Assembly: GCF_028368995.1 (NCBI RefSeq) | Contig: NZ_JAQNDL010000001.1 | Coordinates: 1,344,001 to 1,408,000 of the forward strand | DNA: 64,000 bases | Source: Nannocystis bainbridge | GTDB lineage: Bacteria; Myxococcota_A; Polyangia; Nannocystales; Nannocystaceae | Reading direction: 5' to 3' | Shown: piece after piece, positions 1 through 64,000 of the stretch | Position numbering within the stretch: the stretch's first letter is position 1 | Layout: each line of letters begins with the position of its first letter | Program-made: the position numbers and the translations under genes | Notes under the pieces: generated by a model | Databases searched by the model: none | What the model was told of the DNA's origin: nothing | What the model saw: the letters and a program-made list of their open reading frames with translations, nothing else

Positions 1-1
1 C

Positions 2-1198
<1,197 letters not shown>

Positions 1199-1219
1199 TC
1201 CGGCGCGGCTCGCCGCGTA

Positions 1220-1250
1220 AGACCCGCCTGCGCGCCGCGCCGGCGGGTCT
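1220..1250. terminator. Hairpin between convergent genes
   Basis: AGACCCGCC(1220-1228)...GGCGGGTCT(1242-1250) followed by CTTCGTT. Confidence 0.5.
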
Positions 1251-1256
1251 CTTCGT

Positions 1257-2111
1257 TCATTCGTCGTAGTTGTACGCCACCGAGTATTCGACGCAGGCGT
1301 CGGCCGGCGCCTGGTCGAGGCGGATGAACACCCGCGCGTTGTCGTTCAGGAGCGTGCAGTCGAGGTTGAAGTCGACGTCGCCGTCGCCGCAGCAGCCGGG
1401 GTGACCGCCGGGCGAGGCGACCTCGCTGGTGCCGTTGGGACAGTTGATGTTGGCGGTGCCCTGGTCGCAGTCGGCGAACACGCACAGGCGCACGTCGTCG
1501 CTGGCGGTCAGCGTGTGCGCGGTGTTGGGGCCGATGACGCACAGCGCGTTCCACACCCCGTAGTATGAGAACCAGTCGGCGTCGCCGTCGCCGTCGAGCA
1601 CGCCCTCGACCGTCTGCGCCATCGCCCCGCAGCCCTGCTCGCCGAGGTCGATCGCGTTGGCCTCGCTGTTGTTCGGCTCCGGCCCCGGGTCGTCGCAGGT
1701 CGGCCCGCCGGTGGTCGTCGTGGCGTCGGTGTCCCCCTCCGTCGTCGTCCCCTCCGTCGTCGTCGCGGCCTCGGTGGTGCTCGCGGTCGGCTCCAGCGTG
1801 CCTTCGCCGTTGGAGTCCGAGCCCCCGCCCTCGCACTCGCACATCCCGTAGCTCTTGCCGTCGGGGTTGCAGTCCTGCGAGCCCATGTTGCCGGTCGGGC
1901 ACGTGCACGCGGCGCTCGACCCCGGCACGCACAGCTGGCCGCTCCCGCTGGTCGTCGGCGTGGCGGTCGTCGAGGTGTCGGTGTCGGTCCCGGTGCCCGT
2001 GCTGGTCCCGGTCCCGGTCTCGCTGGCGCCGTCGGTGCCGGTCTGGTCGGGGACTTCGCCGCACGCGACGGCCGCGAGCGCGCTGAGGAAGACGAAGGGA
2101 GAGATCCGCAT
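1257..2111 (-). CDS. Cys-rich lipoprotein with Thr-rich stalks and EPNN/DxDWF (PPC-like) motif
   Basis: Lipobox AVAC, TGT-rich linkers, EPNNSEANA..DGDADWF, many Cys. Confidence 0.75.
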   Translation of the reverse strand: MRISPFVFLSALAAVACGEVPDQTGTDGASETGTGTSTGTGTDTDTSTTATPTTSGSGQLCVPGSSAACTCPTGNMGSQDCNPDGKSYGMCECEGGGSDSNGEGTLEPTASTTEAATTTEGTTTEGDTDATTTTGGPTCDDPGPEPNNSEANAIDLGEQGCGAMAQTVEGVLDGDGDADWFSYYGVWNALCVIGPNTAHTLTASDDVRLCVFADCDQGTANINCPNGTSEVASPGGHPGCCGDGDVDFNLDCTLLNDNARVFIRLDQAPADACVEYSVAYNYDE

Positions 2112-2366
2112 GGTCTCCCCAGTATCACAGCAGGGTGACGCTCACGAGCGCGGCGTGCGAGGACGCGATGCGCCCCGACATCGCCGTACCCCCCTCCCGG
2201 GCCCAGCGAGCGCGACCGGAGTGCAACGAGTTCCACTCGCCCGAATGGCGGCACTCGACTTCGCCGCTGGCGACCTCGATCGATTCGCCGCGCTCGCAAT
2301 CACCGCACCGTGAACGCCGCCGCGCGGGGGCTGCATTCGACATCCCGCAATTGCTAACCTGCGCCC

Positions 2367-3020
2367 GTGGCCGACACGATCGATTTCTTCTTCGACGTCA
2401 TCTCGCCCTACGTGTACCTCGCCGACGCCCTGCTGCCGGGGCTGCGCGCGCGCCATCCGGGCCTCGTGATCGTGCATCGACCGGTCCTGTTCGCCGGCCT
2501 GCTCAAGCACTGGGGGCAGCTCGGCCCGGCCGAGATCGCCAGCAAGCGGGTGTTCATGTTCAAGGACATCCTGCGCCGCGCCGCCGAGCACGACCTCCCG
2601 CTGCGCGGCCCCGCCTCGCACCCGTTCAACCCCCTGCTCGCGCAGCGCACCATCCTCGCCGCCGCGCCGGAGCAGCGGGCCGCGGCGACCACCGCGATCG
2701 CGCGCGCCGGCTGGGCCGAGGGCGCCGAGCTCGGCGACCCGGCGACGATCGTCGCCGCCCTCGATCGCGCCGGTCTGCCCGGCGCCGCCCTGGTCGCCCG
2801 CGCCGGCGAGGCCGACATCAAGGCCGCGCTGGTCCGCGAGACCGAGCAGGCCATCGCCCTCGGCGTGTTCGGCGTGCCGAGCTTCCTCGTCCGCGGCGAG
2901 CTCGTGTGGGGCCAGGACCGCCTGCGCGACGTCGAGGCCATCCTCGCCGGGCGCGACCCGGTGACCCCCGCCGCGGTCGAGTCGCTGCTGACCCGCCCCG
3001 CGTCGGCCAACCGCCGCTGA
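2367..3020 (+). CDS. 2-hydroxychromene-2-carboxylate isomerase / DsbA-like (kappa GST) protein
   Basis: IDFFFDVISPYVYLA, HPFNPL, GVFGVPSF..GELVWGQDRL. Confidence 0.9.
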   Translation: MADTIDFFFDVISPYVYLADALLPGLRARHPGLVIVHRPVLFAGLLKHWGQLGPAEIASKRVFMFKDILRRAAEHDLPLRGPASHPFNPLLAQRTILAAAPEQRAAATTAIARAGWAEGAELGDPATIVAALDRAGLPGAALVARAGEADIKAALVRETEQAIALGVFGVPSFLVRGELVWGQDRLRDVEAILAGRDPVTPAAVESLLTRPASANRR

Positions 3021-3021
3021 T

Positions 3022-6000
3022 TCACACGTCGAGCGGGTAGTTCTCGAGCGACTCCGGCGCGCGTGGCGGCGGCGGCGGCGGCTTCTTGCCCTTCACCAGG
3101 TCCCACCACGCCCCCACGCCTGCGCGCAGGTCCTCGACCGCGAGGTACAGCGCCGGCACCAGGACCAACGTGATCCCGGTCGCGAACATCACCCCGAAGC
3201 CGAGGCTGATCGCCATCGGGATGAGGAAGCGGGCCTGGACCGACGGCTCGAGGATCATCGGCATCAGCCCGAAGAAGGTCGTCACCGACGTCAGCAAGAT
3301 CGGCCGGAACCGGCGCACGCCGGCGGCGATGACCGCCTCGAAGTGACCGAGCTTGCGCGTGCGGCGGAACTCGTTGGTCGCGTCGATCAGCACCAGCGAG
3401 TCGTTCACGACCACCCCCGACAGCGCCACCATGCCCATCATGCTCATCATGCTCAGCTCGTAGCCGAGCAGGATGTGGCCGCCGATCGCCCCGACCAGGC
3501 CGAACGGGATCGCGGCCATGACGATGAGCGGCTGCACGTAGCTGCGGAACGGGATCGCCAGCAGGGCGTAGATCGCCAGCAGGGCCATCAGCGCGCCCGT
3601 CTTGAGGCTGGCGAACGACTCGGCCTGCTCGCGGTTCTCGCCGCCCATCTGCCAGCTGAGGCCCGGGTACTTGTCGGCCAGCCCGTCGAGCAGCTCCGCC
3701 TTGAGCTTGCCGTTGACCATGCCCGGGGTCGCCTCGCCCTCGCGCAGCTCGGCGGTGACGTGGACGATGCGCTTGCCGTTGGCGCGCTCGATCGACGGCC
3801 AGCTGCGGCCGCGCTCGATCACCGCCGCCTCGTTGAGCGGCACCTCCCCGCCCTGCGGCGTGCGGATCAGCAGCTCCTCGATGTCGTGCTCGCTGCGCCG
3901 CTCGTCGAGCGGCAGGCGGGCGATCACCCGCACCTCGTCGCGGCCGTCCTGCTGGCGCAGCGCCTCGGCGCCGAAGAACGCCCCGCGGACCTGGCGGGCG
4001 ATGTCCGTCGAAGTCAGCCCGAGCGTGCGCGCCTCGGGCGTCAGCGTCAGGTCGAGCTGCGGCTTGCCGAGCGCGACCCCGTTCTCGACGTCGTGCACCC
4101 CGGCGTAGCCGCGCAGCACCGCGGTCACCTCGTCGGCGGCCCGCTCGAGCACTTCCTCGTCGACGTGGCTCAGCTCGACGTCGACCGGCTTGCCGGCGCT
4201 CGGGCCCATGTTGGCGCTGAAGTTGATCGTCTTCGCCTCGGGCACCGGTCCGACGCGCTTGCGCCACTCGGCCGCGAAGTCACCGGTCTTGAAGTCGCGC
4301 AGGTCGCTCGGCACGAAGAACACGCGCACGTTGGCGACGTGGCCGCCCGAGGCCCCGCTGGCGCCGCCCGGGCCCATCACCGGCCCGCGCGAGCCGACCT
4401 GGGCGAACAGCCCGCGCAGCACCTCGTCGCCGCCGTACTCCTTCACGACCTCCTGGGCCGCGCGGACCATGCGCTCCTGGACCCGGCGGGTCTGCTCGAC
4501 CGACGACCCGTACGGCAGCTCGACCGCCGCGGTGACGACGTCGCCCTCGATGCCGGGCAAGAAGCGGAACCCGATCAGCCCCGACGCGACGTACGTCAGC
4601 GTCAGCAGCAGCGTCGCCACCCCGAGCGTCAGCGTGAAGTAGCGGAACCGCAGCGCCGCGCGGGCGAACGGCGTGTAGACCTTGTCGATGAAGCGGTCGA
4701 GCGCGACCACGAAGCGCTGCTGGAACTTGAAGATCGCCCCGTAGACGCCGCCCTCGGGCCGGGTCAGGTGCCCGAGGTGGGCCGGCAGGATCAACAGCGA
4801 CTCGACCAGCGAGAAGATCAGCACCGTGATCACGATGACCGGGATCACGTTCATGAACTTGCCCATGAAGCCGGGCAGGAAGAACAGCGGCGTGAACGCG
4901 GCGACCGTGGTCAGCACCGAGAACACCACCGGGATGCCGACCTCGCGCGCGCCGCCGACCGCCGCGTCGATGTACGCCTCGCCGCGCTGGGCCCGCTCGA
5001 AGATGTTCTCGCCGATCACGATCGCGTCGTCGACGACCATGCCGAGCACGATGATGAAGGCGAACAGCGAGATCATGTTCACCGACACGCCGAGCAGCGG
5101 CATCAGGAACAGCGCGCCGAGGAACGACGTCGGGATGCCCCACGCGACCCACAGCGCCACCCGGATCTCGAGGAACAGGCTGAGGCACAGCACCACCAGG
5201 ATCAGCCCGCTCCGCGCGTTGCGCATCAGCAGGTCCATGCGCTGGGCGTAGATCTCGGACATGTCCTGCCACTGGGCGATCGACACGCCCGCGGGCAGCT
5301 GCGCCTGGTACTTCGCGGTCAGCTCGCGCACCGCCTCGGCGACCGCGAGCGGCTTCTGCGAGCCGATCCGGTACACGCGGATCATCACCGCCGACATGCC
5401 GGCGAAGCTGGCCGACTCGTCGGTCTCGGCGAACGTCTCGCGCACGCGGGCGATGTCGCCGAGGCGGACCTCGGTGCCGGCGGTGCCGGTGACCACCGGG
5501 ATCTCGGAGAACCCGCGCTCGTCCTCGCGGCGCTCGTCGGTGCGGACCAGGACCTCGCCGGTGGCCGTCTTGACCCCGCCGCCGGGCAGCTGCAGCGACG
5601 TCTGGCTGACCTTCTGGGCGATCTGCTCGAGCGTCAGGTTGTGCACCCGCAGCTGCTCGCGCGGGACCTCGATCGAGATCTCTTTCTTCGGCGCGCCGGC
5701 GAGGTCGGCCTGGGTGATCCGCGGATCGGAGAGATAGACGTCGCGGGCCTGCTCGGCGATCCGGCGCAGCACCCGCAAGTCCTGCTCGCCGTAGACCACC
5801 ATCGAGATCACCTCGGAGCGGTTCGTGACCAGGCTGACGACCGGCCGCTCGGCGTCCTTCGGCAGCGAAGTGATGCGGTCCACCGCCGACTTCACGTCGG
5901 CCAGCACCTTCTCGTCGTCGGCGTCGATCGTCAGCTCGGCGCTGATGCGGGCCGCGCCCTCCGACGCGACCGCGACCACGCGCTTGACCCCGTCGATGCC

Positions 6001-6258
6001 GCGGACCGCCTCCTCGACCGCGAGCACGATGCCCTGCTCGACCTCGGCCGGGCTGGCGCCGGGGTACGGCACGCTGATCGAGACCATGTCGAGCTCGGTC
6101 TCGGGGAACACCTCCTGCTTGACGCGGCCGGCCATCAGCAGGCCGCCGACCAGCAGGAGGATCATCAGCAGGTTGGCGGCGACCGGGTTCTTCGCCATCC
6201 AGGCGATCGGGCCGCTGCCAGTCACCATGCCGGACGCACCTGAAGAATTCGAGTCCAT
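3022..6258 (-). CDS. RND efflux permease (AcrB/AcrD/AcrF family)
   Basis: 1078 aa; YPGASPAEVE, GMVVDDAIVIGE, GVVVNDSLVL, RFRPILLTS. Confidence 0.95.
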   Translation of the reverse strand: MDSNSSGASGMVTGSGPIAWMAKNPVAANLLMILLLVGGLLMAGRVKQEVFPETELDMVSISVPYPGASPAEVEQGIVLAVEEAVRGIDGVKRVVAVASEGAARISAELTIDADDEKVLADVKSAVDRITSLPKDAERPVVSLVTNRSEVISMVVYGEQDLRVLRRIAEQARDVYLSDPRITQADLAGAPKKEISIEVPREQLRVHNLTLEQIAQKVSQTSLQLPGGGVKTATGEVLVRTDERREDERGFSEIPVVTGTAGTEVRLGDIARVRETFAETDESASFAGMSAVMIRVYRIGSQKPLAVAEAVRELTAKYQAQLPAGVSIAQWQDMSEIYAQRMDLLMRNARSGLILVVLCLSLFLEIRVALWVAWGIPTSFLGALFLMPLLGVSVNMISLFAFIIVLGMVVDDAIVIGENIFERAQRGEAYIDAAVGGAREVGIPVVFSVLTTVAAFTPLFFLPGFMGKFMNVIPVIVITVLIFSLVESLLILPAHLGHLTRPEGGVYGAIFKFQQRFVVALDRFIDKVYTPFARAALRFRYFTLTLGVATLLLTLTYVASGLIGFRFLPGIEGDVVTAAVELPYGSSVEQTRRVQERMVRAAQEVVKEYGGDEVLRGLFAQVGSRGPVMGPGGASGASGGHVANVRVFFVPSDLRDFKTGDFAAEWRKRVGPVPEAKTINFSANMGPSAGKPVDVELSHVDEEVLERAADEVTAVLRGYAGVHDVENGVALGKPQLDLTLTPEARTLGLTSTDIARQVRGAFFGAEALRQQDGRDEVRVIARLPLDERRSEHDIEELLIRTPQGGEVPLNEAAVIERGRSWPSIERANGKRIVHVTAELREGEATPGMVNGKLKAELLDGLADKYPGLSWQMGGENREQAESFASLKTGALMALLAIYALLAIPFRSYVQPLIVMAAIPFGLVGAIGGHILLGYELSMMSMMGMVALSGVVVNDSLVLIDATNEFRRTRKLGHFEAVIAAGVRRFRPILLTSVTTFFGLMPMILEPSVQARFLIPMAISLGFGVMFATGITLVLVPALYLAVEDLRAGVGAWWDLVKGKKPPPPPPRAPESLENYPLDV

Positions 6259-6292
6259 GGCGCTCCTCGCTGCGTCCGCAGCCGGTCTCGTG

Positions 6293-7543
6293 TCAGTTGC
6301 TCGGCTGCGGCTTGGCGGCCGCGATCAGCGGCGGCGCGTCGCCCTCGATCGTCACTTGCAAGCCCTCGGTCGGGGTCGCCAGCGGCGTGGTCACGATCGC
6401 CTCGCCGGCCGCCAGCCCGCGCGCCAGCACCGTCGTCGCCGAGCGCCACACCACCTCGACCGCGCGCAGCGTCAGCTTGCCGTCGACCACCAGCCACACC
6501 TTGTCGTCGTCGACCATGGCGACCCGCGGGACCTCGGTGGTGTCGACCAGCGGCTGGCCGGCCAGCTCGACGCGCACCGAGCTGCCGAGCAGCAGCGGCA
6601 GGCGCGGGGTCGGGGCCGCCGCGGCCGGTGCGTCGCTGACCTTTGGGACCTGTCCGTAGAGACCTGTCCCGAGAGGATCGGGGACCGCCACCAGCACCCG
6701 GGCCATGCGACCGCGCGCGTCGACCTGGCCGAGCAGGCGCTCGACGTAGCCCTCGCGCTCGATGACCACGCCGGCGCCGGCGTCGTGGATGACCCGAGCC
6801 GGCGAGCCGCGCAGGCCGGTCGTGTTGACGCCGGGGATCTCCAGGTGCACGAGCTGCGACACCGGCACCGCGATCTCGACCCAGTAGCGGTCGATCGCCA
6901 CCAGCGTCGCCAGCTGCGTCTGCGTCGTCACCACCTGCCCGAGCTCGACGGTCGCGTCGGTCACCATCGCGTCGAACGGCGCGCGGACCATCGTCCGCCC
7001 GAGGTCGCGCCGGGCCCGGCCGAACTGCTCGCGGGCGGCTTCGACGTTGGCCTGGGCGCTGCGCACGTGGACGTCTCGCAGCGCGAACTCGCGCGCGTGA
7101 TCGGCCAGCGCGTCGGAGCGGCCCTGCCACTCGTATTCGGCGACCGTCTTGCGCCCGCGTTCGTCGGCGAGAGCGACCGAGGCCTGCTCGAGCGCGGCCC
7201 GCTGCGACGCGACCTGGGCCGACACGTCGCGCGCGTCGATGCGGATCAGCGGGTCGCCGCGGCGCAGCAGGCCGCCGGGGGCGAGCCCGTCGCTGCGCTC
7301 GACGACGCGGCCGTTGACCTCCGACGTGACGCGCAGCTGATGGACCGGCTTGACCTCGCCGAGCCCGCGCACGGTCACCGGATGCGCGCCGGGCAGCGCC
7401 CGTTGCACGACCACCGGCACGCTGCGGCGCTCGCTGGGCACCGCCTTGACCTCGGGCTTCATGCCGCGGATGACCTGCATCATCACGAACGCGACGACCA
7501 CGACCATGACGATCAGGACACCTTGAGCCAGCGCTCGCTTCAT
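6293..7543 (-). CDS. RND periplasmic adaptor (MFP)
   Basis: Likely start ATG 7543 (MKRALAQG + TM helix); VTSEVNGRV, VRAPFDA, VPRVAM; upstream of permease. Confidence 0.9.
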   Translation of the reverse strand: MKRALAQGVLIVMVVVVAFVMMQVIRGMKPEVKAVPSERRSVPVVVQRALPGAHPVTVRGLGEVKPVHQLRVTSEVNGRVVERSDGLAPGGLLRRGDPLIRIDARDVSAQVASQRAALEQASVALADERGRKTVAEYEWQGRSDALADHAREFALRDVHVRSAQANVEAAREQFGRARRDLGRTMVRAPFDAMVTDATVELGQVVTTQTQLATLVAIDRYWVEIAVPVSQLVHLEIPGVNTTGLRGSPARVIHDAGAGVVIEREGYVERLLGQVDARGRMARVLVAVPDPLGTGLYGQVPKVSDAPAAAAPTPRLPLLLGSSVRVELAGQPLVDTTEVPRVAMVDDDKVWLVVDGKLTLRAVEVVWRSATTVLARGLAAGEAIVTTPLATPTEGLQVTIEGDAPPLIAAAKPQPSN

Positions 7544-7787
7544 CGTCGGGGGGCTCCGTTTGCCCGTGGGGCATAGCGCGGGCGCCTCCGGAAGTACATC
7601 GTTTCCCCGGAGCCGCCGACGTCGGAAACCTCCGGTCCCGGCGGCGAAACCGGCGCCGTGTCCCGCGGACGCCTCCGCGTCGCGACGGGGGTTTTCTCTT
7701 GCGCGCGCGGGACGATCTCGCGCCGCCCGGGGTCGCGCTGCGGTAGTCTCGGCGAGCACGCCGAGGCGTCGGGCTCGGGCGACGGAC

Positions 7788-9500
7788 ATGACGCGAGACC
7801 ACGGCGACAACAAGCGCGGCCCCCTCGCCGACGAGTCCGAGCCCGACTGGCGCGACAGCTACGCGGCGGCGTTCCCCGGCAGCTCGGCCGAAGAAGTCAC
7901 CGTCGACACGCTGGCCAACATGTCGGCGCTGCCCGACTCGTCGCACGGCCCCGACACCGACGCCGAGGACGAGCTGTCGGAGCCGGCGCGGCGGCCGGGC
8001 TACCTCGGCGAGTCGGCGCGGATCGGCAAATACGCCGTCCTGCGCCAGCTCGGCGAGGGCGGCATGGGCGTCGTCTATTCGGCCTACGACGAGGAGCTCG
8101 ACCGCCGCGTCGCCCTCAAGCTCATCCGCCCCGGCCGCGACAACAGCCCGGCCAACCAGGCGCGCATGCAGCGGGAGGCGCGGGCGATGGCCCGGCTGTC
8201 CCACCCCAACGTCGTTCAGGTCTACGAGGTCAGCCGCTTCGAGCAGCAGGTCTACCTCGCCATGGAGTTCGTCCAGGGCCGCACGCTCGGCAGCTGGCTC
8301 AAGGCCCAGCCGCATACCTGGCAGCAGGTCCTGGACGTGATGGTGCAGGCAGGCCGGGGTCTGTCGGCCGCACACCAGGCCGACATCGTCCACGGCGACT
8401 TCAAGCCCGACAACGTGCTCATCGACGAGCACGAGCACGCGCGGGTCGTCGACTTCGGGCTCGCGCGCGCGGCCCCGCGGTCCGAGCCGGGCCTCAGCGC
8501 CTCGGGCCTGCGACGCGACGCCGCGGCGGCAGATCCCGCCGCCAGCGGCCGGGTCAGCATCGCCGGCGGCGCCGTCGGGGCCATGGGCGGCGAGCCGGAG
8601 CACCGCCACACCTCCGAGTCCGACGACGGCGTCCCGCTCCTCGACCCCGGCCGCAGCGGCGGCGGGCGGGTCGCCGGCACGCCCGCGTACATGGCCAGCG
8701 AGCAGCACGCCGGCCGCCACGCCGACGCGCGCACCGACCAGTTCAGCTTCGCCGTCACCCTCTACAGCGCGCTGTACGGCCACCACCCGTTCGCCGGCGG
8801 CAGCCTGCTCGAGCTCGTGATCAACGTCAGCGACGGCAAGATCCGCCCGCCGCCCGCCGACTCGCCGGTGCCCGCGGGCGTGCACGCTGCCATCGTCCGC
8901 GCCCTCGACCGCGACCCCGAGTACCGCTACGCCACCATGAGCGACCTGCTCGACGCGCTCAACCGCGGCTCCGGCCGCGCGCGCGACCCCGAGTTCGACC
9001 TCTCGGTCGCGCGCCCGCAGCGGGTCATGCTGTCGATGATCATCCCGGCCAGCATCCTGGCCATCACCGTCGTCCTGATCGTGTACAGCCCCGAGGGCAG
9101 CCTGTTGCCCTCCGCCGCCAGCAACGCGATCGCCGGCGCCGTCATCAACGTGGTCCTGTTCGGCCTCATCTTCGCGTACCGCGGCAACTTCTTCAAAAAC
9201 ACCATCAACCGCCGCGTCATGGCCTGGCTGGTCGTCTCCTCGCTGGCGATGCTGGTCCACCGGACGGCCGCGGTCGTGCTCGGCACCCCGGTCGCGACCA
9301 CCATGGTCAACGACCTGCTGATGCTCGGCGCCATCGCCACCATGGCGGGCATCGCCATCGAGCGCTGGATCTGGTACGCCGCCGGGGTCATGCTCGCCGG
9401 CGCCCTGCTGTGCGCCGCCTTCCCGGCGGTCTCCTCGCTGATCCTGGTCGGCTCGCTGGTGGCGGTGTTCCTGCTCGCCTTCCGCTTCTGGAGCCGCTAG
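7788..9500 (+). CDS. Hanks-type Ser/Thr protein kinase with C-terminal multi-pass membrane domain
   Basis: LGEGGMGVVY, VALK, HGDFKPDN, DFG, GTPAYMASE, DQFSF; about 5-6 hydrophobic helices at C-terminus; start ATG 7788 inferred. Confidence 0.9.
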   Translation: MTRDHGDNKRGPLADESEPDWRDSYAAAFPGSSAEEVTVDTLANMSALPDSSHGPDTDAEDELSEPARRPGYLGESARIGKYAVLRQLGEGGMGVVYSAYDEELDRRVALKLIRPGRDNSPANQARMQREARAMARLSHPNVVQVYEVSRFEQQVYLAMEFVQGRTLGSWLKAQPHTWQQVLDVMVQAGRGLSAAHQADIVHGDFKPDNVLIDEHEHARVVDFGLARAAPRSEPGLSASGLRRDAAAADPAASGRVSIAGGAVGAMGGEPEHRHTSESDDGVPLLDPGRSGGGRVAGTPAYMASEQHAGRHADARTDQFSFAVTLYSALYGHHPFAGGSLLELVINVSDGKIRPPPADSPVPAGVHAAIVRALDRDPEYRYATMSDLLDALNRGSGRARDPEFDLSVARPQRVMLSMIIPASILAITVVLIVYSPEGSLLPSAASNAIAGAVINVVLFGLIFAYRGNFFKNTINRRVMAWLVVSSLAMLVHRTAAVVLGTPVATTMVNDLLMLGAIATMAGIAIERWIWYAAGVMLAGALLCAAFPAVSSLILVGSLVAVFLLAFRFWSR

Positions 9501-9508
9501 CCCGCGCC

Positions 9509-11542
9509 ATGTCCACCAGCGCCCAAACCTTCGCCGAGCGGGTCGAGCGGGGCCTCCTGCACGCCTACCACGGCGACGTCGTCGACCACGCCGCGCGCTA
9601 CGCCGTGCGCACGGGTCACTACCCTTCCGACCTGTCCGGAAGGACATTCACCACCGTCTTCCCGTACCAGGCCATCCACGAGCACCACGAGCTCAACGTC
9701 AACCCGCACATGCTCACCGCCAGCGGGCGGCTGTTGACCCTCGACCTCGAGCCGCACCGCGACGGCGGCAACGTGTTCATCCGCGCCGCCACCCGCTTCA
9801 TCGAGAACCAGAGCTGGCACCTGCGCAAGCTGGCGCCCGAGGCGTTCGTGCGCACCGACTTCGCCGAGTTCTCGTGGTTCGGCACTTCCAACCTCACCAA
9901 CACCTCGCCGATCCCGACCTTCCCGGTCGGCGCCCACGACGGCAAGGCCGGGCGGCGCCTGCTGCTGTCGTACGACGCCGGCCGCCCGGTCGAGGTCTCG
10001 CCGAAGACGCTCGAGCACATCACCCCGGTCGGGCGCCCGGGCGACTACCACACCGCCGTCGGCAGCTCGTTCAGCCCGATGATCATGACCACCGGGCACC
10101 CGGTGTACGACCCTGACTTCGAGCCGGGCAAGCCGCGGCTGCTCTATACCAACATCGTCCCGCGGGTCGCCGACTTCCTCCACGTCAACAAGCCGATCCG
10201 CGCCGACCTCTACATCACCACCTGGGACGGCGGCCCCGCCCCGCCGACCCCGCCGCTGCGGGTCACCGTCGACGGCCACGGCGTGATCCTCGGCCACGCC
10301 AGCGTCCACCAGATCTGCCTCACCCGCAATTACCTGGTCGTCTTCAACGCCAACCTGGTCCTCAACACCTCGTCGCTGGTCGAGCCGCTGACGCCGCTGC
10401 TGTGGAAGTGGCTGGTCGAGAGCCGCACGATCGAGGTCCCGCGCAACCTGCGGGTGCTGTACCGCTGGCTGCGGATCCGCCTGCGCGAGGCCACGCCCGA
10501 CCACGTGTGCCCGGTCTACTTCATCCACAAGGACGACATCCGCCGCGCCCTCGCCTCGGGCGCGCGCGACCTGCCGGCGAAGCGCGTCGACCTGATGTGG
10601 GAGCTGACGCATGCGCTGACCGACTACGACGACGACGGCGACGTCGTCACGATCTTCGCCCAGCACAACGTCGGCGCCGACCCGGCCGACCAGATGGAGG
10701 CGGGCGATCGCCTGATCGGCGGCGGCATCGTGCCCGACAGCCTGCTCGGCATGTTCTCGTCGGCGACCGACCTCAACCAGGTCCGCCGGCACGTCGTCGA
10801 CCTGCGCCGCGGCACCGTCGAGACGCGCGCGTTCCCCCACCCCGACGACCGCGAGAACTTCCCGCTCGGGCTCAACATCCTGCCGCCGCTGCAGATCTCG
10901 CCGTACCTGTCGGAGCACGACACGTCGGGCACGCCGAACCTGCTCCGCACCTGTCGCCGCCTCGACGCCACCTACTGGGTCGCCGGCGGCTGGCTGCCGC
11001 AGACGATGAGCGCGCGGGTGTTCGCCAACTTCCGCCGCGGCCGCCCCGACGAGGCCTGGCCGCCGCGCCGCCTGCTCCCCGAGCCCGAGTTCGTCGAGCG
11101 CATCGCCGACCCGAACAACACCGTCCGCTTCTACCGCCTCGACCACGAGATGCGGCTCGACAGCTGCTTCACCTTCGAGCCCGGGTTCTTCATGGCGGCG
11201 CCGATCTTCGTGCCGCGTCCGGACAGCCAGAGCACCCGCGACGGCTACATCGTCGCGCTCGTGTGGGGCCCGGACCACCCCGACATGGAGATCTGGATCT
11301 GGGACGCCGCCCAGCCGCTCGACCGCGGCCCGATCTGCACCCTCGGCCCCGGCCCGCACGAGCAGGGCATCCGCCCCGGCTTCCCGCTCCACAGCGCGTG
11401 GGTCGACCGCGGCGGCATCGACGAGTGGGAGCGCCCGCCCTACGAGGTGCCCACCATCGAGATGCCGACCTACCTCAAGCTGCTCGAGCTCGGCACGATC
11501 GGCGCCGGCGTGCTGCGCCGGCTGTGGCAGCAAGGCCGATGA
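9509..11542 (+). CDS. Carotenoid oxygenase / RPE65-family protein
   Basis: Real start ATG 9509 within ORF 7658..11542; SYDAGRPVEV, TGHPVYD, SVHQICLT, THAL, PIFVPR..DGYIV, FPLHSAW (four candidate Fe-binding His). Confidence 0.75.
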   Translation: MSTSAQTFAERVERGLLHAYHGDVVDHAARYAVRTGHYPSDLSGRTFTTVFPYQAIHEHHELNVNPHMLTASGRLLTLDLEPHRDGGNVFIRAATRFIENQSWHLRKLAPEAFVRTDFAEFSWFGTSNLTNTSPIPTFPVGAHDGKAGRRLLLSYDAGRPVEVSPKTLEHITPVGRPGDYHTAVGSSFSPMIMTTGHPVYDPDFEPGKPRLLYTNIVPRVADFLHVNKPIRADLYITTWDGGPAPPTPPLRVTVDGHGVILGHASVHQICLTRNYLVVFNANLVLNTSSLVEPLTPLLWKWLVESRTIEVPRNLRVLYRWLRIRLREATPDHVCPVYFIHKDDIRRALASGARDLPAKRVDLMWELTHALTDYDDDGDVVTIFAQHNVGADPADQMEAGDRLIGGGIVPDSLLGMFSSATDLNQVRRHVVDLRRGTVETRAFPHPDDRENFPLGLNILPPLQISPYLSEHDTSGTPNLLRTCRRLDATYWVAGGWLPQTMSARVFANFRRGRPDEAWPPRRLLPEPEFVERIADPNNTVRFYRLDHEMRLDSCFTFEPGFFMAAPIFVPRPDSQSTRDGYIVALVWGPDHPDMEIWIWDAAQPLDRGPICTLGPGPHEQGIRPGFPLHSAWVDRGGIDEWERPPYEVPTIEMPTYLKLLELGTIGAGVLRRLWQQGR

Positions 11543-11619
11543 CCTGCCCCTCGGGGCATGTCCTCGAGGTCATGTCCTAAAGCGCATGTCCCCGAGGGCA
11601 TGTCCCCGCGGACATATCC
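11540..11619. repeat. 14-bp-period GGACATGTCC-type array, 6 units, between convergent genes
   Basis: Cores CCTG 11543, CATG 11557/11571/11585/11599, CATA 11613. Confidence 0.9.
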
Positions 11620-11621
11620 CA

Positions 11622-12083
11622 TCATCGACCGCCGAGCGCCGCGGCCAGGCTGCGCCGGCCCTGCTCCATCACCCGGTGGTGGCTGCCGGCCATCCACCGC
11701 TTCACCGGCGGCAAGCGGGCCAGGGCCCGCAGCAGCGGGCGCCCCAGGTCGACCTCCCACAGCATCGTCACCTGGGTGCCGCTCGCCGTCGCCGTCAGGT
11801 CCCACGTCCCGCGGCCGACGAGGTCGCCGTCGGCGGTGAACTCGAGCCGGCGCGGCGGCTCGCGCAGCGTCACGCGCTGGACGAACGCGAGGGTCAGGCC
11901 GAAGTCGCCGCGGACCCGGCAATGGACGAGGTCGCCGGAAGCGTCGCCGGGCTCGGCGCGCTCGAAGCCCGGCCACCAGCTCGGATAACGCGGCGCGTCG
12001 GCGACCCACCGCCATACCGCCGCGGGGTCCGCGGCGAACGCCCACTCGCTGCGCAGACGGAACGCCGGCATCGCGCCAGACAT
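11622..12083 (-). CDS. SRPBCC / START-like (polyketide cyclase/dehydrase) protein
   Basis: ADPAAVWRWVADAPRYPSWWPG, GDLVGRGTW, GTQVT. Confidence 0.85.
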   Translation of the reverse strand: MSGAMPAFRLRSEWAFAADPAAVWRWVADAPRYPSWWPGFERAEPGDASGDLVHCRVRGDFGLTLAFVQRVTLREPPRRLEFTADGDLVGRGTWDLTATASGTQVTMLWEVDLGRPLLRALARLPPVKRWMAGSHHRVMEQGRRSLAAALGGR

Positions 12084-12127
12084 AGCAGACTCGGCCGAGG
12101 CGGCGCGTTGACGGCCGCCGCGCGGCG

Positions 12128-13627
12128 ATGCAAACCTCGCGCGCGGTGGATGTCCCGGCGCTCGAGACCGATGTCGTGATCCTCGGCGGCGGAATCGCCG
12201 GCCTCACCTGCGCCGTCGGCCTGCTCGGCTCCGGCCTGCGCCTCGTCGTGCTCGAGCGCGATCGATTGCTCGGCGGGCGGGCGCGCAGCTGGGCCGACCC
12301 GACCACCGGCGACCCGGTCCACGTCGGCCCGCACATCGTCACCAACTACTACCCCAACTTCTTCCGCCTGCTCGAACGCCTCGGCACCGCCGATCGCGTG
12401 GTCTGGGGCCCCGAAGAGGTCCTCTACACCATGTTCGACGGCGAGCGGGCCGTCGAGCTGCGGCGCTCCTCGTTGCCGCCGCCGGTGCAGATGCTGGCGA
12501 CCCTGTGTGACGACCCTGCGCTCGGCCTGCTCGACCTGGCCTCGAACGCGACCTCGGTGCAGGTCGCGCTCGGCCTCGACGAGCGCGAGGTCCTGCGCCT
12601 CGACGATCTCGACGGCGCCGCCGCGCTCGCGGCCATGGGCGTCCGCCCGGCGATGCTGCGGCGCTACTGGCAGTTCGCCGCCATGTCGATCCTCAACACC
12701 CCGGTCGAGCGCTGCTCGGCGGGTTCGCTGATGCGCACGTTCCACCACGCGATCAGCCGCGACGCCGTGCGTATCGGCTTCCCCGGCTGCGGCCTCGGCG
12801 ATCTGTTCGCCCCTGGCGCGCGCGCGGCGATCGAGGCCGCCGGCCACGCCGTGTGGACCGGCACCGCAGTGACCGAACTGCTCGGCGACGACGGTCGGGC
12901 CACCGGCGTGCGCCTGGCCGACGGACGTCAGCTGCGGGCGCGCCACGTCGTCAGCAGCTTGCCGCCCGCCGACCTCGCCGCCCTCGTGCCCGATCGCTGG
13001 CGCCACCTGCCCGGGCTCGACGCCCTGCCGTGGTTTCAGCCGGTCACCTACGTCAGCGTCTACTTGTGGTTCGACCGACGGATCACCCGGCGCCAGTTCT
13101 GGGCCCGCAGCTACGCCCCCGACGACCTCAACTGCGACTTCTACGACTACGCCAACATCTACCCCGACTGGGGCGATCGACCGTCGCTGATCGGCAGCAA
13201 CATCATCGACGCCGCGCGGATCGCCGGCATGAGCGACGACGAGATCGTCGCTGGCACCCGCCGCGAGCTCGACGAGAACCTGCCGCAGGCCCGGACCGCC
13301 GAGCTGCGACACGCCGCCGTCCACCGGATCCCGCTCGCCGTGCAGGCGCCATTGCCTGGCTTCGAGGCGCGCCGGCCGACCGCCGACACCGCCGTCGCGG
13401 GCCTCGTGCTCGCCGGCGACTGGACCCGCACCGGCCTGCCCTCGTCGATGGAGGGCGCCGCCGCCTCGGGCTGGCGCGCGGCGGAGCTGGTGCGCACGCG
13501 CGAGGATCGGCCGCGCGCGCTCGTGCGACCGCTGCCGCCGCGCGGCGTGCTGGCCCGCGCCCTCATGCCGGTCTCGCGGCTGCGCCCGTGGCCCTCGCGG
13601 CTGCGCCGGGCCCTCTCGCGCGGCTGA
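12128..13627 (+). CDS. FAD-dependent oxidoreductase, carotenoid desaturase/HpnE-like (amine oxidase fold)
   Basis: VVILGGGIAGL, LGGRARSW, GPHIV..YYPNF, LAGDWT..SMEGAAASG. Confidence 0.8.
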   Translation: MQTSRAVDVPALETDVVILGGGIAGLTCAVGLLGSGLRLVVLERDRLLGGRARSWADPTTGDPVHVGPHIVTNYYPNFFRLLERLGTADRVVWGPEEVLYTMFDGERAVELRRSSLPPPVQMLATLCDDPALGLLDLASNATSVQVALGLDEREVLRLDDLDGAAALAAMGVRPAMLRRYWQFAAMSILNTPVERCSAGSLMRTFHHAISRDAVRIGFPGCGLGDLFAPGARAAIEAAGHAVWTGTAVTELLGDDGRATGVRLADGRQLRARHVVSSLPPADLAALVPDRWRHLPGLDALPWFQPVTYVSVYLWFDRRITRRQFWARSYAPDDLNCDFYDYANIYPDWGDRPSLIGSNIIDAARIAGMSDDEIVAGTRRELDENLPQARTAELRHAAVHRIPLAVQAPLPGFEARRPTADTAVAGLVLAGDWTRTGLPSSMEGAAASGWRAAELVRTREDRPRALVRPLPPRGVLARALMPVSRLRPWPSRLRRALSRG

Positions 13628-13852
13628 GCGCCCCGGGACTCGAGCTCGCCGCACGCCTCGTCGCATGCGGATCGATCCGGAGCTCGAGCTCGTCGCCGCG
13701 GCGTCGGACCCTCTCGCGCTGGGGCTCACCCACGACCTCGAGTTCGCCCCGGCGAGCCAGCGGGCCTTGCGCGGCGCACCGACTTCGACGGTGGCCGTGC
13801 GCCTCGTCCGGGCGCCAGACCCTGCCCGCTCGCGCGCTCGCCTGCCGCGCCC

Positions 13853-14347
13853 ATGCTGCCCGTCATGGGCGACGAGACCTGCGCCATCACCTTGAAGGTG
13901 AACGGGGCCACGCTGCGGCTGCAGGTCGCTCCCTGGACCACCTTGCTCGATCTGCTGCGCGAGCGCCTCGGCCTCACGGGCACCAAGAAGGGCTGCGACC
14001 ACGGCCAGTGCGGCGCGTGCACCGTCCTCGTCGACGGCGTGCGCATCAACAGTTGCCTCAGCCTCGCCGTCATGCGCGACGGCGCCAGCGTCACCACGGT
14101 CGAGGGCCTGGCCGAGGGCGAGGCCCTGCACCCGCTGCAGCAGGCCTTCATCGATCACGACGCCTTCCAGTGCGGCTACTGCACCCCCGGCCAGCTGTGC
14201 TCCGCCGTCGGTCTGCTCGCCGAGGGCCACGCCAGCACCGACGACCAGATCCGCGAGCTCATGAGCGGCAACCTGTGCCGCTGCGGCGCCTACCCCAACA
14301 TCGTCGCCGCGATCGGCCAGGCCATGCGGCCGCGGAGGAGCGCGTGA
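13853..14347 (+). CDS. yagT: Xanthine dehydrogenase-family 2Fe-2S subunit (YagT/PaoA-like, no Tat signal)
   Basis: GTKKGCDHGQCGACTV, FQCGYCTPGQ, SGNLCRCGAY. Confidence 0.9.
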   Translation: MLPVMGDETCAITLKVNGATLRLQVAPWTTLLDLLRERLGLTGTKKGCDHGQCGACTVLVDGVRINSCLSLAVMRDGASVTTVEGLAEGEALHPLQQAFIDHDAFQCGYCTPGQLCSAVGLLAEGHASTDDQIRELMSGNLCRCGAYPNIVAAIGQAMRPRRSA

Positions 14348-15339
14348 ACCCGTTCGGCTACACCCGCGCCGGCGACGTCGCCGAGGCCGTGCGCACCGCC
14401 GCCAGCGACGGCGCGGCCCAGTTCATCGCCGGCGGGACCAACCTCGTCGACCTCATGAAGGAGCGCATCACCGCTCCCAGCCGCCTCATCGACATCACCC
14501 GCCTGCCGCTGCGCGCGGTCGAGTCACTGCCCGACGGCGGCCTCAAGATCGGCGCGCTCGTCAGCAACCACGACCTCGCCTACCACCCCGAGGTCGTCGC
14601 CCGCTATCCGCTGCTGTCGCAGGCGATCCTCGCCGGCGCCTCGCCGCAGCTGCGCAACATGGCCAGCACCGGCGGCAACCTGCTGCAGCGCACCCGCTGC
14701 TATTACTTCTACGACGCCGCCTTGCCGTGCAACAAGCGCGCGCCCGGCAGCGGCTGCCCGGCGCTCGCCGGCGTCAACCGGATCCACGCGATCCTCGGCG
14801 CCAGCGAGCAGTGCATCGCCGTGCACCCCTCGGACATGTGCGTCGCTCTGGCCGCGCTCGCGGCCACCGTGCACGTCACCGGCCCCGCCGGCTCGCGGAC
14901 CATCGAGTTCGCCGCGTTCCATCGCCTGCCCGGCGACACCCCCGAGCGCGACACCAACTTGCAGCCAGGCGAGCTCGTCACCGCCGTGGAGCTGCCGCGC
15001 CAGGGCTTCGCCGCGCACGCGTCCTACCTCAAGGTCCGCGATCGTCACTCCTACGCCTTCGCCCTCGTCTCGGTCGCCGCGGCCCTCGAGCTCGAGGACG
15101 GCAAGATCGCCGAGGCTCGCCTCGCGCTCGGCGGCGTCGCCCACAAGCCGTGGCGCGACCCCACCGCCGAAGATCTGCTGCGCGGCCGCAGCCCCGACGA
15201 CGCCCTGTTCGCCCGCGTCGGCGAGCACCTCGTGCGCGACGCTCGCGGCCGCGGTCACAACGACTTCAAGATCGCCCTCGTCCGTCGCGCGGTGGTCCGC
15301 GCGCTGCAGCAGGCGGTCGCCGGAGGATCGCAAGCATGA
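14344..15339 (+). CDS. yagS: Xanthine dehydrogenase-family FAD subunit (YagS/PaoB-like)
   Basis: GTG 14344 overlaps upstream TGA; IAGGTNLVDLMK, QLRNMASTGGNLLQRTRCYYF..CNKR..GC, HPSDM, KVRDR.SYAFA. Confidence 0.9.
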   Translation: MNPFGYTRAGDVAEAVRTAASDGAAQFIAGGTNLVDLMKERITAPSRLIDITRLPLRAVESLPDGGLKIGALVSNHDLAYHPEVVARYPLLSQAILAGASPQLRNMASTGGNLLQRTRCYYFYDAALPCNKRAPGSGCPALAGVNRIHAILGASEQCIAVHPSDMCVALAALAATVHVTGPAGSRTIEFAAFHRLPGDTPERDTNLQPGELVTAVELPRQGFAAHASYLKVRDRHSYAFALVSVAAALELEDGKIAEARLALGGVAHKPWRDPTAEDLLRGRSPDDALFARVGEHLVRDARGRGHNDFKIALVRRAVVRALQQAVAGGSQA

Positions 15340-17555
15340 CCACCGGCAAGCCCCACGATCGCGTCGACGGCCGGGCCAAGGTCACCGGCCAGGCCCGCTA
15401 CGCCGGCGAGTTCTCGGCCCCCGACCTCGTGCACGGCGTCGTCGTCACCACCGCGATCGCCCGCGGCAAGATCGTCCGTATCGACGCCGCCGAGGCCCTG
15501 GCCCTGCCCGGCGTGCTGCAGGTATTTACCCACGAGAACGCCCCGCGGCTGGCCTGGCGCGACCGCAGCTGGCGCGACATGGTCGCCCCTGGCGGCTCGC
15601 CGCTGCGCCCGCTTCACGACGCCGAGATCCAATTCAGCGGTCAGCCCGTCGCGCTCGTGGTCGCCGAGAGCTTCGAGCTCGCGCGCCACGCCGCCGGCCT
15701 CGTCGTGGTCGTGGTCGAGGCCGCGCCGCACCAGACCCGCCTCGCCGAGGTCGAGGCCGAGGCGCACGAGCCGGCCCGCGGCAAGAAGGGCTACACCCCG
15801 CCGCCCAAGCCACGCGGGCGCGCCGACGAGGCCCTCGCCGCCGCGCCCGTGCGCGTCGAGGCGACCTACGAGCACCCGGCGCTGCACCACAACCCGATGG
15901 AGCCGCACGCCACCACCGTCGTCGTCGAGGCCGACGGCAACCTGACGATCCACGACAAGACCCAGGGCGTCGGCAACAGCCGCGACTACGTGTGCAAGGT
16001 GTTCGGCCTCTCGACCGACCAGGTCCGCGTCGTCACCCCGTTCGTCGGCGGCGGCTTCGGCTCCGGCCTGCGCCCGCAGTATCAATTGTTCCTCGCCGTC
16101 CTGGCCGCCCGCGAGCTGCGGCGCTCGGTCCGGGTCGTGCTCACGCGCCAGCAGATGTTCACGCTCGGCTACCGCCCGTGGACCCGCCAGCGCGTGGCGC
16201 TCGGCGCCGAGCGTGACGGCAGCCTGCGCGCGCTCGTGCACGAGGCCGTCGGCAACACCTCGCGCTTCGAGGACTACTGCGAGAACGTGGTCCCCTGGTC
16301 CGGCGTGCTCTACGAGTGCCCCAACACCCGGCTCGAGTACGGCGTGGCCCCGCTCGACCTCTACACCCCGATCGACGCCCGCGCCCCCGGGGCCGTCACT
16401 GGCCTGTGGGCCCTCGAGTCGGCGATCGACGAGCTCGCCGACGCGCTCGACCTCGACCCGCTGGCGCTGCGCCTGCGCAACTACGCCGAGGAAGATCAGG
16501 ACCACCGGCGCCCGTTCTCGAGCAAGGCCTTGCGCGACTGCTACCGCGAGGGCGCGGCCAGGTTCGGCTGGCACCGGCGCTCGCGCGCCCCCCGATCGAT
16601 GCGGGCCGGCCCGCTGCAAATCGGCTGGGGCATGGCCACCGGCATCTGGGAGGCGCAACAAGCCCCCTCGCAGGCCAAGGCCCTGCTCACCGCCGACGGC
16701 CGGCTGCACGTCGCCAGCGCCAGCGGCGAGATCGGCCCCGGCACCTACACGATCATGTCGCAGATCGCCGCCGAGCAGCTCGGCCTCCCGATCGCCGCCG
16801 TCCGCTTCGAGCTCGGCGACACCGCCTTGCCGCCCGCCATGATCCAGGGCGGCTCGGCCACCGCCTCCTCGGTCGGCTCGGCCGTGCTCGCCGTCTGCAA
16901 GGCGCTGCAGCACAGCCTCTTGAAGCTGGCGCAGACCATGCCCGACTCCCCGTTCGCCGGCCGCGGCCTCGACGACGTCGTGTTCCTCGATCGCGGCCTG
17001 CGCCTGCGCAGCGGCACCGCCGACGCCGTACCGATCGCCGCCATCATGCGCCACGCCGGCCTCGGCAGCCTCGCCGAGCAGGCCACCGCGATCCCCGACA
17101 TGGCCCGCCAGTCACGCTACACCAGCAACGCTCACTCGGCCGTGTTCGTCGAGGTCGCGGTCGACGAGGCGCTCGGCACCGTCACCGTGAAGCGGGTCGT
17201 CAGCGCCGTCGCGGGCGGGCGGATCTTGAACCCCAAGACCGCGCGCAGCCAGATCCTCGGCGGCGTGGTGTGGGGCATCGGCATGGCGCTCGAGGAGCAC
17301 AGCATGCTCGACCACGGGCTCGGCCGCTTCGTCAACCACAACCTCGGCGAGTACCACGTGCCGGTCCACGCCGACGTACCCGAGATCGACGTCCTGTTCG
17401 TCGAGGAGCGCGACGATGTCGTCAACCCGCTCGGCGTCAAGGGCCTCGGCGAGATCGGCATCGTCGGCGTCGCGGCCGCGATCGCCAACGCCGTCTTCCA
17501 CGCCACCGGCAGGCGGATCCGCGAGCTGCCGATCACCCTCGACAAGCTGCTGTGA
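15336..17555 (+). CDS. yagR: Xanthine dehydrogenase-family molybdopterin-binding subunit (YagR/PaoC-like)
   Basis: ATGA overlap at 15336; RVDGRAKVTG, HHNPMEPH, FVGGGFGS, RAPG, GVKGLGEIG, RIRELPIT. Confidence 0.92.
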   Translation: MTTGKPHDRVDGRAKVTGQARYAGEFSAPDLVHGVVVTTAIARGKIVRIDAAEALALPGVLQVFTHENAPRLAWRDRSWRDMVAPGGSPLRPLHDAEIQFSGQPVALVVAESFELARHAAGLVVVVVEAAPHQTRLAEVEAEAHEPARGKKGYTPPPKPRGRADEALAAAPVRVEATYEHPALHHNPMEPHATTVVVEADGNLTIHDKTQGVGNSRDYVCKVFGLSTDQVRVVTPFVGGGFGSGLRPQYQLFLAVLAARELRRSVRVVLTRQQMFTLGYRPWTRQRVALGAERDGSLRALVHEAVGNTSRFEDYCENVVPWSGVLYECPNTRLEYGVAPLDLYTPIDARAPGAVTGLWALESAIDELADALDLDPLALRLRNYAEEDQDHRRPFSSKALRDCYREGAARFGWHRRSRAPRSMRAGPLQIGWGMATGIWEAQQAPSQAKALLTADGRLHVASASGEIGPGTYTIMSQIAAEQLGLPIAAVRFELGDTALPPAMIQGGSATASSVGSAVLAVCKALQHSLLKLAQTMPDSPFAGRGLDDVVFLDRGLRLRSGTADAVPIAAIMRHAGLGSLAEQATAIPDMARQSRYTSNAHSAVFVEVAVDEALGTVTVKRVVSAVAGGRILNPKTARSQILGGVVWGIGMALEEHSMLDHGLGRFVNHNLGEYHVPVHADVPEIDVLFVEERDDVVNPLGVKGLGEIGIVGVAAAIANAVFHATGRRIRELPITLDKLL

Positions 17556-17587
17556 ACGCCCGCGCAGCCGGCCGCTCGCATGCACAC

Positions 17588-17725
17588 CCGCCCCGCCTGC
17601 ACGGGCTGATTGCGCCGCATCATGACGCTCGACAACGCCGCGATCCCACGCGAGCACCGCCCCGCCTGCGCGGACGGATTGCGCCGCATCATGACGCTCG
17701 CCAACGCCGCGATCCCGCGCGAGCA
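17588..17725. repeat. Tandem duplication of a ~69-bp intergenic unit
   Basis: CCGCCCCGCCTGC at 17588 and 17657; GATTGCGCCGCATCATGACGCTCG at 17608 and 17677. Confidence 0.85.
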
Positions 17726-17989
17726 CCCGCCCCACCGATCGATCGCACCGCTCCACGGCACACTGACAGCGCATCGGGCGACCGTGCGAGCACTCGCCGC
17801 TTCATGACGGGATCGACAGCGCTCGCTCCGCAGATGCCCGCGGTCTCCGGAAAGCCGGGACGCGGGCGACCTCCGCGCAAGCACGCGCTCGAGCCCGCTG
17901 CGCACCCACCCCATCGGGAGCGCGCCCGCCTCCGCAGCGATCGCGTCCCGTCTGTCAGATGAGTGCACCCCTCCGGCTAACCTCGGGGG

Positions 17990-18775
17990 ATGACCGCACG
18001 TCTGCCGCTCGCCCTCGTCACCGGGGCCAACCGGGGCCTCGGCCTCGAAGTTTGCCGCCAGCTCCGCGACCGGGGTTACCGCGTCATCCTCACCGCCCGC
18101 GACCCCGAGCGCGGGCGTGAGGCCGCCCGCGACCTCGGCGTCGAGTTCTTGCCGCTCGATGTCGGCGACTCTGCCAGCGTCGCCCGCCTGGTCGCCGAGC
18201 TGCGGCGGCTCGACCCCGAGGGCCTCGACGTCGTGGTCGCCAACGCCGGCGTCGCCCTCGACGGCTTCGACGCTCAGGTCGCGGCCACCACCGTCGACAC
18301 CAATTACTTCGGCGTCCTGCGCGTGGTCGAGGGCGTGCTCCCGCTGCTGCGGCAGGACGCGCGCCTCGTGCTCGTCTCGAGCGGCGTCGGTCAGCGCGAC
18401 CTCCTCTCCGCCGATCTGCGGGCCCGCCTCGACCTCGACACCCTCACGCGTGACGAGCTGTCCGCCTTCATGCAGCAGTTCGTCGACGACGTGCAGGCCG
18501 GCCGCCACCGCGAGGCCGGCTGGCCGGGCACCGCCTACGGCACCTCGAAGATCGGCGTCACCGCCCTGGCTCACCTGCTCGCGCGCGACCTCGCCGGCGA
18601 CCCGCGCCACCTCGACATCGTCGCCGTGTGCCCCGGCTGGGTCCGCACCGCCATGGGCGGCCCCAACGCCGAGCGCACCGTCGAAGTCGGCGCCGCCAGC
18701 ATCCTCGGCGGCCTCGAGGCCCCGCGCGACGACCCGCACCGCTTCTACCGCGACGGCGCCCACGCCAGCTGGTGA
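17990..18775 (+). CDS. SDR family oxidoreductase (carbonyl reductase-like)
   Basis: TGANRGLG, NAG, TNYFG, YGTSK, CPGWVRTAMGG. Confidence 0.93.
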   Translation: MTARLPLALVTGANRGLGLEVCRQLRDRGYRVILTARDPERGREAARDLGVEFLPLDVGDSASVARLVAELRRLDPEGLDVVVANAGVALDGFDAQVAATTVDTNYFGVLRVVEGVLPLLRQDARLVLVSSGVGQRDLLSADLRARLDLDTLTRDELSAFMQQFVDDVQAGRHREAGWPGTAYGTSKIGVTALAHLLARDLAGDPRHLDIVAVCPGWVRTAMGGPNAERTVEVGAASILGGLEAPRDDPHRFYRDGAHASW

Positions 18776-18845
18776 CGCGCGCCGCCTCCGACACCGGCGA
18801 GCTCCCACCCTCGGCGTCGGACTCGAGCCGTGGCCGCCACGGACG

Positions 18846-18939
18846 GTACATGTCTCCCAGGACATGCCCCTTATCGCATGTCCATCACGACATGTCGCCG
18901 AGGACATGCCCCATGTCGCATGTCCTTCACGCCATGCGA
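18846..18939. repeat. 14-bp-period array, 7 units, between convergent genes
   Basis: CATG at 18849, 18863, 18877, 18891, 18905, 18919, 18933. Confidence 0.92.
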
Positions 18940-18946
18940 CCCGCCC

Positions 18947-20320
18947 TCACGCCGGCCGGTGCCCCGCCGCCGTGATCCCGGCCCACAGCCCTGGCCGGCG
19001 CGCGTGGCCGTGGTCGCCGGGCTTGAGGTCGTCGATCTCCGGCGTGCGCCAGATCAGCAGCACCGCGCCTGCCAGCCACAGCACCAGCGTGAACACCCCG
19101 ACCCCGAGCTGCACCGCCAGGCCCGGGCCACCGCCGAGCAGCGCCGCCAGCCGGTCGCCGAGCAGCGCCGACAGCACGCTGCCGACCGGCATCGCCCCGA
19201 ACATCGCCATGTTGAACAGCGCCAGCACCCGCCCGCGCATCGCGTCCGGGGTCAGCAGCTGGACCGACGTCATCAGGCTCGAGAAGGCCCAGATCCAAAA
19301 GAACCCCGACACCAGCAGGCACGCCGCCGCCCACGCCGGCTCGGTCAGCGCGCAGTAGATCGTCATCGAAGCGCCCGACATCAGCAGCGCCAGCGGGATG
19401 ATGTGATGCCGCGGGTACCACGACGGAAGCCGGCCCAGCGACAGCCCGCCGAGCACCGCCCCCGCGCCGACCGCCGACAGCATCAGCCCGTAGGTCGCCT
19501 CCTCGGCGTGGTACACCTCCGACACGAACAGCGGCAGCATCCGCTGCAGCGGCGCCGCCAGCATGCTGAGCAGCAGCAGGCCCAGCATCACCCGACGCGC
19601 GCCGACGTGGTCGCGGACGAACCGCAGCGCCTCGCTGACCTCGCGCCACGGCGCGTGCGCGCCGGTGCTGGCCGGGGGCGCCGGCGCGGTCGAGCGCACC
19701 GCCCACAGCACGCCGACGAAGCTCAGGGCGTTGATCGTGAACAGCAGCGTCGCGCCCCACTTGGCCATCAGCAGCCCCGCCAGCGCCGGCCCGGCCACGC
19801 GCGCGAGGTTGAACTGCATGCCCATCAGCGCGATCGCCCGCGGCAGCTCCTCGCGCGGCACCAGCCGCGGGCTCAGCGTCTGCCACGCCGGCGTGTTGAA
19901 CGCCATGGCGATCCCGTTGACCAGCCCGAGCCCGATCAGCACCGGCGGCGTGGCCCACCCGAACGCGTGCGCCACCGCCAGCAGCGCCGCGATCGCCATC
20001 ATCACCACCTGCGTGATCAAGAGCATCTGCCGCCGGTCGACCCAGTCGACCAGCAGCCCCGCCGGCAGCCCGAGGATCAGCATCGGCCCCAGCTGCGCGG
20101 CCGCGAGCGCGCCGAGCATCAGCGTCGACGAGGTCTGTTCGGCCATGAGCCACTGGACGCCCACGCCCTCCATCCACGTGCCGATCGACGAGGCCATCGC
20201 CCCCAGCCAGACCCGGCGAAAGCCGACGTGGCGCATCACACCGCGCCACCGCAGGCGCGACACGTCGACGTCGACGCCGACGTGCGACGCGCTCGGATCG
20301 ACCTGCAGGTGCTGGACCAC
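18947..20320 (-). CDS. MFS transporter (MFS_3/DUF894-like); start uncertain (GTG 20320 or ATG 20236)
   Basis: FRRVWLG..SSIGTWM, GLLVDWVDRR, FNLARVAGPALAG, PDAMRGRV; about 12 TM helices. Confidence 0.88.
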   Translation of the reverse strand: MVQHLQVDPSASHVGVDVDVSRLRWRGVMRHVGFRRVWLGAMASSIGTWMEGVGVQWLMAEQTSSTLMLGALAAAQLGPMLILGLPAGLLVDWVDRRQMLLITQVVMMAIAALLAVAHAFGWATPPVLIGLGLVNGIAMAFNTPAWQTLSPRLVPREELPRAIALMGMQFNLARVAGPALAGLLMAKWGATLLFTINALSFVGVLWAVRSTAPAPPASTGAHAPWREVSEALRFVRDHVGARRVMLGLLLLSMLAAPLQRMLPLFVSEVYHAEEATYGLMLSAVGAGAVLGGLSLGRLPSWYPRHHIIPLALLMSGASMTIYCALTEPAWAAACLLVSGFFWIWAFSSLMTSVQLLTPDAMRGRVLALFNMAMFGAMPVGSVLSALLGDRLAALLGGGPGLAVQLGVGVFTLVLWLAGAVLLIWRTPEIDDLKPGDHGHARRPGLWAGITAAGHRPA

Positions 20321-20519
20321 GGCGCGAGCATAGCGCGTCGCCCGGGCCCGCGCCGCGGGGTCGCGCCGCATGAAGGTCCGGACATTCTTCACGCGCCCGC
20401 GCTGCGCCGCTCACCGCGTCCTCCGCGTCGTGGTCGCCGCCGCGGCGATGTGCCACGCTGTCCCTCCCAGGGTCCCCGGCGCCCGCGAAGCGCGCCGGAC
20501 CGCGCAGCGGCTCACGCAT

Positions 20520-20604
20520 TCACATGCCTCTTGCGACATGTCCGCCAGGCCAGCAGCGGCCCCGCTCCCGCCGCGGTATTTTCGATGTCTCTCCGGACAT
20601 GTCC
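20520..20604. repeat. Two 2-unit copies of the 14-bp-period motif in a divergent intergenic region
   Basis: CATG 20523/20537; GATG 20584/CATG 20598; a further pair at 20369/20383. Confidence 0.6.
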
Positions 20605-20651
20605 TTTCGACCAGCTACATGCTTGACCTCCGCCCGCCCGCGCAGCCGCCG

Positions 20652-21743
20652 ATGACCCGCGCGTTCGCCCTGCTGCCGCTCCTCGCCGCCCTCGCCGCGC
20701 TGGCGGCCCCGCGCCCGGCGGGCGCCTGCGACTGCGCCCTGCTCGGCCCGACCTTTCACCCGCCGTACGTGCCCGAGGCGTTCGCCGCCGCCGTCACCAC
20801 CACGGAGGAGGTCGCAGGCCTGACCTGCCGCCCGGCCCGGCGTGGCCGCCTCGCGTGCACGTGGAGCGCCCGCTACGTGCTGACCCGCGCCGGCGCGACC
20901 GACGTCCCGCTGACCTTCGCCTACCCGACCGGCGCCGACATCGTCGTCCGCCTCGGCGGCGACATCGTCGCCAGCTCGATCGCCGCCCTCGACCCGCGCT
21001 TCGGCGTCGGCCAGCGCGAGCTGTTCGTCACCTGGCCCGCGGGACAGGTGAATGACATCGTCGTCGAGGTCCGGGCCGACCTGCAGATCGGCCCGGCCGC
21101 GTGCGGCTGCGACGCCGGCAGGACCACCAACCGCCGCCGCCACCCGCTCGTCTCGCCGGCCGGGCTGCCCGACTACGCCGTCGACTACCGGCCGCAGCCC
21201 GGGCCCGAGAGCGTGCGCCTCAGCCTCGAGCTGCGCCGCCCGTGGCGCGAGCACCGGCCCGGCCTGTTCCCCGGCGGCGAGGGTCGCCGGATCACCCGCG
21301 ACCTCCGCAAGGATGGCGACGAGCCCATCAAGCTCGCGTTCAAGACCCCGCTCCGCCTCGACCCTGGCGGCCCGATCGCCGGCGTCGGCCTCGGCTTCTC
21401 GCCCGAGGGCCTGCGCCCGCGCCTGCGCCTCGGCTGGGAGCTGGCGTGGCCGCAGATGTGGGTGCACAGCCTCGTGATCGAGACCGACGCCCGCGCCCGC
21501 GTGGCCGTGATCCCGGCGTGGGAGCTGACCTACCCCCGCGTGCCGCACCGGCTCGTGCCCGACAGCGGCGTCGGCGTCGGTGCGCCGATCCAGCTGGCCC
21601 CGCTCGCGCGCCCCGGCGTCCGCGTGTTCGCCCGCCTCGGCTGGCTGTGGTGCCACCTGCTCGGCACGTTCGACGTCTACCCCGCCTTCCGCGGCGCCCC
21701 GCCGGAGCGGCTCGGCTCGCTGATGCTGCAGTTCGGCCTGTGA
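20652..21743 (+). CDS. Hypothetical exported protein with possible C-terminal beta-barrel-like region
   Basis: Signal peptide MTRAFALLPLL..AGA-CDC; amphipathic strands ending QFGL. Confidence 0.6.
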   Translation: MTRAFALLPLLAALAALAAPRPAGACDCALLGPTFHPPYVPEAFAAAVTTTEEVAGLTCRPARRGRLACTWSARYVLTRAGATDVPLTFAYPTGADIVVRLGGDIVASSIAALDPRFGVGQRELFVTWPAGQVNDIVVEVRADLQIGPAACGCDAGRTTNRRRHPLVSPAGLPDYAVDYRPQPGPESVRLSLELRRPWREHRPGLFPGGEGRRITRDLRKDGDEPIKLAFKTPLRLDPGGPIAGVGLGFSPEGLRPRLRLGWELAWPQMWVHSLVIETDARARVAVIPAWELTYPRVPHRLVPDSGVGVGAPIQLAPLARPGVRVFARLGWLWCHLLGTFDVYPAFRGAPPERLGSLMLQFGL

Positions 21744-21749
21744 CCGCGA

Positions 21750-21815
21750 GGACATGCTCGATGGAGCATGTTCGATGGGACATGTCGCTTCGGACCTGCC
21801 CTTCGGGGCATGTCG
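21750..21815. repeat. 14-bp-period array, 5 units, between convergent genes
   Basis: CATG 21753/21767/21781, CCTG 21795, CATG 21809. Confidence 0.9.
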
Positions 21816-21918
21816 TCCGTCGCCGCTCGCGACGACGCCCGTCGCACTCGGGGGAGTGTGACGGGCGCGATCGGGCCGTCAGGCCGCCGTCAGGCGTGGG
21901 CGGGGGGTCGGAATCCGC

Positions 21919-22827
21919 TCACTTGGAGCCGGCGCACTTGGCGTCGGCCTTGGAGATCCAGGTGTCGAGCTCGGCGTCCTTGAGGTCGTACTTCTTGACG
22001 GCCTTGTAGACCTGCTCGACCTGGTACTCGCAGATCAGCATCTTGTCGACCTGGGCCGGCAGGATCTTCTTGCCGAGGTCGACGTAGCAGCCCTTGGCGA
22101 CCTCTTGCAGCTTGGCCTTGGCCCAGTCCGAGGTCAGCTTCTCGAGGTCCTCGACCGCCATGCTGCACTGGAAGGGCACCTCGTTGGTGTTGGCGTCGAG
22201 GTTCTTCTTGGCCTCGTCGAGCGCTTCCTTCGCGCGCTTGCCGGCCTCGACCTCCTTGCACAGGGCGTCGGCCTTGGTCTTCTCCTCGGGCGACACCTTC
22301 TCGGCGGTCGCCTGGAGGTCGAAGCACTTGCTGAGGCCGTCGCCGCCGCTGTCACGGACGCCCTCGAGCTCCTTGATGGCCGCGTCGATCGACTTCTTGA
22401 ACAGGTCGCCGCACAGCTTCTTGACCTCTTCGTCCTTGATGTCGCTGTACTTGCAGGACGACAGGGCGTCTTCCATCTTCTCGCCGGTCTTGAGCGCGCC
22501 CTCGACTTCCTTCTTGATGCGAATGGCCTGCTTCTTGTCGCTCAGCTCCTGCTGGCACTTCTTGTACTCGTCGCAGGCGCTCTTCTTGGCGCACTCGAGG
22601 TCGGCCTTCTCCTCCTCGGGGTCGCGGTCCTTCTTCTCGCGACAGTCCTTCATCACGAGGTCCTTCAGGCCCTCGACGAGCGCCTTCTCCTCGGGCGAGG
22701 CACACTCCACGGCCTTGTTGAAGACCGTCGAGCAGTAGTCGCCGCCGCCGCAGCCGGAGGTGGAGGACATGCCGAGACCGAAGGCCACCAGGCCCGAGGC
22801 GAAAAACATGCGATTGAACGTGTTCAT
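21919..22827 (-). CDS. Lys/Glu-rich helical lipoprotein with 14 additional Cys
   Basis: Start ATG 22827; signal ending TSG-C; GC3-rich codons. Confidence 0.75.
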   Translation of the reverse strand: MNTFNRMFFASGLVAFGLGMSSTSGCGGGDYCSTVFNKAVECASPEEKALVEGLKDLVMKDCREKKDRDPEEEKADLECAKKSACDEYKKCQQELSDKKQAIRIKKEVEGALKTGEKMEDALSSCKYSDIKDEEVKKLCGDLFKKSIDAAIKELEGVRDSGGDGLSKCFDLQATAEKVSPEEKTKADALCKEVEAGKRAKEALDEAKKNLDANTNEVPFQCSMAVEDLEKLTSDWAKAKLQEVAKGCYVDLGKKILPAQVDKMLICEYQVEQVYKAVKKYDLKDAELDTWISKADAKCAGSK

Positions 22828-23042
22828 GGAGAGTCCGTGGGGTCTTTCGTGCTGGTTGGGTCCGTGAATTCGCAGTGCGCGGCGGCGAAAGTCCAAACCT
22901 GGGGGGGCGAGATCAATTCGACGTACGGCCTTTGTTCAGGGCGAATTCGCGCTGCGCAAGTACCATATTTGCGCCGCCGAGACAACTCCGGCCCTCCGCC
23001 CCCGAGCCGGCTCACCCTCCCCGGAGGACCGCGTGGATGTCG

Positions 23043-24149
23043 TCAACGGGCGGCCTTGTTCGCCGCCGGCTCGCCTGGCTTCCAGGCCACGTCGTGGCGG
23101 ACGCCGACGTACGACGGGAAGCGCGGCACCCCGCCGTCCGACAGCTCTTGATAGCGGAACGTGACGATCGTGCCGACCAGGGGCGGGTCGTTGCGCTCGG
23201 CGTCCGACAGGCCGGTGCCGAGAGCGAAGCGCGTGCCGTTCCGCAGCTCGACCAGCAGCGCGCCGAGCCGCCCCTTGTGCTTGCCCGTGCCCGGCTGATG
23301 GCCGACCACCCTCGCCTCGTCGTCGTGGAACGACTTGACCTTGAGCAGCGTGTGCGAGCGACCGACCTCGTAGCGCGAGCCGGGCCGGCGCAACATCAGC
23401 CCCTCGCCGCCGAGCGCTTCCACCCGCATAAGCTCACGCTGCAGGTGCTCCGTGCCCGTACAGATCTCGTGCGCGAGCGCGCTGGCGAACCCCGGACGGC
23501 GCCGCTCGAGCTCCGCGTGGTAGTGGCGCATCCGCGCCTCGAAGTCGCCCTCGTGGCCGGGCGCGTCGAACACCAGGAACCGCACCTGCCGCCACGCCTC
23601 GCCGCCGTCCTGGCGCCGCACCACGCTCACCGTGCGCTGGAACGCCTTGCGGTCGAGCCACAGCTCGCCGTCGAGGGTGAACTCCGGCAGCCCCTCCGTG
23701 AACCACGCCGGCGCGTGATAGACGTTGCCGAGCCGCGACACGAACCGCTTGCCGTCCCAGTACGCGCGCACGCCGTCGAGCTTCTCGCTCATCCACCAGC
23801 CGGCCGGGTCGACCTCGGGGTCGTACACGTGCGCCAGCAGCAGCGGCGGCGCCTGCTCGCCGGCCGCCTCGCCGTCGCTCGAGCTGGTCTTCGGGCCAGC
23901 CTTGCTGGCCTTCGGGACAGCCGACCCGGTCGCCCCGCTCGCCCCCGCCGGCGCCCCGATCCGCGCCAGCTCGACCGCCTCGCCGCGCAGCCCCTTGAGG
24001 TGCTTGCACGTGCGCTTGTCGATCGGCCCGCCCACGTTGCGCCACGCCGGGCAGCTGCACGAGAACACCCCGCCGACGTTCTTCAACACGTACGGCTTGG
24101 CGCCGGAGCCCTTCACCTCGACCGAGTCCCCATCTGCAAGATCGGGCAT
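23043..24149 (-). CDS. ATP-dependent DNA ligase with N-terminal SWIM-like zinc finger
   Basis: CSCPAW..CKH finger; SEKLDGVR motif I, LDGELW, FDAP, GEGLMLR, LLKVK, OB-fold PRFP. Confidence 0.92.
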   Translation of the reverse strand: MPDLADGDSVEVKGSGAKPYVLKNVGGVFSCSCPAWRNVGGPIDKRTCKHLKGLRGEAVELARIGAPAGASGATGSAVPKASKAGPKTSSSDGEAAGEQAPPLLLAHVYDPEVDPAGWWMSEKLDGVRAYWDGKRFVSRLGNVYHAPAWFTEGLPEFTLDGELWLDRKAFQRTVSVVRRQDGGEAWRQVRFLVFDAPGHEGDFEARMRHYHAELERRRPGFASALAHEICTGTEHLQRELMRVEALGGEGLMLRRPGSRYEVGRSHTLLKVKSFHDDEARVVGHQPGTGKHKGRLGALLVELRNGTRFALGTGLSDAERNDPPLVGTIVTFRYQELSDGGVPRFPSYVGVRHDVAWKPGEPAANKAAR

Positions 24150-24245
24150 GTCCCATCCTTCGCCTTCGCGGCCGGCCGAGACTACCCGCTCGCGGCGATC
24201 CGCGGCAGATCGCGCCGCGCTCGCGCGCGCGATCGAAATCGAGCG

Positions 24246-25433
24246 CTACGGCGTCAACAGCTCGAGCATCTTCGGCGCCAGCTGATCGCCGCTGAGCAGC
24301 GCGCGCTGCAGCACCAGCACCTGGATCCGCGGCGGCGGGCGGCCGCACACCCGGAACGCTCTGGCCATGATCGCGCGCTCGCCCTGGCGCACCCGCCCGT
24401 CGAGGATGCACGCGATCACCAGCGTGTGCAGGGCCGCCTTCTGCTCGGCGGGCAGGAGCCGGCGCAGGCACTCGATGAAGCGCGGCACGTCGTCGAGCGC
24501 CTCCGCGTCTGTCTCACCGATCCTGTCCTTCAGGTCATCCAGCATCTCGATCAGGTTGGGGTGGAAGTCGCGCGAGCGGACCACCGCGCTGCCGATCGCC
24601 CGCATCAGCGCCTCGCGCAGCCCCGGCGACGGCTCGGGGTGCGGCGCCAGCACGAAGCCCAGCAGCTCGTTGGCCGCCGACGGCCCGATCGCCCGCAGCC
24701 GCGCCTCTCGCAGCGCCCGGCGGCACACCAGCGCGTCCCACAGCGCCGTGATCGGCACGGCGACGAACGGGATCCAGGCCCGCAGCGCCGCGCGGCCGAA
24801 GATCCGCGTCAGCAGCGTGCGCGCGATGAACTTCGTCAGGCTGACCTTGGCCTTGTAGACCAGCGTCGCCATCAAGATCCGCAGGCGCGACGCCTCGCGC
24901 CGCGGATCGATGCCGAACATCGGCCGCGGCGGGTTCGGGATCTCGAGCGCCGCGCGGGCCAGCACCGCGGCGAAGATCTCGTCCTCGTCGTCCACCATGT
25001 CGCCGACGTGACGGACCACGTCCTGCCCGACCTCCTTGGCGCGGAACAGCGGCAGCCCGGCCGCGGCCGCCAGCTGATGCACCGAGTCGATCGCGTTCCA
25101 GTAGATCAGCGACAGCTCGATCACCACCAGCGGCAGCACGGCCAGCAGCGTGAGCACCAGGAACTCGATCCACGCCCACCAGCTCGCGTTGCCCGGATCG
25201 TCGCCGAGCAGCGGCTGCAGGGCGACGTTGGCGACCGCCCCGAGGCCGGCGCAGATGGCCCCGACCAGCCCGGCCCGGCCGACCGCGACGTACTCGATGC
25301 GCCGCAGCTCCCGCCGCTCGTCGGGGTTGAGGAAGTGAATGGCGTCGCGGGAGTCGGGGCGCACCGCCTTGCCCGCGCGGCGCTTGAAGTACCGCACGGC
25401 GAGCGCCTCGACCACGCGCCGCTTCTGCGTCAC
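24246..25433 (-). CDS. Conserved hypothetical membrane protein
   Basis: 2-3 TM segments; GC3-biased frame; same-strand run with kinase and ligase; start uncertain. Confidence 0.65.
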   Translation of the reverse strand: MTQKRRVVEALAVRYFKRRAGKAVRPDSRDAIHFLNPDERRELRRIEYVAVGRAGLVGAICAGLGAVANVALQPLLGDDPGNASWWAWIEFLVLTLLAVLPLVVIELSLIYWNAIDSVHQLAAAAGLPLFRAKEVGQDVVRHVGDMVDDEDEIFAAVLARAALEIPNPPRPMFGIDPRREASRLRILMATLVYKAKVSLTKFIARTLLTRIFGRAALRAWIPFVAVPITALWDALVCRRALREARLRAIGPSAANELLGFVLAPHPEPSPGLREALMRAIGSAVVRSRDFHPNLIEMLDDLKDRIGETDAEALDDVPRFIECLRRLLPAEQKAALHTLVIACILDGRVRQGERAIMARAFRVCGRPPPRIQVLVLQRALLSGDQLAPKMLELLTP

Positions 25434-25483
25434 AGGCCCGGGATGCTAGCGCATCCGCGGCGGCCCTGTCGGCGCGCTGGCGC

Positions 25484-27562
25484 TCACGGCAGCGTCAGAT
25501 CGACCTTCTTGGCCAGGATCGTCTTCGCCAGCGAGCGCAGGGCCGCCTCGCGCTCGGTCGCCACGCGCAGGCGCTCGGACAGCACCTCGATGACCGCCAG
25601 GCCGATGTCGCCGCTCTCGCGCACGATCTTGCGGAACCGGTCCGCCCCCAGCATCAGCGCTCGCACCGGCTCGTCGGTGGCGAACACCCCGGCCGTGCGC
25701 GCCGACTGGCTCAACACCGCGACCTCCCCGCACACGTCGCCGGGCTTGAGGCGATTGATGACGGCGCCGTCACGCACCACCTCGACCGTGCCCTCGAGCA
25801 GGATGCAGAGCGCGTCGCCCGGCGCCCCCTGCTCGAACACCGGCTGCAGCGGCGCGAACGCGACCTCGTGGCAGGCCTCCGCGATCGGCAGCAGCGCCGC
25901 CGTCGGCACCGCGTTGAACAGGCTGATCCGGCGCAGGAACATGATGCGGCCGATCAGCGTGCGCAGCCCGGTCGGCGCGCGCGACTCGTCGATCTCCTCC
26001 TCCTCGCCGCCGCACAGCGTGCTGACCACGTTGAGCCACGGGTCGTCGGTCGCCGGCCCGGGCCGCTGCAGGTCCGACGTCGAGATCGGCGACAGCGCGC
26101 GCGAGCGGGTCAGGCGTCGGCCCGCGCGCACGATCCCGCCGAAGCACTTCTGGCTCAGCGTCAGCAGCAGCTCCATCGCCGCCTCGCGGGTCGGCCCCTC
26201 CGTCGGCGTCGACGACGGGTAAAGGCGCATGAACACCCGCCAGTACAGGTCGCCGCCGACGTCGCGCAGGCTGTCGACGTCGCTGTCGCTCTCGAGCCCG
26301 CGCAGGATCAGCTGCGTCGCGTCGCGGTAGACCGCCAGCAGCTCGCGGCGCAGGTCGGCCAGCCGCGGCTCGTCCATCAACGCCGTGCGCAGCTCCTCGC
26401 CCTCGTCGCGCGGGCGGCCGGCCAGCCAGTCGTCGCACTCCTCCTCGAGCGGCCGCAGGCGATCGAGCAGCAGGTGGGCCGCGTCGAGCGAGCGGCGGGC
26501 CAGCTCCGACCGGCGCATGCGCTCGCGCGAGCCCTCGAGGTACGCGTCGAGGTCGGCCAGCAGCTCGACCACCGAGCCGTAGCGGTGCTCGCGGTTCTTG
26601 CTCAGCGCCCGGCGGCAGATGTCCTCGACGCCCGGCGGGATCGGCCGGTTCGGCGCGCGCTTCGACGGCAGCTCGACCTGCTCGACCATCACCCGCATCA
26701 GCACCTCCTTCGCGTTGGCGCCCTGGAAGGGCTGCGTCAGCGTGAGGATCTCGTACAGGATCACCCCCAGCGACCAGATGTCGCTGCGCACGTCGAGGTC
26801 GTGGCCCGCCTTGGTGATCTGCTCCGGCGCCATGTACTCGGGCGTCCCGGCGTGCATGTGCGCCCGCGCCTGCCGGCGCCCCTGCGGCCCCAGCACCTGC
26901 GCCAGGCCCCAGTCGACCAGCACCACCTCGCCATACTCGCCGATCAGCACGTTCTCCGGCTTGAGGTCGCAGTGCAGCACCCCGCGCGCGTGGGCGTAGG
27001 CGACCGCGCGGCACAGCTCGATGAAGCAGCCGAGCAGGCGGTACATGCCGAACGCGTGTGTCGTCGCCGGATCGCCCTCGTGCAGCGCGTCGATGATCTG
27101 CGACAGCGGCCGCCCGGTCAGCCGCTTCATCGTGTAGTAGAGCCCCAGCGTCGGGCTGCAGCCGAGGTCGTAGGCCGGCACGATGTTGGGGTGCTCGAGC
27201 CCGCCGGTGATGATCGCCTCCTCGACGAACGCCTGCACCCGCACCGGGTCGTTGACGTGGTTCGGCGACAGCACCTTGACCGCCACCGTGCGCCGCATGC
27301 TGCGGTCGGCCCCCAGGTAGACCACCCCGCCGCCGCCGCGACCGAGTTGGTCGCCGACGGCGTAGCGGCCGTCACCCGTGCCGTCGATCGGCGGCCCGAG
27401 CTCGTCGAGGCCCGGGCTCACCTGCGGCTCGACCTCGATGTCGCGGAGGTAGCGGACGATCTGCGGCTCGGTCCCGGTCACCGCGGGGCGGAGCTCCGCC
27501 ATGACCGGCTCGTCCTCCTCGTGGTCCGGCTTGTCCCACGGCCATCGCTTCGTCCCGCTCAT
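25484..27562 (-). CDS. Ser/Thr protein kinase with C-terminal cyclic-nucleotide-binding domain
   Basis: LGRGGGGVVY, VAVK, HCDLKPEN, DWG, GTPEYMAPE; cNMP domain FEQGAPGD..GDVCGEVAVL..RTA. Confidence 0.92.
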   Translation of the reverse strand: MSGTKRWPWDKPDHEEDEPVMAELRPAVTGTEPQIVRYLRDIEVEPQVSPGLDELGPPIDGTGDGRYAVGDQLGRGGGGVVYLGADRSMRRTVAVKVLSPNHVNDPVRVQAFVEEAIITGGLEHPNIVPAYDLGCSPTLGLYYTMKRLTGRPLSQIIDALHEGDPATTHAFGMYRLLGCFIELCRAVAYAHARGVLHCDLKPENVLIGEYGEVVLVDWGLAQVLGPQGRRQARAHMHAGTPEYMAPEQITKAGHDLDVRSDIWSLGVILYEILTLTQPFQGANAKEVLMRVMVEQVELPSKRAPNRPIPPGVEDICRRALSKNREHRYGSVVELLADLDAYLEGSRERMRRSELARRSLDAAHLLLDRLRPLEEECDDWLAGRPRDEGEELRTALMDEPRLADLRRELLAVYRDATQLILRGLESDSDVDSLRDVGGDLYWRVFMRLYPSSTPTEGPTREAAMELLLTLSQKCFGGIVRAGRRLTRSRALSPISTSDLQRPGPATDDPWLNVVSTLCGGEEEEIDESRAPTGLRTLIGRIMFLRRISLFNAVPTAALLPIAEACHEVAFAPLQPVFEQGAPGDALCILLEGTVEVVRDGAVINRLKPGDVCGEVAVLSQSARTAGVFATDEPVRALMLGADRFRKIVRESGDIGLAVIEVLSERLRVATEREAALRSLAKTILAKKVDLTLP

Positions 27563-27784
27563 GCGCGGACAGCAGCATAACAAAGGACGCGGGAGCGCGA
27601 TCGCGCCCGCACGTCTGCGGGGTCGCCACCACCACCGGAGCGCGGGTCACTCCATGCGGACCGTCTCGCCTTCGCCGCCGGGTCCGCGACCTCCGCTGCG
27701 CGCGCTGTCGATCCGCCATCGCGGCTCACCGCGCGGCGGCAGATCCAGCACTCACCCCAGCGACGGCGTCAGCGCGCCCGTCGC

Positions 27785-28246
27785 TCACGCCAGGAACGGC
27801 GCCAGCGTGCGGCCCAGCCCCGGGGCGGCGAGGCGCACGTGGGCCTCGGCCGAGTCGCGCAGGCGGTCGTACGTCTTGCGCAGCGGGCCGCTGGCCTTGG
27901 CCGCGCGGCGGTCGGTGACGGTCAGCAGCGCCTGGGCCACGCGAGGCGCCTCTGTGGTCATGTGCGCGGCGAACACCCCGGGCAGCGGCGCGCCGTCGCG
28001 GGCGGCCTGCTCGCGGCTCTCGACGTAGAACGGCTCGAGCGCCGCCCCGAACTCGGGCAGCAGGCGGTCGACGACATCGGACACCATCGACGGGCGGATC
28101 GCCGCGACCAGCTTGTAACCGGCCTTGATGGCCAGGGCCGACAGCCCGGTCTTGCTCTTCACCTCGGCGTCGACCAGCGAGGCGCACGCGCGGACCACCT
28201 GCGGACGAACCTCTTCACGGGTGAAAATCTCGACTAAGGTGGCCAT
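27785..28246 (-). CDS. Conserved small helical protein (DUF6918-like)
   Basis: LVDAEVKSKTGLSALAIKAGYK..LLPEF..LL.VTD.R pattern, recalled from actinobacterial/myxobacterial proteins. Confidence 0.65.
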   Translation of the reverse strand: MATLVEIFTREEVRPQVVRACASLVDAEVKSKTGLSALAIKAGYKLVAAIRPSMVSDVVDRLLPEFGAALEPFYVESREQAARDGAPLPGVFAAHMTTEAPRVAQALLTVTDRRAAKASGPLRKTYDRLRDSAEAHVRLAAPGLGRTLAPFLA

Positions 28247-28509
28247 GGGCACGGTTTATGGCCGATTTCCCGCGGCCGCGCAAGCCGACCTGCGGCGCGC
28301 GTCCGGCTCGCCGCGAGGCCCGCAAACTCTTCTGCGATCTTCTCCGCGAAGATCCACGCGCTCTTCCCCACGCGCTCTTCCCCACGCGATGGCAAAGCCG
28401 CTGCTTTCCGCACACGACTCCACGAAACTGCCTCGCCTTGCCCGCCGGCGCCACGGCGCCCGGCGCGGCCGGATTCACGGAGGGCGCGAGTGTGCCAAGA
28501 TGCACGCGC

Positions 28510-30845
<2,336 letters not shown>

Positions 30846-30849
<4 letters not shown>

Positions 30850-32861
30850 AGTACGTCCTCAAGTCGAGCGCCCCGACGCGCCAGCCCTTCGATCTTTCGC
30901 GCGAGCTCAACCCCCAGCAGCTCGCGGTCGTCGAGGCCGATCCGGGCGAGATCCTCGTGCTCGCCGGCGCCGGCACCGGCAAGACCCGCACGCTCACCTA
31001 CCGCGTCGCCCGCCTGGTCGCCGGCGGCTGCCACCCCGAGCGGATCCTCCTGTGCACATTCACCAATCGCGCCGCGCGCGAGATGGTCGCGCGGGTCGAA
31101 TCGCTGCTCGGCGTCGAGATGCGGCGCTGCTCGGCCGGCACCTTCCACCACGTCGGCAACCGGATCCTCCGCCGCTACGGCGCCGCGATCGGCCTCTCGC
31201 CCGACTTCGGCATCCTCGACCCCGAGGACGCGCGGACCCTGCTCAGCGCCGTGGTCGCGGAGTTCGGCCTGCAGACATTGACCGCGCGCCGGTTCCCGCA
31301 GCCCAAGGTGCTCGCCAACCTGATCAGCCTGGCCGCCAACACCCGCAAGCCGCTGCTGCAGGTGGTCGAGGAGCACGGCCTGCGCCTGCTCGACCAGGCC
31401 GTCATGGTCGAGGAGGTCGCGGTCCGCTTCGCCGAGCGCAAGCGCCACATGAACGTGTGCGACTTCGACGATCTGCTGATCCACTGGCTGCGCCTGCTCG
31501 AGGACCCGCGGCTGACCGAGGTCGCCGCGCTGGTCCGCTCGGCCTACGACCACGTGCTCGTCGACGAGTACCAGGACGTGAGCGCGATCCAGGGCGCGCT
31601 GGTCGACGCCATGGCCAAGGAGCACGGCAGCCTGGTGTGCGTCGGCGACGACGCCCAGTCGATCTACGGCTTCCGCGGCGCCGACTTCGCCCAGATCGCC
31701 GAGTTCCGCGGCCGCCACACCCAGGCCCGGCTGTATCCGCTGACCATCAATTACCGCTCGACGCCCGAGGTGCTCGCGCTCGCCAATCGCAGCATCGCCC
31801 GCAACGTCAAGCAGTACCCCAAGGAATTGGTGGCGGTGAAAAAATCAGGGCCGAAGCCGGCCGTGATCCCGCTGCGCGACGTGTTCCAGCAGGCCGAGTT
31901 CATCGCCCAGCGCGTGCTCGAGCTGCACCACGAGTACGACATGCCGCTGTCGCGCATGGCCGTGCTCTACCGCAACCACTCGCACAGCCTCGAGCTGCAG
32001 GTCGAGCTGACGCGGCGGCAGATCCCCTACACCGTGCGCAGCGGCCTCCGCTTCTTCGAGCAGGCCCACATCAAGGACGTCGTCGCCTACCTGCGCGCGC
32101 GCCAGAACCCGCAGGACAGCCTGTCGTGGATCCGTCTGCTGCGCCTGTGGCCGGGCGTCGGCGCGCAGACGGCCGAGCAGCTGGCGGTGCTCCTGGCCAA
32201 AGAGACAGCCGCGGGCGCCGCCTCGGCCGGGCAGGTGCTGGCCGACCAGGCCGGCCAGGCGCGCGGGCGGGCCAAGCCGGCGCTCGAGCGGCTGGCCGAG
32301 CTGTGGACGATCCTCGAGAACCCCGATCTGCGCAGCCCCGGCGCGATGATCCGCGAGGTCGTCGCCCGCCACTACGGCGAATACACCGACCGCAACTTCC
32401 CCAACGCCGCCGCGCGCAAGGACGACCTCGAGCACCTCGCCGGCTACGCCGAGCGCTACGACGGCGCCAACGAGTTCCTCAGCGAGCTCGCCCTGGTCCA
32501 GGGCATGAGCGCCGAGAACGTGCTCGGCGCCGAGGAGCCCGACGACATGTTGGTGCTGTCGACGGTGCACCAGGCCAAGGGCCTCGAGTGGCCGATCTGC
32601 TTCGTGCTGTGGCTGGCCGAGGGCCGCTTCCCGATGGCCACCGCCGTGCGCGACCCGGCCGATCTCGAGGAGGAGCGGCGCCTGTTCTACGTCGCGGCCA
32701 CCCGCGCCGCCGACGAGCTGTACTGCTGTTATCCGGTGATCGAGGAGAACCGCGACGGGCCGTCGCACATCATGCGCCCGAGCCGCTTCCTGGTCGAGAT
32801 CGATCACAACCCGGCGGTGTTCGAGCGCTGGCAGATCGAAGAGTCGCCGGCGACCGGCTGA
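30846..32861 (+). CDS. UvrD/PcrA/Rep-family ATP-dependent DNA helicase
   Basis: AGAGTGKT, TFTNRAA, DEYQD, VGDDAQSIYGFRGA, NYRS, STVHQAKGLEW, EEERRLFYVAATRA. Confidence 0.95.
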
Positions 32862-32867
32862 CCTCGC

Positions 32868-32933
32868 GCGGATGGCGGCGCGGACATGCTCCCGGGAGCA
32901 TGTCCGATCGCACATGCTCCTTCGGACACACCG
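32868..32933. repeat. 14-bp-period array, 5 units, between helicase and histone 3' ends
   Basis: GATG 32871, CATG 32885/32899/32913, CACA 32927; includes perfect 24-bp palindrome 32882-32905. Confidence 0.9.
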
Positions 32934-33045
32934 AAGATTTGCCGCTCGCTGTGCGGCCGATCTGCCGTGGCGCTCGCCGCAATTATTGCCGGCGGACCGG
33001 GCAATCGTCGGTCACGACATTTCGGCCGGTCGGTCGCCGGGCACG

Positions 33046-33079
33046 AAAAAAGGCCGCCCCGGACGGGAGCGGCCTTTTT
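33046..33079. terminator. Bidirectional intrinsic terminator
   Basis: AAAAAAGGCCGCCCC-GGAC-GGGAGCGGCCTTTTT: GC stem with A/T tails on both sides, between convergent genes. Confidence 0.85.
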
Positions 33080-33113
33080 GTTCGCTGCGTGCGACCCTCG
33101 CGGGTCGGACGGC

Positions 33114-33311
33114 CTACAGGTCGTAGGGGCGAACGGTGCTGCGGTTGTTGCTCTTGCAGCGCTCGATCGCGGCGCCGAGGAGCTCGTGGACCTTGTCGGA
33201 CACGGCCTGGATCAGCTCACCATCGCTGCGGAGACCCGCGTCGCGGATGACGTCCTTGACCTTGCTGCCGACGACGAGGATTTCCTTGGGTGCCTTGTTC
33301 TTGGTTGCCAT
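33114..33311 (-). CDS. Bacterial histone-fold protein (Bd0055/HBb-like), 65 aa
   Basis: MATKNKAPKEILVVGSKVKDVIRDAGLRSDGELIQAVSDKVHELLGAAIERCKSNNRSTVRPYDL; LVVxSKVK N-terminus and RxTVxxxD clamp; ATG 33311. Confidence 0.88.
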   Translation of the reverse strand: MATKNKAPKEILVVGSKVKDVIRDAGLRSDGELIQAVSDKVHELLGAAIERCKSNNRSTVRPYDL

Positions 33312-33774
33312 TGTTGGGTTCTTTCGCTCGTACGTCCGTGGGGACGAGAATGTGGAGGAGGTCGCGGTAGATCGGAGAAGCCCGACCTCGTTGCTCGGCA
33401 AGGACCATAATCCGGAACATCTGCTCTGCAAAGGCAAATTTGCAGCGTAGGAGCCAACTTTTTTCGGGGAGGGCCAGCGGGGAGGGGGTAGCGGCCCGTG
33501 TACCTTAGGTCTGACGGACTAGTCGGGCCCGCCGATCGCACCGACGCTGCCGCGGATGCGACCCCGCTAAAGCGGCGATATTCCATGAATCTGGCCTCTA
33601 AGCGCCGCCGCGGCCGCCGAATTGCTCGACGTCGGCGCGGCGCATGTCGATGCTGCGAGCAGAGTCCGATCTCCCTGAAGCCCGCGTCACAACCTGCGAG
33701 GTGCAGAAGATCGCATCTGCCCGCAGCGGTGACGATCGCCGGCCGGGTCACTCGCAGCTGCGTCGCTCCTTCCT

Positions 33775-34323
33775 TTAAGAGGAAGCAGCGAGGTCCTCGC
33801 AGGCGAGCGACCATGCGGACAGCAGCGCGGCTGCACGGGGGCCAGTGGCCGCGGCGAACAGAGATCTGCGGTCCGCCGACGGACGCGAAAGCGTGATCGC
33901 CAGGTGGTCCGCGGGCGGCGAACGCCACCGAGATCCCCACTCGACGATCATCGCCGTCCCGCGCTCGAGGCTCGGCTGTTCGGCCGCTTCGCCGAGCGCA
34001 CCGGACTCGAGCAGCAGCTCCTCGAGGTCGAGGGAATCGAACCCTGCGCCGCCGCCGAGGCCCTCGTCGTCGTCGCCGCCGAGGCGGAACAGATCGACGT
34101 GGACGAGGCTGGGGCCGCGGCCGTGGTGGACCATGCACAGGGTGAAGGTCGGGCTCTGGACCCGACCGGGATGAGACACGCCGAGCCCGACGGCGATCGC
34201 ACGGGTGAGCGTCGTCTTGCCTGCGCCCATGGGGCCGTGGAGCAGCACCACGTCGCCCGCTCGCAGACTCGCACCGAGCGCGCGCCCGCGCAGCGCCATC
34301 GCCTCCTGGTCGAGGTCGGTCAT
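33775..34323 (-). CDS. tsaE: tRNA threonylcarbamoyladenosine biosynthesis ATPase TsaE
   Basis: LLHGPMGAGKTTL, VQSPTFTL, HVDLFRL, IVEWG; start uncertain (ATG 34323 or GTG 34383). Confidence 0.92.
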   Translation of the reverse strand: MTDLDQEAMALRGRALGASLRAGDVVLLHGPMGAGKTTLTRAIAVGLGVSHPGRVQSPTFTLCMVHHGRGPSLVHVDLFRLGGDDDEGLGGGAGFDSLDLEELLLESGALGEAAEQPSLERGTAMIVEWGSRWRSPPADHLAITLSRPSADRRSLFAAATGPRAAALLSAWSLACEDLAASS

Positions 34324-34459
34324 TTCCCGCGATCGTGGGGCGCCTTCGGCGTCCGCGCCCGTATTCGTCGGCCCTGCGCTCACGCCGCGAGTGTACACGC
34401 CGCGCGTCGCCCGGGCGGCCTTGTGCGCCGCGAAACTCCGGTGGTACAGGGCTGGTCCG

Positions 34460-36592
34460 ATGCTCGCAGTGGGCTCTCGTCTCCTCCGCCGCGCCGCCGC
34501 GTGCGCCCTCGTCGGCGCCGTCGCGTGCGAGCCGGGGCCGCCGCCGGAGCGGCGGGTGGCCGAGCCCGTCGACCCCTTGCGACCGCTCGACGTCCGCGGC
34601 CCCATCCCCGCCGGCATCAAGCTCGCCGACTACGTCCTCGACGCCAGCCTCGACGCCGAGAAACACACCGTCACCGGCACCGCGCGGATCACCTGGCGCA
34701 ACAGCACCCGCGCCCCCGTCGACGCGCTGGTGCTCCACCTCTATATGAACGGCTTCCGCGCCGAGGACACCGCGTGGATGGCCGAGGCCCGCGGCTCGCA
34801 CCGCGGCGCGCGGCAGGACAAGGGCGAGGGCAAGTGGGGCTACATCGACGTCCGCGCCGCTCGCCTGCTCGCGCAGGGACCGAGCGCCGACTTCAAGGCG
34901 CCCGAGCAGCGCGACGCTGCCGCCACCCCACTCACCCTCGTCGAGGGCGCCGACCCCAGCCTCGGCTCGCTCGCCTTGCCGCGCCCGGTCGGCCCTGACG
35001 AGACCATCACCGTCGAGCTCGACTTCTTCACCCAGCTGCCGCGGGTGTTCGCGCGCACCGGCTACGACGGCGAGTTCCACATGGTCGGCCAGTGGTACCC
35101 CAAGCTGGCGGTGCGCCACGAGGGCGGCTGGCAGGCCCACGTCTTCACGCTTCACAGCGAGTTCTACGCCGACTTCGGCGACTACGACGTCCACCTGGAT
35201 GTCCCCGAGGACATGGTCGTCGGGGCATCCGGCGTGCTGGTCGAGGAGCGGCCGCCGGAGGGCGGGCGCAAGCGGCTGCGGTACCGCGCCGACACCGTGC
35301 ACGACTTCGCCTGGGCCGCCTCGCCCGACTTCCTCGAGTACGGTGATACCTGGCGCGACGTCAGGATCCGCCAGCTCGTCCCGCGCGCGCTCGCGGGCGA
35401 CGTGCAGCGCCACCTCGACGCCCAGGTCGCCGCGCTCGAGAGCATGGACGCTCGCTTCGGGCCCTACCCGTGGTCGACGATCACCATCGTCCACCCGCCG
35501 GAGTCCGCCGGCGGCGCCCAGGGCATGGAGTACCCGACCTTCTTCACCACCTCCGACATCCTGCGCGTGCCGCTGCCGCTGCGCCTGCTCGGCATCCACG
35601 AGCTGCTCACCGGCGAGTTCACCACCATCCACGAGTTCGGCCACCAGTATTTCCAGGGCCTGCTCGCCTCCGACGAGGCGACCCAGCCGTGGCTCGACGA
35701 GGGCATCAACTCGTTCTCCAACACCCTCGCGCTCGACGACTGGCTCGGCGACGACGCCACCATCGCCCGCATCGGCAACCAGCGCGTGTCGACCATCGAC
35801 ATGATCCGCGTCGCCCTGCAGACCGCCGCCGAGCTCGACCCCGTCGACCGCCGCGCCGAGGACTACCGCGACTTCACCGGCACCTTCGGCGGCACCGTCT
35901 ACCGCAAGACCGCCGCCGTGTTCCACACCCTGCGCGCGCTGGTCGGCCCCGAGAAATTCGACCGCGCCTTCCGCATTTACTGCGACACCTGGCGCTTCCG
36001 TCACCCGACCGGCGCCGACCTGCGGGCCGCGCTCCTGCGTGAGATCGGCCCCAAGGTCAGGATCTCCGACACAGGTCCCGACGGCCAGCCGGTCGACCTC
36101 GACGTCGCCGACTACCTGGCCCAGGCGATCGAGACCACCGCCTCGGTCGATTTCGCCGTCACCCGGGTCGCCAACCGCCGGGCCGTCGGCGACGCCGGCT
36201 GGCGCCGCGGCCAGGACGGCGCGCTCGCGCTGATCGAGCCCGAGCCCGCGCCCGAGGGCGAGGAGCTGGGCGACGAGGCCAGCGAGGGCTTCGCGCTGAT
36301 CGTGCGCGAGGGCGAGTTCCGCGTCCCGGTCGAGATCGAGTTCGCGTTCAAGGGCGGCGCGCGCGAGCGGCTGTGGTGGGACGGCCAGGCCCGCTACCGC
36401 GTGTTCACCTTCCCCGGCAAGAAGCTCGCCGGCGTGGCGATCGACCCCGACGACAAGCTCCTGCTCGAGGGCGAGCGGCTCGACAACCGCGTGCGCGGCC
36501 CGGGCCAGCGCACCCCCGACGGCCTCAGCGATCCGGTCGCCCGCTTCCACGAGGCCATGGACCTCGCGGTGCTCGGAGGTCTCGGCCTGTGA
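34460..36592 (+). CDS. M1 family zinc metallo-aminopeptidase, lipoprotein
   Basis: Lipobox GAVAC; GMEYP; HEFGH...WLDEG; VYRK. Confidence 0.92.
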   Translation: MLAVGSRLLRRAAACALVGAVACEPGPPPERRVAEPVDPLRPLDVRGPIPAGIKLADYVLDASLDAEKHTVTGTARITWRNSTRAPVDALVLHLYMNGFRAEDTAWMAEARGSHRGARQDKGEGKWGYIDVRAARLLAQGPSADFKAPEQRDAAATPLTLVEGADPSLGSLALPRPVGPDETITVELDFFTQLPRVFARTGYDGEFHMVGQWYPKLAVRHEGGWQAHVFTLHSEFYADFGDYDVHLDVPEDMVVGASGVLVEERPPEGGRKRLRYRADTVHDFAWAASPDFLEYGDTWRDVRIRQLVPRALAGDVQRHLDAQVAALESMDARFGPYPWSTITIVHPPESAGGAQGMEYPTFFTTSDILRVPLPLRLLGIHELLTGEFTTIHEFGHQYFQGLLASDEATQPWLDEGINSFSNTLALDDWLGDDATIARIGNQRVSTIDMIRVALQTAAELDPVDRRAEDYRDFTGTFGGTVYRKTAAVFHTLRALVGPEKFDRAFRIYCDTWRFRHPTGADLRAALLREIGPKVRISDTGPDGQPVDLDVADYLAQAIETTASVDFAVTRVANRRAVGDAGWRRGQDGALALIEPEPAPEGEELGDEASEGFALIVREGEFRVPVEIEFAFKGGARERLWWDGQARYRVFTFPGKKLAGVAIDPDDKLLLEGERLDNRVRGPGQRTPDGLSDPVARFHEAMDLAVLGGLGL

Positions 36593-37362
36593 ACGCGCTG
36601 CGCCGCGTGCTCCGCGTCCCCGGCCTGTGGCTGGGCCTGTGCGCCCTCCAGCTCGGCCTCGCCTGGGGCCTGGCCCAGCCGGTCGCCGGGGCCGTGCGCG
36701 CCGCCATGGGCGGGCGCGTGTGGACCGACCCGCACCGCCTGATCGCCGCCCTCGCCGAGCTGCTGGTCCAGAACCCCGCCATCCTCACCGTGTTCGTCGC
36801 CGCCGCCATCACCAGCGGCTTGCTCGGCGCCGCGATCGCCCTGCTCGTGCGCGGCGGCGTGCTGCTGCGCCTGGGCGACGCCAGCGACCGGGGCACCCGC
36901 GCGTGGGCCGAGTTCGGCCGCGCCAGCCTCGGCAACCTGCCCGTGCTGGCGCTGATCGGCCTCTACGGCCTGGTCCTGCGCGTCGTCCTCAGCTTCGTCG
37001 CCAACGCCCTGGCCGGCGCGCACGCCCTCGTCGAGTTGGTCGTGCTCGTGCTCCTCCTGACCTTTGCGACCTGCGCCGGCGACCTCGCGGCCGCCCGCCG
37101 GGTCCTCCGCGGCGAGCGCGGCGTCCACCCGCGCGAGTACCTGCGCGCCTGCGCCGACGTGGCCAGGAGCCCGCGCCTGTGGCTCGCCTCCGGCGCCCTC
37201 ACCCTCGCCCGCTGGGCCATCGCCGGCGCCATCGTCGTGATCGCCGTGCACGGCAGCGGCGAGGCCTGGGCGTCCTGGTCCGCCCGCGGCCTCGCCTGCG
37301 TCGCCGTGTTCCTGGCGCTGTGGCGGGTCGCCGTCGCCGTCGAGGCCAGCCGGCGCGACTGA
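36589..37362 (+). CDS. Hypothetical integral membrane protein, translationally coupled to the M1 peptidase
   Basis: GTGA overlap at 36589; about 6 hydrophobic helices. Confidence 0.7.
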   Translation: MNALRRVLRVPGLWLGLCALQLGLAWGLAQPVAGAVRAAMGGRVWTDPHRLIAALAELLVQNPAILTVFVAAAITSGLLGAAIALLVRGGVLLRLGDASDRGTRAWAEFGRASLGNLPVLALIGLYGLVLRVVLSFVANALAGAHALVELVVLVLLLTFATCAGDLAAARRVLRGERGVHPREYLRACADVARSPRLWLASGALTLARWAIAGAIVVIAVHGSGEAWASWSARGLACVAVFLALWRVAVAVEASRRD

Positions 37363-37387
37363 TCCGCGGCTGCCTCTCGGGACAGCA

Positions 37388-37492
37388 TCACCTGTCCCCC
37401 GGTACACATTTTTAAACATGTCCCAAGGGACATGTCTCGAGGGACGCATCTATAAAAAATGTCCCGAGGGACATGTCTCGCAGGACATCCTT
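37388..37492. repeat. 14-bp-period array with ~41-bp internal duplication, about 8 units
   Basis: CCTG 37391, CACA 37405; CATG 37417/37431, CGCA 37445; AATG 37458, CATG 37472, CATC 37486 (two register slips). Confidence 0.85.
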
Positions 37493-37601
37493 GCTCCGGC
37501 CCGAGCGGCCGCCCCGGCGCTCCGGCGCTGTGGCTCGCGCCGATCGCCGTTCCCTCGCAGCACCGGCCCCGCCCGCCGTGGTACGATGCCGGCGAATGTC
37601 C

Positions 37602-39392
37602 ATGCGCAGGATCTCCTGGTTGTTCGCCCTGGTCGCCTGCGGTCCTGCGGCCCAAGCTCCGGCCGGCCCTGCGCCGGCTCCGGAGGCGAACGTCGCCGTC
37701 GTCCCCGAAACGCCCGCCGCAGCGGGCAGCGTCACCGGCCGCCTCCGGGCCCACGACGGCAGCCCGCTGCGCGCCGGCGAGTTCGCGCTGATCCGCAACG
37801 GCTTCATGAAGCCGGCCGCGCGCGGCCCTCTGGGCGAGGACGGCAGCTTCCGCGTCGAGATCGAGCCCGGCATGTACATCCTCGCCGTCTCTGCCGTCGA
37901 CCACGCCCAGCTCGTGCAGGCGCTGCAGGTCACCGGCCCCGTCGAGGTCACGGGCAACCTCGGCACCTACGCGCGGCCCGAGCCTGGTGCGTCGCTGCAG
38001 GTCCACTTGCAGTGGCAGGACGCCGCCGGCGCGCAGCTGGGCGCCGAATCACGGACCGCGCCGCGCGGCCCTGCCGGCGCCTATCGCCTCGACCTCTCGG
38101 GCCGCCCGCCCCGCGCCGCCAGGCTGCGCTACCAGCTCGACAGCGGGACCGGCCGCACCTACAACGGCCCGCTCGCCGACCGCCACGAGAGCGACGGCGG
38201 CGGCGATTTTTGGTCGGTCGTCGACCTCGTCGGCCAGAGCGCGCTCGAGCTCGACCTCGCCAGGCTGCCGCCCGCGGACCGGCCCGCGCAGCTCGAGTGG
38301 CGCGGCGAGCCGTCCGGCATGCGCGCCCTCCGGCTCTTCCGCGACGCCTGGCAGCCCCGCGTCTCCGCGCTGCAGCAGAGCATGACGCACCAGGACGGCA
38401 AGCTGCTCGTCCCGGACGCGACCTGGCGGGCGACCATGGCCGCGCTCGCCGCCGAGGCGCTCGCCGAGGCCGACGCCGCCGCCGACGACGACACCCGCCT
38501 GCTGCTCCGCCTCGCCCACCTCGATCTGTTCACCGGCCACGACGACCACGCCGACGCCCGCGCCCGCGCCGACTGGCTGCTCGCGCGCGTCGATCCGCTC
38601 GACCGACGGCTCAGCGCGTTCTGGAACCTGACCAACCTCCTGTCCCGCGTCCTCGACACCGCCGACGAGACCTTCGCCGCGCGCGCCGAGGCGTGGCTGG
38701 CCCGCGCCGCCGCCCAGGAGGACGCCGGGACCGCCCTCGACGCCCTCTCGCTGCTCCTCTACCGCGCCCGCGACCGCGGCCTCGACGACCGCGTCGCCGA
38801 GCTGTACGCCAGCGCCCGCGAGCCGCGGTTCGAGGGCACCTTCACCGCCAAGTACCTCGCCGAGCAGTTCGACCCCGACCGCGCCCTGCAGCGCGGCAAG
38901 CCGCTGCCCGAGTTTCGCTTCCCCGCCCTCGACGTCGGCGCCCCCGCGGTGTCCCAGGCCGACCGTCGCGGCAAGCTCTACTTCATCGAGTTCTGGGCCA
39001 CCTGGTGCGGCCCCTGCGTCGCCGACATGCCCGACATCCACGCCGCCTACGCGGCGATCAACGGCGCCGCGCCCGGCCCCGGCCCCGACGGCCTGCACAA
39101 GCTCGGCGCCGTCGCCCAGCCGCGGATCGAGTTCGTGTTCGTCTCCTTCGACCAGGGCCCCGGCGTCGTCCAGGACTTCCGCGCCCAGCACTGGTCGATG
39201 CCGTGGACGCACGCGTTCGTCGGCCTCGCCGGCGAGCGCGAGGTCATGGCTCGCTTCGGCTTCTCCGGCGTGCCCACCGGCGTCCTCGTCGACGAGGAGG
39301 GCAAGATCCTCGAGCTCGGCGCCGACCTCCGCGGCGAGAGGCTGCGGCCCACGCTCGAGCGCGCGCTGGCCCGCGCCCCCCGCCCGATCTGA
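37602..39392 (+). CDS. TlpA/ResA-like thioredoxin-domain lipoprotein
   Basis: Lipobox LVAC; EFWATWCGPC, VSFD, GVP..LVDEEGKI. Confidence 0.85.
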   Translation: MRRISWLFALVACGPAAQAPAGPAPAPEANVAVVPETPAAAGSVTGRLRAHDGSPLRAGEFALIRNGFMKPAARGPLGEDGSFRVEIEPGMYILAVSAVDHAQLVQALQVTGPVEVTGNLGTYARPEPGASLQVHLQWQDAAGAQLGAESRTAPRGPAGAYRLDLSGRPPRAARLRYQLDSGTGRTYNGPLADRHESDGGGDFWSVVDLVGQSALELDLARLPPADRPAQLEWRGEPSGMRALRLFRDAWQPRVSALQQSMTHQDGKLLVPDATWRATMAALAAEALAEADAAADDDTRLLLRLAHLDLFTGHDDHADARARADWLLARVDPLDRRLSAFWNLTNLLSRVLDTADETFAARAEAWLARAAAQEDAGTALDALSLLLYRARDRGLDDRVAELYASAREPRFEGTFTAKYLAEQFDPDRALQRGKPLPEFRFPALDVGAPAVSQADRRGKLYFIEFWATWCGPCVADMPDIHAAYAAINGAAPGPGPDGLHKLGAVAQPRIEFVFVSFDQGPGVVQDFRAQHWSMPWTHAFVGLAGEREVMARFGFSGVPTGVLVDEEGKILELGADLRGERLRPTLERALARAPRPI

Positions 39393-39398
39393 CCGCGA

Positions 39399-39464
39399 TA
39401 ACATGCCCCGTAAGACATGTCCTTCAGGACATTCTCAAAAGGACATGTCTTTAAAGTCATCCGC
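39399..39464. repeat. 14-bp-period array, 5 units
   Basis: CATG 39402/39416, CATT 39430, CATG 39444, CATC 39458. Confidence 0.9.
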
Positions 39465-39707
39465 TGTCAGGGCCGCGACGGCGCCCGCGTCGCGGTAGAC
39501 CGCCCGCCGCCGCGACCGCCGCCACGCCGCCGCGGACCCGGCGAGCGCACGTCCGCCTGACTGCGGCCCGGCGCGCCGCGTCGGCAGCAGCGCGGCGGTC
39601 AGCCCGCCGGCGTCGGCCTCTTCGGGAGCGCCGCCTGCCGGGTGCTACGCTCGAGCCTCGCGGATCCACGGTGCGCGAGCGCTGCGCCCTCGGAGCGGGG
39701 CTTTGTC

Positions 39708-40340
39708 GTGACTCTCGAAACCACCCAGGGCGACCGCTTCGCGCAAGCGCTCCTCGCCGGCGATCATCCGGCCGCGAACGCCTGCGCGCGCGAGGCGTTC
39801 ACGCGCGGGGTCGACTATTTGTACGAGGACGTCGTGAAGCCCGCGCTGGCGCGGATCGGCGAGATGTGGGCGCGCAACCAGATCACGATCGCCGAGCAGC
39901 ACGTGGCCACCGCGCTCGCGCAGTCGGTGCTCGGCGCGCTGTACCCCGAGTTCCCGTGGCCGCCGCCCGGGCCGCCGGCGATCATCGCCTGCGTCGCGGG
40001 CGAGCTCCACGAGCTGGGCGCGCGCATGGTCGCCGACCTGCTGACGCTCGACGGCTGGGACGGCATGTTCCTCGGCGCCGACGTCTCTGACGCCGCGCTG
40101 CTCGAACGGGTCGCGCAGACACGCCCGGCCCTGGTCGTGCTCTCGGTGACGATGGTCCCGGGTCGCCGCGGGCTCGCCCCGCTCGTCGCCAGCTTGCAGC
40201 GCCTGACCCCGGCGCCCAAGCTGCTCGTCGGCGGCGCGGGCATGCTCGGCAAGGAGGACCTCGATCTGCCGCCCGGCGCCGGCGCGGTGCTGTCGTCGGC
40301 GCGCGCCGCCGTCGAGTGGGCGCGGAGGTGGAAACCATGA
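39708..40340 (+). CDS. Stand-alone cobalamin (B12)-binding domain protein (CarH/AerR-like four-helix + Rossmann)
   Basis: IGEMWARNQITIAEQHVAT, GELHELGARMV, FLGADV, LSVT, LVGG. Confidence 0.85.
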   Translation: MTLETTQGDRFAQALLAGDHPAANACAREAFTRGVDYLYEDVVKPALARIGEMWARNQITIAEQHVATALAQSVLGALYPEFPWPPPGPPAIIACVAGELHELGARMVADLLTLDGWDGMFLGADVSDAALLERVAQTRPALVVLSVTMVPGRRGLAPLVASLQRLTPAPKLLVGGAGMLGKEDLDLPPGAGAVLSSARAAVEWARRWKP

Positions 40341-41476
40341 GCGACGGCTCGCTGCTCACCGCCCTGCTCGCCCAGCCTCACGGCCTCGTCGTGCTCCACC
40401 TCGTCGACGGCGAGATCGTCGCCGCCAGCCCCGCCGTGCGCGCGCTGCTCGGCCCGTGCGCGTGCGGCGGCGCCCGCATGGAGGCGCTCGTCGCCACGGC
40501 CTCGGCGCCCAAGCTCGCCGCCGCGCTGGCCGCCGCCACCGCTGCCGTGTTCGAGCTGCAGGTGGTGTGCGACGCCGGCGACGCGCGGCCGCTGCGGTTC
40601 CTGGTCGTGCCGCTGCAGCCGCGCGAGCACCTCCTCGTCGCCGCCCCGCTCGACCCGCGGTACGGCGTCGACCTCGAGCGGCGGCTGCTCGCCAGCCACG
40701 GCGAGCTGGCCAACCTCACCCGCGACCTCAGCCGCCGCGCCGTCGAGATCGAGGCCGCGCGGGCCGGGCTCGAGGCGCTGGGCGCGTTGCGCGACGACTT
40801 CATGGCCGCGATGGCCCACGACCTGCGCGCCCCGCTGACGACGATCGGCCTGCAGGCCGAGATGCTGACGCGCGGCGCCGATCGTCCGTCGGCGGCCGAG
40901 GTCGCCCGGCGCGGCGGACTCATCGCCCGCAACGTCGCGCGCATGGACGCCCTGATGACCCGGGTCCTGGAGGCCGCGCGGCTGGGCGGCGGCGTCGTCG
41001 CGCTCGAGCGGCGCCGCGTCTCGCTGGTCGACCTCGCCCACGACGCCATGGAGGCCGTCCAGGGCGCCGCCGAGCGGGCCCGCCTCACCCTCGAGCTGCG
41101 CTGCCGCGCCGCCGACCCGTGGCTCGTCGTCGACGGCGTGCGGGTCGGCCAGGTCCTCGGCAACGTGCTCGAGAACTCGGTGCGCCACGCCCCGCCCGCC
41201 AGCACCATCATCGTGGCGATCACCGAAGAGCCCGCGCGCCTGCGCTGCACCGTGTGCGACCAGGGCCCCGGCGTCCCGCCCGGCCTGCGCGACCAGATCT
41301 TCGAGCGCTTCGGCCGCGGCGAGCACGCCGGCATGGCCGGCCTCGGGCTCTACATCGCCCGCAAGATCGCCCGGCTCCACGGCGGCGACCTGTGGGTCGA
41401 GGACGTCACGCCCGTCGGCGCCGCCTTCGTGCTCGAGCTGCCGCGCGCCCCTTCGGACATGCCCTCGGGGACATAA
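40337..41476 (+). CDS. Cytoplasmic sensor histidine kinase (HisKA + HATPase)
   Basis: ATGA overlap with B12 gene; AHDLRAPL, NVLENSVRH, DQGPG, IFERF, GLGLYIA. Confidence 0.9.
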   Translation: MSDGSLLTALLAQPHGLVVLHLVDGEIVAASPAVRALLGPCACGGARMEALVATASAPKLAAALAAATAAVFELQVVCDAGDARPLRFLVVPLQPREHLLVAAPLDPRYGVDLERRLLASHGELANLTRDLSRRAVEIEAARAGLEALGALRDDFMAAMAHDLRAPLTTIGLQAEMLTRGADRPSAAEVARRGGLIARNVARMDALMTRVLEAARLGGGVVALERRRVSLVDLAHDAMEAVQGAAERARLTLELRCRAADPWLVVDGVRVGQVLGNVLENSVRHAPPASTIIVAITEEPARLRCTVCDQGPGVPPGLRDQIFERFGRGEHAGMAGLGLYIARKIARLHGGDLWVEDVTPVGAAFVLELPRAPSDMPSGT

Positions 41477-41520
41477 ACCATGGGACATGCCCGATCGGGC
41501 ATGCCCTATGAGTCATATCC
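41455..41520. repeat. 14-bp-period array, 5 units, overlapping the kinase stop codon
   Basis: CATG 41458, CATA 41472, CATG 41486/41500, CATA 41514. Confidence 0.9.
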
Positions 41521-41528
41521 CCGGACCG

Positions 41529-44500
41529 CTACGCCTCCTCGTCGCCCGCGTACGGCTGCGGCGCCAGGCCCAGGTCGGCCAGCACCGCGTACGCGGCCGG
41601 GATCACGATCAGCACCAGCACCGTCGACGCCGCCAGGCCGAACACGATCGACGCCGCCACCGGGATCAGCGACTGCGCGTGGCGGCTGGTCTCGAACATG
41701 ATCGGGAACAGCCCGGCGATCGTCGTCGCCGAGGTCAGCAGCACCGCGCGGAAGCGGTCGCGGCTGGCCTGCCCGGCCGCGGAGGTCGGCGAGTCGCCGC
41801 GGACCCGGGCCATGTTGATGAACTCCATCAGCAGGATCGAGTCGTTGACCACCACCCCGCAGATGGCGATGAGGCCGAAGATGCTCTGCGACGACAGCGG
41901 CATGCCCATCAGCAGGTGGCCCCAGATCACCCCGACGAACGCGAACGGGATCGCCAGCATGACGATGAGCGGCGCCACGAAGCTGCGGAACTGCAGGCTC
42001 AGCAGGGCGAACACCGCGAACAGCCCGATCATCATCCGCGTCAGCATCGAGCTCAGCGCCTCCGCCGACTGCTTGGCCGCCCCTCCGGCGGCCAGTCGGA
42101 CCTCCGGGAACTCGCGCTCGATCTCCGGCGCCGCCTCGGCCATGAAGCGGCTCATCAGCTCCGACGCGTTGGCCTCCTCCGCCGACACCCCGCCCGTCAC
42201 CGTCACGGTGCGCACGCTGTCGCGGCGGTTCAGGCGGGCGAAGCTGCTCGACAGCTCGATCGTCGCCAGCGACCCGAGCGGCATGTTGATCCCCGGCGCC
42301 ACCGTGATCGGCATCAGCTCGAGGTCGGCCATCGTGTCGCGGCCGCGCTGCTCGAGCTCGACGTACAGCTCGTAGTCCTCGCCGTGGGTGTGGAACGTCT
42401 GCACCGACACGCCCGTCAGCGCCGAGCGGACCTGCTGCGCCACCGCGCTGCCGGTCAGCCCGTGCGAGCCTGCCCCCGGGCGCAGGCGCACGCGCACCTG
42501 CTCGCTGCCCGGATCGAGGTTGTCGCCGACGTCGAACACCCCCGGGTTCTGCATGAACCACGCCTGGATCCGCTGCGACACCTCCTTCGCGCGCTCGAGG
42601 TCCTCGCTCTGGATCTCGACCTCGATCGCGTTGCCGGCCGGGCCGCCCCTGGTGCCCTCGGCGAACTTCGTCACCGCCGCGCTCGGCAGCGGCCCCGTCG
42701 CCTCGCGCCACGCCCGCGAGAACTTCTCGAGCGTGGTCGAGCGCTTCTCGATCCCGAGCAGGTCGACCGACACCGTCGCCAGGTGCGGCCCTGACTCGTC
42801 GGTCACGTCGGCGTTGTAGTTGAAGCGGGCCGACACGTTGCGGACCAGCGGCTGCTGCTCCGGCTGCTCCGGCGTCAGCGTGTCGTTCACCCGCCAGGCC
42901 GCGGCCACCACCCGATCGACCTCCTGCTGCGTGCGCTCCAGCGGCGCCCCTGGCGGCAGCGCCAGCCGGAATTCGGCCACGTCGCCCTCGGCCGCCGGGA
43001 ACGCCACGTAGCGCAGGCGCCCGCTCGACAGCATCCCGATCGAGCCGATCAGCAGCGCCACCATCAGCCCGAGCGTCGCCCAGCGGTGGCGCACCGCGAA
43101 ATCGACCGCCCCGCCGAGCCGGCGCTCGCGGAAGCGGGCGAACCCCGCGTCGAACCACACCCGCGCCTTGCTCTTCTGGTTGGGGTCGACGTCGCGGAAC
43201 GTGTGCGCCAGGTGGTTCGGCAGGATCAGGAACGCCTCGACCAGGCTGACCGCCAGCACCGCCACCAGCACGATCGGGATCACCTGCAGCACCCGGCCGA
43301 TCCGGCCCTCGATGCCCATCAGCGGCAGGAACACCGCCACCGTCGTCAGGAACGACGAGACGATCCCCGACGCGACCTCCTTGACCGAGTCGACCGCCGC
43401 GCGCATCGCCGACTCCCCGCGCTCGCGGTGGGCCGCGAAGTTCTCGGCCAGCACGATCGCGTCGTCCATCACCAGGCCGAGCGCGACCAGCATCCCCATC
43501 ATCGTCATCATGTTGATGGTCTGACCGAGCTGGCCGAGCACCCACAGCGACCCGAGCACCGACACCGGCAGGCCGACCGCGACCCAGAACGCCAGGCGCA
43601 CGTGGAAGAACAGCCACAGCGTCCCGAACACCAGCAGCAGCCCCTGCCACGCGTTCGTGAACAGCAGCCCGATCTGGTCCGACACCGCCGACGCCACGTT
43701 CTGCGTCAGCGTCAGCGTCACCCCGGTCGGCTTGCGCAGCTCCTGCTCGGCGATGAACCCCTCGATCGAGCCGAGCACGTCGAGGCTGTCCTGCCACGCC
43801 GTCTTCGTGACCCCGAGCGTGCACGCGCGCTCGCCGTTGAACTGCGTCTGCTCCTCCTCGATCGCGAACGTGTCTTCGATCCTCGCCACGTCCGCCAGCC
43901 GGATCTCCGCCCCCCCGGCCGCGCCCTTGACCACCAGCTCGGCGAGCGCCGACACCTCCGTGCGCTTGTCCGAGTAGCGGACCAGGATGTCGCCGCCGGC
44001 GCGCTCGATCGTCCCGATCGGGCTGTCCACGCTCTGGGCCTGGACCGCCGCCGCCACGTCCGCGACCGACAGCCCGTGGCGGGCCAGCGCCGACTGCTTG
44101 AGCTGGATCAGGATCTGGTGGGTCGAGAACCCCGCGATCGAGACCTGCGCCACGTGCTCGTCGCGCAGCAGCTCGCGCCGCAATTGCTCGCAGTAGAGCT
44201 TCAGGTCCTGGGCCGACATCGGCCCCGTGACCGCGATCGAGGCCACCGGCGCGCGGCGGGTCGCCGCCGCCACGATCGGCGGGTCGAGGTCCGGCGGCAG
44301 GTCGCGCAGCCCGTCGACCGCCGACTTGACGTCGGCCAGCACGTCGGCGAGCGGCACCTTGTCCTCGACGTCGATCGTGATCGACGCCGAGCCCTCGCGG
44401 GCCTGCGACGTCATCACCGCCACCCCGTCGAGCCCCGCGATCGCCTCCTCGATGCTCTGGACCAGCGTCTCGTCGACGATCTCCGCGTCGGCCCCGGGAT

Positions 44501-44645
44501 AGGCCGCGCTGATGCGGATCTGCGACGGCTCGAACTCCGGGTACGACTCGCGCCGGAGCCCCGGCAGCGCGACCATGCCGAGGATCACGCACACCAGCAT
44601 CAACAAGTTTGCGGCCGTCGGGTGCCGCGCGAAGTAGACGATCAC
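41529..44645 (-). CDS. RND efflux permease (AcrB/AcrD/AcrF family)
   Basis: YPGADAE, GLVMDDAIVLAE, GVVVNDSILL, RFRAVLLTS. Confidence 0.95.
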   Translation of the reverse strand: MIVYFARHPTAANLLMLVCVILGMVALPGLRRESYPEFEPSQIRISAAYPGADAEIVDETLVQSIEEAIAGLDGVAVMTSQAREGSASITIDVEDKVPLADVLADVKSAVDGLRDLPPDLDPPIVAAATRRAPVASIAVTGPMSAQDLKLYCEQLRRELLRDEHVAQVSIAGFSTHQILIQLKQSALARHGLSVADVAAAVQAQSVDSPIGTIERAGGDILVRYSDKRTEVSALAELVVKGAAGGAEIRLADVARIEDTFAIEEEQTQFNGERACTLGVTKTAWQDSLDVLGSIEGFIAEQELRKPTGVTLTLTQNVASAVSDQIGLLFTNAWQGLLLVFGTLWLFFHVRLAFWVAVGLPVSVLGSLWVLGQLGQTINMMTMMGMLVALGLVMDDAIVLAENFAAHRERGESAMRAAVDSVKEVASGIVSSFLTTVAVFLPLMGIEGRIGRVLQVIPIVLVAVLAVSLVEAFLILPNHLAHTFRDVDPNQKSKARVWFDAGFARFRERRLGGAVDFAVRHRWATLGLMVALLIGSIGMLSSGRLRYVAFPAAEGDVAEFRLALPPGAPLERTQQEVDRVVAAAWRVNDTLTPEQPEQQPLVRNVSARFNYNADVTDESGPHLATVSVDLLGIEKRSTTLEKFSRAWREATGPLPSAAVTKFAEGTRGGPAGNAIEVEIQSEDLERAKEVSQRIQAWFMQNPGVFDVGDNLDPGSEQVRVRLRPGAGSHGLTGSAVAQQVRSALTGVSVQTFHTHGEDYELYVELEQRGRDTMADLELMPITVAPGINMPLGSLATIELSSSFARLNRRDSVRTVTVTGGVSAEEANASELMSRFMAEAAPEIEREFPEVRLAAGGAAKQSAEALSSMLTRMMIGLFAVFALLSLQFRSFVAPLIVMLAIPFAFVGVIWGHLLMGMPLSSQSIFGLIAICGVVVNDSILLMEFINMARVRGDSPTSAAGQASRDRFRAVLLTSATTIAGLFPIMFETSRHAQSLIPVAASIVFGLAASTVLVLIVIPAAYAVLADLGLAPQPYAGDEEA

Positions 44646-46009
44646 GACGCCTCCCCGCGGGCCGCCCGCTGCAGCGCGGCCGTCCCCTCGTCATCGGCGC
44701 GCGGCGCCAGCAGCATCCCCGCCAGCGCCGGCACCAGGTCGGTCAGCACGATCTTGTCGCCGGCCTGCACCTCGCCGGTCACGCACACGTACTCCTCCTG
44801 CACCAGCGCCGCCTCGACCTTGCGCAGCTCGAGCTTGTCCTCCGCCCCGACCACGTACAGCGTCCCGTCGTGGTAGGCCGCGCGCGGCACCGCCAGGCAG
44901 TCGGGGCGCGGCGGCCCGCGCAGCTCGACCTCGACGTACAGCCCGCGGTTCAGCCGCGGCCCCTGCGGCGGTCCGCCGGCCTCGCGGTTGTCGTCGACCT
45001 GGACCACCGCGATCATCATCCGCGTGTTCGGATCGATGCCGCCGAACCTGCGGAACCGCCCCTTCCACGAGCGCTGCACGCCCTGGCCCTCGAGCCGCAC
45101 GATCGCCTCGATCGACTCCAGCCGCGACGGCCCACCCGGCGCCTGCTTCGTCTCCTCCGGCCGCCGCGGCGGCATCAGCGAGCCCAGGCTGCCGACCGGC
45201 ACCTGCGCCGGGATCTCGAACACGTCGATGCCGTCGCCGACGATCAGCGCCTGCCCGCCCGTCACCGCCTGCTCGAGCGCCGCGTTGACCTCGCGCAGCC
45301 GCATCGTGAACGGCGCCACGATCTCCGTCTTCGCCAGCTCGAGCTTGGTCGTCGCCACCCCCGCCTGCTGCTGCTCGAGCTGCGCCTCGAGCACGCGGCG
45401 GGTCGCCGGCAGCTCCCCGAGCGTGTTGCGGAACGTCTGCACCGTCTTCTCGGCGACGATGACCGCCTTCTCCGCCACCTCGACGTCGGTCAGCGGCGCC
45501 GCGCCCTGGTCGTAGAGCGAGCGCACCCGCGCCAGCTCGCCGCGGGCCAGCTCGAGCGAGCGCTCGTCGATCTTGAGGTTCGACGCCGCGCTGGCCTCGC
45601 GCGCCTTGATCTCCGCGATCTGGGCCCGCACCGCCTTCACCACCGCCTCCGAACGGCCTTGCTCGATCGCGTAGCTGCCCGGATCGATCTTCAGCAGCAC
45701 CGTGCCCTCTTGCACGATGCGCCCCGGCTCGAGCCGGTCCGCCACCTCCACCACCGTGCCCGACACCTGCGAGAGCGCCTGCCACTCGCGCTGGGCCTCG
45801 ACCGCGCCGTAGCCGACCACCCGCGGCACCACCTCGAGCGGCGCCAGCTCGAGCACGCGGACCGGACGGCCCTGCACCGCGGCGCTGCGCTGGCGCGGCG
45901 CCTCGCGGGAGGCTTGCAGCCAGGCGTACACGCCGACCCCGACCAGGACGAAGGCGACGAACGTGGCGACGCTGCGGAACAGGGGCTTGTCGTGCGTGGG
46001 AGTCGACAT
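44642..46009 (-). CDS. RND periplasmic adaptor (MFP)
   Basis: N-terminal TM, SQVSGTV, IVAPF, AVPRAA; 4-bp overlap with permease. Confidence 0.9.
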   Translation of the reverse strand: MSTPTHDKPLFRSVATFVAFVLVGVGVYAWLQASREAPRQRSAAVQGRPVRVLELAPLEVVPRVVGYGAVEAQREWQALSQVSGTVVEVADRLEPGRIVQEGTVLLKIDPGSYAIEQGRSEAVVKAVRAQIAEIKAREASAASNLKIDERSLELARGELARVRSLYDQGAAPLTDVEVAEKAVIVAEKTVQTFRNTLGELPATRRVLEAQLEQQQAGVATTKLELAKTEIVAPFTMRLREVNAALEQAVTGGQALIVGDGIDVFEIPAQVPVGSLGSLMPPRRPEETKQAPGGPSRLESIEAIVRLEGQGVQRSWKGRFRRFGGIDPNTRMMIAVVQVDDNREAGGPPQGPRLNRGLYVEVELRGPPRPDCLAVPRAAYHDGTLYVVGAEDKLELRKVEAALVQEEYVCVTGEVQAGDKIVLTDLVPALAGMLLAPRADDEGTAALQRAARGEAS

Positions 46010-46334
46010 GCGTCGACGCCGACTCTACACCGCCGCCGTCACCCGCAGTCGCGGCCGCGCCGGCGCTGGCGCCGCGATTACGTTCCCGTTACAACATGTC
46101 CGAAGAATCATGTAGTGACATGCACCGAGGAGGGCGAGGAGAATCCCTCACACCGAAGCGAGTCCCGGGCGAGAACTCTCCCCGACGCTCGACCCGCACG
46201 CCAGATTCTCCGCGCCGCGCGCCACCGCCCGCCCGAGATCGGCCCTCCTGCTGCCGCAGACCGCCGCCTCGGGCTCACCACCCGCGCCGTGCCCCGCTGC
46301 CGCGTTCACCGCCCGGCGATCGACCCAAACTATT

Positions 46335-46400
46335 GTACATGTCCTCATGGACATGTTCTCGTGAGCATGTCCTCGTGAACATGCCCCATAGTACATACTC
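46335..46400. repeat. 14-bp-period array, 5 units (plus a pair at 46095/46109)
   Basis: CATG 46338/46352/46366/46380, CATA 46394. Confidence 0.9.
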
Positions 46401-46406
46401 CGCCGG

Positions 46407-47354
46407 CTAGCGCTCGAAGCGGTGCCCGCAGTTCGCCGGCTTCATCCCGTTCTGCGGCGACCCGAGCCACAGGTCCTCGAGCACCAGCTGCTGCCCCTCG
46501 AGCTTGAACGTGCCCGCTCCGTCGACGTCGGCCGGCACGTAGTTGCCACCGGACGGCACGATCTCGAGCTCGCCCGTCGGCAGGTCGTACGTATAATCGG
46601 ACCAGTAGTCGAAGTAGATCTCGAACGGCAGCCACGTCACCCGTACCTCGCCGCTGGCGCGGAACCACAGCTCCTGGATCGCCACCTCCGGCGCCACCTC
46701 GACCCCGCCGCCGCACGGCAGCTGCGCGACCTCATGCCAAAGGCCGACGAATGGATTCGACTCCGGCGTGTACACGAACACGTCGGTCGTCAGCACCTTC
46801 GCCCCGTCCTCGACGTCGGCCGTGACCGTGAACGTCGCGCCCGGCGCCACGTCGGGCGCGATCGTCAGCTGCCCCGCGGCGTCGATCGAGGCGCCCTCGA
46901 CGGGGCTGATCGAGTAGGCCACACACGCCTCGACCGGCTGCTTGATATAACAACACTCGATCGCGCCGACCGACAGATCCAGCACATCGCCGGGCTTGCC
47001 CTCGTACGCCTGCCCGAACACGTTGAAGCCGAGCGTCATGAGCACCTCCGCGGCCAGCGGCGGCAGCTCGCACACCCCGTCGGTCGTCGCCTCCGTGCTC
47101 GCCTCCGTCGTCGCCGAGGTCACCTCATCCGTCGTCGGGCCCGTCGTCGTCGAGTTCGACGTCGTCGTCGTCGAAGTCGTCGAAGTCGTCGAAGTCGTCG
47201 GCGACGTCGAGCCCGCCGTCGTCGTGCCCTCGTCCGTCGCGGAGCTCGTCGTCGCGGACGTGCTGGCGGTCTCGGTCGCCCCGGTGTCGTCCCCGGAGCC
47301 TTGCGGACACCCGCCCACGACCAGCGCCGACATGAGGATCGCAGCTCGATGCAT
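46407..47354 (-). CDS. Lipoprotein with Thr/Ser stalk and Ig-like/beta domains
   Basis: Lipobox VVGGC; TTSTTS tract (9-bp GTCGTCGAA repeats near 47167-47198). Confidence 0.75.
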   Translation of the reverse strand: MHRAAILMSALVVGGCPQGSGDDTGATETASTSATTSSATDEGTTTAGSTSPTTSTTSTTSTTTTSNSTTTGPTTDEVTSATTEASTEATTDGVCELPPLAAEVLMTLGFNVFGQAYEGKPGDVLDLSVGAIECCYIKQPVEACVAYSISPVEGASIDAAGQLTIAPDVAPGATFTVTADVEDGAKVLTTDVFVYTPESNPFVGLWHEVAQLPCGGGVEVAPEVAIQELWFRASGEVRVTWLPFEIYFDYWSDYTYDLPTGELEIVPSGGNYVPADVDGAGTFKLEGQQLVLEDLWLGSPQNGMKPANCGHRFER

Positions 47355-47485
47355 GCCGCGACCCATACCACGCGAGCCCCGCGGTGTCGCGCGCACGATC
47401 GCCTATACCAGTGTGCATGGCCCCATGAGCCTCGTTTTGGCGCGATCGCACGATCCAGGTCAAACTCTCGCCCGGAGGAGTTCGC

Positions 47486-47899
47486 ATGCGTCGATCCCAA
47501 CCCACTGTCGGCCAGTACATGACCCGCGAGCCGCACGTCATCGACGGCGGCCTCAACCTCGTCGACACCTACACCCGGATGTTCCAGTTGCAGGTCCGGC
47601 ACCTGCCGGTCTACACCCAGGGTCACCTCGTCGGCATCGTCTCCGATCGCGACCTCGGCCACATCATGGCCACCCAGGGCCTCGACCCGCAGCACACCAC
47701 CGTCGAGGCGGTGTGCACCCCCGACCCCTACGTCTGCGACCCTGACGATCCGCTGGCGCACGTGGTCGCCGAGATGTCCCAGCGCAAGATCGGCGCCGCC
47801 CTCGTCATGCGCGGCGGTCAGCTCCACGGCATCTTCACCGTCGTCGACGCCCTCGAGGTCCTGTTGGTCCTGCTCAACGAGGAGCCGGCCGCCGCCTGA
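47486..47899 (+). CDS. CBS domain protein
   Basis: GGAGGA RBS; VRHLPV..LVGIVSDRD, IGAALV..GIFTVVD. Confidence 0.92.
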   Translation: MRRSQPTVGQYMTREPHVIDGGLNLVDTYTRMFQLQVRHLPVYTQGHLVGIVSDRDLGHIMATQGLDPQHTTVEAVCTPDPYVCDPDDPLAHVVAEMSQRKIGAALVMRGGQLHGIFTVVDALEVLLVLLNEEPAAA

Positions 47900-48245
47900 T
47901 CGCGCCTGTCCCCACGGACATTCTTGTCATTGCAAGCGAGGCGCGCGTCGTTTCGCGCGCCTCGGTCTCGCGGCCCGCGGGGTCGCGCTGCGCCCACCTT
48001 TCGTCATTGTTGGGATCTCGTCCCGGCAGCAATCACGCGCCAGGCCTCGTCCACGCGCGCGAGCTCGCGGCCGTGGAGGCCGTAGCCCCCCACCGGTCGA
48101 GCTCGGCGAGCCGCCCGCGGGACCGGACACGACCGCATGATCATGGCCCGGACGCGATCGCGCGAGCGATCGCGATTCGCCGTGATGGCGCCGTTTTTCC
48201 CCGGCCCTGTTGACTCTGCAAGCGAATGCGGTTGCCATGCGGGAC

Positions 48246-49460
48246 ATGCACAAGGTCAAGCTCCAGCTCGGCAGCGCCTCCGTACAGCTCGACGCCGGCA
48301 ACCCGCGCGTCCTCCTCGGCCGCGACCCGACCTGCGGCCTCCCCACCAGCGAGGTCAGCGTCTCGCGGCGCCACGCCGAGGTCGCGTTCGTCGGCGACCG
48401 GCTCGTCATCCGCGACATGGGTTCGTCGAACGGCACGTGGATCAACGGCGAGCCGGTGGGCGCCGACTCGCAGCCGCTGCAGCCGGGCCAGCAGGTGTTC
48501 CTCGGCCACATCCCGCTGCTCGTCGAGTGGATCGGCGGCGGTCAGGGCGGGGCCACGGTGCTCGGCGAGATGCCGGAGGAGCTCAAGGCGCTGATCGAGT
48601 CGCGCAAGCTGGCCAAGATGGCGCCGACCAGCCCGGTCGCGGCCACCGCCGCGGCCTTCCAGGACCCGCCGTCGCAGGGCGGGCCGATGAAGACGATGCT
48701 GGGGATCGGCGGGACCCTGGCGCCCAAGGCCGCCGACTACGCTTACCGGCGTCAGGGCTCCAACAACAACGGCGTGCTGCTGATCGCGCTGCGCGGCGAC
48801 ACCTTCACCAACGCCGCCCTCATCGACGGCTACCTCGAGTTCACCGCGCTCGACAACGAGACCGTCGCCTCGATCTTCGTCGAGCTGGTCGAGCACCACA
48901 AGCGCGGGCCCAAGAACGGCCACGTGTGGGACCGCGTGCTGGTGCGCCAGGGCCCGTGGCGGACCGCCAAGAACGAGGTCCTGCCGCTGACCTTCCAGCT
49001 GCGCGTGCCGCCGGGCACCTCGCCCTCGGGCCGCGACGTCCACTGGGAGGTCCGCGGTTACGTCGACATCGAGTGGGCCTACGACATCGCCGCTGCCAGC
49101 CCGATCACCGTCCGCAACCTCGACATCGAGAAGATCCGCGACGCCCTCGGCACCCTCGACTACCGCCTCGCCGAGCTCGACCCCGAGCCGCTCGGCCAGC
49201 GCTTCACCGGCAAGTTCCAGCCGCCGGTGCAGGCCCGCAAGGACTTCGGCATCACCGACATCAACCTCGCCGTCGAGTACCTCGGCGCCAACCTCCAGCT
49301 GTCCATGGAGGTCGAGAAGACCAGCCTCTTCAAGTTCGACAAGCAGACCAAGCTGGTGTTCGAGCTGGCGCAGTTCCGGGTCTCGACCACCCAGCAGCTG
49401 TCGCAGTTCCTGAGCGCCAAGATCGACGAGCTCATGGGCCGCGCCGAGGCGCAGTCTTGA
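48246..49460 (+). CDS. FHA domain fused to Spo0M (arrestin-like) domain
   Basis: LGRDP..VSRRHA..DMGSSNGTWING (FHA); C-terminal FQLRVPPGT, VDIEWAYD, EFQ-like KFQP, EVEK resembling Spo0M; start 48237 or 48246. Confidence 0.75.
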   Translation: MHKVKLQLGSASVQLDAGNPRVLLGRDPTCGLPTSEVSVSRRHAEVAFVGDRLVIRDMGSSNGTWINGEPVGADSQPLQPGQQVFLGHIPLLVEWIGGGQGGATVLGEMPEELKALIESRKLAKMAPTSPVAATAAAFQDPPSQGGPMKTMLGIGGTLAPKAADYAYRRQGSNNNGVLLIALRGDTFTNAALIDGYLEFTALDNETVASIFVELVEHHKRGPKNGHVWDRVLVRQGPWRTAKNEVLPLTFQLRVPPGTSPSGRDVHWEVRGYVDIEWAYDIAAASPITVRNLDIEKIRDALGTLDYRLAELDPEPLGQRFTGKFQPPVQARKDFGITDINLAVEYLGANLQLSMEVEKTSLFKFDKQTKLVFELAQFRVSTTQQLSQFLSAKIDELMGRAEAQS

Positions 49461-49468
49461 AGCACGAA

Positions 49469-49493
49469 GGCCCCCGCGAGCGACGCGGGGGCC
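49469..49493. terminator. GC-rich hairpin between convergent genes
   Basis: GGCCCCCGCG-AGCGA-CGCGGGGGCC. Confidence 0.6.
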
Positions 49494-49562
49494 GGGCCTG
49501 AAACGCGTCGGCCCCCCGCGTGCGTACGCGCGGAGGGCCGAGGCAGCGGGACCGGGTCTCGC

Positions 49563-50102
49563 TCAGGAGCAGGTCGAGAGGACGGCGATCTCGGCGCCCA
49601 TCTCCTCGCCGCAGTACCAGTTGTTGCCGTCCTCGTCGCAGCAACCCTGGCCGGTGAGGCCGGTGGTGGCGCACGCATCGCCCTCGACCAGGCCGGTCGG
49701 GCAAGCGATCGGGTTGGTGCCGTCCGGGTCCTCGCCCTCGAAGCCGCAGCTGTAGTAGTTGTCGCGCGGGCTCCAGCCGCACAGCGCACCACCGGTGTCG
49801 GTCGTGGTCGTGGTGGTCGTGGTGGTCGTCGTCGTCGCGTCGGTCGTCGTCGGCGCGGTGGTCGTCGGCGTCGTCTCGGTGCCGTCGGTCCCGTCGGAGT
49901 CCGTCGCGGTGCCGTCGGTCGAGTCGGTGCCCGCGGTCGTCTCGGTCGTCTCGGTCGTTTCGGTGCCGGCCGTGCCGTCGGTGGCGTCGGTCGTCGTGCC
50001 GAGGCTGGTAAAGTTCGTGTCGGTGCCGCCGGTGCTGATCACGCAGCCGGACATCGAACCGGCGACCAGCGCCGCGCCCAAGGTCATCTTGAATGAGTGC
50101 AT
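49563..50102 (-). CDS. Small lipoprotein: Thr-rich stalk plus Cys-rich C-terminal domain
   Basis: Lipobox MSGC; poly-Thr; CGW..YYSCG..C..C..GCCD..WYC..C. Confidence 0.75.
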   Translation of the reverse strand: MHSFKMTLGAALVAGSMSGCVISTGGTDTNFTSLGTTTDATDGTAGTETTETTETTAGTDSTDGTATDSDGTDGTETTPTTTAPTTTDATTTTTTTTTTTTDTGGALCGWSPRDNYYSCGFEGEDPDGTNPIACPTGLVEGDACATTGLTGQGCCDEDGNNWYCGEEMGAEIAVLSTCS

Positions 50103-50184
50103 GGGCGGGACATAGCGGACCGGCGCGAACATCGTCAAGGTACCCGCCGAACCGGGGGCGCTCGCGTCCGCCCGCGGCGCTCGA

Positions 50185-51177
50185 TCAGCCTGTCCCTTCG
50201 GACAGCACAGTCCCCTCGACATCGCGCGTGACGTCGAGCCCGTCCCACACGATCGCGTCGCGCAGGCGCACACCGGGCGCGATCACGGCCCTGTCACCGA
50301 TCTGCACTCGTGGGCCCACGTGCGCCCCCGCGCCGATCACCGCGCCCTCGCCGATCCACGCCGCCGGATCGACGTGCGCCCCCGCACCGATCGTCGCGCT
50401 CGCGGCCACGCCCCGCAGGTGCCGCTCCGCGAACGGCAGGCGCACCCGGCCCTCGAGCACGTTGGCCACGCCTTGCAGGTAGCGCTGCACCGTCGAGTGC
50501 TCCCACCAATAATCGCGGGTCACCACGCCGGCGAGGCCTGTGCCGCTGTGGAACAGCTCGGTATACGCCGTGCGGATCACGCACTGCGGCCCTTGCGGAG
50601 GGATGCGGTCCAAGAACCGCGGCTCGAGGACATGAACCCCCGTGAACATCAGCGGCTCGGCCGCCTCGGCGCCGGGCCTGTGCGCCCCGAGCAAACCCAC
50701 GACCTGCCCGGCCGCGTCGACGCGCAGACTGCCCCAGCGCTCGGCCTCGGGGTCGGGGCGCAGCACCATCGTCGCCTCGGCCCCGGCCGCGCGGTGCGTC
50801 GCCAGCACGCGCGCCAGCTCGAGCTCGAGCAAGATCTTGCCGTTGACGACCACGATCGGCCTGCCGCTGCCGTCGTCGAGCAGGTGCCTCGCGTGACGCA
50901 GCGCGCCACCTGTCCCGAGGATCTCCCCGTCCTCGCGCGAATAGGCGATCGCCATCCCGAGCTTCGACCCGTCGCCGAGCTCGGCCTCGATCTGCTCGCC
51001 GAGGTGATGCAGGTTGACCACCACCTCGCGCACTCCTTGCGAGCGCAACCACAGCGCCACCCAGCGGACCAGGGGCGTGCCGCACACCGGCAACATCGGC
51101 TTCGGGCGCAAGCCACTGAGATCGCCGAGGCGTGTGCCGAGGCCGGCGGCGAGGATCATCGCGCGCGGAGCGTTCAT
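50185..51177 (-). CDS. NDP-sugar pyrophosphorylase family nucleotidyltransferase with hexapeptide repeats
   Basis: AMILAAGLGTRL..RPKPMLPV, ILGTGG, FTGVHV, IGAGA repeats. Confidence 0.9.
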   Translation of the reverse strand: MNAPRAMILAAGLGTRLGDLSGLRPKPMLPVCGTPLVRWVALWLRSQGVREVVVNLHHLGEQIEAELGDGSKLGMAIAYSREDGEILGTGGALRHARHLLDDGSGRPIVVVNGKILLELELARVLATHRAAGAEATMVLRPDPEAERWGSLRVDAAGQVVGLLGAHRPGAEAAEPLMFTGVHVLEPRFLDRIPPQGPQCVIRTAYTELFHSGTGLAGVVTRDYWWEHSTVQRYLQGVANVLEGRVRLPFAERHLRGVAASATIGAGAHVDPAAWIGEGAVIGAGAHVGPRVQIGDRAVIAPGVRLRDAIVWDGLDVTRDVEGTVLSEGTG

Positions 51178-51419
51178 GACGCCGCACCATAGCAACGCCC
51201 GATCGGGCCCCCAAGGAATCGGCTGGAACTGCGTCCGTCGGCTCGCTGCGCCCCGCGAGGGGCCGCCCGCAACACGCCCGCCGAGCTCGCCGGGCGGCCT
51301 CCTCGCCGCGCCGGTGGTGTCGCCCGGTTCGCCCACGCGGCGCGGCGCGAACGGGGCCTCGCGGCTGCTCGGTCCGCCGCGAGCTTGCGCCGCGCGCCGA
51401 GATCCGCGAGGATGACGAC

Positions 51420-51770
51420 GTGCAAGCGCCGCCTCCCGTAGAGGTCGACGAAGCCGAACTGCTCGCGCGTCTCGGCGGTCGCCGAGACCTCCTGGCGATG
51501 CTGGTCGGCCTCTTTTCTGCCGATCTGCCGCAGATCCACGACGAATTCTGCGCCGCGCTCGCGGCCGGTGACGCCGGCGCGGTGCGACGCATCGCCCACC
51601 GCGTGGTCGGCACCCTCGCCAACCTCTCGGGCGGCCCGCTGCTCGAATACGGCCGCGACATCGAGGAGCTGGCGGTCCCCGAGAACCTGCCGACCCTCGG
51701 CCCGCGGATCGACGCCTTCCGCGCCGCCCTCGACCAGCTCGAGCAGCGCCTGCGCCAGGCGTTCGGCTGA
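51420..51770 (+). CDS. Hpt (histidine phosphotransfer) domain protein
   Basis: LARLGG..LL..L..LF, AHRVVGTLANL. Confidence 0.8.
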   Translation: MQAPPPVEVDEAELLARLGGRRDLLAMLVGLFSADLPQIHDEFCAALAAGDAGAVRRIAHRVVGTLANLSGGPLLEYGRDIEELAVPENLPTLGPRIDAFRAALDQLEQRLRQAFG

Positions 51771-51848
51771 CCCTGTCCGAACGGTCATGTCCCGCTGGAC
51801 ATGCCCGCTCGGCCATGACCCTTCGGTCATGTCTGCCAGAACAGCTTG
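51769..51848. repeat. 14-bp-period array, 6 units, filling the gap between convergent stops
   Basis: CCTG 51772, CATG 51786/51800/51814/51828, CAGC 51842. Confidence 0.9.
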
Positions 51849-53692
51849 TCGAGCACCGCCGCCGTCAGCACCAGGCCGAAGGCCATCGACGCCAGCAGCC
51901 CGAGCGCGCGCCACAGCACCGCGCGCTGGGCCTTGCGCACCTCGACCGCCACCTCGGGGCCATGCCCGAGCATCTCGCGGGCCAGCCGTTCGGCCGCGCC
52001 GCGGTGGCTGACGACGATCAGCAGCGTCGTCACGGCTAGGAACAGCCCGCCGCCGCCGAGCAGCAGCAGGCGTACGCGCCCGGCCCACAGCCGGCGCAGC
52101 GCCGTCATGTCCGCGTCCTCGCGCCCGCGGGTCGTCAGCGCCGTGGGCGGCCCGTGGATCTCGACCGGCAGCGTCCCGATCAGCCACGCCTCCGTCAGCT
52201 GCTGCGCCTCCGCATCGAGGCTCACCGTCGCCAGCGCGTCGAGGTACTTGCCCTCGAGCGCGGCGTCGAACTCCTTCTCCACCCGCGGCATGCCCAGCCG
52301 CTCGCGCTGCAGCCCGATCAGCGTCGAAAGGGCCGGCTTCTGCCCCGGGCCCGGGCCGAGCACCACCCGCGCCAGCGCCGACGACTCGCCCGGCGCGTTG
52401 GTGAAGTGATACGCCTCGACCTGCACCAGCCCCGGCGACAGCCCGGCCGACGACCACGTGCGCGGCGGCTCCGGCCCGACCACCGGCGGCTCGAGCGTAT
52501 CGACCCACGCCCCGTCGGGCCCGCGCACGTCGACGAACACCGCCCGCTTGGGCCGCAGCCCGCGCGCCTTGATCGTCAATGTGTCGCCGGCCCCCGCTGT
52601 CCACGGCGCCGCGTCGACCGTCACCGCGCCCGCGAAGCTGACCATGCGGAACTTCCGCGCCGCGACCGGCTCGACGCTCGCGGCGCCGTCTTTCGCCGCG
52701 CTCCCGTCCTCGTCCTTCGCCCCCGGCCCCTTCGCCTCGCGCGCGATGTCCTCCGCGCTCGCCCCCGCATCCTTCGCGCCCGCGTCCTTGCTCGCGCTCC
52801 CCTTCGGCCCGACCTTCCCCTTCGGACCTGCTCCCTCGGACACGTCCTTCGCAGCAGGTCCTTCCGCACCTGACCCTACGGACATGTCCTGAGCGCCTGG
52901 CAGCGCCCGCACCTCGAAGCGGACCACGTCGGTGGCCAGCAGCCCGGCGACGCGGACCAGCCCCGCCGCGTCCGTCTCGCCGCGCACGACCGTCGCCGGC
53001 GCGTCGGCCGACGACTTGTGCGGCCCGAACTCGCCGTCGAGCAGGCGGACCTCGACCGGCCCCTGGCGCGGCTTTCCCTCCGCGTCGGTCACGCGGGCCA
53101 CCAGCGCGTTCTCGAAGCCGGCCGCCAGCCGGCCCAGCGGACGCAGCACGATGCGCAGCTTCTCGGGCTGCGATTCGGTGTCGTCCGCGTAGTTTTTCGT
53201 CGAACCCGACACCGTCGGCGTCCCGCGTCGGAGCGCGCGCGACGCGACGAGCTCCACCTCGACCACCTCGCGGAACTGCTCGTGCCCCGAGATCGCCAGC
53301 TCGAGCGTCGCCGGGCCCGGAGCCCAGTCAGGGGCCGTCAGCCGCCCTTGCGCCATCCCCACCGCGGCCGCGTCGCGCAGCGTCCCGAGCGACGCGCGCT
53401 CCTCGCCGCGCCGCAGCGTCGCCTCGACCTGCGCTTCCGGCACCGCCTGACCGGCGCCGTTCAACACCTGCACGCGGGCCGCCACCGGCTCGCCCGCGAC
53501 CCACTGCGGCTCGACCTGCACGATCGCCGAGTGCGTCACGTGCCACCCTGCGATCGCAAACGACGCGAAGATCGCCGCGCCCATCCCGAGCGGCGCGCCG
53601 ATCACGGGCAGCAAGTACACGAACCGCGACAGCGCGGCAGACCGAGTGATCTCGGCGGATTCGCTCGGCTCGCTCGGCGTCGCCACGGGCAC
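51827..53692 (-). CDS. Hypothetical membrane-anchored protein with beta-rich extracytoplasmic region
   Basis: N-terminal TM, two C-terminal TMs, GC3-biased frame, low-complexity insert. Confidence 0.65.
   Translation of the reverse strand: MPVATPSEPSESAEITRSAALSRFVYLLPVIGAPLGMGAAIFASFAIAGWHVTHSAIVQVEPQWVAGEPVAARVQVLNGAGQAVPEAQVEATLRRGEERASLGTLRDAAAVGMAQGRLTAPDWAPGPATLELAISGHEQFREVVEVELVASRALRRGTPTVSGSTKNYADDTESQPEKLRIVLRPLGRLAAGFENALVARVTDAEGKPRQGPVEVRLLDGEFGPHKSSADAPATVVRGETDAAGLVRVAGLLATDVVRFEVRALPGAQDMSVGSGAEGPAAKDVSEGAGPKGKVGPKGSASKDAGAKDAGASAEDIAREAKGPGAKDEDGSAAKDGAASVEPVAARKFRMVSFAGAVTVDAAPWTAGAGDTLTIKARGLRPKRAVFVDVRGPDGAWVDTLEPPVVGPEPPRTWSSAGLSPGLVQVEAYHFTNAPGESSALARVVLGPGPGQKPALSTLIGLQRERLGMPRVEKEFDAALEGKYLDALATVSLDAEAQQLTEAWLIGTLPVEIHGPPTALTTRGREDADMTALRRLWAGRVRLLLLGGGGLFLAVTTLLIVVSHRGAAERLAREMLGHGPEVAVEVRKAQRAVLWRALGLLASMAFGLVLTAAVLDKLFWQT
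52810..52889. repeat. 14-bp-period array, 6 units, inside a CDS
   Basis: CCTT 52813, CCTG 52827, CACG 52841, CAGG 52855, CCTG 52869, CATG 52883. Confidence 0.8.
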
Positions 53693-53742
53693 CGGCCACC
53701 GTAGCAGACGCGACGCTGTTTCGGTATCCTCCCGCGCGCCTC

Positions 53743-55053
53743 ATGAAGCTCAGCGTCATCGGTACAGGGTATGTCGGCCTCGTCGCCGCCGCGGTGTTCG
53801 CCGACTACGGAAACGATGTCCTGTGCGCGGACATCGACGCCGGCAAGATCGACTCGATCAAGGCCGGCAAGCTGCCCATCTTCGAGCCCGGGCTCGAGCC
53901 GCTGGTCGAGCACAACATCCAGGCCGGGCGCCTGCGCTTCACCACCAGCAACGCCGAGGCCGCGGTCCACGGCGACGTCATCTTCCTCGCCGTCGGCACG
54001 CCGACGGCCGCCGACGGCAGCGCCGACCTGTCGTACCTCTACCAGGCCGCGAGCGAGATCGGGCGCCACATCACCCGGCCGACGATCATCGTCGACAAGA
54101 GCACCGTGCCGGTCGGTACCGCCGAGCGGATCGCCCGCATCGTCGGCGAGCAGACCCGCGTCCCGTTCACCGTCGTCTCGAACCCCGAGTTCCTCAAAGA
54201 GGGCGCCGCGGTCGACGACTTCATGCACCCCGACCGCGTCATCGTCGGCACCGACGACCCGCACGCGCGCGAGGTCCTGCACCGCCTCTACCAGCCGTTC
54301 TGCCGCACCAGCGACCGGATCCTGTTCATGGACGCGCGCTCGGCCGAGCTCACCAAGTACGCCTGCAACGCCTACCTCGCCGCGCGCATCAGCTTCATGA
54401 ACGACATGGCCAACCTCGCCGACGCGCTCGGGGCCGACGTCGAGCTGGTGCGCCGCGGCATGGGCTCCGATCCGCGGATCGGCAACAAGTTCCTCTACCC
54501 CGGCGTCGGCTACGGCGGCTCCTGCTTCCCCAAGGACATCCGCGCCCTGCTCACCACCGCCCGCGAGTTCGGCCACTCGCTCGAGATCGTCGCCAGCGCC
54601 GAGCGCATCAACGAGGCCCAGAAGCTCGTCATCGTCCGCAAGCTGCGCCAGCGGCTCGGCAGCGACCTGGCCGGCAAGACCTTCACCGTGTGGGGCCTGT
54701 CGTTCAAGCCCAACACCGACGACGTGCGCGAGGCCCCGGCGCTGAAGATCGTCCGCACCCTCGTCGGCGACGGCGCTCGCCTGCGCCTGCACGACCCCGA
54801 GGCCGGCAAGAACTTCATCGCCAACCTCAGCCCGCACGTCGCCGCCTCCTGCACCCTCGCCGCCGACCCCTACGACGCCGCCGAGGGCGCCCACGCGCTC
54901 ATCCTCGCCACCGAGTGGCGAGAGTACCGCAGCCCCGACTTCGAGCGCCTCAAGCGGATCATGGCCGGCACCCACCTGTTCGACGGCCGCAACCAGTGGG
55001 ACCGCCAGCACGTCGAGGCCCTCGGCTTCGAATACGCCGGCATCGGCCGCTGA
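53743..55053 (+). CDS. ugd: UDP-glucose 6-dehydrogenase
   Basis: IGTGYVGL, LAVGTP, KSTVPVGT, SNPEFLKEG, GYGGSCFPKD, GLSFKPNTDDVRE. Confidence 0.96.
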   Translation: MKLSVIGTGYVGLVAAAVFADYGNDVLCADIDAGKIDSIKAGKLPIFEPGLEPLVEHNIQAGRLRFTTSNAEAAVHGDVIFLAVGTPTAADGSADLSYLYQAASEIGRHITRPTIIVDKSTVPVGTAERIARIVGEQTRVPFTVVSNPEFLKEGAAVDDFMHPDRVIVGTDDPHAREVLHRLYQPFCRTSDRILFMDARSAELTKYACNAYLAARISFMNDMANLADALGADVELVRRGMGSDPRIGNKFLYPGVGYGGSCFPKDIRALLTTAREFGHSLEIVASAERINEAQKLVIVRKLRQRLGSDLAGKTFTVWGLSFKPNTDDVREAPALKIVRTLVGDGARLRLHDPEAGKNFIANLSPHVAASCTLAADPYDAAEGAHALILATEWREYRSPDFERLKRIMAGTHLFDGRNQWDRQHVEALGFEYAGIGR

Positions 55054-55090
55054 CCGCCCGGGCGCAGCGGCGCCGCTCGTGAGTCTCTCA

Positions 55091-55156
55091 GGACATGTTC
55101 ATCCGGACATGTCCTGAAGCCTATGTACTTTCGCGCATGCCCGTTCGGACAGCCGG
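55091..55156. repeat. 14-bp-period array, 5 units
   Basis: CATG 55094/55108, TATG 55122, CATG 55136, CAGC 55150. Confidence 0.9.
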
Positions 55157-55621
55157 CGCTCGCCGCCCGCTCGTGCCCCTGACGGCCCGCGCGAGCGACC
55201 GCCCGCGCGGCCCGGCGCTGTCGTCGTGCCCCTGACGCTCGACCGAGCGCCCGCTCGCGTCGGGCGCCCGACCGTCCATTCACGCTCTCGCGCCTCTCGC
55301 CTCGCAACGCCCGCAGGCGCTCGAGCGACCGCGCATTCCACTCCTCAGCCCCCGACGCCACGCCCGCAGCCATCACCGCGCCGGCGATCGGGCAGTCGCC
55401 CCGCGGCCCCGTGAACCTCGCCCACCTCGCCGCAACTTCACCACCGCGACCGGCACCGCCCGCGCCGTCACACATGTCGGATTGTTCGCCGGGGTAACTC
55501 GCCCCATACGGGATCGTCCTCGAACCGCCCGCAGACTGGTCTCTGCGGGCTCTACCGCGATTGCGACGACGCGCTCGATGCATGACGCGCCGCGTGTTCG
55601 TCGCTCGCGCCTGGAGAACCC

Positions 55622-56995
55622 ATGATCCTGCAAGCCACTGTCATCACCCTGCTCACCTTCGCCGCCGACCCCTCGGCCCGCGCCCGCCTCTCGCAGCTCC
55701 TCGCCGCCCAGCGCAGCGCCCCCGACCCGGTCGCGCTCGCCCCCGAGGAGCCGCGCAACGAGCCCAGCATCAGCACCGTCTACCCCAGCCGGGCCTTCCT
55801 GGAGCGCACCCTCGACATCACCATCGGCGGCGACGACACCGAGTGGACCGACGCCGCCCTCGTCGACTTCGGCGACGGCATCCGCGTCGAGAGCGTGCGC
55901 GTCGCCAGCCCCACCGGCCTGGTCGCGCGCATCACCGTCGACGACGACGCCGCGCTCGGCGCCCGCGACGTCACCGTGCGCGAGGGCGAGGTCGAGGTCG
56001 TCTACGCCGGCGCCTTCACCCTCGAGGCGCCCCTCGCCTTCAAGGTCCTCAACGGCACGCGCGCCGCCGGATCGATCTTGAACGGCAAGCTCGTCCAGCG
56101 CGACATCACCACCCCGTTCGACCCGATCGACAACACCCTCACCTTCGACGACCCCGGCTTCACCGTCGATTACTTGTACGCCCAGCAGTACACCGCCGAG
56201 TTCGCCCTGCTCGTCGACGTCCCCGTGGCCGCCGGCACCTACGACCTCACCGTCGTCAGCGGTCTCGCCGGCGCCCAGCTGCGGTCGACCGGCCCTGACA
56301 TCCTCCCGATCGCCGCTCGCACCCCGCTCCCGCTCGAGGTCGGCGACAACCCCGGCGCGCTGAAGGAACCCTTCGGCACCAAGCTGTACAAGTTCACCCC
56401 GCCGGCCGAGCCGACCCGGCTCACGCTCTCCGTCACCGCCGACATCGAGGGCGCGAGCCCCATCCTCGCCGTGTTGCCCGCCAGCGGCCGCTTCGCCGAC
56501 CTGCTCGGCGCCGACGCGCGGGTCGTCGTCGACAGCAACAGCGCCGCGCCGATCTACGTCATCTACTGGGACGCCACCGGCGCCGACGCCCACGCCTACA
56601 CCATCAACCTCGCCACCGCCCCGCCGCCGCCGCCCGAGGCCGAGCCGAACGACGACTGTGCCGCCGCCACCCCGGTCACCGCCGCGTCGTCGACCCTCGG
56701 CGAGCTGCGCGACAACAGCGACGTCGACTGGTTCGTGTTCACCGCCGGGGCCGCCGACGTCGGCAAGACCGTGCACGTGCGCACCCAGCCCGGCCAGCCG
56801 ACCACCGACACCGTCGTCGAGGTATTCGCCGCCGACTGCACCACCTCGCTCGGCGGCCCCTCGCCCGACTTCGCCTACCACGAAGACTTCACCAGCACCG
56901 CCCTCGCGGTCGCCGGCCCCGTCTACGTCAAGGTCAGCCTCAGCGCCGAGGCCTCCGAGGGCGGCACCTACGAGCTGACGATCGCGCTCGAGTGA
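55622..56995 (+). CDS. Exported Ig-like + PPC-like domain protein (paralog of 59809..61371)
   Basis: GGAG RBS; LERTLDITI..VASPTG..GARDVTV; EAEPNDDC..DVDWF..DTVVEVF. Confidence 0.8.
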   Translation: MILQATVITLLTFAADPSARARLSQLLAAQRSAPDPVALAPEEPRNEPSISTVYPSRAFLERTLDITIGGDDTEWTDAALVDFGDGIRVESVRVASPTGLVARITVDDDAALGARDVTVREGEVEVVYAGAFTLEAPLAFKVLNGTRAAGSILNGKLVQRDITTPFDPIDNTLTFDDPGFTVDYLYAQQYTAEFALLVDVPVAAGTYDLTVVSGLAGAQLRSTGPDILPIAARTPLPLEVGDNPGALKEPFGTKLYKFTPPAEPTRLTLSVTADIEGASPILAVLPASGRFADLLGADARVVVDSNSAAPIYVIYWDATGADAHAYTINLATAPPPPPEAEPNDDCAAATPVTAASSTLGELRDNSDVDWFVFTAGAADVGKTVHVRTQPGQPTTDTVVEVFAADCTTSLGGPSPDFAYHEDFTSTALAVAGPVYVKVSLSAEASEGGTYELTIALE

Positions 56996-57445
56996 TTCTT
57001 TTAAACCGATCCGCCGGCCGCCGGCCGCGAGCCACGCCTCGCGGCCGGCGCCGTCGTCTGCTCGCCGGCCGGCGTTCTACCTGTCCCGAGAGACATCCTG
57101 TTCATCGCGGCGGTCCGGGCGCCCACGCGCGCACGAGCCCGACGACCGGGCGCCGGCACCTCGCGGTCCCGAGGCGATCGTGCGCCCGCGGAATGTCGCC
57201 ACGCGATCGCCGGTCACGCGCCCCCTCCCATCAATTTGTGCGAGGCCACGAATCGGCACATACAGCGAATCGACCCCCGGCATGCGCCCAGGAGACGCAC
57301 GTGTCCGCTCGATCTACCGGCCCGCTGCGGGCGACCTCGACTGCAATGATGGGACTTGCGCCCGCCGGGCTCGACCTCGATTGCGACGGCACGGTACGCC
57401 CATTGCGATCGCTCTCTTCGCTCTCACGTCAAGGAGTCTGAAACC

Positions 57446-58009
57446 ATGTTCGTCCGTACAGTCCTGACTCTGGTCCTCTTCACCACCTCGACCGTCGCGG
57501 TCGCCCGCGAGCCGGTTCCGCCGGTCCGCTCCGGCTACGCCGGCGGGCTCGCCCCCGTCCTGCTCGCCGCGCGCACGCCTCAGTCGCCGGACACCAGCGA
57601 GCCTGTGCTCACCGAGCCGACCACGCCCTCGTCCGTCAGCCCGCCGAGCGCCACCCCGCCGCCGCAGAGCATCCGCCCGCCGCGGATCCAGGCCCACGAG
57701 TGGGAGCGCGAGCGGCGGAAGCTGCGGGCCCAGACCGCCGTCTCGTGGGTGCTCACCGGCATCGGTATGGCCGGTACGGCCGTCCCGCTGGGCATGTTGC
57801 GCCGGTGCGACGACCTCGACCGCACCCGCGCCGTCGACTGCAGCCAGGAGCGGCGGACCGCCGCGATCGCGGCCCCGATCTTCGGCGCCCTCACGCTCGC
57901 CGCGATCATCCCCGCGATCATCTACACGACCCGGCTCAGCCGCCACAACCGCTACAGCGGCATGGCCCGCCTCGGCGCCTCGCCTGGCGGCCTGCTGATC
58001 CGCTTCTAG
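57446..58009 (+). CDS. Hypothetical exported/membrane protein
   Basis: AAGGAG RBS at 57431; signal peptide, two TMs, C-terminal PGGLLIRF. Confidence 0.7.
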   Translation: MFVRTVLTLVLFTTSTVAVAREPVPPVRSGYAGGLAPVLLAARTPQSPDTSEPVLTEPTTPSSVSPPSATPPPQSIRPPRIQAHEWERERRKLRAQTAVSWVLTGIGMAGTAVPLGMLRRCDDLDRTRAVDCSQERRTAAIAAPIFGALTLAAIIPAIIYTTRLSRHNRYSGMARLGASPGGLLIRF

Positions 58010-58155
58010 ACGGCTCGCGCGCCCGGGTTCGCGCCCGCCACGCGCCATCGGGGTCCCCAGGCCCCGCCCGATCGTCCTCCGAGGAGACGCCGCGCCGCGC
58101 GGCCGACCGCATACACTACCGCGGTCGGCCGCGCGTCGCGGTCGCCGGCGCGATC

Positions 58156-58207
58156 GTCCCTGTCCCATGCGACATGTCCTGCGTAACCTGTCCCTGAGTA
58201 CATTGCT
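58156..58207. repeat. 14-bp-period array, 4 units, overlapping a start codon
   Basis: CCTG 58159, CATG 58173, CCTG 58187, CATT 58201. Confidence 0.8.
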
Positions 58208-59012
58208 CGCCTGCGGCGGCGGCGTCGGCCCGGGCGACGAGCCCACCGCCGCCACCACCTCCGGGCCTGCCACCGACACCACCGCCGCCGCAACCACCAC
58301 GGGCGACGCGACGGGCACCACCGGCACGACCACCGACCCGGAGCCGACCACGCTCACCCCGTGGCCGACCACCAGCGCCACCAGCGGCACCGACGGCCCG
58401 GTCGACGCCGGCCCCTGCCCTGGCTACGCCCTCGTCCTCGATCGGCCCGGACCTGTCCTTTGGGCCACCACCGACGGCAGCGTCTTCGAGAGCCCGTTCT
58501 TGCAGCCGGGCCAGGGCTTCACCTGCGTGCGCGTCGAGTTCGACCTGCAGACGCTCGCCAACCTCGACGACATCATCGCCATGGACCCCGAGGGCTGCCC
58601 CGAGTACTTCGGCATCGCCTCGGTGTTCGGCACCCAGCCCGCCGGCAAGGTCCTGGCCACCGTCTTTTATCACCCGATGGATCGCGCCCGCGGCGAGTGC
58701 CTGCCCAGCGCCAGCCGCCTCGAGGTCGGCAACCACCTCGCGTACACCGCCGACACCGTCGGTCCCTGGTCTCCGGGACAGGTGTGGCACGTCATCCTCG
58801 AGGCGAGGCCGTGGCTCACGCGGGTCACCGTGTTCAGCGGCGGCAAGCAGATCGGGCCGATGGTCACCGCCGCGCTCGACCCGCTCGACGTCGCCGTCAC
58901 CCGCGACCCCGTGGTCCGCCTCGGCCTGCCGGGCCCGGCCGAAGATCGCTTCTATCCGTGGTACGGCGCCACCTGGGCCAACCTGCAAGTCTGGGCCGAA
59001 GTCGCCCCGTGA
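58167..59012 (+). CDS. Lipoprotein with Thr-rich stalk and beta-sandwich domain
   Basis: Lipobox LLAC-GGG; Thr-rich linker. Confidence 0.7.
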   Translation: MRHVLRNLSLSTLLACGGGVGPGDEPTAATTSGPATDTTAAATTTGDATGTTGTTTDPEPTTLTPWPTTSATSGTDGPVDAGPCPGYALVLDRPGPVLWATTDGSVFESPFLQPGQGFTCVRVEFDLQTLANLDDIIAMDPEGCPEYFGIASVFGTQPAGKVLATVFYHPMDRARGECLPSASRLEVGNHLAYTADTVGPWSPGQVWHVILEARPWLTRVTVFSGGKQIGPMVTAALDPLDVAVTRDPVVRLGLPGPAEDRFYPWYGATWANLQVWAEVAP

Positions 59013-59018
59013 AGCTCC

Positions 59019-59498
59019 ATGACCCGACCCTTCGCCGAAGCCACGATCGACATTGAAGCCTCCCCTGCGTGCGTTTGGGCGGTGATGCTCGACCTGCCGC
59101 GCTACCACGAATGGAACCCCTTCATCGTCGGCGTCGAGCACTCCGGGCCGGCCGCGCTGGACGCCGCGCTGCGCCTGCGCGTGCGCTGGAATGACGGCAC
59201 CGGCGCCAGCTCCGGCGAGCGCATCACCGAGCTCACCGCCCCCGACGGCGAGCGGCCCGGGCGGCTCGCCTACCGCTTCACCGGCCTCCTGCCGACATTG
59301 GGCCTGGTCCGCGCCACCCGCATCCAGCAAATCACCCCGCTGCCGGGCGGACACACCCGCTATTTCACCCGCGAGGAGTTCGCCGGGCTGTTGACCCGCT
59401 TCCTCCCGCTGGCCAAGGTCCGGGACGGCTTCGACCGCCACGCTCGCGCCCTCAAGGCTCGCGCCGAGGCGCTTGCGAGCGCCCCGGAAGCCCGCTGA
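59019..59498 (+). CDS. SRPBCC domain protein
   Basis: IDIEASPACVWAVMLDLPRYHEWNPFI, TRYFTREEFAG, ALKARAE. Confidence 0.88.
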   Translation: MTRPFAEATIDIEASPACVWAVMLDLPRYHEWNPFIVGVEHSGPAALDAALRLRVRWNDGTGASSGERITELTAPDGERPGRLAYRFTGLLPTLGLVRATRIQQITPLPGGHTRYFTREEFAGLLTRFLPLAKVRDGFDRHARALKARAEALASAPEAR

Positions 59499-59521
59499 CG
59501 GCCCCTTTACGGCCCGCCCGA

Positions 59522-59666
59522 GAACATGTCCTTCTGGACATGTCCTAAAGCCCATCCTGCGACCGGCCGCCGCCGCGGCCCCGCTCCAGGTCGCGCACGC
59601 AGCGCGAATGGCACGGCTGCACACGGATTGTCATGTCTCTCCGGACCTGTCCCGAAGGACATTTAT
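59522..59666. repeat. Two 3-unit copies of the 14-bp-period motif
   Basis: CATG 59525/59539, CATC 59553; CATG 59632, CCTG 59646, CATT 59660. Confidence 0.8.
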
Positions 59667-59808
59667 CATCAGTCCCCGCGCGCCCGCGCGCCACGGTCAC
59701 GTGACCGCCGGGCGGCTCCGCGCGGCCGTGGGGCTGGCCCCAGAGCCGATCGGACCTCCCGCGGAATGCGTCACCTGCGCGTGGAGATTTCGTTACCATC
59801 CCGTTCAC

Positions 59809-61371
59809 ATGATGACTTCGCGCAATAGAGATAGACACCTTGATTTGTTGGTCGCGGCGATGGCCGTGATGCCGGTGATGGCAGTGGGATGTGGCGACTC
59901 GACCGCGAGCAGCGCCAGCGACTCCGACACGGAGACCGACGGCACCGGCTCCGAGTCCGACACCGACGCCCTGCCGACCACCACCGCGGGCCCGCCCGGC
60001 CCCCCCGGAGAGCCCGGCGAGCCCGGCGAGCCCGGTGAGCCCGGCGAGCCCGGCGAGCCTGGCCCGCCCGGCGAGCCCGGCCCCGGCAGCGACCCGAGCA
60101 TCAGCGGCATCGTCCCCGGCAAGGTCTATCTCGAGCGCACCCTCGACGTGGCGATCAGCGGCTTCGGCACCCAGTGGACCGACGCGGTCGCCGTCGACTT
60201 CGGCGAGAACGTGACCGTCAACAGCGTGACCGTGGCCAGCCCGACCGGCATCCTGGCCAACATCACCGTCGACGCCGGCGCCAGCATCGGCGCGCGCGAC
60301 GTGACGGTCAGCGAGGGCGGCAGCGACGTGGTGTACGCCGGCGCCTTCAAGGTCGAGGCCCCGCTGACGCTGCTGGAGCCGATCACCGGCACCCTCGCGT
60401 CCGGCTCGATCATCGTCGGCGACGCCTTCCAGCACGACATCTCGACCCCGTTCGACACCACCCAGACCGGCGACGGTCTGTTCGAGCCGATCGCCTACCC
60501 GAACATCCTCATCGGCGGCAGCGACCCGGGCATCTACGGCGACATCAACTCGGTCAACCTCTACAGCCTCAACTACCTGCTGTTCGTCGACGTGCCGGTG
60601 GCCGCCGGCACCTACGACGTCGGCGTGCTGAGCGGCCCGGAGGGCTCCGAAATCTCGTCGACGGCCCCGGCCGCGCTCGAGATCGCGGCCCGCGCTCCGG
60701 TCCCGCTGACCGAGGGCAACGAAGAGGTCGGCTCGATCGCCGAGCCGCTCGAGACCCAGCTCTACTCGTTCACCCCGCCGGCCGAGCCGAAGAAGATCAC
60801 CTTCTCGATCGCCTCCGCCGACGCCGAAGCCTCCGCGCGGGCGATCGCCTTGCCGGCCAGCGGCAGCTTCGCCGACCTGATCAAGTTCGACTCCGAGATC
60901 TCGGTCTACACCAACTCGGAGGACCCGTTCTACCTGGTCTACTGGGACAACAGCGGCTACTCGGGCTACGACTTCACGATCAACGTCACCGTCGCCGACC
61001 CGCCCCCGCCGGAGACCGAGCCGAACAACGAGTGCGCGCAGGCCAACGAGCTCACGCTGCCCTCGCTGACCTTCGCCACCCTGCCCGACCAGCAGGACGT
61101 CGACTGGTTCAAGTTCACCGCCACCGACGCCGACATCGGCAAGGTCATCCACGTGCTGACCCAGGCCGGCGACGACACCACCGACACCGTCGTCGAGGTG
61201 TTCGAGGGCGACTGCACCACCTCGCTCGGCGGCCCCTCGAGCGACGACGACTACCACGAGGATTTCACCAGCGAGGCGATCCCCGCCGCCGGTGACTACT
61301 TCGTGAAGGTCACCTACTCGGACTTCGGCTACACCACGCCGAACTACGAGCTCCAGGTCGTGATCGAGTAA
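59809..61371 (+). CDS. Lipoprotein with short collagen-like (Gly-X-Y) segment, Ig-like and PPC-like domains
   Basis: Lipobox AVGC; (GPP/GEP)x10 + GPG at 59989-60087; ETEPNNEC..DVDWF. Confidence 0.82.
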   Translation: MMTSRNRDRHLDLLVAAMAVMPVMAVGCGDSTASSASDSDTETDGTGSESDTDALPTTTAGPPGPPGEPGEPGEPGEPGEPGEPGPPGEPGPGSDPSISGIVPGKVYLERTLDVAISGFGTQWTDAVAVDFGENVTVNSVTVASPTGILANITVDAGASIGARDVTVSEGGSDVVYAGAFKVEAPLTLLEPITGTLASGSIIVGDAFQHDISTPFDTTQTGDGLFEPIAYPNILIGGSDPGIYGDINSVNLYSLNYLLFVDVPVAAGTYDVGVLSGPEGSEISSTAPAALEIAARAPVPLTEGNEEVGSIAEPLETQLYSFTPPAEPKKITFSIASADAEASARAIALPASGSFADLIKFDSEISVYTNSEDPFYLVYWDNSGYSGYDFTINVTVADPPPPETEPNNECAQANELTLPSLTFATLPDQQDVDWFKFTATDADIGKVIHVLTQAGDDTTDTVVEVFEGDCTTSLGGPSSDDDYHEDFTSEAIPAAGDYFVKVTYSDFGYTTPNYELQVVIE

Positions 61372-61500
61372 CCCTCGGATTTCGCCCGCTCGGCGCTCGC
61401 TCCGCGGACCGCGGGCGAGCGCCGCGTCGCGACTGCAAAGCGCCGCTCGGCGGGTCCTGGCGCACTGTACATCCAATCAGCCCCGGGCTAAGCTGCGCCC

Positions 61501-64000
61501 ATGTCGGACGATTCCGCGCCCCTCGGGCTCGACCTCGCCGAAGTCGTCGCCGGCCTGATGCCGCCTGCCTCTTCGGACATGCCCTTGGGGACAGCCTTCT
61601 CGGCCCCGGTGGCGCGGTGGTTCGGCGAGCGGTTCGCCGGCCCGACCGAGGCTCAGCGGCGCGGCTGGGCCGCGATTGGCCGCGGCGAGGACACCCTGGT
61701 CATGGCCCCGACCGGCTCGGGCAAGACCCTCGCCGCCTTCCTCGCCGGCGTCGACGCCCTGGTCCGCCGCGGCCTCGTCGGCGCGCTGCCGGACGGCGTC
61801 ACCATCCTCTACATCTCCCCGCTCAAGGCCCTCGGCGCCGACGTCGAGCGCAACCTGCAACAGCCGCTGCGCGGCATCGAGGCCGCCGCCGCTGCGCTCG
61901 GCACCCCGCTGCCGAAGATCCGCACCGCCCTGCGCACCGGCGACTCGACCGCGACCGAGCGCGCGCGGATCTTGAAGCAGCCGCCGCACCTGCTCATCAC
62001 CACCCCCGAGTCGCTCTACCTGCTGCTCACCTCCGAGCGTGGCCGGGCCGCGCTCGCCGGCTGCCAGCAGGTCATCGTCGACGAGATCCACGCCCTCGTC
62101 GGCAACAAGCGCGGCGCCCACCTGGCCCTCTCGCTCGAGCGCCTCGACGCCCTGTGCGGCCGCAAGCTCCAGCGCATCGGTCTATCGGCCACCGTCGAGC
62201 CGCCGGCCGAGGCCGCCCGCTTCCTCGTCGGACATGTCCTCGAGGCCATGCCCGATCAGACATGCCCTGAAGCCCATGTCCTCGCGGACAGCCCGCGCGC
62301 GCGCCCGTGCCACCTGGTCGACGCCGGCCGGCGCCAGCCGCTCGACGTCGCGGTCGAGGTGCCGCAGGAGACGCTGTCGGCGGTGGCCTCGCGGACCGCG
62401 TGGGACGACCTCTACGCCCGCCTCGAGGCCTACCTCGGCGAGCACCGCACCACCCTGATCTTCGTCCCCAGCCGGCGCCTGGCCGAGCGCATCGCCCACG
62501 ACCTCGAGCAGCGGCTCGGCGAGGGCGTGGTCGCGGCCCACCACGGCGCGCTGGCCAAGCGGACCCGGCAGATGGTCGAGCTCAAGCTGCAGACCGGCGC
62601 GCTCAAGGCCGTGGTCGCCACCGCCTCGCTCGAGCTCGGCATCGACATCGGCGACGTCGAGCTCGTGGTCCAGGTCGGCTCGCCGCGCTCGATCAGCGTC
62701 CTGCGCCAGCGCATCGGCCGGGCCTGCCACTCGGTCGGCGGCACGCCCAAGGGCCGGATCTTCGCCACCACCCGCGACGACCTGATCGAGTGCGCCGCCG
62801 CGGTGCGGGCGATGAAGGAGGGCCGCATCGACCGCCCGGTCCAGCGCGAGGCCCCGCTCGACATCCTCGCCCAGCAGCTGGTCGCCACCTGCAGCGCCGA
62901 GGAGTGGGAGGTCGAGGCGCTGTGGGCCCTGGCCCGCCGCGCCGCCCCCTATGCCACTTTGACGCGCCGCGACTTCGACCAGGTCGTCGCCATGCTCGGC
63001 GACGGCATCGCCACCCGCCGCGGCCGCGCCGGCGCCCTGCTCCACCTCGACCGCATCCACGGCCGCGCCCGCGGCCGCCGCGGCGCCCAGCTGGCCGCCC
63101 TCACCTCCGGCGGGGCTATCCCCGACAAGGCCGACTACACCGTCGTCGAGGACGCCAGCGAGGCCGTGGTCGGCACCGTCGACGAGGACTTCGCGATCGA
63201 CAGCATGGTCGGCGACGTGTTTCGCCTCGGCTCGCACGCGTGGAAGATCCGCCGCGTCGAGGCCGGGCGCGTCCGCGTCGAGGACGCCCGCGGCCAGTCG
63301 CCCGCGATCCCGTTCTGGAACGGCGAGGGCCTGGCCCGCAGCGAGGCGCTGTCGGCCGAGGTCGCGACCTTGCGACATGAACTTTGGGACATGCTCGAAG
63401 GGCAAGCCGACGAGCGCGCCCGCGGCCTGCTGGCCGGCGACTGCGGCCTGTCGCAGCCGGCCATCGACCAGGCGATCGCCTACGTCGCCGAGGGCGCGCG
63501 CGCGCTGGGGGCCGTACCGACCCAGGAGTGCCTGGTCGCCGAGCGCTTCTTCGACGAGGCGGGCGGCATGCAGCTCATCATCCACGCCCCGTTCGGCGCC
63601 CGCATCAACCGCGCCTTCGGCATGGGCCTGCGCAAGAAGTTCTGCCGCACCTTCGACTTCGAGCTGCAGGCGGCCGCCACCGACGACGCGGTGCTGCTGT
63701 CGCTCGGCCCGCAGCACTCGTTCCCGCTCGAGGCGATCTTCCACTTCCTCCACGAGGAGGCGGTCGACGAGGCGCTGACGCAGGCGGCCTTGCAGTCGCC
63801 GATGTGGGAGACCCGCTGGCGGTGGAACGCGACCCGCTCGCTCGCCGTGCTGCGCCACCAGGGCAGCCGCCGGACCCCGCCGCCGATCCTGCGCATGAAG
63901 GCCGCCGACCTGCTGGCGGCCGTGTTCCCGGCCCAGGCCGGCTGCCAGGACAACCACGGCGGCGAGACCATCGAGCCGCCCGACCACCCGCTGGTCCACG
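61501..64000 (+). CDS. lhr: Lhr-family DEAD/DEAH-box helicase, 3'-truncated by window end (absent from ORF track)
   Basis: ATG 61501; PTEAQ, APTGSGKT, YISPLKAL, RTGD, ITTPESL, DEIH, GLSAT, HHG, ATASLELGIDIG, QRIGRA, GGAIPD. Confidence 0.93.
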   Translation, partial: MSDDSAPLGLDLAEVVAGLMPPASSDMPLGTAFSAPVARWFGERFAGPTEAQRRGWAAIGRGEDTLVMAPTGSGKTLAAFLAGVDALVRRGLVGALPDGVTILYISPLKALGADVERNLQQPLRGIEAAAAALGTPLPKIRTALRTGDSTATERARILKQPPHLLITTPESLYLLLTSERGRAALAGCQQVIVDEIHALVGNKRGAHLALSLERLDALCGRKLQRIGLSATVEPPAEAARFLVGHVLEAMPDQTCPEAHVLADSPRARPCHLVDAGRRQPLDVAVEVPQETLSAVASRTAWDDLYARLEAYLGEHRTTLIFVPSRRLAERIAHDLEQRLGEGVVAAHHGALAKRTRQMVELKLQTGALKAVVATASLELGIDIGDVELVVQVGSPRSISVLRQRIGRACHSVGGTPKGRIFATTRDDLIECAAAVRAMKEGRIDRPVQREAPLDILAQQLVATCSAEEWEVEALWALARRAAPYATLTRRDFDQVVAMLGDGIATRRGRAGALLHLDRIHGRARGRRGAQLAALTSGGAIPDKADYTVVEDASEAVVGTVDEDFAIDSMVGDVFRLGSHAWKIRRVEAGRVRVEDARGQSPAIPFWNGEGLARSEALSAEVATLRHELWDMLEGQADERARGLLAGDCGLSQPAIDQAIAYVAEGARALGAVPTQECLVAERFFDEAGGMQLIIHAPFGARINRAFGMGLRKKFCRTFDFELQAAATDDAVLLSLGPQHSFPLEAIFHFLHEEAVDEALTQAALQSPMWETRWRWNATRSLAVLRHQGSRRTPPPILRMKAADLLAAVFPAQAGCQDNHGGETIEPPDHPLVH
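62230..62295. repeat. 14-bp-period array, 5 units, in frame within Lhr
   Basis: CATG 62233/62247/62261/62275, CAGC 62289; further copies at 61564/61578/61592 and 63376/63390. Confidence 0.9.

Follow-up and report, generated by a model that had tools for sequence, protein, structure and literature searches.

The window analyzed in this study is a 64-kb stretch (positions 1,344,001–1,408,000 of contig C1) of the 11.05-Mb genome of Nannocystis bainbridge, which has a G+C content of 71.5% and is distributed over five contigs in an assembly that is 90.5% complete. Within it, an ORF of 671 amino acids belonging to the UvrD/REP helicase family, whose product is 96–98% identical to Nannocystis species records, ends on the plus strand at a TGA stop codon (32859..32861), and an array of short repeats (32882..32933) starts 20 nt past that codon. 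The array consists of three exact CATG cores and a degenerate fourth one (CACA). Its first junction, formed by units 1 and 2 (32882..32905), had been read in the original prediction as a perfect palindrome of 24 nt, and GGACATGCTC-CCGG-GAGCATGTCC does form 10 of 10 Watson-Crick pairs. When 32860–32935 was folded as RNA, an 11-bp hairpin was predicted on the palindrome (minimum free energy −32.7 kcal/mol; z −2.0 with respect to dinucleotide shuffles). The orthologous array is present in five relatives, with an additional 5′ unit that is decayed in this genome. The arms of the junction in these relatives are CGC/GAG, TGC/GAG, TGC/GAT, and CGC/GAA, and only this genome has CTC/GAG. At the second position of the Y-arm (y2), four relatives have G opposite r2 = A, and T is found in this genome alone. 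A single G-to-T change in this lineage perfected the palindrome, and it was directed toward the complement of the partner arm and not toward the consensus C. Among the contigs of related organisms with a likeness of at least 85%, one aligns on either side of 32869–33038 and not across it. The helicase gene faces a short convergent ORF, and in the interval between the two, about 120 nt past the array, there is a bidirectional canonical-looking terminator (A-run, GC-rich hairpin, and T-run; 33040–33080), of which a simple scan recovers the minus-strand half.

The pattern CATG-N10-CATG was found 31 times in the window, while 0.72 matches were expected and none of 100 shuffles reached 31. Two of these matches, at 29741–29764 (CATG at 29744) and 63373–63396 (CATG at 63376), lie within coding sequence, and five relatives have them base for base and equally spaced; they are probably coincidental or codon-constrained, and not members of the family. 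Arrays with four exact cores are located at 11554..11605, 46335..46386, 51783..51834, and 62230..62281. The array at 18846..18939 has seven exact cores and a higher period of 42 bp, and the number and content of its units vary in every relative. At 21750..21815, three exact cores are followed by a degenerate unit with a CCTG core and then by another unit. Two-core dyads were found at 20520..20543, 46092..46115, 55091..55114, and 59522..59545, as well as at 37414..37437 and 39399..39422, where the neighbours are degenerate, and the dyad GGACATGCCC-GATC-GGGCATGCCC at 41483..41506 is preceded by more units from 41455 onward. The other junctions listed in the original prediction read as written, with 9 of 10 pairs at 21750 and 41483 and 8 of 10 at 51811; that at 21792 also has 8 of 10 pairs and includes the degenerate CCTG core. 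CTTC or GAAG had been proposed as a recurrent spacer at six sites; CTTC was in register at five of them (21788, 30122, 32920, 41451, and 51821), and at the sixth, 59653, CGAA occupies the spacer register, with GAAG shifted one base downstream. No Rfam family matched either strand of the window at the gathering score. Unrelated tandem repeats at 17585–17733, 47083–47225, 49801–49994, and 60004–60081, which comprise a 69-bp unit repeated 2.1 times, GTCGTC-type repeats of 9/18 bp, and the 9-bp unit CCCGGCGAG repeated 8.7 times, are probably coding repeats.

Over the whole genome, the spacing of successive CATGs showed a sharp peak at 14 nt (n = 3548), the neighbouring spacings that are not multiples of three having around 65–75 occurrences. 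Chaining of the cores gave 2074 arrays, with two units in 1003, three in 368, four in 279, five in 241, six in 133, and at least seven in 50 of them, and no preference for even or odd unit counts was seen. When degenerate cores were allowed, the length of the arrays in convergent regions was sharply capped, two to seven units being common and the number of arrays falling from 62 with seven units to 7 with eight. The three-unit pattern was present in nine of the ten other genomes of the genus, with 198–279 matches in the large ones and 0–10 in the smaller fragmented ones, and in none of the 20 genomes searched outside the genus. As judged from this distribution, the element is a Nannocystis-specific extragenic palindrome. 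A literature search by title and abstract on intergenic palindromic repeats of Nannocystis or myxobacteria did not find this repeat.

The placement of the arrays was analyzed with respect to about 8100 genes, obtained with a custom and crude GC3-based caller. Arrays of at least four units were located in convergent (388), co-directional (228), and divergent (21) regions and in coding sequence (66), the baseline numbers of convergent, co-directional, and divergent intergenic regions being 1430, 4363, and 1449, respectively. An array was present in 567 of 1210 convergent intergenic regions, and divergent regions were strongly depleted. The median distance of the arrays from the stop codon was 22 nt, and the first unit begins 5–19 nt past it, with a mode of 10–14 nt. 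A TTTT within 20 nt downstream of the array was found in just 2.7% of 641 oriented arrays, so that there is no U-tract. Hairpin-plus-T-run sites were detected by a simple scan in 3–9% of the intergenic regions of the whole genome, in which canonical intrinsic terminators look scarce. The idea that arrays stand in for canonical terminators was discarded, since Rho-independent-terminator-like sites were just as scarce where arrays are present as where they are absent (4.3 vs. 2.9% and 8.6 vs. 5.7%, respectively; not significant).

The anatomy of the unit was deduced from 415 lone two-core elements outside genes. Their information lies in A-CATG-TCC-N4-GGA-CATG-T, with 1.5 and 1.3 bits at positions −1 and 18, respectively, and only 0.04–0.24 bit at the outer arm positions. 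In addition, there were 209 RRRCATGYYY units without a neighbouring core, in comparison with 2825 with one. Both results bear out the earlier proposal that the functional unit spans the spacer (CATGYYY-N4-RRRCATG): the symmetry of the basic unit, the dyad ACATGTCC-N4-GGACATGT, is centred on the spacer and not on CATG. Given that ACATGT is palindromic, the end of one dyad can start the next, and arrays are therefore overlapping dyads in a strict 14-nt register. The commonest spacer of the genome was CTTC (131 occurrences vs. 33.5 expected from independent positions), with GAAG found 78 times. The same proposal had included a tetraloop, and this part did not hold. Genome-wide, the loop or spacer words showed no strand asymmetry, and a preference for UUCG- or GNRA-type loops on the sense strand was rejected (TTCG 34 vs. 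CGAA 34; GAAA 28 vs. TTTC 17, p = 0.14).

In the profile of the lone dyads, a 4-bp centre that is AT-rich and weakly conserved separates two half-sites of 8 bp, both strongly conserved. This arrangement is shared with the palindromic operators of dimeric transcription factors, which likewise have two conserved half-sites and a short, weak, AT-rich centre within a total of 20 bp. It is possible, although in our opinion unlikely, that the dyads are double-stranded DNA sites for a putative dimeric protein, set in a 14-bp register at gene ends, with any covariation being secondary; such a protein might be a roadblock, an insulator, or a topological barrier between convergent genes. The conservation of the core agrees with this explanation, as CATG is kept in 1594 of the 1912 middle cores flanked by two exact cores, and so do the strict phasing, the sharp cap at around seven units, and the absence of strand asymmetry in the spacer words. 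The ACATGT core is conserved far beyond the needs of a structural stem, and this operator-like profile counts against an RNA hairpin. Unlike operators, however, the dyads occupy around 2000 loci at gene 3′ ends and not promoters, as indicated by the low number of divergent arrays given above, and their half-sites show both mirrored deviations and a transcript-polarity bias at the arms, as described below.

Covariation between neighbouring units was assessed in 3736 CATG-N10-CATG junctions, each with six variable stem positions, and the control consisted of shuffling partner arms within replication-strand classes. The mean number of paired stem positions was 3.316 of 6, in comparison with 3.061 in the arm-shuffled controls (z 18.6). 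Perfect 10-bp stems numbered 199 vs. 66.2 in the control, and junctions with at least five of six pairs 719 vs. 452, an excess of about 267 of the 3736 junctions. Complementarity exceeded the expectation from the marginals at y1–r3 (48.4 vs. 43.2%, z 7.8), at y2–r2 (63.0 vs. 59.4%, z 6.8), and at spacer positions 7–10 (31.2 vs. 27.8%, z 4.8), while in the same junctions it was not above expectation at y3–r1 (56.9 vs. 56.3%) nor at spacer positions 8–9. The mutual information at the three inner pairs was only 0.020, 0.014, and 0.0075 bit, the largest value within the element being that of adjacent spacer bases (0.25 bit).

The origin of this excess is informative. Perfect stems in which both arms match the consensus were not in excess (20 vs. 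23.4 in the control), which rules out that both arms are simply well conserved, and the entire excess of perfect stems comes from those with mirrored deviations (179 vs. 47). Stems with one, two, and three such deviations were found 104, 62, and 10 times, in comparison with 32, 12.7, and 2.0 in the control. The probability of r3 = G given y1 = C was 33.7 vs. 22.1%, and non-complementary deviations were not enriched. Thus, the claim that deviations from the consensus are mirrored in the next unit is well founded, as is its reservation that not all junctions co-vary: deviations are mirrored in 20–34% of cases against a baseline of 13–22%, and around two thirds of them are unmirrored. Base pairs are kept by compensatory changes beyond the consensus, with a small effect. 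A symmetric dimer would predict consensus halves and not mirrored deviations, which argues against the protein-site explanation, even though the weakness of the covariation is in its favour.

The signal is confined to adjacent units. The Y-arm of a unit pairs with the R-arm of the following one (inner stem; z 6.4, 4.6, and 0.8) and with that of the preceding one (outer stem; z 8.0, 5.8, and 3.0), with odds ratios between 1.4 and 2.0, and no excess complementarity was found at offsets of ±2, ±3, and ±4 units. Comparison of the positions flanking the spacer with those flanking CATG, as the original prediction had suggested, gave an excess across the spacer and a slight deficit across the own CATG of the unit. 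This deficit was traced to replication-strand compositional heterogeneity, which opposes Watson-Crick covariation, so that the neighbour signal is, if anything, understated. Long hairpins over four units were discarded because there was no complementarity at offset 3, and alternating hairpin pairs along arrays because there was no parity pattern and the correlation between adjacent junctions was not negative (r = 0.007). In the window, after exclusion of the two coding matches, 82.8% of the cells of 29 junctions were paired vs. 78.1% in shuffles, and 18 cells were changed on both sides vs. 8.2; none of 500 shuffles reached either value, although the junctions overlap and are not independent. 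The signal recurred in three relatives. Their 326 junctions, taken from 1.2 Mb of sequence, averaged 3.144 paired positions against 2.897 in the control (z 4.9), perfect stems numbered 14 against 5.5, and here too the excess was confined to adjacent units. Covariation between neighbours is therefore real but small, and it is specific for the neighbour and for the complement.

Covariation depended on the gene context. It was strongest in convergent regions (z 13.8), where perfect stems were 3.6 times the expected number (148 vs. 41), followed by co-directional regions (z 7.4; 47 vs. 23, 2.0 times) and divergent ones (z 3.6; 2 vs. 1.7, 1.15 times), and it was absent from junctions overlapping coding sequence (z 0.4; 2 vs. 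9, 0.2 times). An RNA model predicts this order: a G·U pair on one strand is an A·C mismatch on the other, so that Watson-Crick covariation should be strongest between convergent genes, where the transcripts of both strands would need to fold, whereas in co-directional regions only one strand matters, G·U is tolerated, and Watson-Crick covariation should be weaker. The loss of covariation inside coding sequence is not predicted by sites for a dimeric protein.

The arrays turn over quickly, to judge from the comparison with five relatives whose flanks are around 90% identical, since most orthologous arrays were unalignable and differed in the number and content of units, only single loci being readable. 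Identical spacers were found at offsets of one, two, and three units more often than expected (67 vs. 17, 42 vs. 9.3, and 19 vs. 4.2, respectively), which indicates duplication at 14, 28, and 42 bp. In the regions orthologous to 37414–37437 and 20520–20543, one relative has a module of around 70–80 bp (two units and a degenerate third) repeated about six times, and in another, two units and a GC-rich inverted repeat form a module, about 85 bp long, that is repeated three times; unit pairs therefore spread also within larger tandem modules. Perfect junctions tended to extend past their 24 nt into the flanking spacers (64% of the 199 vs. 35% of all 3736), with extensions of at least 4 nt in 27 of 199 vs. 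150 of 3736, and in 28 cases, against 8.3 expected, the two spacers flanking a junction were reverse complements of each other without a mismatch.

These traits would be expected if covariation were a functionless mutational by-product, with selfish or neutral repeats that grow through slippage and through copying after fold-back or template switching, and with quasi-palindrome correction perfecting neighbouring units. The palindrome at 32882, produced by one change in this lineage, would fit as well, together with the fast turnover and the duplications of 14, 28, and 42 bp. However, a mutational by-product should not depend on gene orientation, and the enrichment in perfect stems does; nor does it predict the tight placement 5–19 nt past stop codons or the sense-strand bias described below. 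For this reason we consider it improbable as a full explanation. Growth by template switching or fold-back, which the original prediction had offered as an alternative, accordingly finds support in the extension of the palindromes into the spacers, but it is insufficient alone because covariation depends on the gene context.

With regard to the strand on which the units would pair, mismatches of the G·U type on the sense strand of co-directional regions outnumbered those of the A·C type (1030 vs. 671, uncorrected). When this count was split by replication strand, the ratio was 199/57 where the sense strand is the leading one and 101/187 where it is the lagging one. Since the two splits are opposite, the raw excess is largely an artefact of the replication strand and was dropped as evidence; only a residual sense factor counts. 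It was obtained by a two-factor analysis of the odds of T:C in Y-arms over A:G in R-arms, limited to inner arms and bootstrapped over arrays. At the stem positions of co-directional arrays within 60 nt of the upstream stop codon, the sense factor was 1.49 [1.33–1.69] toward T/G, that is, G·U-compatible, in comparison with 1.05 [0.91–1.20] in arrays more than 60 nt away. Convergent arrays oriented by the nearer stop codon gave 1.24 [1.14–1.35], and 114 arrays of the relatives gave 1.18 [0.98–1.43]. The factor was 1.03–1.04 in spacers (not significant) and 1.02 in non-repeat intergenic DNA, and a control with random orientation gave 1.005 (standard deviation 0.063, maximum 1.21). Tolerance of G·U in a transcript predicts a sense bias limited to stems, and a symmetric double-stranded site does not, so that the contrast between arms and spacers argues against the dimeric protein. 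The RNA or single-strand reading of the original prediction is in this way supported, as one with transcript polarity. The predicted folds differed little between strands, the sense RNA being just 0.85 kcal/mol more stable than the antisense one (sign split 317/310; Wilcoxon p = 0.06).

The GC skew of this genome is strong: it is about −0.07 on three contigs (C1, C2, and C5) and +0.09 on C4, a value shared by C3 as far as its position 1.5 Mb. Its sign switches near that position and at the end of C1, and genes show almost no strand bias. Toward G/T, the replication-strand factor was 1.54–1.78 in stems, 1.24–1.35 in spacers, 1.18 in non-repeat intergenic DNA, and 1.26 at two-fold codon sites, and in the relatives it was likewise larger in stems (1.57 vs. 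1.16). On the leading strand, A exceeds T in spacers and T exceeds A in stems. These results would favour a hairpin formed not in RNA but in single-stranded DNA, be it a cruciform or a fold of the lagging-strand template while the DNA replicates. Nevertheless, the factor in stems may just reflect that arm positions are free to undergo only transitions, and such a DNA hairpin would leave unexplained both the placement past stop codons and the existence of a separate sense factor, so we judge it very unlikely as the main explanation.

Several known systems resemble the element. The REP, BIME, and REPIN sequences of enterobacteria and pseudomonads are, like it, short, high-copy, imperfect extragenic palindromes clustered 3′ of genes, often arrayed, fast-evolving, and lineage-specific, and the Nannocystis element agrees with the description of REP/REPIN-RAYT systems as high-copy, extragenic, imperfect palindromes of 20–40 nt near gene 3′ ends. 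REP and REPIN sequences are reported to carry a GTAG or CGTC tetranucleotide tag at one end of the palindrome (PMC3733652). The Nannocystis dyad has no such tag, and the flanks of the 415 lone dyads are uninformative beyond A-CATG...CATG-T. In addition, no match to the RAYT family of IS200/IS605-type Y1 transposases (PF01797) was found in its own genome, 90.5% complete, while the same search matched 6 of 14 control genomes. In contrast to BIMEs, the Nannocystis units of 20–24 nt overlap through the shared ACATGT, with a strict 14-nt register and a variable 4-nt spacer, and no family of the linkers that join alternating REPs in BIMEs was found in the Nannocystis arrays, the spacer words being diverse.

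The “Tuberculosis Rho-independent terminator” (TRIT) of Mycobacterium has 147 copies, reported as centred at around −8, inside the coding end (PMC3152330). TRITs and the Nannocystis element are both genus-restricted and well-conserved palindromes found where genes end, each in a genome of high GC content with few canonical terminators; both are mostly bidirectional, lack a U-tract, and are narrowly distributed relative to the stop codon (PMC3152330). The Nannocystis element differs in its genus, in its number and position, with around 2000 arrays starting at +5 to +19, and probably in its sequence, and TRITs are not described as phased tandem arrays (PMC3152330). With canonical intrinsic terminators the element shares a GC-rich hairpin 10–20 nt past the stop codon, but the predicted Nannocystis hairpin has no T-run and the sequence of its stem is conserved. 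The family thus fails the tested defining features of REP/RAYT systems, BIMEs, TRITs, and canonical terminators: it would work like them and is a member of none.

In attention to the above, the explanation that we favour, to which we give about an even chance of being correct, is that the arrays are REP- or TRIT-like gene-end hairpins acting in RNA, whose covariation would be kept by selection for pairing together with template switches that correct palindromes. Located at gene 3′ ends, the elements would be transcribed, and adjacent units are predicted to pair in RNA as stems of 8–10 bp with a 4-nt loop and no U-tract. These hairpins may define or protect mRNA 3′ ends, by blocking 3′–5′ exonucleases or by aiding termination, in what seems to be a genome with few canonical intrinsic terminators. 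Alternatively, they may interfere with ribosomes terminating around 12–15 nt upstream; in this regard, REPs located within 15 nt of a stop codon have been reported to stall ribosomes and to lower translation (PMC12306157). Under selection for pairing, with probable help from the template-switch correction of quasi-palindromes, a deviation in one arm would return as its complement in the neighbouring arm. Besides the conservation of the core, some observations count against an RNA hairpin: there is no tetraloop or strand preference in the loops, the quality of the junctions does not alternate along arrays, and the effect is small. Nor does an RNA model require the strict 4-nt gap that separates the putative hairpins, though overlapping dyads explain it.

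A more far-reaching version of the RNA hairpin, which we put forward only tentatively and regard as rather doubtful, is that canonical terminators have for the most part given way to a self-propagating “zipper” hairpin specific to the genus. Overlapping ACAUGUCC-N4-GGACAUGU dyads would pair in any adjacent register and in either transcript and would mark about half of the convergent gene pairs, a dedicated factor would recognize the conserved ACAUGU stem base and read the dyads in RNA, and pairing would also shape the evolution of the arrays on the lagging-strand template.

The signals that mark gene ends in high-GC bacteria without U-tract terminators are poorly understood, and the genus Nannocystis is known for its very large genomes and its natural products. 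With around 2000 loci and a presence at nearly half of the convergent gene pairs, the family described here is abundant enough to be the main gene-end mark of the genus. Neighbour-only covariation, dependence on gene orientation, and polarity bias together lead from the description of a repeat to a testable hypothesis, that of an RNA hairpin. The analysis also gives a methodological caution, given that raw strand counts of G·U vs. A·C mismatches were mostly replication skew and both effects must be separated. If its function were confirmed, the element could provide a compact, bidirectional 3′-end module for myxobacterial expression constructs.

Follow-up and report, generated by a model that had tools for sequence, protein, structure and literature searches.

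An FtF-type histone gene downstream of tsaE in Nannocystis bainbridge

Bacterial histones are a young field, and we know of three such proteins that have been studied at the bench, namely HBb, the histone of Leptospira interrogans, and HLp. The alpha3-truncated histones have been split into face-to-face (FtF) histones and “bacterial dimers” in a classification where the former are defined by a ring tetramer together with the HMM-conserved residues R48, N52, R54, T56, and D61, whereas the latter, exemplified by HBb, are without R48 and N52 (Schwab 2024, PMC11390915). The same source describes the N-terminal tails of bacterial FtF histones as mostly positively charged and archaeal FtF histones as mostly tail-less. 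HLp has been solved as a tetramer whose interface comprises R49, S52, N53, R55, T61, and F63, with an RD clamp formed by R55 and D62, DNA contacts at A13, S14, K15, K17, K21, T27, G29, T56, and T57, and about 60 bp of DNA wrapped per tetramer (Hu 2025, PMC12701072). According to that study, the principal nucleoid protein of Leptospira is its FtF histone, which is essential there, HU is absent from these bacteria, and bacterial FtF histones come mostly from uncultured organisms, with only two Leptospira species named as culturable carriers that have complete genomes. FtF histones of Myxococcota have already been listed (Schwab 2024, PMC11390915; Hu 2025, PMC12701072), and histones from Plesiocystis, Enhygromyxa, and Nannocystis exedens were aligned, without being studied, in Fig. 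1A of Hu 2024 (PMC11317129); the word myxobacteria has no occurrence in Hocher 2023. An earlier reading of the present DNA, made from the sequence alone, had held that myxobacterial homologues are uncharacterized. This stands insofar as a search of the literature for Myxococcota, myxobacteria, Nannocystis, and Plesiocystis found no experimental study of myxobacterial histones, but it does not stand as a statement about their presence in print, as they have been both listed and aligned. The histone described here is a typical representative of an already described class, since its family, its occurrence in the clade, and its basic tail are all on record; the new detail lies in its complete identity in four species, its linkage to tsaE, its promoter-like block and terminator, and the four HU/IHF genes that accompany it in the genome. 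As such, it is a useful pointer rather than a discovery.

Fold and subfamily of the encoded protein

The window, by which we mean the whole analyzed stretch of 64,000 nucleotides (contig NZ_JAQNDL010000001.1, positions 1,344,001 to 1,408,000), carries the histone ORF listed in Table 1, which runs from ATG to TAG and encodes the protein MATKNKAPKEILVVGSKVKDVIRDAGLRSDGELIQAVSDKVHELLGAAIERCKSNNRSTVRPYDL. The 65 residues are just as the sequence-only reading had described them, with LVVGSKVK at residues 12-19, RSTVRPYD at 57-64, and MATKNKAPK as the N-terminus, and they include 12 K+R against 9 D+E (pI 9.3). The ORF is certainly a genuine gene because its homologues match (216 of 216 candidates at E<=0.001 in a 90%-clustered database), the exact protein sequence is recorded on 45 contigs (NCBI, UniRef, JGI, ENA, and Logan), and all eight differences in the coding sequence between the window and contigs from environmental runs are synonymous third-position changes. 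In the family search, 344 representatives matched at E<=0.001, and 48 of these reached <=1e-10.

Searched against proteins of solved structure, the window histone scored best with 9qt0, the Leptospira perolatii histone HLp (E 3.8e-10, with a 1:1 alignment of residues 6-64), followed by HBb/Bd0055 (E 2e-4) and the archaeal HTkC (0.41), so that the window histone is some six orders of magnitude closer to HLp than to HBb by sequence E-value. A profile of 81 diverse relatives placed HLp first again, at 1.2e-23 (86 bits), with HTkC at 1.9e-14 and HBb at 2.7e-14 (56 bits). The AlphaFold2 model has a pLDDT of 83.3 and three helices (Table 1), and its top Foldseek match was 9qt0 (over 56 columns, TMt 0.95 and rmsd 0.8 A), followed by HBb (TM 0.81-0.86, rmsd 1.0 A), HTkC (0.86), and nucleosomal histones (<=0.6). 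Model and structural matches together give the histone fold with a shortened alpha2 and a one-turn alpha3. The histone fold with an RxTxxxxD clamp that had been read from the sequence is thus predicted by the model and echoed in the matches to HLp and HBb, and the proposed structural comparison with Bd0055 did return that protein, albeit with HLp higher. On the window histone, the Pfam models PF00808 (CBFD_NFYB_HMF; 17.8 bits, cut-off 21.4) and PF09123 (DUF1931; 16.8 bits, cut-off 21.8) both remained below threshold, and NCBIfam gave no match; the two Pfam models are simply insensitive to the FtF branch.

The residues that separate the two subfamilies could be compared directly with HLp, as the numbering of the HLp paper equals the PDB chain numbering minus 2, a relation confirmed in the alignment for about 20 residues that the paper names. 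The spacing R-x3-N-x-R-x-T-x4-D in the window protein coincides with FtF HMM positions 48/52/54/56/61, and its last part, the RxTxxxxD element, reads R57-S-T59-V-R-P-Y-D64. Across the 81 diverse relatives, R51, N55, R57, and T59 are each at least 90% conserved and D64 is invariant, while R51, N55, and R57 show no variation among 44 close relatives. In the alignment, HBb carries S and D at the positions of R51 and N55. All nine DNA-contact positions of HLp are identical or conservatively replaced in the window histone (Table 1).

A model of four copies, run three times, gave a score of 0.89, whereas the highest-scoring of three controls gave 0.00; among solved proteins, the mark used for such scores was attained by 20 of 30 pairs of one chain and by one of 23 single chains, a calibration that is only rough for a four-copy histone model built with its own alignment. 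The runs agreed in at least 98% of contacts, with a partner pLDDT of at least 88, and a second interface was predicted in which a third chain is touched through residues 50-51, 54-55, 57, 61, and 63-64, corresponding to the HLp interface. The oligomer modeling that had been suggested earlier therefore does predict a tetramer interface at R51/N55/R57, although the likeness to HLp and HTkC may contribute, and the score may reflect resemblance to, or memory of, these solved tetramers rather than independent support. The ring tetramer that belongs to the definition of FtF histones is in this sense a prediction.

Kinship with HBb is nonetheless close enough to bring a dimeric histone into consideration. 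Both proteins share the alpha3-truncated fold, on which they superpose well, and their sequence match is significant. Nannocystaceae histones have been aligned beside HBb, with the DNA-contact residues of HBb conserved in Myxococcota (Hu 2024, PMC11317129), and bacterial dimers are listed for “Myxococcota_A” in Schwab 2024 (PMC11390915). However, both residues whose absence marks the bacterial dimers are present in the window protein, an assembly above the dimer is predicted, with low error at the tetramer interface, and the sequence falls with HLp rather than with HBb by E-value (3.8e-10 versus 2e-4) and by profile score (86 versus 56 bits). The window protein is an FtF histone and not HBb-like, because it lies nearer to HLp, keeps the R/N/R residues, and uses exactly these residues in the four-copy model. 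The “Bd0055/HBb-like” label of the sequence-only reading hence named the wrong branch.

Table 1. Features of the histone locus (positions in the window) and residue correspondence with HLp
Feature	Position	Strand	Details
FtF alpha3-truncated histone CDS	33114..33311	-	65 residues, 7.1 kDa, pI 9.3
Histone protein layout	residues 1-54		basic tail 1-9; alpha1 15-24; loop 1; alpha2 33-54 (AF2 model)
Histone C-terminal part	residues 57-64		loop 2 with R57-x-T59-x4-D64; one-turn alpha3 62-64
Tetramer interface, kept			HLp R49/S52/N53/R55 = window R51/S54/N55/R57
Tetramer interface, changed			HLp T61/F63 -> window Y63/L65
RD clamp			HLp R55-D62 = window R57-D64
DNA contacts			HLp A13 S14 K15 K17 K21 T27 G29 T56 T57 = window G15 S16 K17 K19 R23 S29 G31 S58 T59
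Intrinsic terminator	33046..33079	-	A5, 9-pair G+C-rich stem (one G-U), 5-nt loop, U6
Putative 5' leader	33312..33396	-	~85 nt; putative transcription start
Conserved promoter-like block	33397..33466	-	from alignment of relatives
A6 tract	33464-33459	-	within promoter-like block
Inverted repeat TGCAA-N8-TTGCA	33444-33427	-	within promoter-like block
-35-like TTTGCA	33432-33427	-	17-nt spacer to -10-like element
-10-like TATGGT	33409-33404	-	
TsaE ORF (t6A tRNA modification ATPase)	33775..34620	-	PF02367, E 6e-24; upstream neighbor

Gene boundaries, leader, and expression signals

The start codon is likely the ATG at 33311, because the N-terminal extensions of two longer gene calls (P0002, 101 aa; P0009, 93 aa) are dissimilar to one another over cores that are 94-100% identical, and because in relatives the loss of 1 nt at 33316, which lies 5 nt ahead of the ATG, puts the upstream sequence in another frame. 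A GC dip (0.61-0.65) is limited to the small Lys-rich histone gene and its spacer. A mobile or phage origin of the gene was considered and ruled out by its housekeeping neighbors and by a gene order conserved across the family.

Downstream, the terminator that had been noted earlier is real. It begins about 35 nt past the stop codon, and the 82-nt 3' region containing it folds at -45.9 kcal/mol (z -3.5); a simple terminator scan recovered the inner 5 pairs of its 9-pair stem. As it is symmetric, with both an A-tract and a T-tract, it could also stop transcription of the UvrD-like helicase gene, which runs convergently and has its end at 32861. Permissive Rfam searches of 32500-34200 produced six matches at E<=1, all of them on the terminator hairpin and far below gathering scores, and these were rejected as chance. 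The long upstream region was likewise recovered, as a non-coding spacer of 463 bp reaching to the stop of the TsaE ORF at 33775, and the gene anatomy, in the form of the terminator and a conserved promoter-like block, supports the monocistronic unit that had been proposed.

The promoter-like and leader elements of Table 1 are conserved in all nine sequences aligned (the window and eight loci of the Nannocystis clade), and in the divergent loci L079, L094, L099, and L108 the promoter-like block is the sole long alignable stretch of the spacer. Of the 45 tsaE-linked loci, 12 show a TTTGCA-N16-18-TATGGT-like pattern ahead of the histone gene, among them four whose proteins are only 76-78% identical, and the pattern also occurs in one of 35 other loci, whose flank is too short to judge linkage to tsaE. 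A scan of 32800-33900 for consensus promoters found no site at a threshold of 9 of 12 positions, the promoter-like block itself reaching 8. Near the 5' end of the putative leader, whose beginning is invariant, lies a small hairpin, GGUCGG..CCGAUC, which is invariant in the nine aligned sequences, so that all 6 pairs are unchanged and none shows covariation. Equally invariant in the nine is a purine-rich GCGAAAGAA (33327-33319), located 8 nt before the ATG, which replaces a canonical Shine-Dalgarno sequence.

The available indications of expression are slight. Contigs from three RNA-labeled runs of three studies (soil, rhizosphere, and root) cover only 33117-33386 at 94-99.5% identity and end upstream at 33351, 33374, and 33386, with none extending further, while a 2083-nt contig from a probable DNA run spans 33039-33596. 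Such contigs report neither level nor strand nor transcript ends, and DNA can contaminate the libraries they come from; they give a weak hint of a short histone transcript starting near 33395. Set against 2532 background ORFs, whose codon adaptation index is 0.697 +/- 0.091, the gene with its value of 0.715 stands at the 55th percentile. The weights derive from 22 genes for ribosomal proteins, EF-Tu, and EF-G, and because these reference genes themselves reach only 0.727 when left out one at a time, the index carries almost no expression signal in this genome. For the high expression that had been suggested, there are consequently no more than weak hints.

Gene order, distribution, and relatives

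The histone gene sits among genes for a DPP-IV-like peptidase, the UvrD-like helicase, TsaE, and an M1 peptidase. When species-representative genomes were scanned, 229 candidate stretches gave 198 relatives, of which the best 80 were analyzed. In 45 of the best 80 loci, tsaE precedes the histone gene on the same strand, and in most of these a divergent M1 peptidase gene stands beyond tsaE; the other 35 are without tsaE. A UvrD-like helicase gene follows the histone within 6 kb in 11 of the 80. The adjacency of tsaE and the histone is a conserved gene order, which does not imply a functional link. Nineteen of the 20 two-locus genomes among these loci hold one tsaE-linked copy and one unlinked copy, examples being two strains of Enhygromyxa salina, Paraliomyxa miuraensis, and Nannocystaceae bacterium ST9, and many Nannocystaceae therefore possess a second histone paralog.

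The window histone corresponds to the tsaE-linked copy. Its own genome, searched over 11.05 Mb in 5 contigs with the protein, the profile of 81 relatives, and PF00808 as queries, has a single, chromosomal histone-fold gene; no second one was found, the two other matches having E-values of 0.57 and 0.94 and PF00808 returning the window gene alone and below its cut-off. The genomes of Nannocystaceae measure 9-13 Mb. In four named Nannocystis species the histone is 100% identical, with copies in N. exedens, N. pusilla, and N. punicea matching that of the window, compared with 84-88% identity for TsaE, 85-89% for the M1 peptidase, and 96-98% for the UvrD-like helicase. Close homologs with names come from Nannocystis, Enhygromyxa, Nannocystaceae, and entries labeled “Myxococcota bacterium.” In a sample of the phylum, 79 of 401 genomes matched at E<=0.001, including all four other genomes of the same family, and the histone family is accordingly patchy in the phylum and fixed in the lineage of the window.

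Some relatives are longer than the window protein. Among 37 longer homologs, 23 are fusions in which an N-terminal hydrophobic leader with an A-x-A-type end precedes an RRM domain (PF00076 in all of them) and a histone that is 70-82% identical in the fold. Other longer relatives are leader-bearing tandem histone doublets with a conserved Cys in the linker. If the leader, judged by eye, is a signal peptide, the fused and doublet relatives are exported histone-fold proteins. The terms RRM, signal peptide, periplasm, and extracellular do not occur in the text of Schwab 2024 (PMC11390915); no RRM-histone fusion was found in the literature searched, and the ESM Atlas gave no usable match to one. 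Protein and profile searches found neither form in the genome of the window, and the doublet query P0123, run against 401 Myxococcota genomes, matched nine, in every case over the first repeat only, as expected of single histones.

A model for the histone and its relation to described systems

The observations on the locus can be assembled into a model of how the protein may act, to which we assign a probability of roughly 0.8, and in which an FtF histone wraps DNA as a tetramer and serves as a nucleoid-associated protein beside HU/IHF. Two chains would first pair head to tail into a histone-fold dimer, and two such dimers would then close into a ring by joining at the C-terminal part of alpha2, at loop 2, and at the one-turn alpha3, with R51, S54, N55, R57, R61, Y63, and D64 at the contact. 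DNA would be bound without sequence preference on the basic rim of this ring, where G15-S16-K17 and K19/R23 of alpha1, S29/G31 of loop 1, and S58/T59 of loop 2 may make the contacts, and by analogy with HLp it would be wrapped around the tetramer at some 60 bp each. The short Lys-rich tail probably adds unspecific affinity for DNA. Basic tails are usual in this histone family: a net charge of at least +2 was counted in 42 of the 44 close relatives and in 56 of the 81 diverse ones. If the analogy with the described FtF histones extends to the cell, the protein would exist as a tetramer in solution, could be abundant, and would be located in the nucleoid, most likely as a nucleoid-associated protein alongside four HU/IHF-family proteins. 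Four HU/IHF genes score above the Pfam cut-off (PF00216) in this genome, and because Leptospira differs in this respect the histone need not be the main organizer here. The retention of HU/IHF opens the division of labor between a histone and classical nucleoid proteins to study, and the Nannocystis copies would provide a free-living carrier of an FtF histone from a second phylum, in named strains.

The same four HU/IHF genes also favor an alternate scenario, in which the FtF fold and assembly are retained but the protein acts under particular conditions, such as in resting cells, during starvation, or in DNA protection, or at particular sites, with HU/IHF performing the bulk of the work. The conserved TGCAA-N8-TTGCA overlaps the -35-like element, as would be expected of a regulated promoter, the family is patchy in the phylum, and the FtF histone of Thermococcus is a minor and condition-dependent partner of other histones (Schwab 2024, PMC11390915). 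However, full identity of the protein across Nannocystis species and its occurrence in each of the four sampled genomes of the same family fit a core function, and the recovery of gene contigs from RNA-labeled soil, rhizosphere, and root runs is a weak hint of common expression. A restricted role of this kind is in our view unlikely. Less likely again is a dimer of the HBb/Bd0055 type that compacts DNA by sharp bending or end-on binding instead of wrapping it around a tetramer, as HLp is the far better match by sequence and profile, R51 and N55, exactly the two residues that such dimers are without (Schwab 2024, PMC11390915), are nearly invariant in the family, and the second interface of the four-copy model is built from them.

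The general-purpose tetramer histone beside HU/IHF could also be taken considerably further. In a version that we consider highly improbable, the FtF histone of Nannocystaceae would be the major chromatin protein and package DNA into nucleosome-like tetramer particles beside a complete complement of HU/IHF; the conserved Lys/Ser/Thr-rich tail would undergo reversible acetylation or phosphorylation on Ser/Thr, and a repressor bound at the conserved TGCAA-N8-TTGCA would control the histone promoter. Were this true, a bacterium would possess a regulated histone-tail system, to which the same reading adds a sister histone line recruited outside the cytoplasm, represented by the fusions of signal peptide, RRM, and histone.

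Of the described systems, HLp (PDB 9QT0, 9QT1, 9QT2) resembles the window histone most closely. The two are similar in length (65 versus 63 residues) and share the alpha3-truncated fold at a TM of 0.95, the R/S/N/R tetramer residues, the RD clamp, the nine DNA-contact positions, and, as a prediction, the second interface. They differ in that their sequences are 38% identical, that Y63 stands for T61 and L65 for F63, and that the tail of the window histone is the more basic, with three Lys in nine residues. Unlike in Leptospira, where no HU/IHF gene is reported and the neighbors are smc, map, and DUF350 (PMC12701072), four HU/IHF genes and a tsaE neighbor are found here. With HBb/Bd0055 of Bdellovibrio bacteriovorus (PDB 8CMP, 8FVX, 9EZZ) the window histone has in common the alpha3-truncated fold, the short alpha2, the RD clamp, and a Lys-rich face of alpha1; in contrast to it, HBb is described as acting as a dimer without the interface R and N (PMC10627809, PMC11317129). 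The archaeal FtF histones HTkC (Thermococcus kodakarensis, PDB 9F2C) and D4GZE0 (Haloferax volcanii) offer the ring tetramer and the motif R-x3-N-x-R-x-T-x4-D (PMC11390915), and HTkC is close to the window histone by profile (E 1.9e-14) and fold (TM 0.86) but is 28% identical to it in sequence; archaeal FtF histones are also mostly tail-less according to that source, whereas the window histone has a basic tail. The nearest kin in print are the Nannocystaceae histones of Plesiocystis pacifica (A6GF99), Enhygromyxa salina (WP_052547863.1), and Nannocystis exedens (WP_096326703.1), which are orthologs or near-orthologs, and the protein of the N. exedens DSM 71 locus (L081) is 100% identical to the window histone.

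Histone fusions with RRM domains and tandem doublets

Beyond the 65-residue form of the window's histone, a recurrent fusion of ~156-160 residues makes up 23 of the 37 longer homologues and is derived in every instance from metagenome contigs of 0.5-64 kb. In these proteins an N-terminal hydrophobic leader is followed by an RRM_1 domain and then by a face-to-face (FtF) histone fold, the latter sharing 70-82% identity with the window's histone and retaining the R/N/R/T/D residues. The leader ends in A-x-A and, judged by eye, is signal-peptide-like; the fusion may constitute an exported nucleic-acid-binding histone. The text of Schwab 2024 (PMC11390915), which classifies FtF histones, makes no mention of this architecture, and a literature search found no report of it.

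A leader of the same kind precedes proteins in which two FtF folds are arranged in tandem, joined by a linker with a conserved Cys in the pattern D-[FILV]-x-C. Some doublets additionally possess an RRM (P0124, P0135, and P0146), and a 'Candidatus Moanabacter' MAG encodes a doublet ORF apparently without the leader. When doublet P0123 was used to query 401 sampled Myxococcota genomes, the 9 that matched did so over the first repeat only, and thus no doublet was found among these.

Features of the window and of related proteins and loci
Feature	Location or members	Strand	Note
Over-extended histone calls	window 33312-33437		indel site 33316
TsaE ORF	window 33775-34620	-	281 residues as listed
Leader-RRM_1-FtF histone proteins	P0133, P0306-P0328 (alignment A3)		outside window
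Tandem FtF-fold doublets	P0122, P0123, P0125, P0128, P0299, P0300, P0304; locus L100:6022-6387		outside window
Long-tailed FtF histones	P0152, P0131, P0093; L061:5704-6333
Histone locus pairs, same genome	L041/L090, L049/L114, L051/L098, L055/L103		16 further pairs

A second histone gene in Nannocystaceae

In many Nannocystaceae the genome encodes two FtF histones; examples are Enhygromyxa salina, Paraliomyxa miuraensis, strain ST9, and many MAGs. Among the best 80 of 198 related loci, 19 of the 20 genomes with two kept loci have one copy linked to tsaE, as in the window, and the other elsewhere. Only the tsaE-linked copy was seen in Nannocystis genomes and in the window's own.

Start sites and codon usage

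Gene calls commonly over-extend the histone upstream to 90-101 residues (P0002, P0004-P0009). The N-terminal extensions of near-identical genes are mutually unrelated, and a 1-nt indel in relatives shifts the upstream frame; these longer versions are annotation artefacts of open high-GC frames. In the TsaE ORF, the Pfam domain spans residues 105-251 only, and tblastn matches in relatives start mostly beyond residue 99; either the true start would lie further in, or the protein would bear an Arg/Ala-rich N-terminal extension. Ribosomal-protein, EF-Tu, and EF-G genes of the window's genome (C2:2102140-2120068) have codon usage almost equal to that of average genes (leave-one-out CAI 0.727 vs. 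background 0.697 +/- 0.091), and codon bias is therefore useless there as an expression proxy.

N-terminal tails

While the window's histone has a tail of 9 residues only, some FtF histones of its clade bear Ala/Lys/Pro-rich tails of up to ~30 residues, which resemble the tails of linker histones.
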